From a virus (lineage: Duplodnaviria; Heunggongvirae; Uroviricota; Caudoviricetes): 34,736 nucleotides of DNA. Shown here one piece after another: positions 1 to 34,736 of the stretch. Numbering within the stretch: the first letter of the stretch is position 1; the number at the start of each line of letters is the position of its first letter. The stretch lies in the IMG/VR virus record IMGVR_UViG_2734482783_000005; one strand, written 5' to 3'. Made by a program: the position numbers and the translations under genes. Under the pieces are notes generated by a model. That model had not been told where the DNA came from. It did not search any database and worked only from the letters and a program-made list of their open reading frames with translations.

Positions 1-306
1 TGCGCTGAACTCAACACGCAGCATACTGACCCGCGACGACCATTTTGCGCAGGTCACCTTTATCTGCCGCCACTCATAAGGCGGCGTCCACAGAAAGGAT
101 TTCCAGCCCCCGTGCTCTTCCAGAAACGACTCCAGTACCGTGGCCTCCTCACGGGGGACAGAAAGCGTCACGCTGTACGTTTTCAGGTTGGCATTCAGCC
201 CGGCAGGCGCTCGCTGAGAATAGCCATCACCAAAGCGCACCTTTCTTACAGAAGGGACCGAAGCCACATCCATACCGGGTTTCACTTTCCAGCGGAAGGT
301 CTTCAT
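1..306 (-). CDS. M: Minor tail protein M, truncated by the window edge (N-terminal ~100 aa present)
   Basis: Reverse-strand translation from the ATG at 306..304 reads MKTFRWKVKPGMDVASVPSVRKVRFGDGYSQRAPAGLNANLKTYSVTL..., matching lambda gpM as I recall it. The start overlaps the H stop codon. Not in the ORF track because it runs off the window. Confidence 0.85.
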   Translation of the reverse strand, partial: MKTFRWKVKPGMDVASVPSVRKVRFGDGYSQRAPAGLNANLKTYSVTLSVPREEATVLESFLEEHGGWKSFLWTPPYEWRQIKVTCAKWSSRVSMLRVEFSA

Positions 307-2864
307 CGTCCACCTCCGGAGAACAGGCCACCATCACGCATCTGTGTCTGAATTTCATCACGGGCACCCTTGCGGGCCATGTCATACACCGCCTTCAGAG
401 CAGCCGGACCTATCTGCCCGTTCGTGCCGTCGTTGTTAATCACCACATGGTTATTCTGCTCAAACGTCCCGGACGCCTGCGACCGGCTGTCAGCCAGACT
501 GCCCGGTGTACCGACATAACCACCGGTGGCATAGCCGCGCATCAGCCGGTAGAGATTCCCCACGCCAATCCGGCTGGTTGCCTCCTTCGTGAAGACAAAT
601 TCACCACGGTGAACAATCCCCGCTGGCTCATATTTGCCGCCGGTTCCCGTAAATCCCCCGGTCGCAAAATGGAATTTCGCCGCAGCGGCCTGAATGGATG
701 TACCGCCTGACGCTGATGCGCCGCCACCAACAGCCCCGCCAATGGCGCTGCCGATACTCCCGACAATCCCCACCATTGCCTGCTTAAGCAGAATTTCTGT
801 CATCATGGACAGCACGGAACGGGTGAAGCTGCGCCAGTTCTGCTCACTGCCGGTCAGCATCGCTGCCATATTCTGTGCAATACCATCAAAGGTCTGCGTG
901 GCTGCACTTTTTACCTGCGACATACTGTCCGTGGCGCTCTCTTCCCACTCACTCCAGCCGGACTTCAGGCCTGCCATCCAGCTCCCGCGAAGCTGGTCTT
1001 CAGCCGCCCAGGTCTTTTTCTGCTCTGACATGACGTTATTCAGCGCCAGAGGATTATCGCCATACTGTTCCTTCAGGCGCTGTTCCGTGGCTTCCCGTTC
1101 TGCCTGCCGGTCAGTCAGCCCCCGGCTTTTCGCATCAATGGCGGCCCGTTTTGCCCGTTGCTGCTGTGCGAATTTATCCGCCTGCTGCGCCAGCGCGTTC
1201 AGGCGCTCCTGATACGTAACCTTGTCGCCAAGTGCAGCCAGCTGGCGTTTGTACTCCAGCGTCTCATCTTTATGCGCCAGCAGGGATTTCTCCTGTGCGG
1301 ACAGCTGGCGACGTTGTGCCGCCTCCTCCAGTACCGCGAACTGACTTTCTGCCTTCCACAAATCCCGGCGCTGCTGGCTGATTTTCTCATTCGCTCCGGC
1401 ATGCTTCTCCAGCGTCCGGAGTTCTGCCTGAAGCGTCAGCAGGGCAGCATGAGCACTGTCTTCCTGACGATCGCCCGCAGACACCTTCACGCCGGACTGT
1501 TTCGGCTTTTTCAGCGTCGCTTCATAATCCTTTTTCGCCGCCGCCATCAGCGTGTTGTAATCCGCCTGCAGGATTTTCCCGTCTTTCAGTGCCTTGTTCA
1601 GTTCTTCCTGACGGGCGGTATATTTCTCCAGCGGCGTCTGCAGCCGTTCGTAAGCCTTCTGCGCCTCTTCGGTATATTTCAGCCGTGACGCTTCGGTATC
1701 GCTCTGCTGCTGCGCATTTTTGTCCTGTTGAGTCTGCTGCTCAGCCTTCTTTCGGGCGGCTTCAAGCGCAAGACGGGCCTTTTCACGATCATCCCAGTAA
1801 CGCGCCCGCGCTTCATCGTTAACAAAATAATCATCCTTGCGCAGATTCCAGATGTCGTCTGCTTTCTTAAACGCAGCCTCTGCCTTAATCAGCATCTCCT
1901 GCGCGGTATCAGGACGACCAGTATCCAGCACCGCATCCCACATGGATTTGAAGGCCCGCGCAGTCCTGTCTGCCCAGGTCTCCAGCGTGCCCATGTTCTC
2001 TTTCAGGTGGCGGGTCTGGTCATCAAACCCTTTCGTTGCGGCCTCGTTCGCCGCCTGCAATGCCCCGGCTTCATCGCCGGAACGCTGCAACTGAGCAACA
2101 TACGCAATCTGCTCCGCCGTCACGTTATGGAACTGGCGTGCCATCGCCGTCAGCCCCGACGTCGGGTCTGTGGTCAGCTTCCCGAAGGCTTCAGCGACCT
2201 TGTCCACCTCCACGCCGGATGCAGAGGAGAAACGCGCCACACTCTGGCTGATGGACGCAATCTGAGCCTCACCGCTTACCCCCGCCTTAACCAGTGCGCT
2301 GAGTGACTCGCTGGTCTGGTTAAACGTCAGCCCTGCCGCCTGCCCGGCTCTGGACAGGACCAGCATACGATCTGCCGTCAGTCCCGCCTGATTGCCGGAA
2401 AGGACCAGCGTTTTGTTGAAATCGGACAGGGTTGAGTTGCCCTGATACCAGGCATACGCCAGCGCACCGGTCGCCACCGCCAGCGAGGTGGCCCCCACCA
2501 TCGGCAGGCTGATCGCACCGGCAAGCCCCCTGAACATGGGGATCATCCCGCCGAAGGAGTCCTTCACCTGCCCCCCCTGTTGCAGCAGGATCAGCCACGG
2601 ACTTTGCCCGCCTGCAAGCTGCGTGGCCACGTCGGTGAACTGTGCAGGCAGCATACGCATGGCGGCTTTATACTGCCCGACGGAAATCCCCGCTTTCTGT
2701 GCAGCCAGCGCCTGTCGGCTCAGCGACTGTTCAACGACTGCCGCTGTTTTTTTCGCATCACTTTCCGTACCGGAAAAATGACGCCTGACTCTGGCCATCT
2801 GCTCGTCAAATCTGGCCGCATCCAGACTTAAATCAACGACCAGATCGCCTACCGGTTCAGCCAT
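303..2864 (-). CDS. H: Tail tape measure protein (lambda gpH-like, 853 aa)
   Basis: 853-aa ORF starting MAEPVGDLVVDLSLDAARFDEQMARVRRHF, coiled-coil-rich middle and Gly-rich C-terminus; same length as lambda H and sits between T and M. Confidence 0.95.
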   Translation of the reverse strand: MAEPVGDLVVDLSLDAARFDEQMARVRRHFSGTESDAKKTAAVVEQSLSRQALAAQKAGISVGQYKAAMRMLPAQFTDVATQLAGGQSPWLILLQQGGQVKDSFGGMIPMFRGLAGAISLPMVGATSLAVATGALAYAWYQGNSTLSDFNKTLVLSGNQAGLTADRMLVLSRAGQAAGLTFNQTSESLSALVKAGVSGEAQIASISQSVARFSSASGVEVDKVAEAFGKLTTDPTSGLTAMARQFHNVTAEQIAYVAQLQRSGDEAGALQAANEAATKGFDDQTRHLKENMGTLETWADRTARAFKSMWDAVLDTGRPDTAQEMLIKAEAAFKKADDIWNLRKDDYFVNDEARARYWDDREKARLALEAARKKAEQQTQQDKNAQQQSDTEASRLKYTEEAQKAYERLQTPLEKYTARQEELNKALKDGKILQADYNTLMAAAKKDYEATLKKPKQSGVKVSAGDRQEDSAHAALLTLQAELRTLEKHAGANEKISQQRRDLWKAESQFAVLEEAAQRRQLSAQEKSLLAHKDETLEYKRQLAALGDKVTYQERLNALAQQADKFAQQQRAKRAAIDAKSRGLTDRQAEREATEQRLKEQYGDNPLALNNVMSEQKKTWAAEDQLRGSWMAGLKSGWSEWEESATDSMSQVKSAATQTFDGIAQNMAAMLTGSEQNWRSFTRSVLSMMTEILLKQAMVGIVGSIGSAIGGAVGGGASASGGTSIQAAAAKFHFATGGFTGTGGKYEPAGIVHRGEFVFTKEATSRIGVGNLYRLMRGYATGGYVGTPGSLADSRSQASGTFEQNNHVVINNDGTNGQIGPAALKAVYDMARKGARDEIQTQMRDGGLFSGGGR

Positions 2865-3291
2865 ACCGGACTCCTCCTGCGATCCCTTCTGATACTGTCA
2901 TCAGCATTACGTCATCCTCCGTCATGTCCGCCACATCCGGGGAAGCGGGGATAACTTCATTCCCGTCCGGGCCAAAGCGGACACCTCCGGCAAGCCCTGC
3001 CGCTTTCTGCATCAGCACATCATCTTCAGGCTCTTCGTCAGCCTCGCGCCGGTTCAGCAGACTGAAATCCAGCGGATGCATATCCGGATCGCTGAAAAAC
3101 AGGCTGAGCACGGTGTACGTCAGCCCGGAAAAGTGCATATCCAGCAGAACATCATGAAAATAATGGGTACTGTAAAAGCGGTGCCAGTCGGCATACTCCG
3201 TGGATGACATCCCGGCAAGCATGGCGCGCCAGTCGGGTCGCCCCATCTCACGCGCCAGTTTCAGGGCAAAACTCAGCTCACCGTCGAACAC
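2857..3291 (-). CDS. T: Tail assembly chaperone T segment, expressed as a G-T fusion by -1 frameshift
   Basis: 144-aa ORF in the -1 frame overlapping the 3' end of G; the slippery heptamer GGGAAAG lies on the minus strand at 3281..3287, just upstream of the G stop. Confidence 0.8.
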   Translation of the reverse strand: MFDGELSFALKLAREMGRPDWRAMLAGMSSTEYADWHRFYSTHYFHDVLLDMHFSGLTYTVLSLFFSDPDMHPLDFSLLNRREADEEPEDDVLMQKAAGLAGGVRFGPDGNEVIPASPDVADMTEDDVMLMTVSEGIAGGVRYG

Positions 3292-3695
3292 TTTCCCGCA
3301 GAAACAGGCTCTGCGGGCCCGGCGTCCTCTGTCTGTTCAGGGGCATTATTCACCACAAACTCATACATACCAGACAGCCGGTACACCACGTTTTCAGCAT
3401 GAGAAATTGCCTCCGTGGGCCAGGTGGTAAGCACTTCCTGCTCAATCTGTTTAACGGCTTCATTCATGGACGGCATCTGCGTCTTCTGCGGATGGTTATG
3501 CCACAGGGACATCGCCACCAGAAACGCGCCGGTTCTGATGGCGTCTTCCACAGTAAACTTCCGGTTGCTGTCTGACTCCGCCTGTTCTGCCTGCCGTTTC
3601 ATCAGGGCGAGATGCTCAATGCGCTGCAGGGCTGACAGTTCAGAAAGCGTGACGGTCACACCGTTATGTTCAAATGATTCGGTTTTCAGGAACAT
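3273..3695 (-). CDS. G: Tail assembly chaperone G (140 aa)
   Basis: 140-aa ORF MFLKTESFEHNGVTVTLSELSALQRIEHL...; lambda gpG length and position between V and T. Confidence 0.9.
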   Translation of the reverse strand: MFLKTESFEHNGVTVTLSELSALQRIEHLALMKRQAEQAESDSNRKFTVEDAIRTGAFLVAMSLWHNHPQKTQMPSMNEAVKQIEQEVLTTWPTEAISHAENVVYRLSGMYEFVVNNAPEQTEDAGPAEPVSAGKCSTVS

Positions 3696-3710
3696 CGCTG
3701 ACTCTCCGGA

Positions 3711-4451
3711 TTAACTGGCGGTGACGGTAATTTCTGCAACCGCAGCAAACTCACCATTACCGGATACAACCGGAATGTTGACCTTGCCTGCAGCAACGCC
3801 GTTCACGGTGATGGTCATACCACTGACCGACACGGTGGCTTTTGTTTTATCCGCAGACACCGCACGAAAGCTCTTGTCGGTTACGCCCTCCGGCTGGAAG
3901 GCCACGGTCAGCGTGGTGCTCTGCCCTTTCACCACCGAGGTGCTGGCAGGCGTCACGGTCATGCCGGTTGCCGCTGTTACCGTGCTGCGATCTTCTGCCA
4001 TCGACGGACGTCCCACATTGGTGACTTTCACCGTGCGGGTGATCACTTCCTTCGCCGTCACCGCCTTACCGATACTGCTGACCCAGCCACGGAACACATC
4101 GACCGTGCCGTTCGGGAAGCGGATTTTATAGGCACGGGTATCGCCTTCATTAAACCACGCCAGCAGCGCCTGCTGCCCCTGCTCTCCGGGCATCCACGCC
4201 AGCGTGAAGCTGGTATCTCCGGCAGATTTCTGCCCCTGCCCGGTCGCAGTCCAGTCTGCATCTTCATCATCGAGATAGCTGTCGTCATAGGACTCAGCGG
4301 TCAGTTCGCCGGGCGTCAGGTCTTTAACTTTTGCCAGACGCGACCAGTCAACGTCTGAAAGCGGATTCGCATAAGGGTCACCGCTCCCCTTATAAACCCA
4401 CAGGGTGGTCCCGGCACCTTTCACCGGCATTGTAGGATTTGGTACAGGCAT
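3711..4451 (-). CDS. V: Major tail tube protein V (246 aa from the internal Met; Ig-like C-terminal domain)
   Basis: The ORF contains [36 protein letters not shown]..., the lambda gpV N-terminus. The track ORF begins 10 codons upstream; the start was chosen to give the lambda-length protein. Confidence 0.9.
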
Positions 4452-4458
4452 AGCGTCC

Positions 4459-4854
4459 TCACATTTCATAGGTAATGACATAAGTCAGATCGGCTGAACT
4501 CCACAGGCCCGCATCATCGTCGCGCCGGTAGTCATAGCCGCTGGCCACCATACTGGTGATCAAATCTGACAGTGCCGGGATATCGCTCATCACCGGATAA
4601 ATCCGGGACTCCATCCACGCATCCAGCTCTGAATCCGGCACCTGAGCAGGCAGGAAAACTTCGATATGCAGCTCCGCCTGCCAGGTATCGCTGTCCAGCT
4701 CTTCGCCCGTGTATTCAGCGCCGGTGAGATAAACGGCAACTGCCGGAAAATCCGCCTCATCAAAAACAGCGGGGCGACCATCAAAAAACGTCGCCCCGGT
4801 GTCATGCTTCTCCAGTGCATCCAGTACGGCTGCACGGAGTTCAGTATGTTTCAT
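4459..4854 (-). CDS. U: Tail terminator protein U (131 aa)
   Basis: [43 protein letters not shown]...; lambda gpU length and position. Confidence 0.9.
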
Positions 4855-5429
4855 CGCTTTATTACCATCCTCAGTTGATGCTGCAGCGCATAGCCCAGCT
4901 CTTTCGGAAGACGCTCACGCCGTATCCGCTCAATATTCTGTTTAAACGCCGTGGTCAGCGGCACCGCCATCGGGATTTTCACCACATCAATGGGGTAACG
5001 GTTTTTCCCGGCCACACGCTGCATGACATGCCAGCGGCCATTTTTCAGTTGCTGAATAAACGCGCCGGGAATACGACGGTTTCCCACCACAAGCACGCTG
5101 CCGCCACCTTTCAGGGATGAACGCTGCCCCTTTTTACGACGTCTGCGGCGGGAAAGGACAACCCGCGCGTTACCCAGCTTGATTACGGGCAAATCCCCCC
5201 GGTTAACCCTGATTCTGGCCTGCGGATTTTTGACCGTGGCCCTTTTCAGCCTGGCCCTTTCCTTTACCAGTTTCCGGCGTACCTTTGTCTCACGGGCAAC
5301 CTGTGACGCAGACTGCGATATCGCGGATGACGCAACGCGGTTAATGGCCATTGCGGCGGCACCAGGCACCGCCGTTTTGCTGATACGGCTGAGGTTTTCA
5401 ACGGCCTGCTCAAGACCTTTTATGGCCAT
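4851..5429 (-). CDS. Z: Tail completion protein Z (192 aa)
   Basis: MAIKGLEQAVENLSRISKTAVPGAAAMAINRVASSAISQSASQVARETKVRRK...; lambda gpZ length; overlaps the U start. Confidence 0.9.
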   Translation of the reverse strand: MAIKGLEQAVENLSRISKTAVPGAAAMAINRVASSAISQSASQVARETKVRRKLVKERARLKRATVKNPQARIRVNRGDLPVIKLGNARVVLSRRRRRKKGQRSSLKGGGSVLVVGNRRIPGAFIQQLKNGRWHVMQRVAGKNRYPIDVVKIPMAVPLTTAFKQNIERIRRERLPKELGYALQHQLRMVIKR

Positions 5430-5440
5430 ACATCCCCCTT

Positions 5441-5794
5441 TCAGCGGCGACGGTTAACGGCAGGCGGCACGCCACGCCCAAGCCAGAGATGACAGCTTCC
5501 GCCATCATCCGGCGAAATCCGGTCCACCCAGAAGTTTTCCTCGCCGATGGTCAGTGTGTCTCCACGCCGCAGCTGCCGCACATCATCAGTCCGGACAAAC
5601 AGGGACGGGCTGGAGCCTTCAACGCGCACCCCCTGTCCGGCATAGCTGATATTTTCAGGGTCATCAAAAACACCACGTATCACAGCACCGGACAGCTCAC
5701 CGGATGTCATGGTGGCTGACGTTCCCATGTACCCGCGTATCGTTTCATCGGCGCGGGCAATGGCAGCATCGAACAGGTTATCGGAATCAGCCAC
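5441..5794 (-). CDS. FII: Head-tail joining protein FII (117 aa)
   Basis: MADSDNLFDAAIARADETIRGYMGTSATMTSGELSGAVIRGVFDDPENISYAGQGVRVEG...; lambda FII length and order. Confidence 0.9.
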   Translation of the reverse strand: MADSDNLFDAAIARADETIRGYMGTSATMTSGELSGAVIRGVFDDPENISYAGQGVRVEGSSPSLFVRTDDVRQLRRGDTLTIGEENFWVDRISPDDGGSCHLWLGRGVPPAVNRRR

Positions 5795-5805
5795 AGCGCC
5801 TCCCG

Positions 5806-6201
5806 TTATTGCATTCTGGCCAGGCCATGTTCTGTCATTTCGGCTGCCACACCGGCAGAGACACGAAACGCCGTTCCCGGCAGCACAAATGCCACAGGCT
5901 CATCCCGCGTGGCGTGAAGTGCATCAGTATGCAGCGTCACCAGTGCCACGACCGTGACCAGAGCAGCCGTATCAATCACGGTATCCGGCTGCGCTGATAC
6001 CACCTCATTTTCATGTCCGGTCAGCGCATTTTCCGGGCTGACAGATGTGTCCTGACCGGCAGCGTCATCCGTGTCATCAAGCTCCTCTTCCAGCTCTGCC
6101 ACACGGAGCACCAGTTCTTCTTTCGTCCCCGTCAGGCTGACATCACGGTTCAGTTGCTCACCCAGCACCTGAAGACGGGCAATCAGTTCATCTTTCGTCA
6201 T
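5806..6201 (-). CDS. FI: DNA packaging / head completion protein FI (about 131 aa from the internal Met)
   Basis: The ORF contains MTKDELIARLQVLGEQLNRDVSLTGTKEELVLRVAELEEELDDTDD... and ends ...MTEHGLARMQ; start placed at MTKDEL to match lambda FI. Confidence 0.85.
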   Translation of the reverse strand: MTKDELIARLQVLGEQLNRDVSLTGTKEELVLRVAELEEELDDTDDAAGQDTSVSPENALTGHENEVVSAQPDTVIDTAALVTVVALVTLHTDALHATRDEPVAFVLPGTAFRVSAGVAAEMTEHGLARMQ

Positions 6202-6242
6202 GGACTCCTCCACAGAGAGAAAATGGCCCCGAAGGGCCATGA

Positions 6243-7268
6243 TTACGCCAGTTGTACGGACACGAACGCATCAGGATCAGCCAGCAGCATCAGCGGTGCT
6301 GACTGAATCATGGTGAACTCACGCGCCGGATCGCCGGTGGTCACCCAGTTTTTCGGGTAGCGGGCAGAGGCGTTAATACCTTCGCGCTGTGCGTCCGCAT
6401 CCTGAATGCAGCCATAGGTGCGCAGACCGCGTGCCTGAGTGTTCCCCAGCACCATCGTGTTGTCCGGCAGGAAGTTCTTTTTGACGTCGTTTTCCACGTA
6501 CTGTCCGGAATACACGACGATCGCCGTATCGCCATACATCCCCTTATAGGACACCGCTTCGCCCAGGTCTTTTACCGCTGTCTCCAGCTCGGAATTAGAG
6601 CCGCGACGGGTATCCAGCTTCTCCTTGACGGCTTTGAAGGAACGGAACAGCGCCCAGCCTTTCGGATCAAACACGATGATATTCACCACGCCGCTGGCGT
6701 TCAGCGCATAGGCTTCGATATCGTCGGTCGGGTCATACGTGGACTTGTCACGCTTGCTCCACTCCGTACCACCGGACTGTGTGATGTTGTTCGCCGCACT
6801 GCGGCCCATATCCACCTCAACCGGATCGAAGGCTTCACCGGTCATGGTGTATTTGCCCTTAAGCACAGCAGAAACTGCCTGCATCTCTTCGACCTGAGCA
6901 ATGGCCAGCTCTTCGTCTCGCATGTTCTGCATGATGATGCGACGGCGGCGGTAAGCCGGGTCCGCCAGATTCTGCGGATCTTCATCCGGCAGGCGACGCA
7001 GGGTCATCTGCGGATTCACCTCATGCTTGGGTTTGACATATCCCGGCGTAAATTCAGAGGTGGAGCCGCCACGGGAACGGATAACCTCACCGGAAACAAT
7101 CGGCGAAACGTACAGCGCCATATTTACCAGTCCCGGAATTTGTGAGAGATAGACTTTCTCCGTGGTGAAGGGATAGCTCTCACGGAAAAAGAGACGCAGA
7201 AACAGCGGATCAAACTTAAATTTCTGCTCATTTGCCGCCAGCAGCTGGGCGGTTGTGTACATCGACAT
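6243..7268 (-). CDS. E: Major capsid protein E (341 aa)
   Basis: MSMYTTAQLLAANEQKFKFDPLFLRLFFRESYPFTTEKVYLSQIPGLVNMALYVSPIVSGEVIRSRGG... through ...FVSVQLA; lambda gpE length. The track ORF has a 9-codon upstream extension. Confidence 0.95.
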   Translation of the reverse strand: MSMYTTAQLLAANEQKFKFDPLFLRLFFRESYPFTTEKVYLSQIPGLVNMALYVSPIVSGEVIRSRGGSTSEFTPGYVKPKHEVNPQMTLRRLPDEDPQNLADPAYRRRRIIMQNMRDEELAIAQVEEMQAVSAVLKGKYTMTGEAFDPVEVDMGRSAANNITQSGGTEWSKRDKSTYDPTDDIEAYALNASGVVNIIVFDPKGWALFRSFKAVKEKLDTRRGSNSELETAVKDLGEAVSYKGMYGDTAIVVYSGQYVENDVKKNFLPDNTMVLGNTQARGLRTYGCIQDADAQREGINASARYPKNWVTTGDPAREFTMIQSAPLMLLADPDAFVSVQLA

Positions 7269-7323
7269 AAAAAAATCCCGTAAAAAAAGCCGCACAGGCG
7301 GCCTTTAGTGATGAAGGGTAAGG

Positions 7324-7656
7324 TTAAACGATGCTGATTGCCGTTCCGGCAAACGCGGTCCGTTTTTTCGTCTCGTCGCTGGCAGCCTCCGGCCAGAGCA
7401 CATCCTCATAACGGAACGTGCCGGACTTGTAGAACGTCAGCGTGGTGCTGGTCTGGTCAGCATCAACCGCCAGAATGCCAACGGCAGTACCGTCGGTGGT
7501 GCCATCCCACGCAACCAGCTTACGGGTGGAGGTGTCCAGCATCAGCGGGGTCATTGCAGGCGCTTTCGCACTCAATCCGCCGGGCGCGGTTGCCGTATGT
7601 GCCGGGTCACTGTTGCCCAGCGGCTGGTAATGGGTAAAGGTTTCTTTGCTCGTCAT
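7324..7656 (-). CDS. D: Head decoration protein D (110 aa)
   Basis: [56 protein letters not shown]...; lambda gpD. Confidence 0.9.
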
Positions 7657-7665
7657 AAACATCCC

Positions 7666-8965
7666 TTACACTGGTGTGTTCAGCAAATCGTTAACGGCAT
7701 CAGATGCCGGGTTACCTGCAGCCAGTGGTGCCGGTGCCCCCTGCATCAGACGATCCAGCGCAGTGTCACTGCGCGCCTGTGCACTCTGTGGTGCAGCTGC
7801 CAGAATGCGGCGGGCCGTTTCCACGGTCATACCGGGGGTTTCGGCCAGCACACGTGCCTGTTCTTCTCGTCCGTGAGCTTCCTCACAGTTGAGGATCCCC
7901 ATAATGCGGCTGTTTTCTGCCGCAACCGCAGCGGTGATCTGCGCGTTCACGTCCGGCTGCGCCGCGCTGGCGTTTTCGCCCTCCGTCGCTTGCACCACGT
8001 CAGTAACGTCAGCCTGCGAAGCAGTGGTTGAAACAGTTGTTGATTGAGTCTCTTTGGTCATTCGCCCTCCTGAGAGACGGGATTTACGTGCATCCAGTGC
8101 ATCACGCATAACGGTGATCGCATCGGTGCTGTTGACAAGTTCATCAGCCAGTCCGGCATCAATGGCCTCCTGACCGCTGTACACTGCAGCCTCGGTATCC
8201 AGCACAGCCTGCACGGACAGGCCGGTATATGCCGACACCTTCTGCGCAAACATCCGGCGGGTTGCATCCATCCGGGACTGCAGTGTCTCCCGGACATCAC
8301 CCGGTAGATGGCTGTAGGGGTTGCCATCCACCTTATGGCTGCCGCTGTAAATCAGCGTGATTTCCACGCCCTGTTTCTCCAGCGCAGCGCCGTAATTACT
8401 GTGAGCCATCATGACGCCGATGGAGCCTGTCCGGGCGGTCTGCGTGACCAGACGCCGGGAGGCGGCGCTGGCAAGCAGCTGACCTGCACTGCAGTTCATG
8501 TCGTTGGCCAGCGCCCATACCGGCTTTATGTCACGCACACGGGCGATGATGTCAGCACAGTCAAATGCTCCCGCCACCATCCCGCCCGGTGTGTCCATAT
8601 CGAGCAGAATGCCGTCCACCATCGGATCGCTGGCAGCCTGTTGCAGACGGGCGATAATGCCGTTGTAACCGGTCATCCCCGAATACGGCTGCAGCGCCCG
8701 CGTCCGGCTGACCAGCGTGCCGGACACCGGCAGCACGGCGATGCCGTTCATGACCTGATAACTGCGGGCCTGTCGTGGTCCGTCATCATCAACGGATAAC
8801 GCCAGCGCCGCGGGTGCCTCTCCGGCAGTCAGGCTGTCGCCGGACACCGCATCCGTCAGGCGGCTGATCCCAAGCTGGCCTGCAAGCGCACAAAAGAAAA
8901 CCCGCGCATAGGCGGGTTCAAGCATCAGCGGCTCATTAAAGGCCATACTGGCAATATGCGGGAGA

Positions 8966-8985
<20 letters not shown>
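7666..8985 (-). CDS. C: Capsid assembly protease C (S49/ClpP-fold), 439 aa from a probable GTG start; the scaffold Nu3 is expected as an in-frame internal start in its 3' part
   Basis: The frame reads (V)TAELRNLPHIASMAFNEPLMLEPAYARVFFCALAGQLGISRLTDAVSGDS... with no ATG at the homologous position; counting from that Val gives exactly 439 aa. The track ORF (to 9120) would overlap the portal gene by about 150 nt. Confidence 0.8.
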
Positions 8986-12666
<3,681 letters not shown>

Positions 12667-12692
<26 letters not shown>

Positions 12693-13212
12693 TCAGCAAC
12701 CCCGGTATCAGTTCATCCAGCGCGGCTGCTTTGTTCATGGCTTTGATGATATCCCGTTTCAGGAAATCAACATGTCGGTTTTCCAGTTCCGGAAAACGCC
12801 GCTGCACCGACAGGGGGATCCCGTCGAGAATACTGGCAATTTCACCTGCGATCCGCGACAGCACGAAAGTACAGAATGCGGTTTCCACCACTTCAGCGGA
12901 GTCTCTGGCATTCTTCAGTTCCTGTGCGTCGGCCTGCGCACGCGTAAGTCGATGGCGTTCGTACTCAATAGTCCCTGGCTGGAGATCTGCCTCGCTGGCC
13001 TGCCGCAGTTCTTCAACCTCCCGGCGCAGCTTTTCGTTCTCAATTTCAGCATCCCTTTCGGCATACCATTTTATGACGGCGGCAGAGTCATAAAGCACCT
13101 CATTACCCTTGCCACCGCCTCGCAGAACGGGCATTCCCTGTTCCTGCCAGTTCTGAATGGTACGGATACTCGCACCGAAAATGTCAGCCAGCTGCTTTTT
13201 GTTGACTTCCAT
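12667..13212 (-). CDS. Nu1: Terminase small subunit Nu1 (181 aa)
   Basis: MEVNKKQLADIFGASIRTIQNWQEQGMPVLRGGGKGNEVLYDSAAVIKWYAERDAEIENEKLRREVEELRQASEADLQPGTIEYERHRL...; lambda Nu1 with N-terminal winged HTH; overlaps the A start. Confidence 0.95.
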
Positions 13213-13389
13213 TGTTCATTCCACGGACAAAAACAGAGAAAGGAAACGACAGAGGCCAAAAAGCTCGCTTTCAGCACCTGTCGCTTCCTTTCTTTTCAGA
13301 GGGTATTTTAAATAAAAACATTAAGTTATGACGAAGAAGAACGGAAACGCCTTAAACCGGAAAATTTTCATAAATAGCGAAAACCCGCG

Positions 13390-13401
13390 AGGTCGCCGCC
13401 C
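13390..13401. other. cosN, the 12-nt cohesive-end sequence of lambda-type cos (cosB expected at 13213..13389, cosQ just right of cosN)
   Basis: AGGTCGCCGCCC at 13390..13401 is the reverse complement of the lambda cohesive end GGGCGGCGACCT, and the flanking sequence matches the lambda genome ends as I recall them. Confidence 0.85.
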
Positions 13402-13600
13402 CGTAACCTGTCGGATCGCCGGAAAGGACCCGCAAAATGATAATAATTATCATCTGCATGTCACAACGTGCATCTACGCCATCAAACCACGTCAAATAAT
13501 CAATTATGACGCAGGTATCATATTAATTGATCTGCATCAACTTAACGTAAAAACAACTTCAGACAATACAAATCAGCGACACTGAATACGGGACAACCTC

Positions 13601-13795
13601 ATGTCAACTAAGAACAGAACCCGCAGAACAACAACCCGCAACATCCGCTTTCCTAACCAAATGATTGAACAAATTAACATCGCTCTTGAGCAAAAAGGGT
13701 CTGGGAATTTCTCAGCCTGGGTCATTGAAGCCTGCCGTCGGAGACTAACGTCAGAAAAGAGAGCATATACATCAATCCAAAGTGATGATGAATAA
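13601..13795 (+). CDS. Small basic hypothetical protein of the lambda right-end region (64 aa), possibly DNA-binding
   Basis: MSTKNRTRRTTTRNIRFPNQMIEQINIALEQKGSGNFSAWVIEACRRRLTSEKRAYTSIQSDDE; Arg-rich N-terminus, clean ORF in otherwise non-coding DNA right of cos. Function not recognised. Confidence 0.4.
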   Translation: MSTKNRTRRTTTRNIRFPNQMIEQINIALEQKGSGNFSAWVIEACRRRLTSEKRAYTSIQSDDE

Positions 13796-14154
13796 ACATC
13801 CCGGTTTCTTCCACCATCGCACCGGAAAAGCGACTATGAGGGTAACCCTGCGTCTGTCAGCACAGTAAAACCCGGTGTGCATCGTTTTTGATTATTCCCG
13901 CACACTCACGCAGAAGGAATTCCCCGTCGGGCTACGGTCATGGTTAATGCGGGAATACGGCGACGATACAGCGCTGCTAAAAGGGTAATGGACAGAAAGA
14001 GCGGTTTATTTCATTCCACAGGATTCTGAGTGCCCCCCTCCTCCAATAGGCTGAGCATCCACCTATATAGTTTTAATTTTCATCAATCCATTTAACTATC
14101 GTTTAATTGTTGTCACATAGGATTCTGCCGTTTTTAACAATGCAGGATAATAAG

Positions 14155-14448
14155 ATGAAAAAAATGTTGTTTTCTGCCGCTCTGGCAATGCTTATTACAG
14201 GATGTGCTCAACAGACGTTTACTGTTGGAAACAAACCGACAGCAGTAACACCAAAGGAAACCATCACCCATCACTTCTTCGTTTCGGGAATTGGACAGGA
14301 GAAAACTGTTGATGCAGCCAAAATTTGTGGCGGCGCAGAAAATGTTGTTAAAACAGAAACCCAGCAAACATTCGTAAATGGATTGCTCGGTTTTATTACT
14401 TTAGGCATTTATACTCCGCTGGAAGCGCGTGTGTATTGCTCACAATAA
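14155..14448 (+). CDS. bor: Bor outer-membrane lipoprotein (Iss-family serum-resistance protein), 97 aa
   Basis: MKKMLFSAALAMLITGCAQQTFTVGNKPTAVTPKETITHHFFVSGIGQEKTVDAAKICGGAENVVKTETQQTFVNGLLGFITLGIYTPLEARVYCSQ; lipobox LITGC; matches lambda Bor and is opposite in orientation to the lysis genes, as in lambda. Confidence 0.9.
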   Translation: MKKMLFSAALAMLITGCAQQTFTVGNKPTAVTPKETITHHFFVSGIGQEKTVDAAKICGGAENVVKTETQQTFVNGLLGFITLGIYTPLEARVYCSQ

Positions 14449-14479
14449 TTGCATGAGTTGCCCATCGATATGGGCAGCT

Positions 14480-14941
14480 CTATCTGCACTGCTCATTAAT
14501 ATACTTCTGGGTTCCTTCCAGTTGTTTTTGCATCGTGATCAGCCTCTCTCTGAGGGTGAAATAATCCCGTTCAGCGGTGTCTGCCAGTCGGGGGGAGGCT
14601 GCATTATCCACGCCGGAGGCGGTGGTGGCTTCACGCACTGACTGACAGACTGCTTTGATGTGCAACCGACGACGACCAGCGGCAACATCATCACGCAGAG
14701 CATCATTTTCAGCTTTCGCATCAGCTAACTCCTTCGTGTATTTTGCATCGAGCGCAGCAACATCACGCTGACGCATCTGCATGTCAGTAATTGCCGCGTT
14801 CGCCAGCTTCAGTTCTCTGGCATTTTTGTCGCGCTGGGCTTTGTAGGTAATGGCGTTATCACGGTAATGATTAACAGCCCATGACAGGCCGACGATGATG
14901 CAGATAACCAGAGCGGAGATAATCGCGGTTACTCTGTTCAT
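14480..14941 (-). CDS. Rz: Spanin, inner-membrane subunit Rz (153 aa from the internal Met)
   Basis: [80 protein letters not shown]...; N-terminal TM helix plus coiled coil; lambda Rz. Confidence 0.9.
14539..14721 (-). CDS. Rz1: Spanin, outer-membrane lipoprotein Rz1 (60 aa), embedded in the +1 frame of Rz
   Basis: [60 protein letters not shown]; lipobox VVGC and Pro-rich body; lambda Rz1. Confidence 0.85.
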
Positions 14942-15435
14942 TGCTGACCCCACAAACAGATTTCACGCTCAATCTCACGACGAGTCATGAGACCTTTCCA
15001 TTGCTTACCGCCAGCATATGTCCAGCGACGTAGCTGATCACATGCGCCTTTGATATCGCCCTGGTTTATTTTGCGAAGAAGCGTCGATGTTCTGAAATTG
15101 CCAGCACCCACGTTGTAAACGAATGAGTAAAGAGCGCCGCGCATTGTTTCCGGTATATCGACTTTGATGTACGGGTTAATTTGTCTGGCGACCGTGGCAA
15201 GGTCTTTATTCAGGAGGGCTTTGCATTCTGCTTTGGTATACGTTTTACCGAGCATGATGTCTTTTCCTGTATGCCCGTGACATACAGTCCATACACCAAC
15301 AATATCTTTATATGGTATGTAGCTGACACCTTCCAGACCATCGTCACCACTCGGACCAGTGATGAGCACAGACGCTATGGCAACAGCCCCACCACCAATA
15401 GCAGCTGCTACAGCCTTGCGTAATGATGGCGACAT
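14938..15435 (-). CDS. R: SAR endolysin (phage 21 R-type, T4-lysozyme/GH24 fold), 165 aa
   Basis: [85 protein letters not shown]...; Gly/Ala-rich N-terminal signal-anchor-release segment followed by a lysozyme domain. Not the lambda R transglycosylase. Confidence 0.9.
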
Positions 15436-15650
15436 TATTCACCTCTCGCAGCCTTACGCTTATCTTCTTTAATCTTGAAATAAAGGTTTGTCAGATAAGT
15501 GAGAAAACCCAACACAAGGCTTCCAAGCACTCCAATCGCCGCCCACTGTGACGGACTGACCTGATCAAGCCACTGTAAAAACCAGTAGCCAGCACTGCCT
15601 GCAGAGGTGCCGTAGGCAATGCCCGTTGTTAACTTGTCCATGGATTTCAT
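15435..15650 (-). CDS. S: Pinholin (phage 21 S-type, class II holin), 71 aa with dual-start motif
   Basis: [71 protein letters not shown]; two TM helices; Met1 and Met4 give the antiholin/holin pair described for S21. Confidence 0.9.
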
Positions 15651-15725
15651 AGCCTCACCTCCGCGAATAACGGATGGTGTACACGGTTTGGAATGAAAGA
15701 GGGAAAGATACAGAAGTTACATTAG

Positions 15726-15755
15726 AAAAGAAAAACGCCAGCGATTATTCTGGCG
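15726..15755 (-). terminator. Intrinsic terminator downstream of the AraC-family gene
   Basis: Minus-strand hairpin CGCCAG/CTGGCG (plus-strand 15736..15741 pairing with 15750..15755) followed by a T-run (plus-strand A-run 15726..15735). Confidence 0.55.
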
Positions 15756-15817
15756 TAGCTGAAAGCATCATATAATCATCAAATATGAAAATTACAAAAT
15801 CATCAAAACGCATCACG

Positions 15818-16558
15818 TTACATCTTGCCTTTTTCTAAAAAAAATCTTGATGAATATTCATGGGGGGGAACACCAAAATATCTTCTGAAAACGCTTATAA
15901 AATATGACGCGCTTTCATAACCACATATTTTAGCAACTTTCCCAACAGGATAGAAATTGTAACTTAATAACCTTTCAGCCATCACCATTCGTTCTTCAAG
16001 AATTAATTTGCTAAATGATAAGCCTTCGTGTTTTAGTTTTCTTTTTAACAAACTTTCACTCAGACATAGTCTTGAAGAAATATCACAAAGTCTCCATGCT
16101 GCAGATATGTCCGAGTGAATAATAGCCTTAACTTTGCTTCCTAAACTATTAAGACACCCAAACAAAAAACTCTGAAACATTTTTTCCGAGGATAAAATAG
16201 CAAGACATGCAAATAATATTGAATTTTTAACTACAGCCGTAGTTTCACCATCACAATTCAAGCAACCTATCAAGTTCTTTAACAATGAATAGTCTGTACA
16301 GTTTACTATCAAGTATGCTGAATAAAATCTTCTTACAGAAAAAGGTGAGAGTGTATTGTTTTTAAAGAAGTCATTAACTGTTTTCTCTTCAATATCCACG
16401 ATCATTATATTATCTTTATTTGAAGAAAAGAAAACTTTTAAATTGTATTCTATAGCAACAACACTTCCTTTTTTTAGAGAGATTTTTTCTTTACCAAGCC
16501 GGATATCAAACGAGTTCAAAACCAAAATGATAGAACATATGCATGGCATATCATCCAC
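15818..16558 (-). CDS. AraC/XylS-family transcriptional regulator (cargo gene)
   Basis: 246-aa ORF with C-terminal AraC-type HTH (...KVAKICGYESASYFISVFRRYFGVPPHEYSSRF); the sequence is visibly AT-rich compared with flanking phage genes; start codon uncertain. Confidence 0.8.
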   Translation of the reverse strand: MDDMPCICSIILVLNSFDIRLGKEKISLKKGSVVAIEYNLKVFFSSNKDNIMIVDIEEKTVNDFFKNNTLSPFSVRRFYSAYLIVNCTDYSLLKNLIGCLNCDGETTAVVKNSILFACLAILSSEKMFQSFLFGCLNSLGSKVKAIIHSDISAAWRLCDISSRLCLSESLLKRKLKHEGLSFSKLILEERMVMAERLLSYNFYPVGKVAKICGYESASYFISVFRRYFGVPPHEYSSRFFLEKGKM

Positions 16559-16867
16559 CTGACATAATTAGATTTGAGTTAAGTAAGTATAGGTGGAAAT
16601 ATTAAAATTGCCATATTTTCAATGAGAAAAATCTCATTACATCATCATGAACTTTGATATTTTCTTTAAAATATTTATGTAATACTAGATTAAACAGAAC
16701 TATTTTTGGCTTGCTTGATTATTAATCATTAATTAACATATTAACATTACCTTAAGCATGAACCGAATTTTTTTACAAACTGTACAACTATAGATATCAT
16801 AGTGAAGTTTTTACGATTGTAAACATTCTCTAAGGAGAAAATCATCTTGTTGGTGCATTCCAAACGC

Positions 16868-17827
16868 CTAGTTCACCAAGAGTCTTAGAGCCAGTTCATC
16901 AGGATAGGGGTGGAAGTAATTCTGTATAAGCAAATAATCATCAGGATACTCTGCCAAGTAATGCTTCAGCAAAGTTAATGGCGCAAGAAGAGGTAGCGTG
17001 CCAGCTCGATAGTTAAGTATAACATCGCTCAACTCTTTACGCTGACGTGTATTTAAGCAGTTACTAAAATATCCCTGTATATGCATCAGCACATTCGTGT
17101 GATTTTTACGTGATGCAGGTTTTCTGAGAATCGCCATCAGCTTCTCACGATACACCTCAAAGTATGATTCAAGGTCTGCCCACTCATGTATTGCAGCCAC
17201 AAATGGCCCCATCTCTTTATAACCGGCCTGGCTATGCGCCAACAACTGAAGCTTATAACGGCTATGAAAAGCTAATAATTCCCTTCTTGATAATTTCGCT
17301 TTATAAAGATGATTGAGCTCATGTAAAGCAAATACTCTTTCAACAAAGTTTTCACGAAGCACTGGATCATGTAGTCGCCCATCCTCTTCAACCGGTAGCC
17401 AGGAAAACCTTTCCATCAACGTGCTCGTAAATAGTCCCACTCCATCTTTACGACCACGATTACCATTTTCATCATATACACGCACGCGTTCCATACCACA
17501 GCTAGGAGATTTTGCACAAACCACAAATCCCGATACATCCTTTAATTTGTCAAGATAAGAACGACTAAACTCTGTCATTTTCTCTGTAACATCCTCATTC
17601 TGGTCGTGGCTGAAACACATCCGTATATTTCCTTGCGCCGAGCGAACAAGACGTAGAGCAGGACGCGGAACTGGAAGCCCTATAGCCATTTCCGGACATA
17701 CTGGTTTGAATGTTACCCATTCCAGTAATTTGTCCATTAAAAAGCTAGCTCTTTTGTGACCACCATCAAAACGGACAGAAGAACCGGCCAAACAACCACT
17801 GATCCCAACGACAGGTTTTTTTATCAT
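16868..17827 (-). CDS. DUF523 (TudS-type [4Fe-4S] desulfidase) fused to DUF1722; RudS-like thiouridine desulfidase candidate (319 aa)
   Basis: N-terminus MIKKPVVGISGCLAGSSVRFDGGHKRASF has the DUF523 signature (G-x-S-x-C-L-x-G...VR-x-DGGHK); further Cys at VCPEM and CAKSPSCGMERV; the C-terminal half resembles YbgA/DUF1722. Confidence 0.7.
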   Translation of the reverse strand: MIKKPVVGISGCLAGSSVRFDGGHKRASFLMDKLLEWVTFKPVCPEMAIGLPVPRPALRLVRSAQGNIRMCFSHDQNEDVTEKMTEFSRSYLDKLKDVSGFVVCAKSPSCGMERVRVYDENGNRGRKDGVGLFTSTLMERFSWLPVEEDGRLHDPVLRENFVERVFALHELNHLYKAKLSRRELLAFHSRYKLQLLAHSQAGYKEMGPFVAAIHEWADLESYFEVYREKLMAILRKPASRKNHTNVLMHIQGYFSNCLNTRQRKELSDVILNYRAGTLPLLAPLTLLKHYLAEYPDDYLLIQNYFHPYPDELALRLLVN

Positions 17828-18019
17828 TGCCTACCCCTTGACTAATTCATTAACAGGTTAACAGTGTAGTACACGACCTAAACTGCCTTTCTGCCGTCAT
17901 CACTGACAATTTTTTTGTTATGGACTATTCCTAATATAGTAGGAAAGTTCTTTAAGTGATCGGTAGTAATCATCTATCTTTAATACTTACTCTCAACTAT
18001 CAAAAGTACAGGATATATT

Positions 18020-18544
18020 ATGAAGTTATGGCCTGTGTTGACTGGCATTGCACTCTCTTTCACTCTGATAGCATGTAAGGCCCCGACACCACCTAAAGGT
18101 GTGCAGCCGATTACAAATTTTGACACCAACCGCTACCTCGGAAAATGGTATGAAATAGCTCGGCTTGAGAACCGATTTGAACGTGGTCTGGAACAGGTCA
18201 GCGCCACTTATGGGAAACGGAACGACGGAGGGATTAGTGTACTTAATCGTGGATATGACCCAACGAAAAACAAATGGAGCGAGAGCGAAGGTAAAGCATA
18301 CTTTACAGGAGATAATACAACTGCAGCGTTGAAGGTTTCGTTTTTTGGCCCCTTCTATGGTGGCTATAATGTAATCAAACTGGATGATGAGTATAAGTAT
18401 GCTCTTGTCAGTGGTCCGAACAGAGAATACCTATGGATTCTGGCACGGACTCCAACTATTCCAGATAATGTAAAAGCAGACTATGTGCGTACTGCTCAAA
18501 AATTGGGATTCAATGTCAATGAACTATTATGGGTCAAACAATAA
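18020..18544 (+). CDS. Bacterial lipocalin Blc-like outer-membrane lipoprotein (174 aa)
   Basis: MKLWPVLTGIALSFTLIACKAPTPPKGVQPITNFDTNRYLGKWYEIARLENRFERGLEQVSATYGKRNDGGISVLNRGYDP...KAYFTGDNTTAALKVSFFGPFYGGYNVIKLDDEYKYALVSGPNREYLWILARTPTI; lipobox LIAC and the lipocalin signature G-x-W-Y-E-I-A-R, closely resembling E. coli Blc. Confidence 0.85.
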   Translation: MKLWPVLTGIALSFTLIACKAPTPPKGVQPITNFDTNRYLGKWYEIARLENRFERGLEQVSATYGKRNDGGISVLNRGYDPTKNKWSESEGKAYFTGDNTTAALKVSFFGPFYGGYNVIKLDDEYKYALVSGPNREYLWILARTPTIPDNVKADYVRTAQKLGFNVNELLWVKQ

Positions 18545-18571
18545 AATACCTAACCGGATTGATACTTATTA

Positions 18572-18601
18572 GAAAAAAAAACCAGCCTTTGGGGAGGCTG
18601 G
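18572..18601 (-). terminator. Intrinsic terminator downstream of Q, candidate tR'
   Basis: Minus-strand hairpin CCAGCCT/AGGCTGG (plus-strand 18582..18588 and 18595..18601) followed by a run of nine T (plus-strand A-run 18573..18581); about 100 nt downstream of the Q stop. Confidence 0.55.
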
Positions 18602-18650
18602 CTAAATCAGGGAACAAGCTGTTATATGATCATAACTACGTTGCGATTCT

Positions 18651-18690
18651 AACATTTGAAACATTAGTCTAATGATAACCAGACAGCAAC
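18651..18690 (-). promoter_or_regulatory. Candidate late promoter PR' (-35 TTGCTG, 17-nt spacer, -10 TAATGT)
   Basis: Minus-strand reading places TTGCTG (plus 18685..18690) and TAATGT (plus 18651..18656) between the Q stop and the candidate tR'. Assigned by position and hexamer match only. Confidence 0.35.
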
Positions 18691-18701
18691 TTTTCCTTTA
18701 A

Positions 18702-19079
18702 TTATCTCAAACAATCAGCATCCATCTCCAATCTGAGATCCAACACCATCAGCATGCCCTCCACTACGCCCTCAGCTTTTTGGAGCATCCTGCCAATCCA
18801 ACAATCAGATCTACCATGCTTACGCGCAAGCGCCATAAAAGTCATGCCGCCGACATAATAGTCCACTAACAAATCATGCAAATCGCTGTTGTTATTTTTC
18901 AGACGGGCCATGCACCCGCAAATGATCATCGCGTCATCGTCACAACATTGCGGACGAGATTTTACTTTTGAAGGAATTAATCCCTTAAAACCGGCGGCAA
19001 TGGACGACCAGGTCACATCTTCATGATTATTAGCCGCCCACGCTCCCCAACGCTCAAGAACCATCTGAATATCACGCAT
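18702..19079 (-). CDS. Q: Late antitermination protein Q (non-lambda type, resembling DLP12 QuuD)
   Basis: [88 protein letters not shown]...; Cys-rich zinc-binding region; start placed at the Met with a GGAG Shine-Dalgarno (track ORF starts 5 codons earlier). Confidence 0.85.
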
Positions 19080-19301
19080 CAACTTACTCCACAAAAATCA
19101 GACCAGAACGCCAATTACAAGCAAAAATCAGCAAAACAGTATTAGTTGATTGTTATCTCTGGCTTCATACTCCTGCTCCTGTCAGTGTTTTGGCTTAATT
19201 CTTCAGTATTCGGTAATCGGTCAAAACAGAACCGGGGAAACGATATAAGCGCAGACGCCCCCAGCGGTGGCGAAGACGTTCTGCCATATAAAACTCAAAC
19301 A

Positions 19302-19664
19302 TCATTCATTCCCCATTTCGGTGATGGTCAGTTCCAGCCTCCCACCTTTGGTAACAGGCATCTTCACAACGCGGTAATCAACGACCTGAGCATCATCCAG
19401 CCAGAAACCTGCTTTAGTGAGTGCGTCAAAAGCGGCTTTTTGCAGATTATCCAGGTCACGGCGACGGCGATCCGGCATGTGGCACTCAATGCGGATTTTC
19501 ACAGGCATCGCCAGGCCGATATCCAGCATTGCGTTTTTAATGATTCGGGCGACGTTATCGCGGTATGCCTGCCCCTCTGCGCTGACGTGCGTGCGCCCGC
19601 GATTATGGCGATAATAGCGATTATTGCTCGGAGGCCAGGGTAGTGTGATGTGGTAAGTATTCAC
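19302..19664 (-). CDS. rusA: RusA Holliday-junction resolvase (120 aa)
   Basis: [120 protein letters not shown]; near-identical to DLP12 RusA as I recall it. Confidence 0.9.
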
Positions 19665-19870
19665 GCCTTAATTACCCCCTCTTTCAGCCAGATAACCTGC
19701 GTTCTCGCCATACCTTCCCGCGCGCATTCTTTTGCATATGCAGCATCGACTTGCTTGGCATGCCCTTTACCGGCAATCTTCTGTATGCGCTAAACCTAGA
19801 TAGAATCCACTCTGTGCACATTGAAGCCCGCTCTATGCTTCCTTTCAGGTATTGAAGGGATTGAGATGGG

Positions 19871-20254
19871 CTAAGCATTATTGGCCTCCTGCATCAGGAG
19901 AAAGACAATCATGGCGGCGCGGAGAGGTCTGGTATCAAATATTGGGCTTACGCCTTTTGCATCCACACACCATTCAGTTAACTGGTCTAAGATAGAAATC
20001 CTGTATTTCTCAATAATCGGCCATGAAGCGCTCGGATCATTGCAGTAGTCAGGCAAATGATTTAATGGCTCAAAAGTTGTATCAGCATTTCCGTAATACC
20101 ATTTGTTGGTGTTATTCCCTGATGTTTCCGGTTTACTTGCCCAAAGGCCTTTAAAAATTATGTCTCCTACCATTCTGTTAATTTCAAAATCACTTAACTG
20201 TGAATAATCCATTGTCATTTCCTCGCACGATATCTTAGCCACCGGATATCCCAC
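19871..20254 (-). CDS. Hypothetical nin-region protein (possibly NinX/DUF2591-like)
   Basis: 127-aa ORF ...[82 protein letters not shown]...; syntenic with nin genes; family assignment is from memory and uncertain. Confidence 0.45.
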
Positions 20255-20391
20255 AGGTGAGCTGTGTAATTGAAGGTTTTTACGTCAGATTCTTTTGGGA
20301 TTGGCTTGCGTTTATTTCTGGAGCGTTTCGTTGGAAGGTATTTGCAGTTTTCGCAGATGATGTCGGTGAAACTTCGTCGCTGTCGCCTCAT
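20215..20391 (-). CDS. ninE: NinE (58 aa)
   Basis: [58 protein letters not shown] matches lambda NinE; the start ATG overlaps the stop of the upstream methyltransferase gene (ATGA). Confidence 0.8.
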
Positions 20392-20915
20392 GCCGCCCTC
20401 CTGACGCCCTGCCCGATCGCCATCAATGCCGCTTTGGATACGGTAGTAAACATCCGTCGAGGACTGATGAACGGTCGCCAAATCAGCAGCATGGAGCCTT
20501 TGCTGTTTCCCTTCTTCTCCAGCCCTGTCGATGGTTCGATAAAATTAATCCGTCCATCAGTGATAATGCGAACTTCGTCGACACTCTCCAGAGCCTTGCT
20601 GAACCATCCGACTGACATATCCTCTGGCACAAGCATAACTACCGTCTGTCGCTGTTGTATGCACTGCTCAGCGGCTTTTTCCACCCACGGCCTGATATTG
20701 CTGTACGGTGGGTTATTCCAGATTGCACCGTGGCTTACCCACTCAGAATTGAGCGCGTCGTCGGCCTCAGTTAGCCAGTGAGCACACAGAGCATTTTTGT
20801 CGCTCGCTGCCGAATCCAGCCAGAATCCAAACTCAATATCCAGTGCATCAAAAAGCCAAAGCGGCGTTTGCCAGCAGTCCTTGTCGTGTGCTGGCGTATT
20901 TGATTTGATAGTCAT
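20388..20915 (-). CDS. Phage orphan DNA N6-adenine methyltransferase (about 175 aa)
   Basis: [73 protein letters not shown]...; NPPY catalytic motif; start ATG overlaps the ninB stop (ATGA). Confidence 0.8.
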
Positions 20916-21352
20916 GCAGCCCGATCTCCCCATCTCGCTTTCCACTCCAGAGCCAGTCTCGCTTCGTCTGACCACTTAACGCCACGCTCTGTACCGAATG
21001 CCTGTATAAGCTCTAATAGCTCCGCAAATTCGCCTACACGCATCCTGCTGGTTGACTGGCCTATTACCACAAAGCCATTCCCGGCAAGGTTAGGAACAAC
21101 ATCCTGCTGCTTTAATGCTGCGGTAAACACACACTTCCAGCTTTCTGCATCCAGCCAGCGACCATGCCATTCAACCTGACGAGAGACGTCACCTAAGCAG
21201 GCCCATAGCTTCCTGTTTTGGTCTAAGCTGCGGTTGCGTTCCTGAATGGTTACTACGATTGGTTTGGTTGGGTCTGGAAGGATTTGCTGTACTGCGTGAA
21301 TAGCGTTTTGCTGATGTGCTGGAGATCGAATTTCAAAGGTTAGTTTTTTCAT
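20912..21352 (-). CDS. ninB: NinB recombination protein (146 aa)
   Basis: [146 protein letters not shown]; lambda NinB. Confidence 0.9.
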   Translation of the reverse strand: MKKLTFEIRSPAHQQNAIHAVQQILPDPTKPIVVTIQERNRSLDQNRKLWACLGDVSRQVEWHGRWLDAESWKCVFTAALKQQDVVPNLAGNGFVVIGQSTSRMRVGEFAELLELIQAFGTERGVKWSDEARLALEWKARWGDRAA

Positions 21353-21425
21353 GACTTCCCTCTCCCCCAAATAAAAAGGCCTGCGATTACCAGCAGGCCT
21401 GTTATTAGCTCAGTAATGTAGATGG

Positions 21426-21716
21426 TCATCTTTTAACTCCATATACCGCCAATACCCGTTTCATCGCGGCACTCTGGCGACACTCCTTAAAAATCAGGTT
21501 CGTGCTCATCTTTCCTTCCCGTTCTTCCTTGGTAGCAAACCGGTAATACACCGTTCGCCAGACCTTACCTTCGATAACCAGAAGACCTGCCCGTGCCATT
21601 TTAGCCGCGGCCTGATTTATGCTGGTTACTGTTGCGCCTGTTAGCGCGGCAACGTCCGGCGCACAGAAGCTATTATGCGTCCCCAGGTAATGAATAATTG
21701 CCTCTTTGCCCGTCAT
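21426..21716 (-). CDS. ren: Ren (96 aa)
   Basis: MTGKEAIIHYLGTHNSFCAPDVAALTGATVTSINQAAAKMARAGLLVIEGKVWRTVYYRFATKEEREGKMSTNLIFKECRQSAAMKRVLAVYGVKR; lambda Ren. Confidence 0.9.
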   Translation of the reverse strand: MTGKEAIIHYLGTHNSFCAPDVAALTGATVTSINQAAAKMARAGLLVIEGKVWRTVYYRFATKEEREGKMSTNLIFKECRQSAAMKRVLAVYGVKR

Positions 21717-22414
21717 ACACTTGCTCCTTTCAGTCCGAACTTAGCTTTGATTTCTGCGATCTTCGCCAGAGCCTGTGCGCGATTTAGAGGTCTACCGCCC
21801 ATGACAGGAAGTTGTTTTACTGGTTCAGGGATCGCCTCACCACGGTTAATTCTCGCAGTCATATGGACAAGCTCATCTGCGGCCTTACGGCGTAATTCCG
21901 CATCAGTAAGCGCATTGGCCCGCATGTTCTGATACAGGTTGGTAACCAGCCAGTAGTGCGCATTTGATTTCCACGGATAAGACTCCGCATCCGGATACAG
22001 GCCTCGCTTCCGGCAATACTCGTAAACCATATCAACCAGCTCGCTGACGTTTGGCAGTCCGGCGATAACGGATGCTTCTTCCCGGCACCATGCAACAAAC
22101 TGCCCGGGTGATGGCAGAAATGGTCGATTCTGCCGACGGGCTACGCGCATTCCTGCGTTAACCTGTTCCATTGTGGTGATCCCGTTTTCCCGGAAAGCCA
22201 GAACCCACTGGCGGCGGATTTCGTTCAGTTCGTTCTGGTCACGGTTAGCCAGGCTCGCCGGGAAAGTTGCCAGTAACTGGCTGAACACACCGTTGATGAT
22301 CTGCGCTACCTGCTGTACCTGCGGCTTTTCGTCGTACTGTTCCGGCATGTTGTTGGCGATCCGACGCATCTGCTCACGGTCAAAGTTAACCATCTGTGCG
22401 GCGATGTTTTTCAT
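21713..22414 (-). CDS. P: Replication protein P (DnaB helicase loader), 233 aa
   Basis: MKNIAAQMVNFDREQMRRIANNMPEQYDEKPQVQQVAQIINGVFSQLLATFPASLANRDQNELNEIRRQWVLAFRENGITTMEQVNAGMRVARRQNRPFLPSPGQFVAWCREEA...; lambda P. Confidence 0.95.
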   Translation of the reverse strand: MKNIAAQMVNFDREQMRRIANNMPEQYDEKPQVQQVAQIINGVFSQLLATFPASLANRDQNELNEIRRQWVLAFRENGITTMEQVNAGMRVARRQNRPFLPSPGQFVAWCREEASVIAGLPNVSELVDMVYEYCRKRGLYPDAESYPWKSNAHYWLVTNLYQNMRANALTDAELRRKAADELVHMTARINRGEAIPEPVKQLPVMGGRPLNRAQALAKIAEIKAKFGLKGASV

Positions 22415-23310
22415 AGATCCACCCCGTAAATCCAGTCTGTGTTTGTCAGGTCGAGTTTTGGTTTGCTGGCTGTCACGACTGCCTGTTGCTTGTTACGGTT
22501 GATTTCGAGCTGGGTCCACTTGTCGCGGAGTTTGGCCGGACTCAGCACGTTACCGGACCAGAAGTTGTCCTGGCAGGCCCAGCGGAAAAGCACACACATA
22601 TCGCGGTGGTTACGTCCGTCACGTTCACGCATCAGGCGGATATCGTTAGCCCACCCAGCAAAATTCGGTTTTCTGGCTGATGGCGCGATGGTCTTCACCA
22701 TGTCAAACATCCACTCTGCGGCGGTCAGGTCTTCTGCTGTCCCCCACTTGCTGCCGCTCTGAATTGCAGCATCCGGTTTCACCACAGAAAGATCGTTTTC
22801 TGGCTGGTCAGAGGATTCGCCAGAATTCTCTGACGAATAATCTTTTCTTTTTTCTTTTGTAATAGTGTCTTTTGTGTCCCCCTGTTTTGAGGGATAGCAA
22901 TCCCCCAATTTGAGGGATGTTTTATCCCTCGTTTTAGGGGATTTTCCCTCGTTTTGAGGGATGCACCATTCTGAGATGTTTTTATTTGGTCCAAACATGC
23001 CGCCTTGCTGCTTGATAATATTCATTCTGACGAGTTCTAACTTGGCTTCATTGCACCGTTTGACAGGTAACTTTGTAATCTCGCTAAGTTGAGAATCGGT
23101 GATTCTGTCCATTGGTTTATTCCACCCATAGGTTTTACGCAGAATGGCAAGCAGCACTTTAAACTGTCGCTTGGTCAGATCTGCGCCCGAATAAGCCTCA
23201 AGCAGCATATTTGATAGTCTGGCGTAACCATCATCGAGATCTGCCACATTACGCTCCTGTCCGGCAAAGTTACCTCTGCCGAAGTTGAGTATTTTTGCTG
23301 TATTTGTCAT
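22411..23310 (-). CDS. O: Replication initiator O (299 aa)
   Basis: MTNTAKILNFGRGNFAGQERNVADLDDGYARLSNMLLEAYSGADLTKRQFKVLLAILRKTYGWNKPMDRITDSQLSEITKLPVKRCNEAKLELVRMNIIKQQGGMFGPNKNISEWCIPQNEGKSPKTRDKTSLKLGDCYPS...; lambda O, with ori inside the gene. Confidence 0.95.
   Translation of the reverse strand: MTNTAKILNFGRGNFAGQERNVADLDDGYARLSNMLLEAYSGADLTKRQFKVLLAILRKTYGWNKPMDRITDSQLSEITKLPVKRCNEAKLELVRMNIIKQQGGMFGPNKNISEWCIPQNEGKSPKTRDKTSLKLGDCYPSKQGDTKDTITKEKRKDYSSENSGESSDQPENDLSVVKPDAAIQSGSKWGTAEDLTAAEWMFDMVKTIAPSARKPNFAGWANDIRLMRERDGRNHRDMCVLFRWACQDNFWSGNVLSPAKLRDKWTQLEINRNKQQAVVTASKPKLDLTNTDWIYGVDL
22875..22962. repeat. ori-lambda iterons: four tandem O-binding repeats, with an adjacent AT-rich unwinding region at about 22810..22870
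   Basis: Four tandem ~20-bp repeats containing TCCC(T/C)C..GAGGGA-type cores (for example tccctcgttttgaggga and atccctcgttttaggggat), then an A/T-rich stretch containing ttttcttttttcttttgtaatag. Confidence 0.85.
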
Positions 23311-23342
23311 AATGACTCCTGTGGATTGATCCAGTAATTCCC

Positions 23343-23639
23343 TCAGAATTGCATATCAATTTGCTTAGAGTCCCCGGCGGCCACCGGGGATTTTTTCTTT
23401 GTGATTCCATCAAGCGCATACTTAAAAGCCCTACTAATCGGACTGATGTCTGATGCCATTCCGAAAGCACACAAGACTGAAGCAATAAATCTCCAGTCCG
23501 TTCTGCTTATCTTCGATTCATGACAGCCAATCATCTTTGCCAGACCGCGCTGAGTAAGCGTTGACAGGTTGATAAGTAAATCTGTTTCTGCGCGATCAAC
23601 GTCGCGCTGTGATAGTTTGCTGTAACTTGTTCGTTCCAT
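23343..23639 (-). CDS. cII: CII-like transcriptional activator (98 aa)
   Basis: MERTSYSKLSQRDVDRAETDLLINLSTLTQRGLAKMIGCHESKISRTDWRFIASVLCAFGMASDISPISRAFKYALDGITKKKSPVAAGDSKQIDMQF; same size and architecture as lambda CII, including a similar C-terminal tail, but diverged sequence. Confidence 0.75.
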   Translation of the reverse strand: MERTSYSKLSQRDVDRAETDLLINLSTLTQRGLAKMIGCHESKISRTDWRFIASVLCAFGMASDISPISRAFKYALDGITKKKSPVAAGDSKQIDMQF

Positions 23640-23724
23640 TTCTTAAGATTTCCAATAGTGAATAGCTAGTTGAAAGGTATGCGTGGAAACGCATATGGCC
23701 TTAGTTGGTCAGATATCTTGGAAC

Positions 23725-23772
23725 TCGCTTTTCAGCGACGTAGGACGAATGTCCGTTGTTACAAAGAGCGGC
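23725..23772 (-). promoter_or_regulatory. nutR-like site: boxA (GCCGCTCTTTGT) plus two hairpins, the second of boxB type with GAAA(A) loop
   Basis: Minus-strand reading: gccgctctttgtaacaacg-GACattcGTC-ctacgt-CGCTgaaaAGCG. This is collinear with the nutL-like site at 26208..26253, with compensatory changes in both stems. Confidence 0.55.
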
Positions 23773-23780
23773 TCCGCTTA

Positions 23781-23996
23781 TTAAGCGGCTTTGTGTTCCG
23801 GCGGGAACACGTCATCAAGACTTACTTTTGCGCCTAACTTATTTAGACACGCAACAATAGCACGGCATGTTTTAAGGTCTGGGAAGCGACGACCAGATTC
23901 CCAATGTCCGATAGCTCCCTGTGTGCATCCAACTGCCTTAGCAAGTGTTGTTTGAGAGATATTCAGTGACTCTCGATATTTTCGTAGGTTGCTCAT
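23781..23996 (-). CDS. cro: Cro-like repressor (XRE-family HTH, about 71 aa)
   Basis: MSNLRKYRESLNISQTTLAKAVGCTQGAIGHWESGRRFPDLKTCRAIVACLNKLGAKVSLDDVFPPEHKAA; divergent from cI; GGAGGG Shine-Dalgarno before the chosen start. The track ORF has a 23-codon upstream extension that I consider unlikely to be translated. Confidence 0.75.
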   Translation of the reverse strand: MSNLRKYRESLNISQTTLAKAVGCTQGAIGHWESGRRFPDLKTCRAIVACLNKLGAKVSLDDVFPPEHKAA

Positions 23997-24106
23997 ATGC
24001 CCTCCATAGTAACCTCGAATAAAAAATACAATATGTACTTTCCAAATACAAGCAAAAATACACATTGTGCATGGATGGTTCCAGTACAGAGCGTAATAAT
24101 AAGGAC
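23997..24106. promoter_or_regulatory. Divergent immunity control region (OR with PR/PRM) between cro and cI
   Basis: 110-bp AT-rich intergenic region containing several short palindromes (TACAATATGTA at 24027..24037; CACATTGTG) and repeated AAATACA motifs; operators are inferred by position only. Confidence 0.5.
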
Positions 24107-24766
24107 ATGAAAATGAAATGGTATGAACTGGCTAGATCCAGAATGAAAGAGCTCGGCATAACTCAAGAGAAGTTAGCCGAAGAGCTAGGTATGACGCAGG
24201 GTGGGATTGGACACTGGTTGCGCGGATCTCGTCATCCATCTCTTAGTGATATTGGTGTGGTGTTTAAATACCTTGGTATTGATAACATATCATTCAACCA
24301 CGACGGGACATTTTCACCTGTTGGCGAATACTCATCGGCCCCAGTTAAAAAACAATATGAGTACCCTGTATTTTCTCATGTTCAGGCTGGGATGTTCTCT
24401 CCAGAACTCAGAACCTTTACCAAAGGCGATGCGGAGAGATTGGTAAGCACAACCAAAAAAGCCAGTGACTCTGCATTCTGGCTTGAGGTTGAAGGTAACT
24501 CAATGACCGCACCAACAGGTTCCAAACCCAGTTTTCCTGACGGGATGTTAATTCTGGTTGACCCTGAGCAAGCTGTTGAGCCCGGCGATTTCTGCATAGC
24601 CAGACTTGGTGGTGATGAATTTACCTTCAAGAAACTGATCAGGGATAGCGGTCAGGTGTTTCTACAGCCACTAAACCCACAATACCCAATGATCCCATGC
24701 AATGAGAGTTGTTCCGTTGTGGGGAAAGTTATCGCTAGTCAGTGGCCTGAAGAGACGTTTGGGTAA
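24107..24766 (+). CDS. cI: CI prophage repressor: non-lambda N-terminal HTH domain fused to a lambda-type C-terminal LexA-like (S24) autocleavage/dimerisation domain
   Basis: N-terminus [45 protein letters not shown] is unlike lambda CI; the C-terminus ...[135 protein letters not shown] matches the lambda CI C-terminal domain. AAGGA Shine-Dalgarno before the chosen start. Confidence 0.9.
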
Positions 24767-24838
24767 TTCCAATTGTGATTAATAAAAAACCGATAGTGCA
24801 ACATGTTATTGTAAATTGTTGATATAGCAAGGTATCAC

Positions 24839-25741
24839 ATGAGCCAAAATCTTGATTCAACACTAGAAACATACATTTCTTGGCAGTTAGAGCAATTTAA
24901 AAATAACTTTTTCCCAAGCTGCGACGTCATAGCGTACTACGGTGGTATCTTTCCATGGTCAAAAGAAGTTTACCAACCAAAACTTGAGGCTATTGGGGAG
25001 ATGGCTAACAGTCGTACCAATAGATTTCTAGTTATTATACTCAATACAAATGGTGGCTCTGTTGAGTCTGTGGAAAAAATGGTAGAAATTACAAGGCATT
25101 TCTATCAAGAGGTATATTTTATCATTCCAGATATGGCCATGTCGGCAGGCACAATATGGTGTATGTCTGGAGATAAAATTTACATGAACTATGCTTCTTC
25201 ATTAGGCCCCATTGACCCTCAAGTGCAATCCTCTGACGGTAAATGGGTTCCTGCTTTGGGATACCTTGATAAAGTTGAAGAAATGATTACTAAATCCAGA
25301 GAAGGAACCATTACCCAAGCTGAACTAATGATGCTTAGTCAGTTAGATCTTGCGCACTTAAGGAGATACGAGCAAGCCAGAGAGCTATCAATAGACTTGC
25401 TTAAGAAGTGGCTTGTAGAGTATAAATTCAGAGAGTGGACGGTTCATCAAGGTAACACAAAACGAGGAAAGCTAGTTTCCAAGAGGGAAAAAGAAGCAAG
25501 AGCTAAAATGATCGCTACCGCTCTTAGTGACAACGGAAAGTGGCATTCTCACGGAAGAACGATAGGAATAAATACTCTTATCAATGACTTAAGAATTAAA
25601 GTAGAAGACTTTACATACGACAAAGATTTTAGCATGGCGTTAAAAAATCTGCACAACGTCATTAATGAATACATGTATAAGACAAATCGACAGGTTCTTG
25701 TTCTGTCTTCATTCCCCTTCTCAGAACAAAGTGAGTCATAA
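24839..25741 (+). CDS. ClpP/SppA-fold (S49/SDH-like) serine-peptidase-domain protein, 300 aa, in the cI-downstream slot
   Basis: ...RFLVIILNTNGGSVESVEKMVEITRHFYQEVYFIIPDMAMSAGTIWCMSGDKIYMNYASSLGPIDPQ... aligns by eye with the ClpP core (LNSPGGSV ... GQAASMGA), placing a candidate nucleophile Ser in MSAGT. AT-rich; C-terminal half Lys/Glu-rich and helical-looking; no TM segment seen. Confidence 0.7.
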   Translation: MSQNLDSTLETYISWQLEQFKNNFFPSCDVIAYYGGIFPWSKEVYQPKLEAIGEMANSRTNRFLVIILNTNGGSVESVEKMVEITRHFYQEVYFIIPDMAMSAGTIWCMSGDKIYMNYASSLGPIDPQVQSSDGKWVPALGYLDKVEEMITKSREGTITQAELMMLSQLDLAHLRRYEQARELSIDLLKKWLVEYKFREWTVHQGNTKRGKLVSKREKEARAKMIATALSDNGKWHSHGRTIGINTLINDLRIKVEDFTYDKDFSMALKNLHNVINEYMYKTNRQVLVLSSFPFSEQSES

Positions 25742-25912
25742 ATGAGCAAAGACAAATCACTGACACAGCAAGTGGCAGAAATACTTAGCAAGCAAAAAGT
25801 TAGCGAGCAAGGTAAAATGATTCAATCATTAAAGAACAACGGATTGATCAACAAGCCTGTTTTTACTTTGGCTTATGGACCTGATACTACAGTCTGCCAA
25901 ATGCACCAATAA
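25742..25912 (+). CDS. Small hypothetical protein (56 aa) coupled to the upstream peptidase-like gene
   Basis: MSKDKSLTQQVAEILSKQKVSEQGKMIQSLKNNGLINKPVFTLAYGPDTTVCQMHQ; its ATG directly follows the upstream TAA (TAAATG); below the 60-aa cutoff of the ORF track; followed by an intrinsic terminator. Confidence 0.45.
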   Translation: MSKDKSLTQQVAEILSKQKVSEQGKMIQSLKNNGLINKPVFTLAYGPDTTVCQMHQ

Positions 25913-25922
25913 CAAAACCCCA

Positions 25923-25948
25923 CCCGGCCTCAGCGCCGGGTTTTCTTT
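25923..25948 (+). terminator. Intrinsic terminator ending the cI-cargo operon (tImm-equivalent)
   Basis: Hairpin CCCGGC-ctcagc-GCCGGG (25923..25940) followed by TTTTCTTT (25941..25948). Confidence 0.7.
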
Positions 25949-26133
25949 GCCTCACGCCCCCACCTAAAGACACATAACCAAATGTATTTATTGAAAAATA
26001 AATAGATACAACTCACTAAACCACGCAATTCTGATCTCTCCTTACATCGCCGAGGCGATACACCCACGCTAAAAAACAACACTATTAAATACAAAGTGTT
26101 ATAAAAAATCACCCCATTTTAGAACAAATCGTA

Positions 26134-26162
26134 TTGACCAAATAAAGTACATATCGTACTAT
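26134..26162 (+). promoter_or_regulatory. Candidate PL promoter (-35 TTGACC, 17-nt spacer, -10 TACTAT) with an overlapping palindrome AGTAC-N5-GTACT
   Basis: TTGACC at 26134..26139 and TACTAT at 26157..26162, upstream of the nutL-like site and N; the palindrome at 26146..26160 sits in the spacer. Confidence 0.5.
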
Positions 26163-26207
26163 TTAACCGTCAGCAGGACGCTGGAAGCCAAACGGAACAG
26201 ACTGGCA

Positions 26208-26253
26208 GGCTCTTTAAACAACGTCGAACTCTCGACTACGTGGCTGAAAAGCC
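26208..26253 (+). promoter_or_regulatory. nutL-like site: boxA (GCTCTTTAA) plus two hairpins, the second of boxB type with GAAA(A) loop
   Basis: ggctctttaaacaacg-TCGAactcTCGA-ctacgt-GGCTgaaaAGCC; collinear with the nutR-like site, with compensatory stem changes. Confidence 0.55.
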
Positions 26254-26352
26254 AGATCACCCAACCACATGAGCTGTGGGATGCAATGCCGAAGCAACCG
26301 TCTCAGGAGGAGCTTCGAGATTGCATCGCCAAAGTTTATTCGGGAGGAATCT

Positions 26353-26625
26353 ATGTCCAGAAAAACAGAATTTAAAGGCACCGCAGCTTCTCGCCGTAGA
26401 GCTCGTCGCGCAAATCTGCAAAGTCAGGAGTCGATTAGCTCCGACAAGCTACACAGGCCAACCCCCTCACGAGTGGTCTTGCAATGCAAGCGCAAACCAG
26501 CAATGAGAGCAGAAGTAATAACACTGACAACGTTGACCAGAAAATATGAAGGTTCAACTTGTCTTCCGAACGTAGCTCTTTACGCGGCAGGCTACCGGAA
26601 ATCCAAACAACTGACAGCAAGATGA
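26353..26625 (+). CDS. N: N-like transcription antiterminator (90 aa) with arginine-rich motif
   Basis: MSRKTEFKGTAASRRRARRANLQSQESISSDKLHRPTPSRVVLQCKRKP...; Arg-rich N-terminal motif, GGAGG Shine-Dalgarno, position immediately downstream of PL/nutL. The track ORF starts 28 codons upstream at a less likely ATG. Confidence 0.7.
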   Translation: MSRKTEFKGTAASRRRARRANLQSQESISSDKLHRPTPSRVVLQCKRKPAMRAEVITLTTLTRKYEGSTCLPNVALYAAGYRKSKQLTAR

Positions 26626-26683
26626 CTTGTGTTGGTCGCCAGAAAATGAAATTAGGCAGCAAACCACTTATTTGAGGTGAGAT

Positions 26684-26770
26684 ATGGAAGAAGAATTTGA
26701 AGAGTTCGAAGAGCATCCTCAGGATGTGATGGAACAATACCAGGACTATCCGTATGACTACGACTATTGA
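26684..26770 (+). CDS. Small acidic protein (28 aa), lambda orf28-like
   Basis: MEEEFEEFEEHPQDVMEQYQDYPYDYDY; position between N and ral as in lambda; very short, so weakly supported. Confidence 0.35.
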   Translation: MEEEFEEFEEHPQDVMEQYQDYPYDYDY

Positions 26771-26954
26771 TAAAAATCAATGGTGTGGACAATTCAAGCG
26801 ATGCAATGGATGCAAGCTGCAATCGGAATGCATGGTTAAGCCTGAAGAAATGTTTCCTGTAATGGAAGATGGGAAATATGTCGATAAATGGGCAATACGA
26901 ACGACGGCAATGATTGCCAGAGAACTTGGTAAACAGAACAACAAGGCTGCCTGA
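26754..26954 (+). CDS. ral: Ral, restriction alleviation protein (66 aa)
   Basis: MTTTIDKNQWCGQFKRCNGCKLQSECMVKPEEMFPVMEDGKYVDKWAIRTTAMIARELGKQNNKAA; matches lambda Ral as I recall it. Confidence 0.8.
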   Translation: MTTTIDKNQWCGQFKRCNGCKLQSECMVKPEEMFPVMEDGKYVDKWAIRTTAMIARELGKQNNKAA

Positions 26955-27013
26955 TGGTGGCCTTTATTTTTTGGCCGTAAATAATTTCATGCTTATTACA
27001 ATCAAGGGGATAT

Positions 27014-27463
27014 ATGGAAGAACAAGCAAACAAGATTCTCGTAGAACTACTGCAAAAAGCCAGCAATGGAATAGACACGGCTGTTTCATTCAGCCAGGCG
27101 CAGATTCCTGATGTTGTTCATCAGTTGCTGCTATGGAATATGGTTGACAGTCTGATTAAAACATTAATAGCCATTCTAACAATCCCACTGGTTTTCTGGT
27201 TTATGAAGAAGCAGTGCCGAAGAGTTGAGACAGGTAAAATCGGTGATGAAGGATATTCATGGGAGAAGGGAAATCCCAAATACAGGCCGACAATGGTTTG
27301 GGATAGCAAAGGTGATATTAATCTTCTTATCATGCCATTAGTTGGAGTTTTGGCTCTGTGGGGGATTTTTATTATTAGTGCAGTAACCAATATGACATGG
27401 TTAAAAATTTTGCTGGCTCCAAAGCTTTACCTTATCGAATATGCAGCATCATTGGTTAAGTAA
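27014..27463 (+). CDS. Membrane protein, SieB-like superinfection exclusion candidate (149 aa)
   Basis: MEEQANKILVELLQKASNGIDTAVSFSQAQIPDVVHQLLLWNMVDSLIKTLIAILTIPLVFWFMKK... with two or three predicted TM helices; occupies the lambda sieB/git position between ral and Ea10. Confidence 0.5.
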   Translation: MEEQANKILVELLQKASNGIDTAVSFSQAQIPDVVHQLLLWNMVDSLIKTLIAILTIPLVFWFMKKQCRRVETGKIGDEGYSWEKGNPKYRPTMVWDSKGDINLLIMPLVGVLALWGIFIISAVTNMTWLKILLAPKLYLIEYAASLVK

Positions 27464-27467
27464 TTTC

Positions 27468-27495
27468 AGGCCGCATAGTCGGCCTTTATTTTTGG
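27468..27495 (+). terminator. Intrinsic terminator (tL-type) after the SieB-like gene
   Basis: Hairpin AGGCCG-catagt-CGGCCT followed by TTTATTTTT. Confidence 0.6.
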
Positions 27496-27612
27496 CACTA
27501 ACAACAGAATAAACACTGCACTGTGTATTCATTCCAACGAGTGAATACACGGAGCAATGTCGCTCGTAACTAAACAGGAGCCGACTTGTTCTGATTATTG
27601 GAAATCTTCTTT

Positions 27613-27640
27613 GCCCTCCAGTATGAGGGCGATTTTTTAT
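27613..27640 (+). terminator. Second intrinsic terminator in the early-left operon
   Basis: Hairpin GCCCTC-cagtat-GAGGGC followed by GATTTTTTAT. Confidence 0.55.
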
Positions 27641-27658
27641 CTGTGAGGATATGAATAG

Positions 27659-28027
27659 ATGTCAAACATCAAAAAATACATCATTGATTACGACTGGAAA
27701 GCATCAATAGAAATTGAAATCGACCATGACGTAATGACAGAGGAAAAACTTTACCAGATTAATAATTTCTGGTCAGACTCTGAATACCGACTCAATAAAC
27801 ACGGCTCTGTATTAAATGCTGTATTAATCATGCTGGCGCAACATGCTCTGCTTATAGCAATTTCAAGCGACTTAAATGCATATGGTGTTGTGTGTGAGTT
27901 CGACTGGAATGATGGAAATGGTCAGGAAGGATGGCCTCCAATGGATGGTAGCGAAGGAATAAGAATTACCGATATCGATACATCAGGAATATTTGATTCA
28001 GATGATATGACTATCAAGGCCGCCTGA
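27659..28027 (+). CDS. Ea10-like early protein (122 aa)
   Basis: MSNIKKYIIDYDWKASIEIEIDHDVMTEEKLYQINNFWSDSEYRLNKHGSVLNAVLIMLAQHALLIAISSDLNAYGVVCEFDWNDGNGQEGWPPMDGSEGIRITDIDTSGIFDSDDMTIKAA; position and length as lambda Ea10, identification from memory. Confidence 0.6.
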   Translation: MSNIKKYIIDYDWKASIEIEIDHDVMTEEKLYQINNFWSDSEYRLNKHGSVLNAVLIMLAQHALLIAISSDLNAYGVVCEFDWNDGNGQEGWPPMDGSEGIRITDIDTSGIFDSDDMTIKAA

Positions 28028-28099
28028 GTGCGGTTTTACCGCATACCAATAACGCTTCACTCGAGGCGTTTTTCGTTATGTATAAATAAGGAGCACACC

Positions 28100-28264
28100 A
28101 TGCAATATGCCATTGCAGGGTGGCCTGTTGCTGGCTGCCCTTCCGAATCTTTACTTGAACGAATCACCCGTAAATTACGTGACGGATGGAAACGCCTTAT
28201 CAACATACTTAATCAGCCAGGAGTCCCAAAGAATGGATCAAACACTTATGGCTATCCAGACTAA
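28100..28264 (+). CDS. cIII: CIII, inhibitor of FtsH that stabilises CII (54 aa)
   Basis: [54 protein letters not shown]; lambda CIII. Confidence 0.9.
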   Translation: MQYAIAGWPVAGCPSESLLERITRKLRDGWKRLINILNQPGVPKNGSNTYGYPD

Positions 28265-28376
28265 ATTCACTATCGCCACTTTTATTGGCGATGAAAAGAT
28301 GTTTCGTGAAGCCGTCGACGCTTATAAAAAATGGATATTAATGCTGAAACTGAGATCAAGCAAAAGCATTCACTAA
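28233..28376 (+). CDS. kil: Kil, FtsZ inhibitor (47 aa)
   Basis: [47 protein letters not shown]; lambda Kil; overlaps the cIII 3' end in another frame. Confidence 0.85.
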
Positions 28377-28451
28377 CCCCCTTTCCTGTTTACCTAATCA
28401 GCCTGGCATTTCGCGGGCGATATTTTCACAGCCATTTTCAGGAGTTCAGCC

Positions 28452-28748
28452 ATGAACGCTTATTACATTCAGGATCGTCTTGAGGCTCAGAGCTGGGCGC
28501 GTCACTACCAGCAGATCGCCCATGAAGAGAAAGAGGCAGAACTGGCAGACGACATGGAAAAAGGCCTTCCACAGCACCTGTTTGAATCACTCTGCATCGA
28601 TCATTTGCAACGCTGCGGGGCCAGCAAAAAAGCCATTACCCGTGCGTTTGATGACGATGTTGAGTTTCAGGAGCGCATGGCAGAACACATCCGGTACATG
28701 GTTGAAACCATTGCTCACCACCAGGTTGATATTGATTCAGAGGTATAA
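28452..28748 (+). CDS. gam: Gam, RecBCD inhibitor, short form (98 aa)
   Basis: [98 protein letters not shown]; lambda Gam. Confidence 0.9.
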
Positions 28749-28753
28749 AACGG

Positions 28754-29539
28754 ATGAGTACAGCACTCGCAACGCTGGCTGGGAAGCTGGCTGAACGTGT
28801 CGGCATGGATTCTGTCGACCCACAGGAACTGATCACCACTCTTCGCCAGACGGCATTTAAAGGTGATGCCAGCGATGCGCAGTTCATCGCATTGTTGATC
28901 GTCGCCAACCAGTACGGCCTTAATCCGTGGACGAAAGAAATTTACGCCTTCCCTGATAAGCAGAACGGCATCGTTCCGGTGGTGGGCGTTGATGGCTGGT
29001 CCCGCATCATCAATGAAAACCAGCAGTTTGATGGCATGGACTTTGAGCAGGACAATGAATCCTGTACATGCCGGATTTACCGCAAGGACCGTAATCATCC
29101 GATCTGCGTTACCGAATGGATGGATGAATGCCGCCGCGAACCATTCAAAACTCGCGAAGGCAGAGAAATCACGGGGCCGTGGCAGTCGCATCCCAAACGG
29201 ATGTTACGGCATAAAGCCATGATTCAGTGTGCCCGTCTCGCCTTCGGATTTGCTGGTATCTATGACAAGGATGAAGCCGAGCGCATTGTCGAAAATACCG
29301 CATACACTGCAGAACGTCAGCCGGAACGCGACATCACTCCGGTTAACGATGAAACCATGCAGGAGATTAACACTCTGCTGATCGCCCTGGATAAAACATG
29401 GGATGACGACTTATTGCCGCTCTGTTCCCAGATATTTCGCCGCGACATTCGCGCATCGTCAGAACTGACACAGGCCGAAGCAGTGAAAGCTCTTGGATTC
29501 CTGAAACAGAAAGCCACTGAGCAGAAGGTGGCAGCATGA
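28754..29539 (+). CDS. bet: Bet (Red-beta single-strand annealing protein), 261 aa
   Basis: [100 protein letters not shown]...; lambda Bet. Confidence 0.95.
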
Positions 29540-30216
29540 CACCGGACATTATCCTGCAGCGTACCGGGATCGACGTGAGAGCTGTCGAACAGGGGGATGA
29601 TGCATGGCACAAATTACGGCTCGGCGTCATCACCGCTTCAGAAGTTCACAACGTGATAGCAAAGCCCCGCTCAGGAAAGAAGTGGCCTGACATGAAAATG
29701 TCCTACTTCCACACCCTGCTGGCTGAGGTTTGCACCGGTGTTGCTCCGGAAGTTAATGCTAAGGCGCTGGCCTGGGGAAAACAGTACGAGAACGACGCCA
29801 GAACCCTGTTTGAATTCACTTCCGGCGTGAATATTACTGAATCCCCGATCATCTATCGCGACGAAAGTATGCGCACCGCCTGCTCTCCCGATGGTTTATG
29901 CAGTGACGACAACGGCCTTGAACTGAAATGCCCGTTTACCTCCCGGGATTTCATGAAATTCCGGCTCGGTGGTTTCGAGGCAATAAAATCGGCTTACATG
30001 GCCCAGGTGCAGTACAGCATGTGGGTGACGCGAAAAGATGCCTGGTACTTTGCCAACTATGACCCGCGCATGAAGCGTGAAGGCCTGCATTATGTCGTGA
30101 TTGAGCGGAATGAAAAGTACATGGCGAGTTTTGACGAGATGGTGCCGGAGTTCATCGAAAAAATGGACGAGGCACTGGCTGAAATTGGTTTTGTATTTGG
30201 GGAGCAATGGCGATGA
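29536..30216 (+). CDS. exo: Exo (lambda 5'-3' exonuclease, Red-alpha), 226 aa
   Basis: [110 protein letters not shown]...; lambda Exo. Confidence 0.95.

Positions 30217-34736: not shown

Follow-up and report, generated by a model that had tools for sequence, protein, structure and literature searches.

In the reading that we regard as probable, the DNA analysed here (the window, 34,736 nucleotides) belongs to a lambda-like prophage whose slot between the antiterminator gene Q and the holin gene is occupied by a 3.06-kb cargo ("moron") cassette, at 15662..18719, with three independently equipped genes: a blc-like lipocalin gene on the plus strand, and rudS and an araC-type regulator gene on the minus strand. 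The rudS product is identical over 319/319 residues to gp66 of Escherichia phage 1H12 (H3V29_gp66), known as RudS_vir; a phage-borne eraser of tRNA 4-thiouridine (s4U) is thus already published for this exact protein and no new category is opened. What appears to be new here is the full-length kinship of the regulator to prophage-encoded regulators of acid resistance and type III secretion (T3SS), the probable capture of blc and rudS as one chromosomal unit, and the frequency of full-length rudS in E. coli. The features of the slot and its flanks are as follows.

14480..15650, minus strand: lysis cassette, with a P21-type holin (15435..15650), endolysin (14938..15435) and Rz/Rz1 (14480..14953); PF04971 E 3e-35, PF00959 E 1.3e-45 and the 1H12 annotation
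15725..15756, minus strand: intrinsic terminator 3' of the regulator gene; 7-bp stem (5 GC) and T-tract
15818..16549, minus strand: AraC/XylS-family regulator, apparently of the PatE/Psr/GadW clade, 243 aa; PF12833 E 2.9e-15, PF00165 E 1.7e-12
16550..16867, minus strand: AT-rich spacer with predicted regulator promoter(s); TTTACA-16-TATGAT (16823..16796), ATGGCA-17-TATACT (16614..16586), RBS AGGTGGA
16868..17827, minus strand: rudS, TudS(DUF523)-DUF1722 [4Fe-4S] tRNA 4-thiouridine desulfidase, 319 aa; Pfam and identity to RudS_vir
17828..18019, no strand: divergent blc-rudS intergenic region; rudS RBS and promoter-like site TTGAGA-16-GATGAT (17996..17969) facing rudS
18020..18544, plus strand: blc-like outer-membrane lipocalin lipoprotein, 174 aa; PF08212 E 2.2e-43, NF007786 315.5 bits, above its cut-off of 267
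18572..18603, minus strand: candidate tR' intrinsic terminator; 9-bp stem (5 GC) followed by T9
18604..18701, minus strand: candidate late promoter pR'/Q-loading region, placed by its position between the Q stop and tR'
18702..19094, minus strand: Q late-gene antiterminator; PF06530 (Phage_antitermQ) E 2.5e-51, Q-like in the 1H12 annotation (start annotated at 19079 in related records)

Extent and composition of the cassette

Homology to the porin-carrying phage ev243 ends at 15661 and restarts at 18720, which gives the boundaries of the cassette. Phages whose Q and holin flanks are 87-95% identical to those of the window have an OmpD/NmpC porin gene in the same slot, and in DLP12 of E. coli K-12 a porin gene likewise lies between Q and the holin. 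Phage 1H12, the backbone of which is 98.8% identical, has the same rudS neighbours in the same slot, and the phages that carry the cassette have been isolated as viable temperate phages. The original prediction had placed the cargo between tR' and the lysis cassette, where Stx or porin genes usually sit, and was right on both counts; it had also described two same-strand AT-rich genes, and both ORFs are indeed real, AT-rich and on the minus strand, but the third gene, blc on the plus strand, had been overlooked.

Between 16001 and 17000 the GC content is 0.30-0.32, and between 17001 and 18000 it is about 0.41-0.42; the head genes have 0.53-0.62. The location from Q/pR'-tR' to the holin, the exchangeability for other cargo and the atypical composition are those of a moron; as for a promoter and terminator of its own, the sequence offers promoter-like sites that are kept as footprints and terminators that are canonical and conserved. 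None of the three cargo proteins matched a PADLOC model for anti-phage defence, an Rfam search of the whole window matched the lambda cIII thermoregulator (28087-28145) and nothing else, hence no RNA family in the cassette, and a repeat search over 15600-18800 found short chance-level matches only.

Transcription signals

The candidate tR' follows the Q stop at a distance of 100 nt, a position that fits tR', and is conserved in phage IdasGreatGrand. Its predicted folding energy (-14.2 kcal/mol, z = -3.45) makes it stronger than the terminator that follows the regulator gene (-11.3 kcal/mol, z = -2.69), the stem of which is identical in IdasGreatGrand; this second terminator, originally noted at 15726..15755, was found at 15756..15735 plus the T-tract. 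The candidate pR' region has an extended -10-like TGtTAGAAT and a GATAAT match at 18730..18701, and is kept in IdasGreatGrand, unlike in the porin-carrying ev243. Since neither terminator-like sites (4 vs 2.6±1.7) nor promoter-like sites (13 vs 10.2±3.4) exceed their numbers in shuffled sequences, the individual sites are supported by position, folding energy and conservation instead. In the spacer upstream of the regulator gene, the two promoter-like blocks and the RBS are identity islands between two alleles that otherwise diverge with indels, and most of the blc-rudS intergenic region is shared by the two phage alleles, with partial similarity to the corresponding Kluyvera spacer.

The scan for LexA boxes (CTGT-N8-ACAG, one mismatch allowed) gave 14 matches against 11.2 expected, and the sole match in the cassette (17799-17814, one mismatch) falls inside the rudS coding sequence and off the predicted promoters, so that the sequence gives no sign of direct SOS control. 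From the araC terminator to the holin gene the promoter scan found no promoter-like site, and Q-modified polymerase would therefore have to cross rudS and araC to reach S-R-Rz; the architecture would make both genes obligatory parts of the late mRNA.

The RudS protein

Both domains expected of a 319-aa DUF523-DUF1722 fusion were matched in the same polypeptide: PF04463 ("2-thiouracil desulfurase"/DUF523) at residues 7-149 (E 3.6e-40; 137.7 bits, cut-off 34.7) and PF08349 (DUF1722) at residues 192-309 (full model 1-117, E 1.3e-40). The database name given by PGAP, "YbgA family protein", under-describes this product; YbgA is a stand-alone DUF1722 protein, and its equivalog model PRK10167 scored 189.6 bits, below the NCBIfam cut-off of 237, over residues 160-315 only.

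The conserved Cys and DGGHK motif that had been predicted are present: C12, C44, C110, D21, H24 and K25 are the same in all 72 homologs compared (down to 45% identity), and within the motif (D21-K25) the column of G22 has Gly more often than any other residue (63/72). Table 1 of PMC11417400 gives C12, C44 and C110 as the cluster ligands of RudS_vir, and together with E46, R55, S107 and S109 they align to TudS 6Z92. E46, R55 and S107 do not vary among the 72 homologs, of which 67 have Ser and 5 have Thr at position 109. From a constant offset relative to the Cys ligands, we infer that E46/S107/S109/R55 correspond to E51/S111/S113/R60 of RudS_KT. In the DUF1722 domain, the pair S239-R240 (S in 66/72 and R in 71/72 homologs) would correspond, by offset rather than by alignment with RudS_KT, to the tRNA-contact residues S243/R244 of that protein.

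The original prediction was right that fusions of this type remove sulfur from 4-thiouridine in tRNA: they make up the RudS family, and the identical protein was tested (PMC11417400). RudS_vir was among six RudS proteins tested and was reported to lower tRNA s4U when overexpressed in E. coli (PMC11417400), as did every RudS variant in that study (Jamontas et al., NAR 2024, PMC11417400), and overexpression of RudS_KT diminished the UVA growth delay (PMC11417400). The tRNA desulfidation by RudS_vir was weaker relative to its high soluble protein level (PMC11417400), and RudS_vir gave the shortest lag of the RudS set in a uracil auxotroph growing on 4-thiouracil, a condition in which no RudS matched TudS (PMC11417400). 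The weak activity on tRNA for its level and the short 4-thiouracil lag count against a firm assignment of the natural substrate.

All three cassette genes are under purifying selection, with dN/dS of 0.11 for rudS, 0.08 for blc and 0.23-0.25 for araC (between alleles, dS ~0.2-0.4).

The AraC-family regulator

The AraC-family assignment was borne out by PF12833 and PF00165, which cover a C-terminal AraC-type double HTH, and the protein is identical to 1H12 gp67 over 243/243 residues. Translation most likely begins at the ATG at 16549 (243 aa, with the conserved RBS AGGTGGA) rather than at the GTG at 16558. Over the full length the regulator is 53% identical to Sakai ECs_0287 (235 aa), 40% to PsrA ECs_1087 (235 aa) and 35% to GadW, with lower values for AppY (30%) and YdeO (28%); ECs_0287 is taken to be PatE (Z0321) from its position and a matching report of stationary-phase induction. 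The YdeO and GadX equivalog models scored far under their NCBIfam cut-offs (112.7 bits vs 348 and 98.9 vs 500, respectively). These identities suggest that the regulator belongs to the PatE/Psr/GadW clade, whose known members act on host acid-resistance genes and not on their neighbours: PatE, PsrA and PsrB activate gadE/hdeAB, and raise acid resistance or repress the T3SS (PMC10877973).

Origin and distribution of the cassette genes

The blc gene lies between tR' and rudS, antisense to late transcription, and counts among the morons of infant-gut lambdas, more than 50% of which carry it (PMC6969025). On chromosomes, the order blc-merR-(uraH)-rudS was found at 8 loci, and blc and rudS are directly divergent at 10 loci, namely 9 from Kluyvera spp. 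and one from an Enterobacteriaceae MAG. From this synteny, blc and rudS were probably captured together from an enterobacterial chromosomal stress/light module, blc-(MlrA-type merR)-(uraH)-rudS with blc divergent, minus the MerR gene. With one genome per species compared, the closest chromosomal relative of the phage rudS is merely 76% identical, so that no donor can be named. Linkage of araC and rudS was seen in phage-type copies only.

Recent papers and reviews (including PMC11417400) describe RudS as absent from E. coli. A full-length prophage rudS is present in 1111 of the 5426 complete E. coli genomes (~20%), and the araC-type regulator in 996 genomes; in a decayed prophage at ybhC, rudS and araC are intact while Q is lost and blc is cut by IS1. 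Given these counts, the s4U and near-UV physiology established in K-12 may not apply to many natural isolates. The regulator, too, is frequent in E. coli of commensal and clinical origin, whose acid tolerance it could change.

Proposed mechanism and alternative explanations

In the lysogen, each cassette gene would rely on its own predicted promoter, the terminator after araC would keep this transcription out of the holin gene, and the regulator would most likely, judging by its homologs, activate host acid-resistance genes (gadE, hdeAB). With 30-42% GC, the cassette could be H-NS-silenced at this stage. After induction, RNA polymerase modified by Q would start at pR', cross tR', antisense blc, sense rudS and araC and the araC terminator, and go on into S-R-Rz. 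In RudS, as published work shows for this very protein, the DUF1722 domain holds the tRNA and the TudS domain (ligands C12/C44/C110; catalytic E46, R55, S107 and S109) converts 4-thiouridine at position 8 into uridine; the benefit, speculatively, would be that removal of the UVA-photosensitive s4U8 lets translation continue under sunlight or UV stress. A bolder extension, which we hold only tentatively and consider rather unlikely, is that RudS serves as a late-expressed host takeover function: upon induction by UV or sunlight, s4U8 would be erased from host tRNAs and phage yield would be coupled to the eraser, as no s4U8-C13 cross-links, uncharged tRNA or ppGpp/stringent response would then throttle phage protein synthesis. 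If this were true, about a fifth of natural E. coli would be unlike K-12 in s4U dynamics. Because rudS is sense-oriented in the presumed obligatory late transcript, such a role in the phage cycle is directly testable.

The regulator might also be a dedicated local regulator of rudS and/or blc, one that replaced the MlrA-type MerR and forms one regulated unit with them. In its favour, rudS adjoins araC in every phage-type copy seen, the two genes occur in similar numbers of genomes (1111 and 996), the ancestral MerR is gone from the phage cassette, and a terminator between rudS and araC was looked for and none was detected. We nevertheless find this improbable: this type of AraC gene is never found linked to rudS on chromosomes, its closest relatives of characterised function (PatE, PsrA/B and GadW) control distant host genes, homologs of 30-52% identity occupy other slots of lambdoid phages without rudS, and the search over 15600-18800 found no repeat or operator-like motif common to the regions upstream of rudS/blc and of araC. 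Moreover, araC has diverged faster than rudS (83% vs 93% amino acid identity), which suggests a history separate from that of rudS.

For the enzyme itself, the same RudS_vir data (the shortest lag on 4-thiouracil, and low tRNA desulfidation for its soluble level, PMC11417400) and the full conservation of the TudS active site would also fit a mainly TudS-like salvage role, in which free 4-thiouracil or 4-thio-UMP from RNA turnover is turned into uracil nucleotides for phage replication and tRNA erasure is secondary; as no RudS equals TudS in supporting growth on 4-thiouracil, and as DUF1722 and its S239-R240 pair are kept in a gene that is, taken as a whole, under purifying selection, we judge such a role quite improbable. 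Least credible to us is a reading of the genes as silent hitchhikers that H-NS represses in the lysogen, that have no bearing on the lytic cycle and that are common only because their carrier prophage is common. Their low GC is consistent with this, and isolated phages with the same flanks have a porin instead, so that the cassette is dispensable for the phage cycle; against it stand the dN/dS values of 0.08-0.25 between alleles at a dS of ~0.2-0.4, the rudS and araC ORFs that stay intact in the degraded prophage, the promoter and terminator blocks kept within otherwise diverged spacers, and the sense placement in a late transcript that, from the architecture, would assure transcription on induction.

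Comparison with known systems

The cassette shares its insertion slot (Q/pR'-tR' to holin) with the nmpC/ompD porin morons found in DLP12 and in lambdoid phages related to it, and with the stx genes of Stx phages. The porin gene of such morons runs against late transcription, as does blc here; the cargo of the window differs from that of porin and stx phages, and two of its three genes are sense-oriented and would therefore, like stx, be carried on the late mRNA. The RudS_vir of 1H12 is the same protein, found there in an isolated virion genome and here in a prophage of a bacterial chromosome.

RudS_KT (P. putida PP_0741) and RudS_ST (Salmonella STM1389/ORF319) have in common with the phage RudS the TudS-DUF1722 architecture, the three Cys ligands and the catalytic Glu/Ser/Ser/Arg, and RudS_ST also has the same length and Cys positions. 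Both are chromosomal, MerR/LitR-controlled and located in photolyase-type light-responsive contexts, whereas the phage copy is without a MerR regulator. The active site and cluster ligands of TudS (stand-alone DUF523, PDB 6Z92) are conserved in the phage RudS, but TudS lacks DUF1722, acts on free thiouracil/s4UMP and matches the phage protein weakly in sequence (E 8.9e-5).

PatE (Z0321) and PsrA/PsrB of EHEC are, like the regulator described here, prophage-borne and AT-rich, and are full-length homologs that include the N-terminal "CS(V/I)I" start; in Sakai Sp4 PsrA is encoded a short way downstream of Q, as the regulator is in the window. At 40-53% identity the latter is not an ortholog of PatE or the Psr proteins, and its targets are predicted by homology only; most of its occurrences are in E. 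coli other than EHEC, and it adjoins neither effector genes nor tRNAs.

Organization of the prophage and its cargo cassette

The window is a lambda-like prophage in reverse, with the head genes and Nu1 at low coordinates, and its cargo cassette (15662..18719) lies between Q and the holin gene.

Features of the window, in order of increasing coordinate
After the head genes and ahead of Q: bor, Rz, endolysin, then P21-type holin (15435..15650)
15756..15735, minus strand: second canonical intrinsic terminator, after araC (-11.3 kcal/mol, z = -2.69)
15818..16549, minus strand: AraC-family gene (araC), 243 aa
Between araC and rudS: very AT-rich spacer, 318 bp
16868..17827, minus strand: DUF523-DUF1722 gene (rudS), 319 aa
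Between rudS and the lipocalin gene: divergent spacer, 192 bp
18020..18544, opposite to the late (minus) strand: Blc-type lipocalin lipoprotein gene (blc), 174 aa
18603..18580, minus strand: strong intrinsic terminator, obvious tR' candidate, 100 nt past the Q stop (-14.2 kcal/mol, z = -3.45)
18702..19094, minus strand: Q
Beyond Q, in this order: nin region, O/P, cro/cI
28087-28145: lambda cIII thermoregulator
Far end of the window: integrase

The original prediction, of two AT-rich late-strand genes between the tR' candidate and the lysis cassette with a terminator after the second, is real and its interpretation essentially right. All its details are confirmed except that the lipocalin gene had been overlooked. 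The order is Q, tR' candidate, blc, rudS, araC, terminator, holin. The two late-strand terminators are both followed by the tail TTTT(C/T)TTTTCTAAT (window 15721-15734 and 18568-18581), which could be a trace of cassette insertion beside an original tR', or chance.

Elsewhere, a 29-31% GC island near xis/int contains a GGDEF-domain diguanylate cyclase gene (433 aa, 31403-32704, minus strand, PF00990 E 7.1e-38) that looks like another AT-rich moron and might affect the c-di-GMP signalling of a lysogen. Directly downstream of the cI-type repressor gene (24065-24766), in the rexAB position of lambda, lies a ClpP-like SDH-type serine protease/NfeD-like ORF (300 aa, 24839-25741, plus strand) with no PADLOC match, and the nin region encodes a phage Dam-type N6-adenine methyltransferase (20388-20975, minus strand, PF05869 E 9.4e-65).

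The desulfidase-like gene encodes RudS_vir

The 319-aa product matches, as predicted, both PF04463 (2-thiouracil desulfurase/DUF523, E 3.6e-40) and PF08349 (DUF1722, E 1.3e-40), and is identical at 319/319 residues to gp66 of Escherichia phage 1H12, one of eleven isolated infant-gut lambda-like phage records with 99.7-99.8% identity over a 3.8-kb region; it is RudS_vir. PGAP names it 'YbgA family protein' although its score (189.6 bits) is below the equivalog cut-off for YbgA (237), and database naming is behind current knowledge.

Jamontas et al. (NAR 2024, PMC11417400) introduced the name RudS for fusions of TudS and DUF1722, and the genes they synthesised include exactly this one (H3V29_gp66, 'RudS_vir', Cys12/44/110). 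The predicted removal of s4U from tRNA by such fusions was right, and this core claim is already published for exactly this protein, as a [4Fe-4S]-dependent reaction that turns tRNA s4U into U (PMC11417400). On overexpression in E. coli, all six RudS variants tested are reported to lower tRNA 4-thiouridine; the effect of RudS_vir was rather small given its protein level, and its lag on free 4-thiouracil was the shortest (PMC11417400). That it is mainly a thiouracil/s4UMP salvage enzyme has, in our view, a low probability.

In the P. putida enzyme RudS_KT (PP_0741), activity is abolished by mutating the three Cys ligands, or Glu51, Ser111, Ser113 or Arg60 (catalytic), and its overexpression diminished UVA-induced growth delay (PMC11417400). 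The equivalent residues of the window protein (C12, C44, C110, E46, S107, S109, R55) align to TudS 6Z92. Six of the seven do not vary among 72 homologs, which reach down to 45% identity; the exception is S109, with Ser in 67 of them and Thr in the other 5.

Distribution and maintenance

K-12 fits the published view that RudS is absent from E. coli (PMC11417400, restated in a 2026 review), but about one in five sequenced strains does not: of 5426 complete E. coli genomes, 1111 carry rudS at full length, 996 carry full-length araC and 941 the whole module, and each exact protein occurs on at least 1000 contigs. At its best place, rudS has an identity of 99% or more in 110 matching records and of 90-95% in 1024; 61 matches in the E. 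coli collection are plasmid-borne (examples at about 66%).

In the one example of the ~92% allele that we examined, a decayed prophage at ybhC (att-lambda), Q is gone and blc is cut short by IS1, with rudS and araC intact. Between alleles, dN/dS is 0.11 for rudS, 0.23-0.25 for araC and 0.08 for blc (dS 0.19-0.39). Together, these observations argue that the genes are kept for function, probably in the lysogen; silent hitchhiking has a low probability.

E. coli prophage-type cargo was also seen on two short 'Candidatus Nanosynbacter' (Saccharibacteria) MAG contigs, rudS (88%) with araC (82%) on L057 and blc (97%) with rudS (92%) on L076, and is almost certainly binning contamination.

Boundaries and origin of the cassette

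Homology with the porin-carrying phage ev243 ends at 15661, which is 11 nt upstream from the start codon of the holin gene, and restarts at 18720, 18 nt ahead of the Q stop codon, and therefore the exchangeable unit is a 3.06-kb cassette including the pR'/tR' region. In blc-rudS phages and porin phages, ~92% identical Q proteins are followed by unrelated pR'/tR' regions (window 18604-18760; 2724-2976 of database sequence L078); the Q-loading site seems to move together with the cargo and not with Q.

No close rudS donor turned up when one genome for each bacterial species was scanned; the best matches, from Citrobacter and Klebsiella, reach 76% aa identity. The order blc(-)<->merR(+)-[uraH]-rudS(+) occurs in 8 enterobacterial chromosomes and one 66%-identical E. 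coli plasmid copy, the phage-like, directly divergent blc<->rudS at 10 loci (9 named Kluyvera spp. and one Enterobacteriaceae MAG) and a merR-rudS pair at about a dozen further loci, the MerR of the chromosomal and plasmid modules being MlrA-type. The K. pneumoniae rudS gene lies after CFA-synthase/DUF2878/DUF3833 genes, gene types that accompany photolyase clusters. Such an association would agree with the light-responsive settings reported in PMC11417400.

None of the compared loci outside phage-type copies has araC adjoining rudS; araC has a lower GC (0.30 vs 0.42) and diverged faster (83% aa identity between alleles vs 93% for rudS). From synteny we conclude that the divergent pair blc and rudS was probably acquired together, with loss of the MerR regulator, and from the absent chromosomal linkage, lower GC and faster divergence that araC was a separate acquisition.

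The multiresistance E. coli plasmid NZ_CP010243.1 (33484-36228) carries an IS26-flanked rudS copy (66% nt, 72% aa) in the ancestral-type order lipocalin<->MlrA-type MerR-uraH-rudS.

Expression and possible role

The promoter scan found no promoter-like site between the araC terminator and the holin gene, and carrier phages are viable; for these reasons the late transcript from pR' is expected to cross rudS and araC, and would run past tR', antisense through blc, sense through both genes and over the araC terminator to S-R-Rz. The rudS RBS is good (AAGGGG, 6 nt before the ATG), so, judging from this architecture, production of RudS is expected late in infection. The terminator that follows araC would, in a lysogen, stop the gene's own transcription from reaching the holin. 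More speculatively, removal of UVA-sensitive s4U8 might let translation continue when induction coincides with sunlight or UV, and might avoid the growth delay and stringent response caused by s4U8-C13 cross-links.

The AraC-family regulator and known prophage systems

The AraC-family protein is identical (243/243) to 1H12 gp67, annotated as hypothetical. Among the characterised regulators compared, the closest over the full length is Sakai ECs_0287 (53% identity), followed by PsrA (ECs_1087, 40%), GadW (35%), AppY (30%) and YdeO (28%). ECs_0287 is the AraC-type gene of Sakai prophage Sp1, at thrW, and from its position and reported early-stationary-phase induction we infer that it is the PatE ortholog. 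Three prophage-encoded regulators, PatE, PsrA and PsrB, activate gadE/hdeAB acid resistance and indirectly repress type III secretion (PMC10877973). The window protein is a new, uncharacterised member of this known regulator clade.

Between the two diverged alleles of the cassette, the rudS-araC spacer differs by many substitutions and indels, and three blocks are conserved: TTTACA-16-TATGAT (16823..16796), a TATACT block (about 16590) and the RBS/ATG; the terminator stem is unchanged in phage IdasGreatGrand. On sequence evidence, the layout is that of a classic moron: putative promoter, gene, terminator. Although araC adjoins rudS in the cassette, a role as local regulator of rudS/blc has little probability; other lambdoid phages carry homologs (30-52% identity) at other positions and without rudS. 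Homology makes lysogenic conversion of host acid-stress regulation the likeliest function of the protein, rather than control of rudS.

Porin genes in the Q-holin slot are antisense to late transcription, as is blc. In Sp4, PsrA is encoded shortly downstream of Q, in the slot that araC occupies here.

Follow-up and report, generated by a model that had tools for sequence, protein, structure and literature searches.

A lipocalin lipoprotein gene that faces the late operon of a prophage raises two questions: does it work as a gene of the lysogen, and where did it come from? We addressed both in a window of 34,736 nucleotides, the whole stretch of DNA analyzed here, which is a lambda-like prophage of E. 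coli whose late genes lie on the - strand. Lambda-type phages match most of positions 1-25000 at 97-98% identity, yet these backbone relatives, lambda included, cover just 69-86% of the window length. The window also encodes Nu1, Rz, CI, RecT/YqaJ, and an integrase. A tRNA search of the window found none. An Rfam search of the window found no match within the lipocalin cassette described below and returned only Lambda_thermo, the cIII thermoregulator (28087-28145, +; 88.5 bits), which confirms a lambda-type early-left region. We consider it likely, with good confidence, that the lipocalin gene is a working moron encoding a periplasmic, outer-membrane-anchored protein of the Blc family, that it belongs to a fixed three-gene cassette, and that it was captured together with ybgA and lost its regulator.

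The lipocalin gene and its predicted product

The lipocalin gene (18020-18544, +) starts with an ATG and encodes 174 aa. The open reading frame list, profile matches, alignment, and a tree place its product in the Blc family and, within it, in a paralogue clade linked to MerR-type genes. A Shine-Dalgarno sequence (AGGA, 18010-18013) lies 6 bases 5' of the ATG. In the translation, a lipoprotein signal peptide (MKLWPVLTGIALSFT; 18020-18076, +) ends in the lipobox L16-I17-A18-C19, followed by a lysine (K20) at +2, and the lipocalin signature reads G41-K-W-Y-E-I-A-R48. The signal is also apparent from alignments: A18 and C19 are invariant, or nearly so, in two alignments of relatives. Two profiles are matched at full length: Pfam PF08212 (Lipocalin_2; E 2e-43, 148 bits against a cutoff of 24, profile positions 2-146 of 146) and NCBIfam NF007786 ("outer membrane lipoprotein Blc"; 315.5 bits against a curated cutoff of 267, positions 1-174 of 176). 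The crystal structures of E. coli Blc (3mbt, 1qwd, and 2aco) align with the phage protein end to end and without gaps (E ~1e-68), and identity to chromosomal E. coli Blc is 60% over 174 residues, again without gaps. Because of this end-to-end alignment, the open reading frame is not the truncated fragment whose possibility the first-pass annotation had raised, and the complete Blc-like lipocalin with lipobox (LIAC) and GxWYEIAR motif (here GKWYEIAR) that it described on the + strand is indeed there.

The tryptophan of the GxW motif in strand A and a conserved arginine packing on it form the hallmark pair of lipocalins. Both are present: G41-K42-W43 and R143 are invariant in an alignment of the two enterobacterial clades and distant relatives. 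An AlphaFold model from a 27-sequence alignment was of low confidence (mean pLDDT 63.8, pTM 0.52), and Foldseek with this model ranked Blc structures first at a TM-score of just 0.42. We therefore take the predicted fold from the 60% identity to solved Blc and not from the model.

By an established rule, a lysine at +2 after the lipid-modified cysteine predicts sorting to the outer membrane. The protein is thus predicted to be exported, lipidated at Cys19, and anchored in the outer membrane. By analogy with Blc, it probably binds a hydrophobic ligand. The in vitro ligands of E. coli Blc are lysophosphatidylethanolamines, fatty acids, and heme or porphyrins; a reporter fusion suggested that Blc takes part in responding to starvation and high osmolarity, and its physiological role is still debated (PMC8177097). 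E. coli Blc (ampC-blc-sugE locus; PDB 1QWD, 2ACO, and 3MBT) shares family, length, and lipoprotein signal with the phage protein, as well as the blocks GxWYEIAR, FFGPFYGGYNV, and YLWILxR. The two differ at +2, where Blc has a serine and the phage protein a lysine, and at the position of Blc G84, which is an asparagine in the phage protein and varies across the MerR-linked clade. In a separate observation, the chromosomal blc of E. coli Eco889 (locus 2405-2938) encodes a glutamate at position 84 (DREMW), i.e., the G84E variant. Blc G84E has been associated with changed lysophosphatidylethanolamine levels and with inflammation of the gut (PMC8177097).

The lipocalin cassette between Q and the holin gene

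The lipocalin gene is convergent with the antiterminator gene Q (18702-19094, -; Pfam Phage_antitermQ PF06530, E 2.5e-51; annotated as Q family in relatives) and lies just past a canonical tR'-type terminator. This intrinsic terminator (18571-18603, -) combines a 9-bp GC-rich stem with a U9 tract and is located 27-59 nt past the lipocalin stop codon, so that the gene points toward the hairpin and ends 27 nt before the U-tract. Its folding energy on the - strand is -19.1 kcal/mol (z -2.8), compared with a z of -0.7 on the + strand. The + strand of the hairpin has no U tract and is hence not a terminator in that direction; a terminator scan, together with folding of the hairpin at 18571-18603, found none on the + strand after the lipocalin gene. 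We assigned the hairpin (18603-18571, -) to tR' by eye. Also picked by eye was a candidate late promoter pR' (18632-18651, -), with a -10 element TAGAAT at 18651-18646 followed by a -10-like repeat, TAGTTAT; a consensus promoter scan did not call this candidate. The region downstream of Q is too diverged to align with a DLP12-type element, and the comparison thus fixes neither pR' nor the cargo junction.

Being convergent with pR' and Q and shielded by tR', the lipocalin gene lies outside the late operon, in agreement with the first-pass annotation, which had it opposing late transcription. It should also need a promoter of its own, since it converges with pR' and the nearest upstream + strand gene is bor. 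This Bor-like lipoprotein gene (14155-14448, +) likewise opposes late transcription; with the bor homolog on the + strand as well, two + strand lipoprotein cargo genes flank the lysis cassette.

The same annotation had placed the lipocalin gene between Q/tR' and the lysis cassette. This is accurate on the Q/tR' side; on the other side, the gene does not abut the lysis genes, and two further genes intervene. The first, divergent from the lipocalin gene, encodes a YbgA-like protein (16868-17827, -) in which profiles identify a DUF523/2-thiouracil desulfurase domain and a DUF1722 domain. The second, in very AT-rich DNA, encodes an AraC/XylS-family regulator of the YdeO/GadX/PatE type by profile matches (15818-16558, -). 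A terminator-like hairpin from a hairpin scan (15735-15756, -) follows the AraC-like gene and precedes the holin gene. There the lysis cassette begins (14938-15650, -; profile matches) with an S21-type holin (15650-15435) and a lysozyme (15435-14938), and Rz lies beyond. The YbgA-like gene runs in the direction of the late transcript, and induction would switch it on along with the lysis genes.

These three genes are a unit in their arrangement. Among the best 80 of 172 IMG/VR relatives, the order lysozyme (-), holin (-), AraC (-), YbgA (-), lipocalin (+), Q (-) is found in 73 of the 73 loci that are not cut by a contig end. Two isolated phages, 1H12 and IdasGreatGrand, and an E. coli chromosome show an identical cassette order. 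Hence, a fixed cassette of three genes, the lipocalin gene being one of them, fills the slot between Q and the holin gene. PHROGs has end-to-end families for all three cassette proteins, each labeled "unknown function" (PHROG 3275 for the YbgA-like protein), and none of the three matched a PADLOC defense model at E <= 0.01. Our literature searches turned up no work on the function of the phage lipocalin, the phage YbgA-like protein, or the three-gene cassette.

The AraC-like gene stands apart from its partners in composition: its GC content is 0.26-0.33, compared with 0.41-0.44 for the rest of the cassette and 0.52-0.56 for the packaging genes. A promoter scan found a promoter-like site of its own (16823-16796, -). 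The regulator is 53% identical to ECs_0287 of the Sakai prophage Sp1. PatE has been assigned to this same prophage (PMC10877973), and ECs_0287 is probably PatE.

We found the lipocalin to be widespread in E. coli. A full-length phage-type gene (~90-100% nucleotide identity) is present in 1042 of 5426 complete E. coli genomes (~19%), and the complete Q-to-holin segment in 941 of them. Meanwhile, nearly all 5426 genomes carry chromosomal blc at ~68% identity. A protein 100% identical to that of the window, annotated as "Lipocalin Blc," is encoded by the isolated lambdoid phages 1H12 and the Lambda_ev series, and 172 IMG/VR viral contigs encode lipocalin relatives. Across phage isolates in general, matches are rare (19 of 50,697 records, several of these 19 being bacterial contigs). 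The view of the first-pass annotation that lipocalins are not usual phage cargo thus applies to isolates at large but not to E. coli lambdoids, for which Mathieu et al. 2020 (PMC6969025) count blc among the morons and report it in >50% of lambda phages from the infant gut. That moron (1H12, Lambda_ev; PHROG 2809) is the same gene, with 100% protein identity and the same cassette. The lipocalin is therefore a common, annotated, and published moron of E. coli lambdoids, and was already known. Its moron character is seen in its variable presence among similar phages, in its position in a cargo slot used by a DLP12-type porin, and in the published listing (PMC6969025).

Outside this group, Morganella phage IME1369_01 encodes a distant, 51%-identical lipocalin between its lysis and terminase genes, which shows that such genes have been acquired independently. 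In E. coli NWU_3 (NZ_CP123009.1, 4696003-4731803), a 100%-identical cassette occurs in a truncated prophage remnant near ilvA, beside a DLP12-like element, which suggests that the prophage has decayed or been rearranged while the cargo cassette was kept.

Other lambdoid elements also place membrane-protein genes beside the lysis cassette so that they face the late transcript, as for bor of lambda and the nmpC-type porin of DLP12, which lies between quuD and essD. The DLP12-type porin even occupies the identical Q-to-holin slot, again opposite to Q. Bor and the porin belong to other protein families, however, and the lipocalin is accompanied by two late-strand genes that share one orientation.

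A second enterobacterial lipocalin clade

Two features of the locus had gone unremarked in the first-pass annotation: the invariant three-gene cassette and the distinctness of the lipocalin from host blc. The nearest non-phage relatives (74-82% identity) are chromosomal genes of Leclercia, Enterobacter nematophilus, Huaxiibacter, Buttiauxella, Kosakonia, Cedecea, Klebsiella, and Raoultella. In a neighbor-joining tree, the phage protein falls within this MerR-linked clade, apart from the canonical, sugE/ampC-linked blc of E. coli, Salmonella, and Citrobacter; Buttiauxella izardii has one lipocalin of each clade. Neighbors sugE and ampC are absent from the open reading frame list of the window. 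We also considered that the phage gene is a duplicate of host blc and rejected this origin on three grounds: 60% identity to Blc versus 74-82% to the chromosomal relatives, the tree, and the lack of sugE/ampC synteny. The check on host blc that had been proposed earlier gives the same result, with a chromosomal copy in nearly all E. coli genomes and 60% protein identity marking a different paralogue. By these sequence comparisons, the phage lipocalin is a second paralogue without a counterpart in E. coli chromosomes, from another clade and locus than Blc, and the host keeps its own blc besides.

The chromosomal loci of this clade resemble the phage cassette in layout. In the MerR/MlrA-linked loci of Leclercia, E. 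nematophilus, Buttiauxella, Raoultella, Klebsiella, and Cedecea, the lipocalin gene has the same divergent orientation as in the phage. In the first four genera, it diverges from a MerR-family gene that encodes MlrA-type helical and C-terminal domains, with a transthyretin/HIUase-like gene next in line and ybgA after it; the ybgA product is 71-74% identical to the YbgA-like protein of the phage. Thus, ybgA belongs to the neighboring operon in four genera, and the phage cassette has it too. What differs is that the MerR-like and transthyretin/HIUase-like genes are gone and an unrelated AraC regulator has been added. Neither the open reading frame list nor a profile search revealed a MerR-like ORF in 17828-18019 or elsewhere in the cassette. 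From the clade and the chromosomal loci, it follows that the phage carries the lipocalin-ybgA pair minus the intervening genes. The lipocalin locus of Huaxiibacter is already without the MerR gene.

In Cedecea and Klebsiella, the MerR gene heads a different operon (about 1-5900 of these loci) with SnoaL, SDR, amine-oxidase, DUF1365, CFA-synthase-like, and DUF2878 genes. This operon resembles the furan-fatty-acid operon of Rhodobacter with UfaD and UfaO (DUF1365) (PMC7380195), its amine oxidase being UfaD-like and its DUF1365 protein UfaO-like. The resemblance hints at possible synthesis of furan-type or other modified fatty acids in enterobacteria, in which the lipocalin might be a partner. 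In Vibrio cholerae, MerR-like regulators adjoining photolyase genes mediate a blue-light response (PMC5241685); their likeness to the lipocalin-linked MerR genes is an analogy only.

Selection, regulation, and alternative readings

We compared the window with a common allele at 95% identity (E. coli WP4-S18-ESBL-09, which has the same cassette). Between these alleles, dN/dS is 0.065 for the lipocalin gene (dS ~0.19), 0.106 for ybgA, and 0.243 for araC. Among the best 80 of 172 IMG/VR relatives, all 80 lipocalin ORFs are intact, and 21 nucleotide alleles encode only 12 protein alleles. The lipocalin is therefore under strong purifying selection. The AraC-like gene evolves faster, with an amino acid identity of 81% between the alleles versus 97%.

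The divergent intergenic region between the ybgA-like and lipocalin genes (17828-18019, 192 bp) holds the Shine-Dalgarno sequence and candidate -10 elements at 17975-17987. A consensus sigma-70 scan of this region called no + strand promoter. Hence, the promoter positions are inferred, and the -10 candidates were picked by hand and are guesses. The two halves of the region have diverged to different degrees. The lipocalin-proximal ~126 bp shows 6 differences between the alleles (4.8%), against a synonymous divergence of 17%, and the ybgA-proximal 66 bp shows ~21%, close to the synonymous rate. The disparity between 4.8% and ~21% points to regulatory DNA under constraint next to the lipocalin gene. 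An alignment further revealed a short motif upstream of the lipocalin gene that is common to the chromosomal loci and the phage. This motif, TCTCAATATACTACGAAT, is overlapped by an inverted repeat, TTCCTA-N6-TAGGAA (17928-17945), which may be a remnant of a MerR-type operator and merR -10 element. We regard it as a weak lead: the repeat occurs once in the window, but a match arose in 10 of 100 shuffles, and it is imperfect in the 95% allele.

Taken together, gene anatomy, conservation, and selection argue for a working gene that is probably transcribed independently of the late operon. The proposed course of events is as follows. First, lipocalin and ybgA would have been captured together from an enterobacterial chromosome, and the MerR/MlrA-like regulator lost. 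Second, in the lysogen, the short constitutive pR' transcript would halt at tR' before reaching the lipocalin 3' end, which would leave the gene free for transcription from its own promoter within the 192-bp divergent region. Third, on induction, Q-modified polymerase would pass tR', cross the lipocalin gene in antisense, and then transcribe ybgA and araC in the sense direction on its way to the lysis genes. Because the late transcript would cross it antisense, the lipocalin gene is the sole member of the cassette that cannot be a late gene. Finally, the Cys19-lipidated, Lys +2-sorted lipocalin would bind a hydrophobic ligand in the outer membrane or periplasm and provide E. coli with a second paralogue, plausibly for envelope lipid maintenance under stress. 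The steps of regulation and expression are reasoned from lambda biology and gene anatomy. Own-promoter expression in the lysogen, as the first-pass annotation suggested, is supported by the layout of the locus, and we infer it from there; since the regulator of the chromosomal homologs is missing, a promoter acquired with the gene might have little or no activity in E. coli.

A bolder form of this proposal is possible, although we hold it tentatively and think it more apt to be wrong than right. It sees the cassette as a regulator-stripped piece of an enterobacterial MerR/MlrA(BluR)-type stress locus, which in some genera adjoins the UfaD- and UfaO-like lipid-modifying enzymes of furan-fatty-acid type; a lipocalin functionally distinct from Blc would measurably change lysogen fitness together with the YbgA-like protein as an Fe-S enzyme. 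If so, the phage lipocalin might handle, e.g., oxidized or modified lipids or tetrapyrroles in the periplasm, the lysogen would show a fitness effect in the gut or when exposed to oxidative or light stress, and lambdoid phages would have spread this fragment through about one-fifth of E. coli.

An alternative is that all three genes act as one acid- or stationary-phase stress module, with the PatE-like AraC protein activating the lipocalin and ybgA promoters in place of MerR. The invariant linkage of the three genes, the loss of the native regulator, and the conserved region upstream of the lipocalin gene agree with this, and PatE/PsrB relatives are known activators of stress promoters that are AT-rich and silenced by H-NS, hdeA and gadE among them (PMC10877973). 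The AraC-like gene may thus have replaced the lost regulator. Nevertheless, its low GC content (0.26-0.33 versus about 0.42), its faster evolution (81% versus 97% identity between alleles, dN/dS 0.24), and its absence from the chromosomal source loci suggest that it was perhaps acquired separately and has host targets, and an AraC binding site was not identified. We judge a single regulatory unit to be unlikely.

We find it very unlikely that the lipocalin serves the phage itself by modifying the cell surface or excluding superinfection, as Cor or T5 Llp do, through masking or inactivating an outer-membrane receptor in the lysogen. Such a role would suit a predicted outer-membrane lipoprotein on a lysogen-compatible strand, membrane proteins including sie and bor dominate lambda morons (Mathieu et al.; PMC6969025), and Morganella phage IME1369_01 independently acquired its 51%-identical lipocalin next to lysis genes. 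It is, however, at odds with the 74-82% identity to chromosomal paralogues in metabolic or stress loci, with selection that is strongly purifying and not diversifying, with the lack of a PADLOC defense-model match, and with the joint capture of a cytoplasmic enzyme-like neighbor, ybgA. Least probable of all, and in our view close to dismissal, is a functionless passenger that hitch-hiked with a successful phage lineage and fell silent when its MerR-type activator was lost: a deleted regulator, the lack of a called promoter, and the absence of a functional study from the literature searched would fit, but not a dN/dS of 0.065 at a dS of ~0.19, 80 of 80 intact ORFs among the best 80 relatives, 12 protein versus 21 nucleotide alleles, and upstream DNA conserved beyond neutral expectation.

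The favored reading, a captured moron under the control of its own promoter, adds modestly to what was known: the paralogue identity of the lambdoid "blc," the invariant trio with YbgA- and PatE-like partners, and the strong constraint on the lipocalin, all of which should be useful to catalogs of phage cargo. With ~19% of complete E. coli genomes as carriers, this is one of the commonest uncharacterized coliphage cargo cassettes. Little rests on this single locus, given that the gene is already in public phage and E. coli annotations and in print.

Two further genes in the window merit mention. A 433-aa diguanylate cyclase with a GGDEF domain is encoded at 31403-32704 (-), between the RecT/YqaJ recombination genes (28754-30216) and the integrase gene; it is likely a second cargo gene and could alter c-di-GMP signaling in lysogens. 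A 300-aa ClpP-like, SDH-type serine protease/NfeD-like protein is encoded at 24839-25741 (+), directly 3' of the co-oriented gene for a CI-like repressor (24065-24766). The slot downstream of CI is the position of rexAB in lambda, and this gene may be an exclusion or defense gene expressed in the lysogen.

Follow-up and report, generated by a model that had tools for sequence, protein, structure and literature searches.

Probable nutL and nutR sites of the two-hairpin H-19B type in a lambdoid prophage with a VT2-Sakai-type N module

The window analysed here – the whole 34,736-nucleotide stretch of IMG/VR virus record IMGVR_UViG_2734482783_000005 – contains two sites that are, with a probability of roughly 0.8, the nutL and nutR of a lambdoid prophage with a VT2-Sakai-type immunity/N module, built on the H-19B plan with a spacer hairpin that serves as a passive 'reducer' (Table 1). 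We infer the function of this N/nut pair from homology and position. A first-pass annotation, made from the sequence alone, had described the sites as collinear, hairpin-bearing and unlike those of lambda. That observation is correct, but it missed that the two-hairpin layout is the published H-19B/933W/HK97 NUT type and not peculiar to this phage; the sites are ordinary members of a known family and their layout is not new.

Two composite sites lie downstream of the early promoters

The window holds exactly two copies of the composite motif boxA / ACAAC / hairpin 1 / CUACG / boxB, against an expectation of none. Searching the window with the combined pattern GCTCTTT-N1-3-AACAACG-N10-14-CTACGT-N-GCTGAAAAGC returned two matches, against none in 100 dinucleotide-preserving shuffles, and these are the sequences first read as nutL-like and nutR-like. 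A covariance model built from related sites (R1) matched only nutL and nutR in the window (E-values 3e-15 and 4e-12). An Rfam search of 21000-29000 (E up to 1) matched no family to either nut site; its sole match was RF01804 (Lambda_thermo) at 28087-28145, outside both.

The genomic positions are those of nut sites, as the first-pass annotation had proposed. nutL (26209-26254) lies on the + strand between pL and N, and nutR (23770-23725) on the - strand between cro and cII, its boxA starting 10 nt past the cro stop codon; each is in the transcribed orientation, a short way past its early promoter. As expected for oL and oR, the -10/operator segment of pL recurs in inverted orientation at 24020-24041 (repeat I3), in the intergenic region between cI and cro, where pR also lies.

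Table 1. Elements of the nut sites and neighbouring features (positions in the window).
Feature	Position	Strand	Sequence or description	Basis
pL-like early leftward promoter	26134..26162	+	TTGACC-17-TACTAT; transcribes nutL and N	Consensus scan
nutL boxA	26209..26217	+	DNA GCTCTTTAA, RNA GCUCUUUAA	rrn-like consensus; sequence reading
nutL ACAAC	26218..26222	+	Conserved single strand 5' of hairpin 1	Comparison of 19 distinct sites
nutL hairpin 1 (spacer stem-loop, 'reducer')	26223..26236	+	GUCGA-ACUC-UCGAC	Folding, covariation
nutL linker	26237..26240	+	UACG, hairpin 1 to boxB	CTACG invariant in 19 distinct sites
nutL boxB	26241..26254	+	UGGCU-GAAA-AGCCA; 5-bp stem, U-A closing pair, GNRA tetraloop	Sequence, folding
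N antiterminator gene	26353..26625	+	90 aa	Pfam PF25694 N_peptide
nutR boxA	23762..23770	-	DNA CGCTCTTTG, RNA CGCUCUUUG	Sequence reading, pattern match
nutR ACAAC	23755..23759	-	Conserved	Pattern match, comparison of 19 distinct sites
nutR hairpin 1 (spacer stem-loop)	23743..23754	-	GGAC-AUUC-GUCC	Identity with H-19B, 933W and HK97 hairpins
nutR linker	23739..23742	-	UACG	CTACG invariant in 19 distinct sites
nutR boxB	23725..23738	-	UCGCU-GAAA-AGCGA	Sequence; same 14-mer annotated in epsilon34
cro (HTH_3)	23781..23999	-	Stop codon upstream of nutR	Domain match
cII (Phage_CII)	23343..23639	-	First gene downstream of nutR	Domain match

Both boxA elements, GCUCUUUAA at nutL and CGCUCUUUG at nutR, are near CGCUCUUUA (reference sequences: rrn, UGCUCUUUA; lambda, CGCUCUUA; PMC2724277). 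Each boxB has a five-base-pair stem, a U-A closing pair and a GNRA-type loop, of four nucleotides vs five in lambda and P22, and an N with an N-terminal arginine-rich motif is encoded beside nutL. The H-19B-type features are a spacer stem-loop, here called hairpin 1 (5 bp at nutL, 4 bp at nutR), and sequence homology to the H-19B nut sites. All four hairpins lie and pair where they had been placed, but each stem is 1 bp longer than claimed (5, 4, 5 and 5 bp for hairpin 1 of nutL and nutR and the two boxB stems, vs 4, 3, 4 and 4).

Counted from the nine-nucleotide boxA, the boxA-to-boxB spacing is 23 nt at both sites, close to the initial estimate of 22 nt to the GAAA-loop hairpin, and the contrast drawn with lambda stands: lambda spacers are 8-9 nt and unstructured (PMC2724277). 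The spacer of P22 nutL (~9-11 nt) also lacks a hairpin, and the boxB loop of both phages has five bases (GNRNA), one of them extruded. Lambda and P22 nevertheless share with the window sites the boxA consensus, the 5-bp, U-A-closed boxB stem with a G-N-R...A loop, the genome positions and – here predicted – recognition by the arginine-rich N-terminus of N.

Hairpin 1 keeps its pairing while its sequence changes

The base differences between the two sites had been taken as covariation evidence for RNA structure. By themselves the two sequences would be weak evidence of this kind; after comparison with related phages, in which compensatory changes are found in both hairpins, the case becomes strong. 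With 19 distinct sites aligned by MAFFT, hairpin 1 is paired in 96.8% of cells – a figure biased upward, as the sites were gathered by patterns and a model that include the conserved flanks, and one collection step also demanded the stem – and both sides change in four of the five pairs. Collections made without a hairpin 1 requirement recovered the same stems. The covariation score is 0.975, vs 0.203 for shuffled data (none of 500 shuffles reached 0.975) and at most 0.243 when slid, and RNAalifold independently predicted the same helix.

Among 19-30 distinct related sites, four unrelated stems occupy this one position: GGAC/GUCC, GUCGA/UCGAC, GAUUC(A)/(U)GAAUC and GGUGA/UCACC. The loops vary freely (AUUC, ACUC, ACAC, CUC, GAGA, GUGA, AAUA, UAAC, CGGA and others), consistent with a passive structural role. 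At the 80 loci with the window's N type, nutL hairpin 1 varies in the loop only (ACUC, ACAC, CUC, AUC, GCAC) and its stem is constant. Across the 19 distinct sites, CTACG never varies and the flank ACAA(C/U)G varies little or not at all. We also considered a conserved helix of ACAAC with CUACG, which was rejected by inspection, only two weak pairs being possible across a 3x3 internal loop. The nutR hairpin is almost invariant in all relatives and hence, taken alone, is evidence of conservation rather than covariation. The natural variation as a whole agrees with a rule of pairing, not sequence: pairing persists through exchanges of the stem and free variation of the loop.

A full 5-bp boxB stem directly follows CUACG in 29 of 29 distinct sites, with four pair types at position 1, G-C or C-G at position 2 and compensatory changes at both. 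These pairs were counted in register by script; the MAFFT (A2) and model-derived (A3) alignments misplace the extra base of GACAA pentaloops, which makes the alignment-based figure of 78.8% paired an underestimate.

The boxB loop type tracks the arginine-rich motif of N

The layout accompanies a non-lambda N, as first noted: the gene product matches Pfam PF25694 (N_peptide) over its full length (E 7e-32). Its arginine-rich motif is GTAASRRRARRANLQ, with SRRRARR at residues 13-19. It is 98.9% identical to the N of Stx1-converting phage, 1717, 2851 and YYZ-2008, and its C-terminus resembles P22 gp24; a phmmer search against PDB chains gave no match.

The motif class ...A[AS][GS]RRR[AE][RQH]R[AS]xLQ goes with GAAA or GCAA tetraloops (94 loci, 12 distinct motifs), and the motif NSRSRRRERLK[AV]KALANG goes with a GACAA loop (13 loci). 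Throughout this comparison the loop types of nutL and nutR are concordant within a locus. The homologous nutL of POCJ13 has a GCAA boxB loop. Judged from sequence comparison, the traits that appear lineage-specific are a true GNRA tetraloop boxB tracking a distinct N motif, consensus boxA elements and a nutL stem of its own.

The fold recognised by lambda N is GNRA-like, with a U-A closing pair (PMC12027372). The literature we searched contained no account of nut sites of the VT2-Sa type and none of a natural boxB with a tetraloop. We tentatively suggest, with the odds somewhat against it, that this N/boxB pair forms a separate recognition class (VT2-Sakai-type, POCJ13, epsilon34-type and several uncultivated prophages), in which a GNRA tetraloop without an extruded base is read by G[ST]A[AS][GS]RRR[AE]xR[AS]xLQ. 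If so, N would not cross-react with the GACAA boxB of H-19B/P22 type, and it would assemble with NusA without an extruded loop base – a base that matters for the lambda N-NusA-boxB complex. Combined with a consensus boxA, such a system might once more depend on NusB/S10, unlike that of H-19B.

The sites share the plan of H-19B and are widespread in Stx phages

The H-19B nutR has been described as having 'two hairpins', its sequence is available from oligonucleotides including RS663 and RS664, and binding and reporter assays on it are published; N with NusA protects its spacer and boxB, and mutants of the arginine-rich motif abolish antitermination (PMC3526286). The comparison with other lambdoid nut sites that the first-pass annotation proposed places H-19B, 933W and HK97 on the same two-hairpin plan and P22 outside it. 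Consistent with this division, each phage of the two-hairpin class gives model R1 precisely two matches, a nutL and a nutR, whose positions do not change from phage to phage; in H-19B, one of these phages, nutL precedes N and nutR separates cro from cII. The single-hairpin phages P22, HK620, mEpX2 and Pocitis76 gave no R1 match.

The order boxA / dyad spacer / boxB and the genome positions are shared with H-19B and also with 933W, HK97 and mEp234. Common to the H-19B group are the flanks ACAA(C/U)G and CUACG, the nutR boxB stem UCGCU/AGCGA and, in N, the MxR(R/K)TxFxG...RRR N-terminus, the HRPT(L/P)SR segment and the P22-like C-terminus. H-19B (L216 5636-5679; oligonucleotide RS663, PMC3526286), 933W, HK97, mEp234, epsilon34 and others have exactly the same nutR hairpin, GGACAUUCGUCC-UACG. 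H-19B differs in several respects. Its boxB loop is a five-nucleotide GACAA, vs the GNRA tetraloop GAAA here, and the arginine-rich motif of N differs accordingly; its N has 127 residues vs 90, with ~40% identity; its boxA is CGCUAUUUU at nutR and none is recognisable at nutL, whereas both are near consensus here; and its nutL spacer, at ~43 nt, carries a further hairpin upstream and has the stem GAUUC/GAAUC, vs 23 nt and GUCGA/UCGAC.

Sequenced Stx and related phages with these sites are VT2-Sakai, Stx1-converting phage (AP005153), Stx2 II, 1717, 2851, YYZ-2008, Nil2, 2B8 and E212, in which nutL is 98-100% and nutR 97-98% identical over 63-64 nt; the N of VT2-Sakai and related Stx phages is 97-99% identical to that of the window. 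The same nut sites are present, position conserved, in dozens of Stx phages, and they are unannotated in the records checked (AP005153, VT2-Sakai and others). The commonest nutL variant among these relatives has the three-nucleotide hairpin 1 loop CUC vs ACUC here. IMG/VR holds 451 N relatives, and an N-based search gave only N genes that were 98-100% identical, which inform loop-versus-stem variation, not diversity. A degenerate-pattern scan of IMG/VR added the variants L124, L193, L204 and L205; among the matches listed, most were chance.

The Salmonella phages epsilon34 and g341c and Enterobacter phage vB_Ecl_MII_001 share the nutR core GGACAUUCGUCCUACGUCGCUGAAAAGCGA with its GAAA tetraloop, and their N has an arginine-rich motif of the tetraloop class. 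Epsilon34 and g341c carry a 'putative NutR' annotation on this core, and the epsilon34 record labels the boxB 14-mer 'putative NutR - boxB'. These three phages differ in having a long H-19B-type nutL (stem GAUUCA/UGAAUC, GNRA loop), a degenerate boxA and an N of 120 residues.

The spacer hairpin is most likely a passive reducer

Neely and Friedman, in 2000, reportedly named the H-19B spacer stem-loop 'reducer', and are said to have found that disrupting one arm inactivates NUT, that compensatory changes restore it and that deleting the dyad has little effect. It is on these reported H-19B genetics that we base the passive role. NUT sites of H-19B type are expected to need fewer host factors, with NusB, S10 and boxA dispensable; as the boxA elements of the window are near consensus, this reduced need may not carry over.

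Hairpin 1 could instead be an active recognition element – a place where NusA or Rho docks or N makes a second contact, or a modulator of pausing or Rho loading at nutR/tR1. The H-19B spacer is protected by NusA and N and also by Rho alone, and H-19B nutR overlaps the rut site of tR1 (PMC3526286). The nutR hairpin GGACAUUCGUCC, moreover, is almost invariant over very different N types and hosts and holds ACAUUC, a hexamer of the NusA-binding lambda nutR spacer cACAUUCca (PMC2724277). At nutL, however, stems are swapped wholesale between lineages and loops are unrelated, leaving no sequence-specific contact that could be conserved there. With the small effect reported for dyad deletion in H-19B, this makes an active role unlikely.

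Folding of the window sites raises a second alternative, a riboswitch-like toggle in which boxA pairs with the boxB loop and 3' arm and hides both until NusB/S10 or N binds. RNA folding had been proposed as a check, and the two-hairpin fold is indeed of minimum energy in most relatives; for the window nutL, by contrast, the lowest energy belongs to a long-range structure that pairs boxA with the boxB 3' half (-15.1 vs -12.8 kcal/mol for two hairpins), and for nutR the two folds tie. The first four bases of each boxA (GGCU, CGCU) also equal the 5' arm of its boxB. Yet the long-range fold is not of minimum energy in the nut sites of 933W, epsilon34 or L205 or in P22 nutL, and we set the switch aside because relatives do not share this pairing. 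Canonical boxA is wholly absent from H-19B-type nutL sites, nutL owes the G preceding its GCUCUUU to a pL leader that HK620 and mEpX2 also have, with an unrelated boxB, and local hairpins would be first to form in transcription. We regard a toggle as very improbable.

Still less probable is a role of the dyad symmetries at the DNA level, such as palindromes bound by a protein, with a likeness of nutL and nutR that is not RNA-based. As DNA, each stem is a short perfect palindrome, and a scan reported a terminator-like hairpin at the nutL stem, on the other strand, but the asymmetric flanks (boxA, ACAAC, CUACG) follow transcription at both sites, which are thus mutually inverted in DNA. Pairing is conserved while stem sequences are not; a G-U pair in the boxB of sal5 nutR (UCGCU/GGCGA) is an A-C mismatch on the other strand; and the homologous H-19B sites function as RNA (PMC3526286). 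Chance resemblance of two intergenic stretches, for which nothing speaks beyond the shortness of the elements, is already refuted by the shuffle test and the covariance-model E-values, and the position of the sites is conserved in dozens of phages.

Proposed mechanism and implications

Under the passive-reducer reading, transcription from pL and pR would yield RNA with a consensus boxA, presumably a NusB/S10 binding site, followed by the short conserved single strand ACAAC, a small spacer hairpin shown by covariation to be free in sequence and constrained in pairing, the conserved linker UACG and a boxB predicted to form a 5-bp, U-A-closed hairpin with a GNRA tetraloop. The phage's own N would bind the boxB loop through its arginine-rich N-terminus, as lambda and P22 precedents and the co-variation of loop and motif suggest. 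NusA binds the nut spacer (PMC2724277), and N with NusA on the single-stranded spacer would make RNA polymerase termination-resistant, allowing readthrough past terminators beyond N and into cII-O-P. The hairpin would most likely fold away 12-14 nt passively, as proposed for the H-19B reducer, bringing boxA and boxB of the 23-nt spacer about as close as the 8-9 nt spacer of lambda does; its sequence and loop would carry no information.

Current understanding is unchanged by these sites. Their natural variation – four unrelated stems, free loops and invariant flanks – confirms the reducer idea for H-19B independently, from comparison. A natural boxB with a plain GNRA tetraloop, matched to an N motif of its own, might be used as a compact orthogonal pair of peptide and RNA, and could test the need for an extruded loop base in antitermination. 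The practical value lies in annotating nut sites that are missing from VT2-Sakai-type Stx phage records: in many pathogenic E. coli prophages, these sites would control delayed-early expression, and with it the route to Q and Shiga-toxin expression.

The nut sites and their genomic context

The window includes the immunity and early-regulation region of a lambdoid prophage, with its + strand corresponding to lambda's leftward strand. Inserted ORFs excepted, this early-regulation module is ~97% identical in many Stx-converting and related coliphages.

Features of the immunity and early-regulation region
Feature	Coordinates	Strand	Details
O/P-like replication genes		-	first in order, before cII
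cII	23343-23639	-	Phage_CII, E 2e-31
nutR	23770-23725	-	between cII and cro
Hairpin over cro stop codon	23774-23788		CCGCUU-AAU-AAGCGG, 6 bp; just 5' of nutR boxA
cro	23781-23999	-	HTH_3
cI	24107-24766	+	HTH plus Peptidase_S24
Two extra ORFs	24839-25941	+	300 aa and 56 aa; between cI and pL-like promoter; span includes the terminator
Terminator	25922-25941		strong, bidirectional; 3' of the two ORFs
pL-like promoter	26134-26162		TTGACC-17-TACTAT; 5' of nutL
nutL	26209-26254	+	between pL-like promoter and N
N-leader hairpin	26255-26351	+	long, very stable; from nutL to N ribosome-binding site
N	26353-26625	+	Pfam N_peptide PF25694, E 7e-32
Lambda cIII thermoregulator RNA	28087-28145	+	full-length Rfam match RF01804, 88.5 bits, E 4e-21

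The nut strings quoted in the first-pass annotation are present where it placed them. As RNA, nutL reads GCUCUUUAA-ACAAC-[GUCGA-ACUC-UCGAC]-UACG-[UGGCU-GAAA-AGCCA] and nutR reads CGCUCUUUG-UA-ACAAC-[GGAC-AUUC-GUCC]-UACG-[UCGCU-GAAA-AGCGA]. The pairing described for the stems holds, though each stem is actually one pair longer than described. The sites are collinear, as proposed: the composite motif has exactly two matches in 34.7 kb and none in 100 shuffles, which excludes a chance likeness.

Several neighboring features were also observed. The two extra ORFs occupy the position held by rexAB in lambda, and the longer has a weak SDH/ClpP-like serine-protease match (PF01972, E 1.6e-10). This insert is absent from most close relatives (query coverage only 66%) and could represent moron or defence cargo. 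The N-leader hairpin (-39.6 kcal/mol, z -3.85; equal stability in 0 of 200 shuffles) has an inverted repeat, 26280-26295/26312-26327, as its core and lies at the place of lambda's RNase III-processed N-leader hairpin, which controls N translation. Hafnia phage Pocitis76 has an annotated tRNA-Gly (3949-4028) in its nutL-N leader, at the position of the N-leader hairpin in other phages. The hairpin at the cro stop codon is not kept in relatives with other cro types.

Relatives of the two sites

BLAST searches with 63-64 nt sites matched 63 phage records for nutL (92-100% identity), including VT2-Sakai, Stx1-converting phage, Stx2 II, 1717, 2851, YYZ-2008, Nil2 and 2B8, and 184 records for nutR (identity down to about 86%). 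The remoter nutR matches fall on sites already labelled in their records: nutR in 933W and mEp234, 'putative NutR' in Salmonella phages epsilon34 and g341c. We compared immunity regions from 933W, mEp234, POCJ13, epsilon34, an Enterobacter phage, Salmonella phage sal5, the Hafnia phage, HK620, P22, mEpX2, HK97 and H-19B, and added sites from 80 IMG/VR loci with the window's N and, among the matches listed, from a degenerate-pattern scan of IMG/VR. From 19 distinct sites we built a covariance model, which found exactly one nutL and one nutR in each phage of the two-hairpin class, both where and on the strand expected. The model had no matches in P22, HK620, mEpX2 or the Hafnia phage; the nut sites of these four have a single hairpin.

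Hairpin 1 is a conserved, covarying helix

Between invariant ACAA(C/U)G and CUACG, the slot of hairpin 1 (the spacer stem-loop) holds four unrelated stems: GGAC/GUCC at nutR in all members of the class; GUCGA/UCGAC at nutL with the window's N type; GAUUC(A)/(U)GAAUC at nutL of H-19B, 933W, HK97, mEp234, epsilon34 and others; and GGUGA/UCACC at nutL of two uncultivated prophages. On a MAFFT alignment 96.8% of hairpin 1 cells are paired, a figure somewhat inflated because one collection step accepted only stems of 4 bp or longer, and both sides change in four of five pairs. Collections made without a stem requirement give the same picture. The covariation score is 0.975, versus 0.203 when shuffled (0 of 500 reach 0.975) and at most 0.243 for slid partners, and RNAalifold predicts the same helix. 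Compensatory changes in both hairpins, which are suggestive but not conclusive from the window because it offers only two sequences, are borne out by covariation across relatives. Among the 80 loci with the window's N type, all differences in nutL hairpin 1 fall in the loop (ACUC, ACAC, CUC, AUC or GCAC), and the ten stem positions are constant; compared across the class, the loops have no common motif.

By analogy with H-19B, hairpin 1 would be a passive length-reducer: once folded, it would leave a boxA-boxB gap of roughly ACAAC, UACG and the helix end, similar in length to the 8-9 nt of lambda. A less likely alternative, that the hairpin takes an active part in binding NusA or Rho, has its best case at nutR, whose hairpin hardly varies. 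This nutR hairpin 1, GGACAUUCGUCC (23743-23754, -), also holds ACAUUC, the hexamer of the NusA-binding lambda nutR spacer cACAUUCca, which may be left over from a lambda-like spacer or may be a genuine contact for NusA.

Single-sequence folding gives both hairpins, except that the minimum-energy fold of nutL (26208-26253, +) lacks the boxB hairpin and instead pairs boxA with the 3' half of boxB (-15.1 versus -12.8 kcal/mol). In nutR (23726-23770, -), too, boxA can pair with the boxB loop and 3' arm; at both sites this encloses hairpin 1, and we considered a boxA:boxB toggle. This pairing is probably incidental, since it is not conserved and is not the preferred fold in the 933W, epsilon34, P22 or L205 (a further related locus) sites. 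We also considered that the dyads act at the DNA level; the orientation of the sites and a G-U pair speak against this.

A tetraloop boxB paired with its own N motif

Counted in register, a 5-bp boxB stem lies directly 3' of CUACG in 29 of 29 distinct sites; pairing is lower in one alignment because pentaloops there are misregistered by one base. The sites have U-A, G-C, C-G or A-U at pair 1 and G-C or C-G at pair 2; pairs 3 and 4 never vary, and the closing pair is U-A, once U-G. The loops are GAAA (n=19), GACAA (n=9) and GCAA (n=1). GAAA/GCAA boxBs occur with the N arginine-rich motif ...A[AS][GS]RRR[AE][RQH]R[AS]xLQ (94 loci, 12 distinct motifs) and GACAA boxBs with NSRSRRRERLK[AV]KALANG (13 loci), with no exceptions in the sample and nutL and nutR concordant throughout.

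The GCAA loop belongs to nutL of Shigella phage POCJ13 (2605-2650, -), whose nutR loop is GAAA; both are GNRA, which supports the view that boxB of this class is a genuine GNRA tetraloop. Lambda N recognises a U-A-closed GNRNA pentaloop that extrudes one base to take on a GNRA-like fold (PMC12027372); in the window's boxB that base is missing.

Salmonella phage 103203_sal5, whose N has the H-19B motif type, has discordant boxB elements: GCUC-CGUCAAC-GAGC, with an unrelated 7-nt loop, in a putative nutL (4852-4900, +) and UCGCU-GACAA-GGCGA, with a U-G closing pair, in nutR (2189-2232, -). In IMGVR_UViG_3300012995_000046, an ORF about 100 nt 3' of nutL encodes a mosaic N that fuses a tetraloop-class N-terminal motif (MTRRTQFSGSASGRRRERRAHLQS) to a lambda-N-like C-terminus, ...KVRGKSIPLI, different from the P22-like ...AAGYRKSKQLTAR.

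The window's sites belong to the H-19B class

We rebuilt H-19B nutR from antisense oligos RS662-RS665 (PMC3526286 supplement) and also read it from AF034975; it is CCGCUAUUUUCACAAUGGACAUUCGUCCUACGUCGCUGACAAAGCGAG. This site has 'two hairpins', its spacer and boxB are protected by N plus NusA, and mutants in the N arginine-rich motif lose antitermination (PMC3526286). Its spacer hairpin, UACG and boxB stem are identical to those of the window's nutR, whereas boxA differs and the H-19B boxB loop has five bases. Neely and Friedman (2000) reportedly analysed the spacer dyad symmetry: disrupting one arm is said to inactivate NUT RNA and compensatory changes to restore it, while deleting the dyad reportedly had little effect, and the stem-loop was reportedly termed a 'reducer' that draws flanking sequences together. 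H-19B N is also said to require NusA and to dispense with NusB, S10 and boxA. A plan with two hairpins has thus already been described in print. The layout does differ from lambda's, with its 8-9 nt spacer, as the first-pass annotation held; its observation was correct and its interpretation sound.

The window's nut sites are another member of the characterised H-19B class, and near-identical copies of them exist in many deposited phage genomes. H-19B boxA elements are degenerate or missing, whereas both of the window's are near consensus and rrn-like. The H-19B-type nutL spacer is about 43 nt with an extra upstream hairpin, versus 23 nt in the window. The window's nutL is a mosaic: up to and including boxA, its 5' part matches the pL leaders of HK620, mEpX2 and P22, and its 3' part is on the H-19B plan.

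Beyond the established position and orientation of the sites, their two conserved, covarying RNA helices, invariant single-stranded flanks and co-varying boxB loop and N motif, the family suggests how they would work. N would bind the boxB loop, NusA the single-stranded spacer and NusB/S10 boxA, and the complex would travel with RNA polymerase past downstream terminators. Our literature search found no account of a GNRA tetraloop boxB with its N motif, a near-consensus boxA pair or a mosaic nutL, though an earlier account is possible. The one mildly novel angle is that a tetraloop boxB occurs naturally and goes with an N motif of its own.

Follow-up and report, generated by a model that had tools for sequence, protein, structure and literature searches.

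A mobile two-gene cassette encoding a predicted SDH-type ClpP-fold protease and a small partner, a candidate exclusion module in the cI-N slot of a lambdoid prophage

We analyzed a 34,736-nt stretch of DNA (here, the window), which is a lambdoid Escherichia coli prophage whose immunity region follows the lambda gene order cI-rexAB-PL-N. In the slot that rexAB occupies in lambda, two open reading frames (gene 1 and gene 2) lie on the same strand as the cI repressor gene (Table 1). The ATG of gene 2 abuts the TAA of gene 1, and the GC content of the cassette is 38%; cI with the left flank has 46% and the window as a whole has 49%. An earlier note on this DNA, made from the sequence by eye, had described the two reading frames, their TAA-ATG junction, the low GC content, and the motifs LNTNGGSVESV, PDMAMSAGT, and PIDPQ, all of which are present as stated. 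In an identical copy of the cassette, the PGAP names are "SDH family Clp fold serine proteinase" and "hypothetical protein." We applied the coordinates of the 100% match NZ_CM129869 to the immunity region only and annotated distant genes of the window directly.

Table 1. Features of the immunity region and the head-maturation protease gene, with positions in the window.
Feature	Position	Strand	Remarks
O	22411-23310	-	Immunity region
cII	23343-23639	-	Immunity region
cro-like HTH gene	23781-23996	-	ORF, divergent with respect to cI; PGAP on the identical region names an HTH regulator
cI repressor	24071-24766	+	Pfam HTH_3 (E 1.3e-28), Peptidase_S24 (E 2.1e-10)
Leader, cI to gene 1	24767-24838 (72 nt)	+	Neither promoter nor terminator detected; moves with the cassette
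Cargo segment (leader and both genes)	24768-25921	+	Bounded by breaks in backbone homology; 38% GC
Gene 1, predicted SDH-type ClpP-fold serine protease, cytoplasmic	24839-25741 (300 aa)	+	Predicted nucleophile S102; D126, H238, R240
Gene 2, 56-aa partner	25742-25912	+	phrog_28875 (E 2e-30)
Intrinsic terminator, tIMM-like	25922-25949	+	Closes the cI operon; phage backbone
PL-like promoter	26134-26162	+	TTGACC-17-TACTAT; upstream of the N gene
N antiterminator gene, Arg-rich, N-like	26353-26625		Translation and PGAP name
Head-maturation protease	7666-9120		Peptidase_S49 (E 4.7e-43); portal and capsid genes on either side

The boundaries of the cargo were set by comparison with phages that carry nearly the same repressor gene. 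At the DNA level, the window cI is approximately 96 to 98% identical to the cI of phages E212, 2B8, ev207, and Stx2-1717. Homology to the last three of these stops at position 24767, one base beyond the cI stop codon, and picks up again at 25922, where the terminator stem begins; therefore, the cargo is the segment 24768-25921. In the same-cI phages, the slot holds a gene for an NYN-domain protein, a DUF1828 pair with a weak to moderate match to the PADLOC candidate PDC-M24 (E values of 5e-4 and 7e-10), or a gene for a 173-aa hypothetical protein. The flanks are thus conserved and the cargo is swapped among phages with the same repressor, which is the pattern of a cI-N cargo hot spot. The cI-N interval has been described as a mosaic cargo hot spot that includes rexAB and bstA, both abortive-infection systems (PMC8585504). 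The proposal that the cassette is cargo other than rexAB in this slot was borne out by the alternative contents in same-cI phages and by PADLOC-DB v2, the profiles of which gave zero matches for the product of either gene at E values up to 1.

The terminator is part of the phage backbone rather than of the cassette. It is common to phages with different cargo, and in more than 75 E. coli genomes the match to our query is confined to the terminator portion. The hairpin that had been noted at the end of the pair is real (stem 25922-25941 followed by a T-run; -14.2 kcal/mol, z = -2.6), but it is not the cassette's own, given that homology to the other phages already resumes at its first base. Upstream, we detected no plus-strand promoter or terminator between cI and gene 1 in the window, so read-through from the repressor promoter would be the simplest expression model, and the sequence is compatible with the co-transcription with cI that had been proposed. 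Read-through from PRM would not be universal, because cI and the cassette are separated by a terminator-like hairpin in one E. coli prophage. A prophage with a different immunity type also has the leader, joined to 21 nt that remain from the 3' end of the window cI; ahead of the cassette in E. coli 2015C-3121, this remnant is the trace of a recombinational transfer.

We then compared the gene 1 product with profiles of the ClpP-related proteases, including the SDH-type, CLP_protease, and Peptidase_S49 models that the earlier note had named as a check. Only the SDH-type model, PF01972 (SDH_protease), scored above its gathering threshold (41 bits versus 31.3, E value of 1.6e-10), and its match covers residues 64 to 199 only. 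The scores for CLP_protease (PF00574, 17.5 bits versus 20.2), NfeD1b_N (28.9 versus 40), and the SppA model TIGR00706 (20.2 versus 155) were below threshold, and Pfam Peptidase_S49 had no match to gene 1. The NCBIfam equivalog NF047768 (Clp_like_SDH) reached 54.5 bits versus a cutoff of 250, over residues 60 to 149 only. In PHROGs, gene 1 belongs to phrog_11747, which is listed there with function unknown. Because PF01972 covers only residues 64 to 199 and NF047768 falls far below its cutoff, gene 1 represents a distinct PF01972 subfamily with its own C-terminal half, which contains the motif WHSHGR, and with an obligatory small partner.

The residue pattern of gene 1 fits the SDH type. Its product has a ClpP-like fold by profile, in which the nucleophile Ser lies at the elbow between strand and helix. 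In alignments made with the family profile, S102, the Ser of MSAGT, shares a column with the catalytic Ser of both ClpP and 1510-N, and the S97A mutant chain has Ala there. The reading of gene 1 as a ClpP/S49-fold serine peptidase with this Ser as candidate nucleophile is therefore supported both by the PF01972 score and by the alignment. Among homologues at 48 to 89% identity, S102, H238, and R240 (the latter two within WHSHGR) are invariant, and D126 is conserved in at least 90%, with a Val at this position in a Proteus cluster. D126, the Asp of PIDPQ, occupies the position of the ClpP His, and PIDPQ is found in 28 of 29 aligned homologues. The motif at this position is thus the family norm and not a peculiarity of the window copy. 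By alignment, the order of the putative catalytic residues is Ser (S102), Asp (D126), His (H238), which we take to be what the family name SDH stands for. The suggestion that PIDPQ could mean a different chemistry is largely settled by this SDH-type pattern.

In its ClpP-like fold, its aligned Ser, and its putative Ser-Asp-His order, gene 1 resembles the PF01972 family, and no hydrophobic segment was found in its product. As judged from sequence, gene 1 encodes an SDH-type serine protease that is soluble and has the ClpP fold, with S102 as predicted nucleophile. Relative to a 94%-identical E. coli copy, its dN/dS is 0.045, indicating strong purifying selection. Our literature search on the SDH family returned no experimental function and no paper that ties the family to phages. 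The best relative with a solved structure, by profile, is the NfeD protease 1510-N (STOPP; E value of 7e-5), with the catalytic Ser aligned. 1510-N is a ClpP-fold protease that is encoded beside stomatin and cleaves it. The two differ in that 1510-N has a Ser-Lys dyad and is membrane-anchored, whereas gene 1 has an invariant His and lacks a hydrophobic segment; in addition, stomatin is unrelated to the gene 2 product.

Gene 2 has few recognizable features outside its own family. Its product contains no Pfam domain (there is only a sub-threshold match to ArgR-N), and phrog_28875 is of unknown function in PHROGs. Against the same 94%-identical E. coli copy, its dN/dS is approximately 0.3, a value based on few sites. 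Both genes are real, given the dN/dS of gene 1, the dN/dS of gene 2, and the presence of gene 2 homologues 3' of the protease gene across phyla. An AF2 model of the 56-aa partner, built with 51 homologues, places helices at residues 7 to 17 and 22 to 32, followed by a tail of low confidence. Conservation is concentrated at residues 30 to 50, the end of helix 2 and the tail, where the conserved residues are L30, G34, K38, F/Y41, and L43 and the tail reads G34...K38-P-x-F41-x-L43-A. After L43, the sequence continues as P-x-x-D-T-I-G-K/R in most phyla and as A-Y-G-P in Enterobacterales, and the C-terminus beyond the conserved motif is variable. The sole conserved part of the partner is a short linear motif in a C-terminal tail that is predicted to be disordered. 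Because this motif sits in a region disordered when the protein is modeled alone, it points to a segment that becomes folded on binding to a partner or is cleaved by one. In many antitoxins, too, the N-terminal part is folded and the tail, which binds the partner, is disordered, as predicted for the gene 2 product.

The association of the two genes is strict. At every informative locus (roughly 190, in many phyla), a small ORF lies 3' of the protease gene. This was the case at 79 of 79 genome loci, which come from the best 80 of 487 matching stretches and were counted where sequence exists past the protease gene; at all 17 additional loci on contigs, in four of which the gene caller had missed the small ORF; and at 71 of 72 viral loci, the sole exception being at a contig end. 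Our small-protein HMM misses half of the viral loci, and the small ORFs there were confirmed by inspection. Among the best 80 of the 487 stretches, the downstream ORF encodes 42 to 91 aa (mostly 55 to 80), and its start lies between -27 and +45 nt from the protease stop codon at nearly all loci. The phyla represented at these loci include Proteobacteria, Bacteroidota, Acidobacteriota, Verrucomicrobiota, Firmicutes, Spirochaetes, and an archaeal metagenome-assembled genome (MAG). Distances between proteases correlate with distances between partners (Spearman 0.55; in a Mantel test, 0 of 999 permutations were as high), and in pairwise comparisons the proteases are on average 56% identical, the partners 19%. 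A search with the small-protein profile found no natural fusion of protease and partner among its 95 matches, all of which were 51 to 129 aa long and without a Pfam domain. The proposal that gene 2 is a genuine partner is upheld by its presence at all informative loci, and across these comparisons gene 2 is an obligatory, fast-evolving partner of about 56 to 80 aa.

Loss of the protease with retention of the small gene was seen twice, independently: as a deletion in three E. coli genomes, in which gene 1 is reduced to its final 12 nt, and as an insertion of ISEc52 in strain CP52E. Among the loci examined, we saw no orphan protease gene without a small gene. Given that two protease losses are few events and that the protease gene offers mutations a target five times as large, the pattern is a weak indication of an asymmetry like that of toxin-antitoxin pairs.

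Our scan of 100,044 species genomes yielded 487 stretches with the pair, which corresponds to about 0.5% of species. It is present in 17 of 5,426 complete E. coli genomes. A search of 50,697 deposited phage genomes returned no close homologue and seven distant matches at <31% identity. Five Flavobacteriaceae species of different genera share only the pair itself, a segment of 1.1 to 1.2 kb at 89 to 95% DNA identity, with unrelated flanks on either side, and such sharing of the bare pair was also seen between other distant taxa. The pair therefore moves horizontally as a unit.

The surroundings of the pair differ between prophages and other genomes. The 121 ORFs that occupy the two positions 5' of the protease gene at 61 non-redundant viral loci gave 34 HTH_3, 28 Peptidase_S24, and 12 Phage_CI_repr matches, as well as Cro, P22_Cro, and YdaS types. 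At about two-thirds of the viral loci, the protease gene adjoins a repressor gene in the same orientation. In Enterobacterales, at least 11 distinct prophage backgrounds have the pair directly 3' of a repressor gene (Kluyvera, Klebsiella aerogenes, K. quasipneumoniae, Cronobacter, Edwardsiella, Proteus, three Enterobacter prophages, and two E. coli immunity types), among which the repressor and replication modules vary; some of the adjoining repressors, for example in Klebsiella, are without an S24 domain. In 73 diverse bacterial genomes, by comparison, the 279 neighboring ORFs belong mostly to single housekeeping families, with four to six HTH_3 matches. In Shewanella, for example, the pair is flanked by a SAICAR synthase gene on one side and an OmpA-like gene on the other. 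Restriction-modification genes adjoin the pair at about three to five of these 73 loci, and we found no clear signal of defence-island enrichment around the pair in the same genomes. The pair thus has two habitats, prophage immunity regions and solitary chromosomal insertions. The context survey that had been proposed for the homologues therefore gave a divided answer: in prophages they do recur next to repressors, always with the small gene, but elsewhere their neighbors are housekeeping genes.

The pair can be set beside several known systems. It shares with RexAB and with BstA of phage BTP1 the slot, the strand, and a presumed expression from PRM in the lysogen. It has no similarity to RexAB in sequence or domains, and it differs in kind, RexAB consisting of a sensor and a membrane protein and the pair of a predicted soluble protease and a small soluble protein. 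Lit of e14, CalpL-CalpT, and the gasdermin-protease pairs would follow a similar logic, that of a mobile protease kept inactive until infection; their proteases have folds other than that of gene 1 (metalloprotease, Lon, caspase, and subtilisin types). There is no ClpP-fold effector among the PADLOC models.

A closer counterpart may already have a name. DefenseFinder contains FS_HP_SDH_sah, a two-gene system of a hypothetical protein and an SDH_sah protein that comes from Fillol-Salom et al. 2022, and SDH_sah is the old name of PF01972. That study reportedly validated cargo of Enterobacteria phage-inducible chromosomal islands as anti-phage by plaque assays. FS_HP_SDH_sah probably belongs to the same family as the window pair. 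It is reported as cargo of such islands, whereas the copies of the pair that we examined are in repressor slots or solitary, with none in such islands.

Considering these data together, a role of the cassette in defence or exclusion is plausible from its position. We hold it to be an even call that the segment 24768-25921, a self-contained mobile cassette of two genes in the cI-N hot spot, is cargo expressed in the lysogen and confers exclusion or abortive infection through a protease switch. Both genes would be read through from PRM in the lysogen, with their translation coupled via the TAA-ATG junction. The tail of the partner may sit in the substrate groove of the protease, where it would be the primary substrate or, alternatively, lock the enzyme as a pseudo-substrate, so that protease and partner would form a switch of the toxin-antitoxin type. 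Infection by another phage could then upset the balance and allow the protease to cleave host or phage targets, the outcome being exclusion or abortive infection that would protect the lysogen population. RexAB, BstA, and Stk have such a protective role at the same locus. Like type II toxin-antitoxin systems, the pair is a tightly linked two-gene operon that is sporadic and mobile. Evidence against a role in defence comes from PADLOC, in which the pair has no match, from the literature search, which found no paper, and from the loci outside prophages, at which the neighbors are mostly housekeeping genes. A broader reading is considerably more tentative, and we doubt it more than we believe it: the pairs could be widespread, autonomously mobile protease conflict modules, carried by about 0.5% of species in many phyla, in which the SDH protease is the effector and the disordered tail of the partner (a protein of about 60 aa) serves as its pseudo-substrate lock, and temperate phages would have captured them repeatedly behind their repressor genes as a device, expressed in the lysogen, for abortive infection or exclusion, with a mechanism unlike that of all characterized defence effectors.

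Several features of the pair can also be explained without any effect on other phages. The protease might act on a dedicated substrate in a regulatory role in host or prophage physiology, processing the tail of the partner into an active fragment or peptide, or in quality control. The nearest solved relative by profile, 1510-N, cleaves its own operon partner, the motif in the partner is conserved while the C-terminus after it is variable, and many copies lie in chromosomal contexts that do not look mobile. A housekeeping role is argued against by the sporadic occurrence of the pair in about 0.5% of species and by the recent transfer of the bare pair between genera, and the export, modification, or receptor genes that might be linked to such a system are absent. 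We regard this explanation as rather unlikely.

A purely selfish addiction module, with the protease as toxin and the small protein as a labile inhibitor of it, would stabilize any element or locus that carries it and have no anti-phage role; it would account for a minimal mobile unit of 1.1 to 1.2 kb at unrelated chromosomal sites amid housekeeping genes. It would also fit the strict co-presence of the partner, the contrast between a conserved enzyme and a fast-evolving partner, and the existence of orphan small genes when no orphan proteases were seen. The strong preference of the prophage copies for the slot downstream of the repressor gene fits a benefit to the lysogen better, and as a complete account we consider addiction improbable. 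Many toxin-antitoxin modules double as abortive-infection systems, so this explanation overlaps with the protease switch that we prefer.

An accessory protease of the lysis-lysogeny switch, which would cleave a repressor or antirepressor as ImmA does ImmR, might be expected beside repressor genes, as the pair is, co-oriented, at about two-thirds of viral loci, and some of these repressors (in Klebsiella) lack the S24 domain. The window cI, however, has an S24 autocleavage domain of its own, and the same cI works in phages with other cargo. In addition, most genomic copies have no repressor gene nearby (HTH_3 in 4 of 143 neighbors), and the obligatory partner is a small protein rather than a repressor. 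With a repressor of the self-cleaving type and a swappable cargo, we rejected repressor processing as very unlikely. A virion head-maturation protease, the assignment that the earlier note had named as counting against its proposal, we rejected as virtually untenable: weak matches to the ClpP-related head-maturation models NF045542 (2e-5) and phrog_53 (1.4e-6) score far below the cutoffs (24.6 bits versus 120), gene 1 lies in the immunity region and outside the head cluster, most homologues are outside phages, and the window has a separate Peptidase_S49 head protease.

The protein family of gene 1, which already has a name, and the cI-N hot-spot cargo as a kind were known before, and the pair possibly corresponds to a validated system. 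The strict pairing, the tail motif, the mobility of the bare cassette, and the preference for the repressor slot in prophages are new here. If the pair is the same as FS_HP_SDH_sah, the likely control element (the tail), the strict pairing, and the repressor-proximal preference would still be new. The pair is a compact candidate for a protease-driven mechanism of immunity or addiction, located at the slot of rexAB, bstA, and stk. If the protease-switch reading is true, it would provide the first biological role for the SDH branch of the ClpP superfamily.

The protease and its small partner gene also occur in replicons and genetic backgrounds other than that of the window (table). In one E. coli strain (locus L104), the cassette lies within a prophage of a different immunity type. 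Upstream of it there are an ORF for a 53-aa secreted or membrane-anchored product, a hairpin resembling a terminator, and 21 nt left over from the 3' end of the window's cI. These upstream elements suggest that the cassette was transferred by recombination, and the L104 cassette is possibly expressed independently of PRM, the presumed repressor promoter. The plasmid pSM107_MCR, which is 111 kb in size and whose name refers to mcr, carries the window's lambdoid immunity and early region together with a 99.9% identical cassette. At L116/L117, the pair (88% identity) is not within any prophage; it is flanked by a BapA-type adhesin/type I secretion operon on one side and a 2,789-aa polyvalent LPD/MuF_C protein on the other.

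In two cases, the small gene persists while the protease gene is lost or disrupted. In E. coli FHI_NMBU_10 (L099), the protease gene is deleted down to its final 12 nt, and the intact 56-aa ORF lies immediately 3' of a cI unlike the window's; the same orphan arrangement is present in E. coli strains 48 and JNEC-KY176. The same HicAB is found downstream in both L099 and the L104-type prophage, and L099 appears to be derived from the latter by deletion. In E. coli CP52E, ISEc52 (IS3 family) interrupts the protease gene at its 5' end, and the small gene is intact.

Outside E. coli, two pairs of cassettes are nearly identical although their MAGs are placed in separate phyla or orders. The L029 and L043 cassettes share 87% DNA identity, with the corresponding MAGs assigned to Bacteroidetes and Limnohabitans, respectively, and L066 (a Firmicutes MAG) and L075 (Acholeplasmatales) share 93%. 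This near-identity is due either to very recent transfer or to mis-binning of contigs. More distant SDH-like proteases, with 26 to 30% identity (L105, L106, and L107), are encoded by accessory genes of other phages. Such a protease adjoins a HicAB pair in Porphyromonas phages, is encoded directly behind the tail genes as gp31 of Gordonia phage BeeGee, and comes after late regulator C in a Mu-like Shewanella phage.

Features of the window and homologous loci
Sequence	Feature	Coordinates	Strand
Window	AT-rich block	15818-18544	
Window	AraC-family regulator (in AT-rich block)	15818-16558	-
Window	2-thiouracil desulfurase/DUF1722 protein (in AT-rich block)	16868-17827	-
Window	Lipocalin (in AT-rich block)	18020-18544	+
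Window	Frameshifted hypothetical pseudogene	26153-26375	
Window	Long ORF	26269-26625	+
Window	Second variable segment	26972-27474	
Window	149-aa ORF (in variable segment)	27014-27463	
Window	GGDEF-domain (diguanylate cyclase) gene	31403-32704	-
Window	Integrase	33573-34736	
L099, E. coli FHI_NMBU_10	Orphan small-gene locus	4001-4234	
L100, pSM107_MCR (NZ_CP130669.1)	Plasmid locus	31444-44555	
L104, E. coli 2015C-3121	Cassette locus	2063-2505	
L109, E. coli CP52E	Interrupted protease gene, small gene	1823-3781	
L116/L117	Pair copy	8001-9075	

The window itself contains a second variable segment, located in the early-left operon and missing in phages 2B8 and Stx2-1717, which share its flanks. 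Its 149-aa ORF has a single strongly hydrophobic stretch and no match in Pfam or PADLOC searches; the segment may be further accessory cargo.

In an identical E. coli sequence, PGAP annotates a frameshifted pseudogene that overlaps the PL-to-N region. In the window, the long plus-strand ORF (26269-26625) takes in the N frame.

The GGDEF gene is part of a block with a GC content of about 29 to 37%, immediately within the prophage's integrase end. The AT-rich block (30 to 42% GC), with lysis genes on one side and the late-regulator side on the other, looks like bacterial-type cargo within the prophage.
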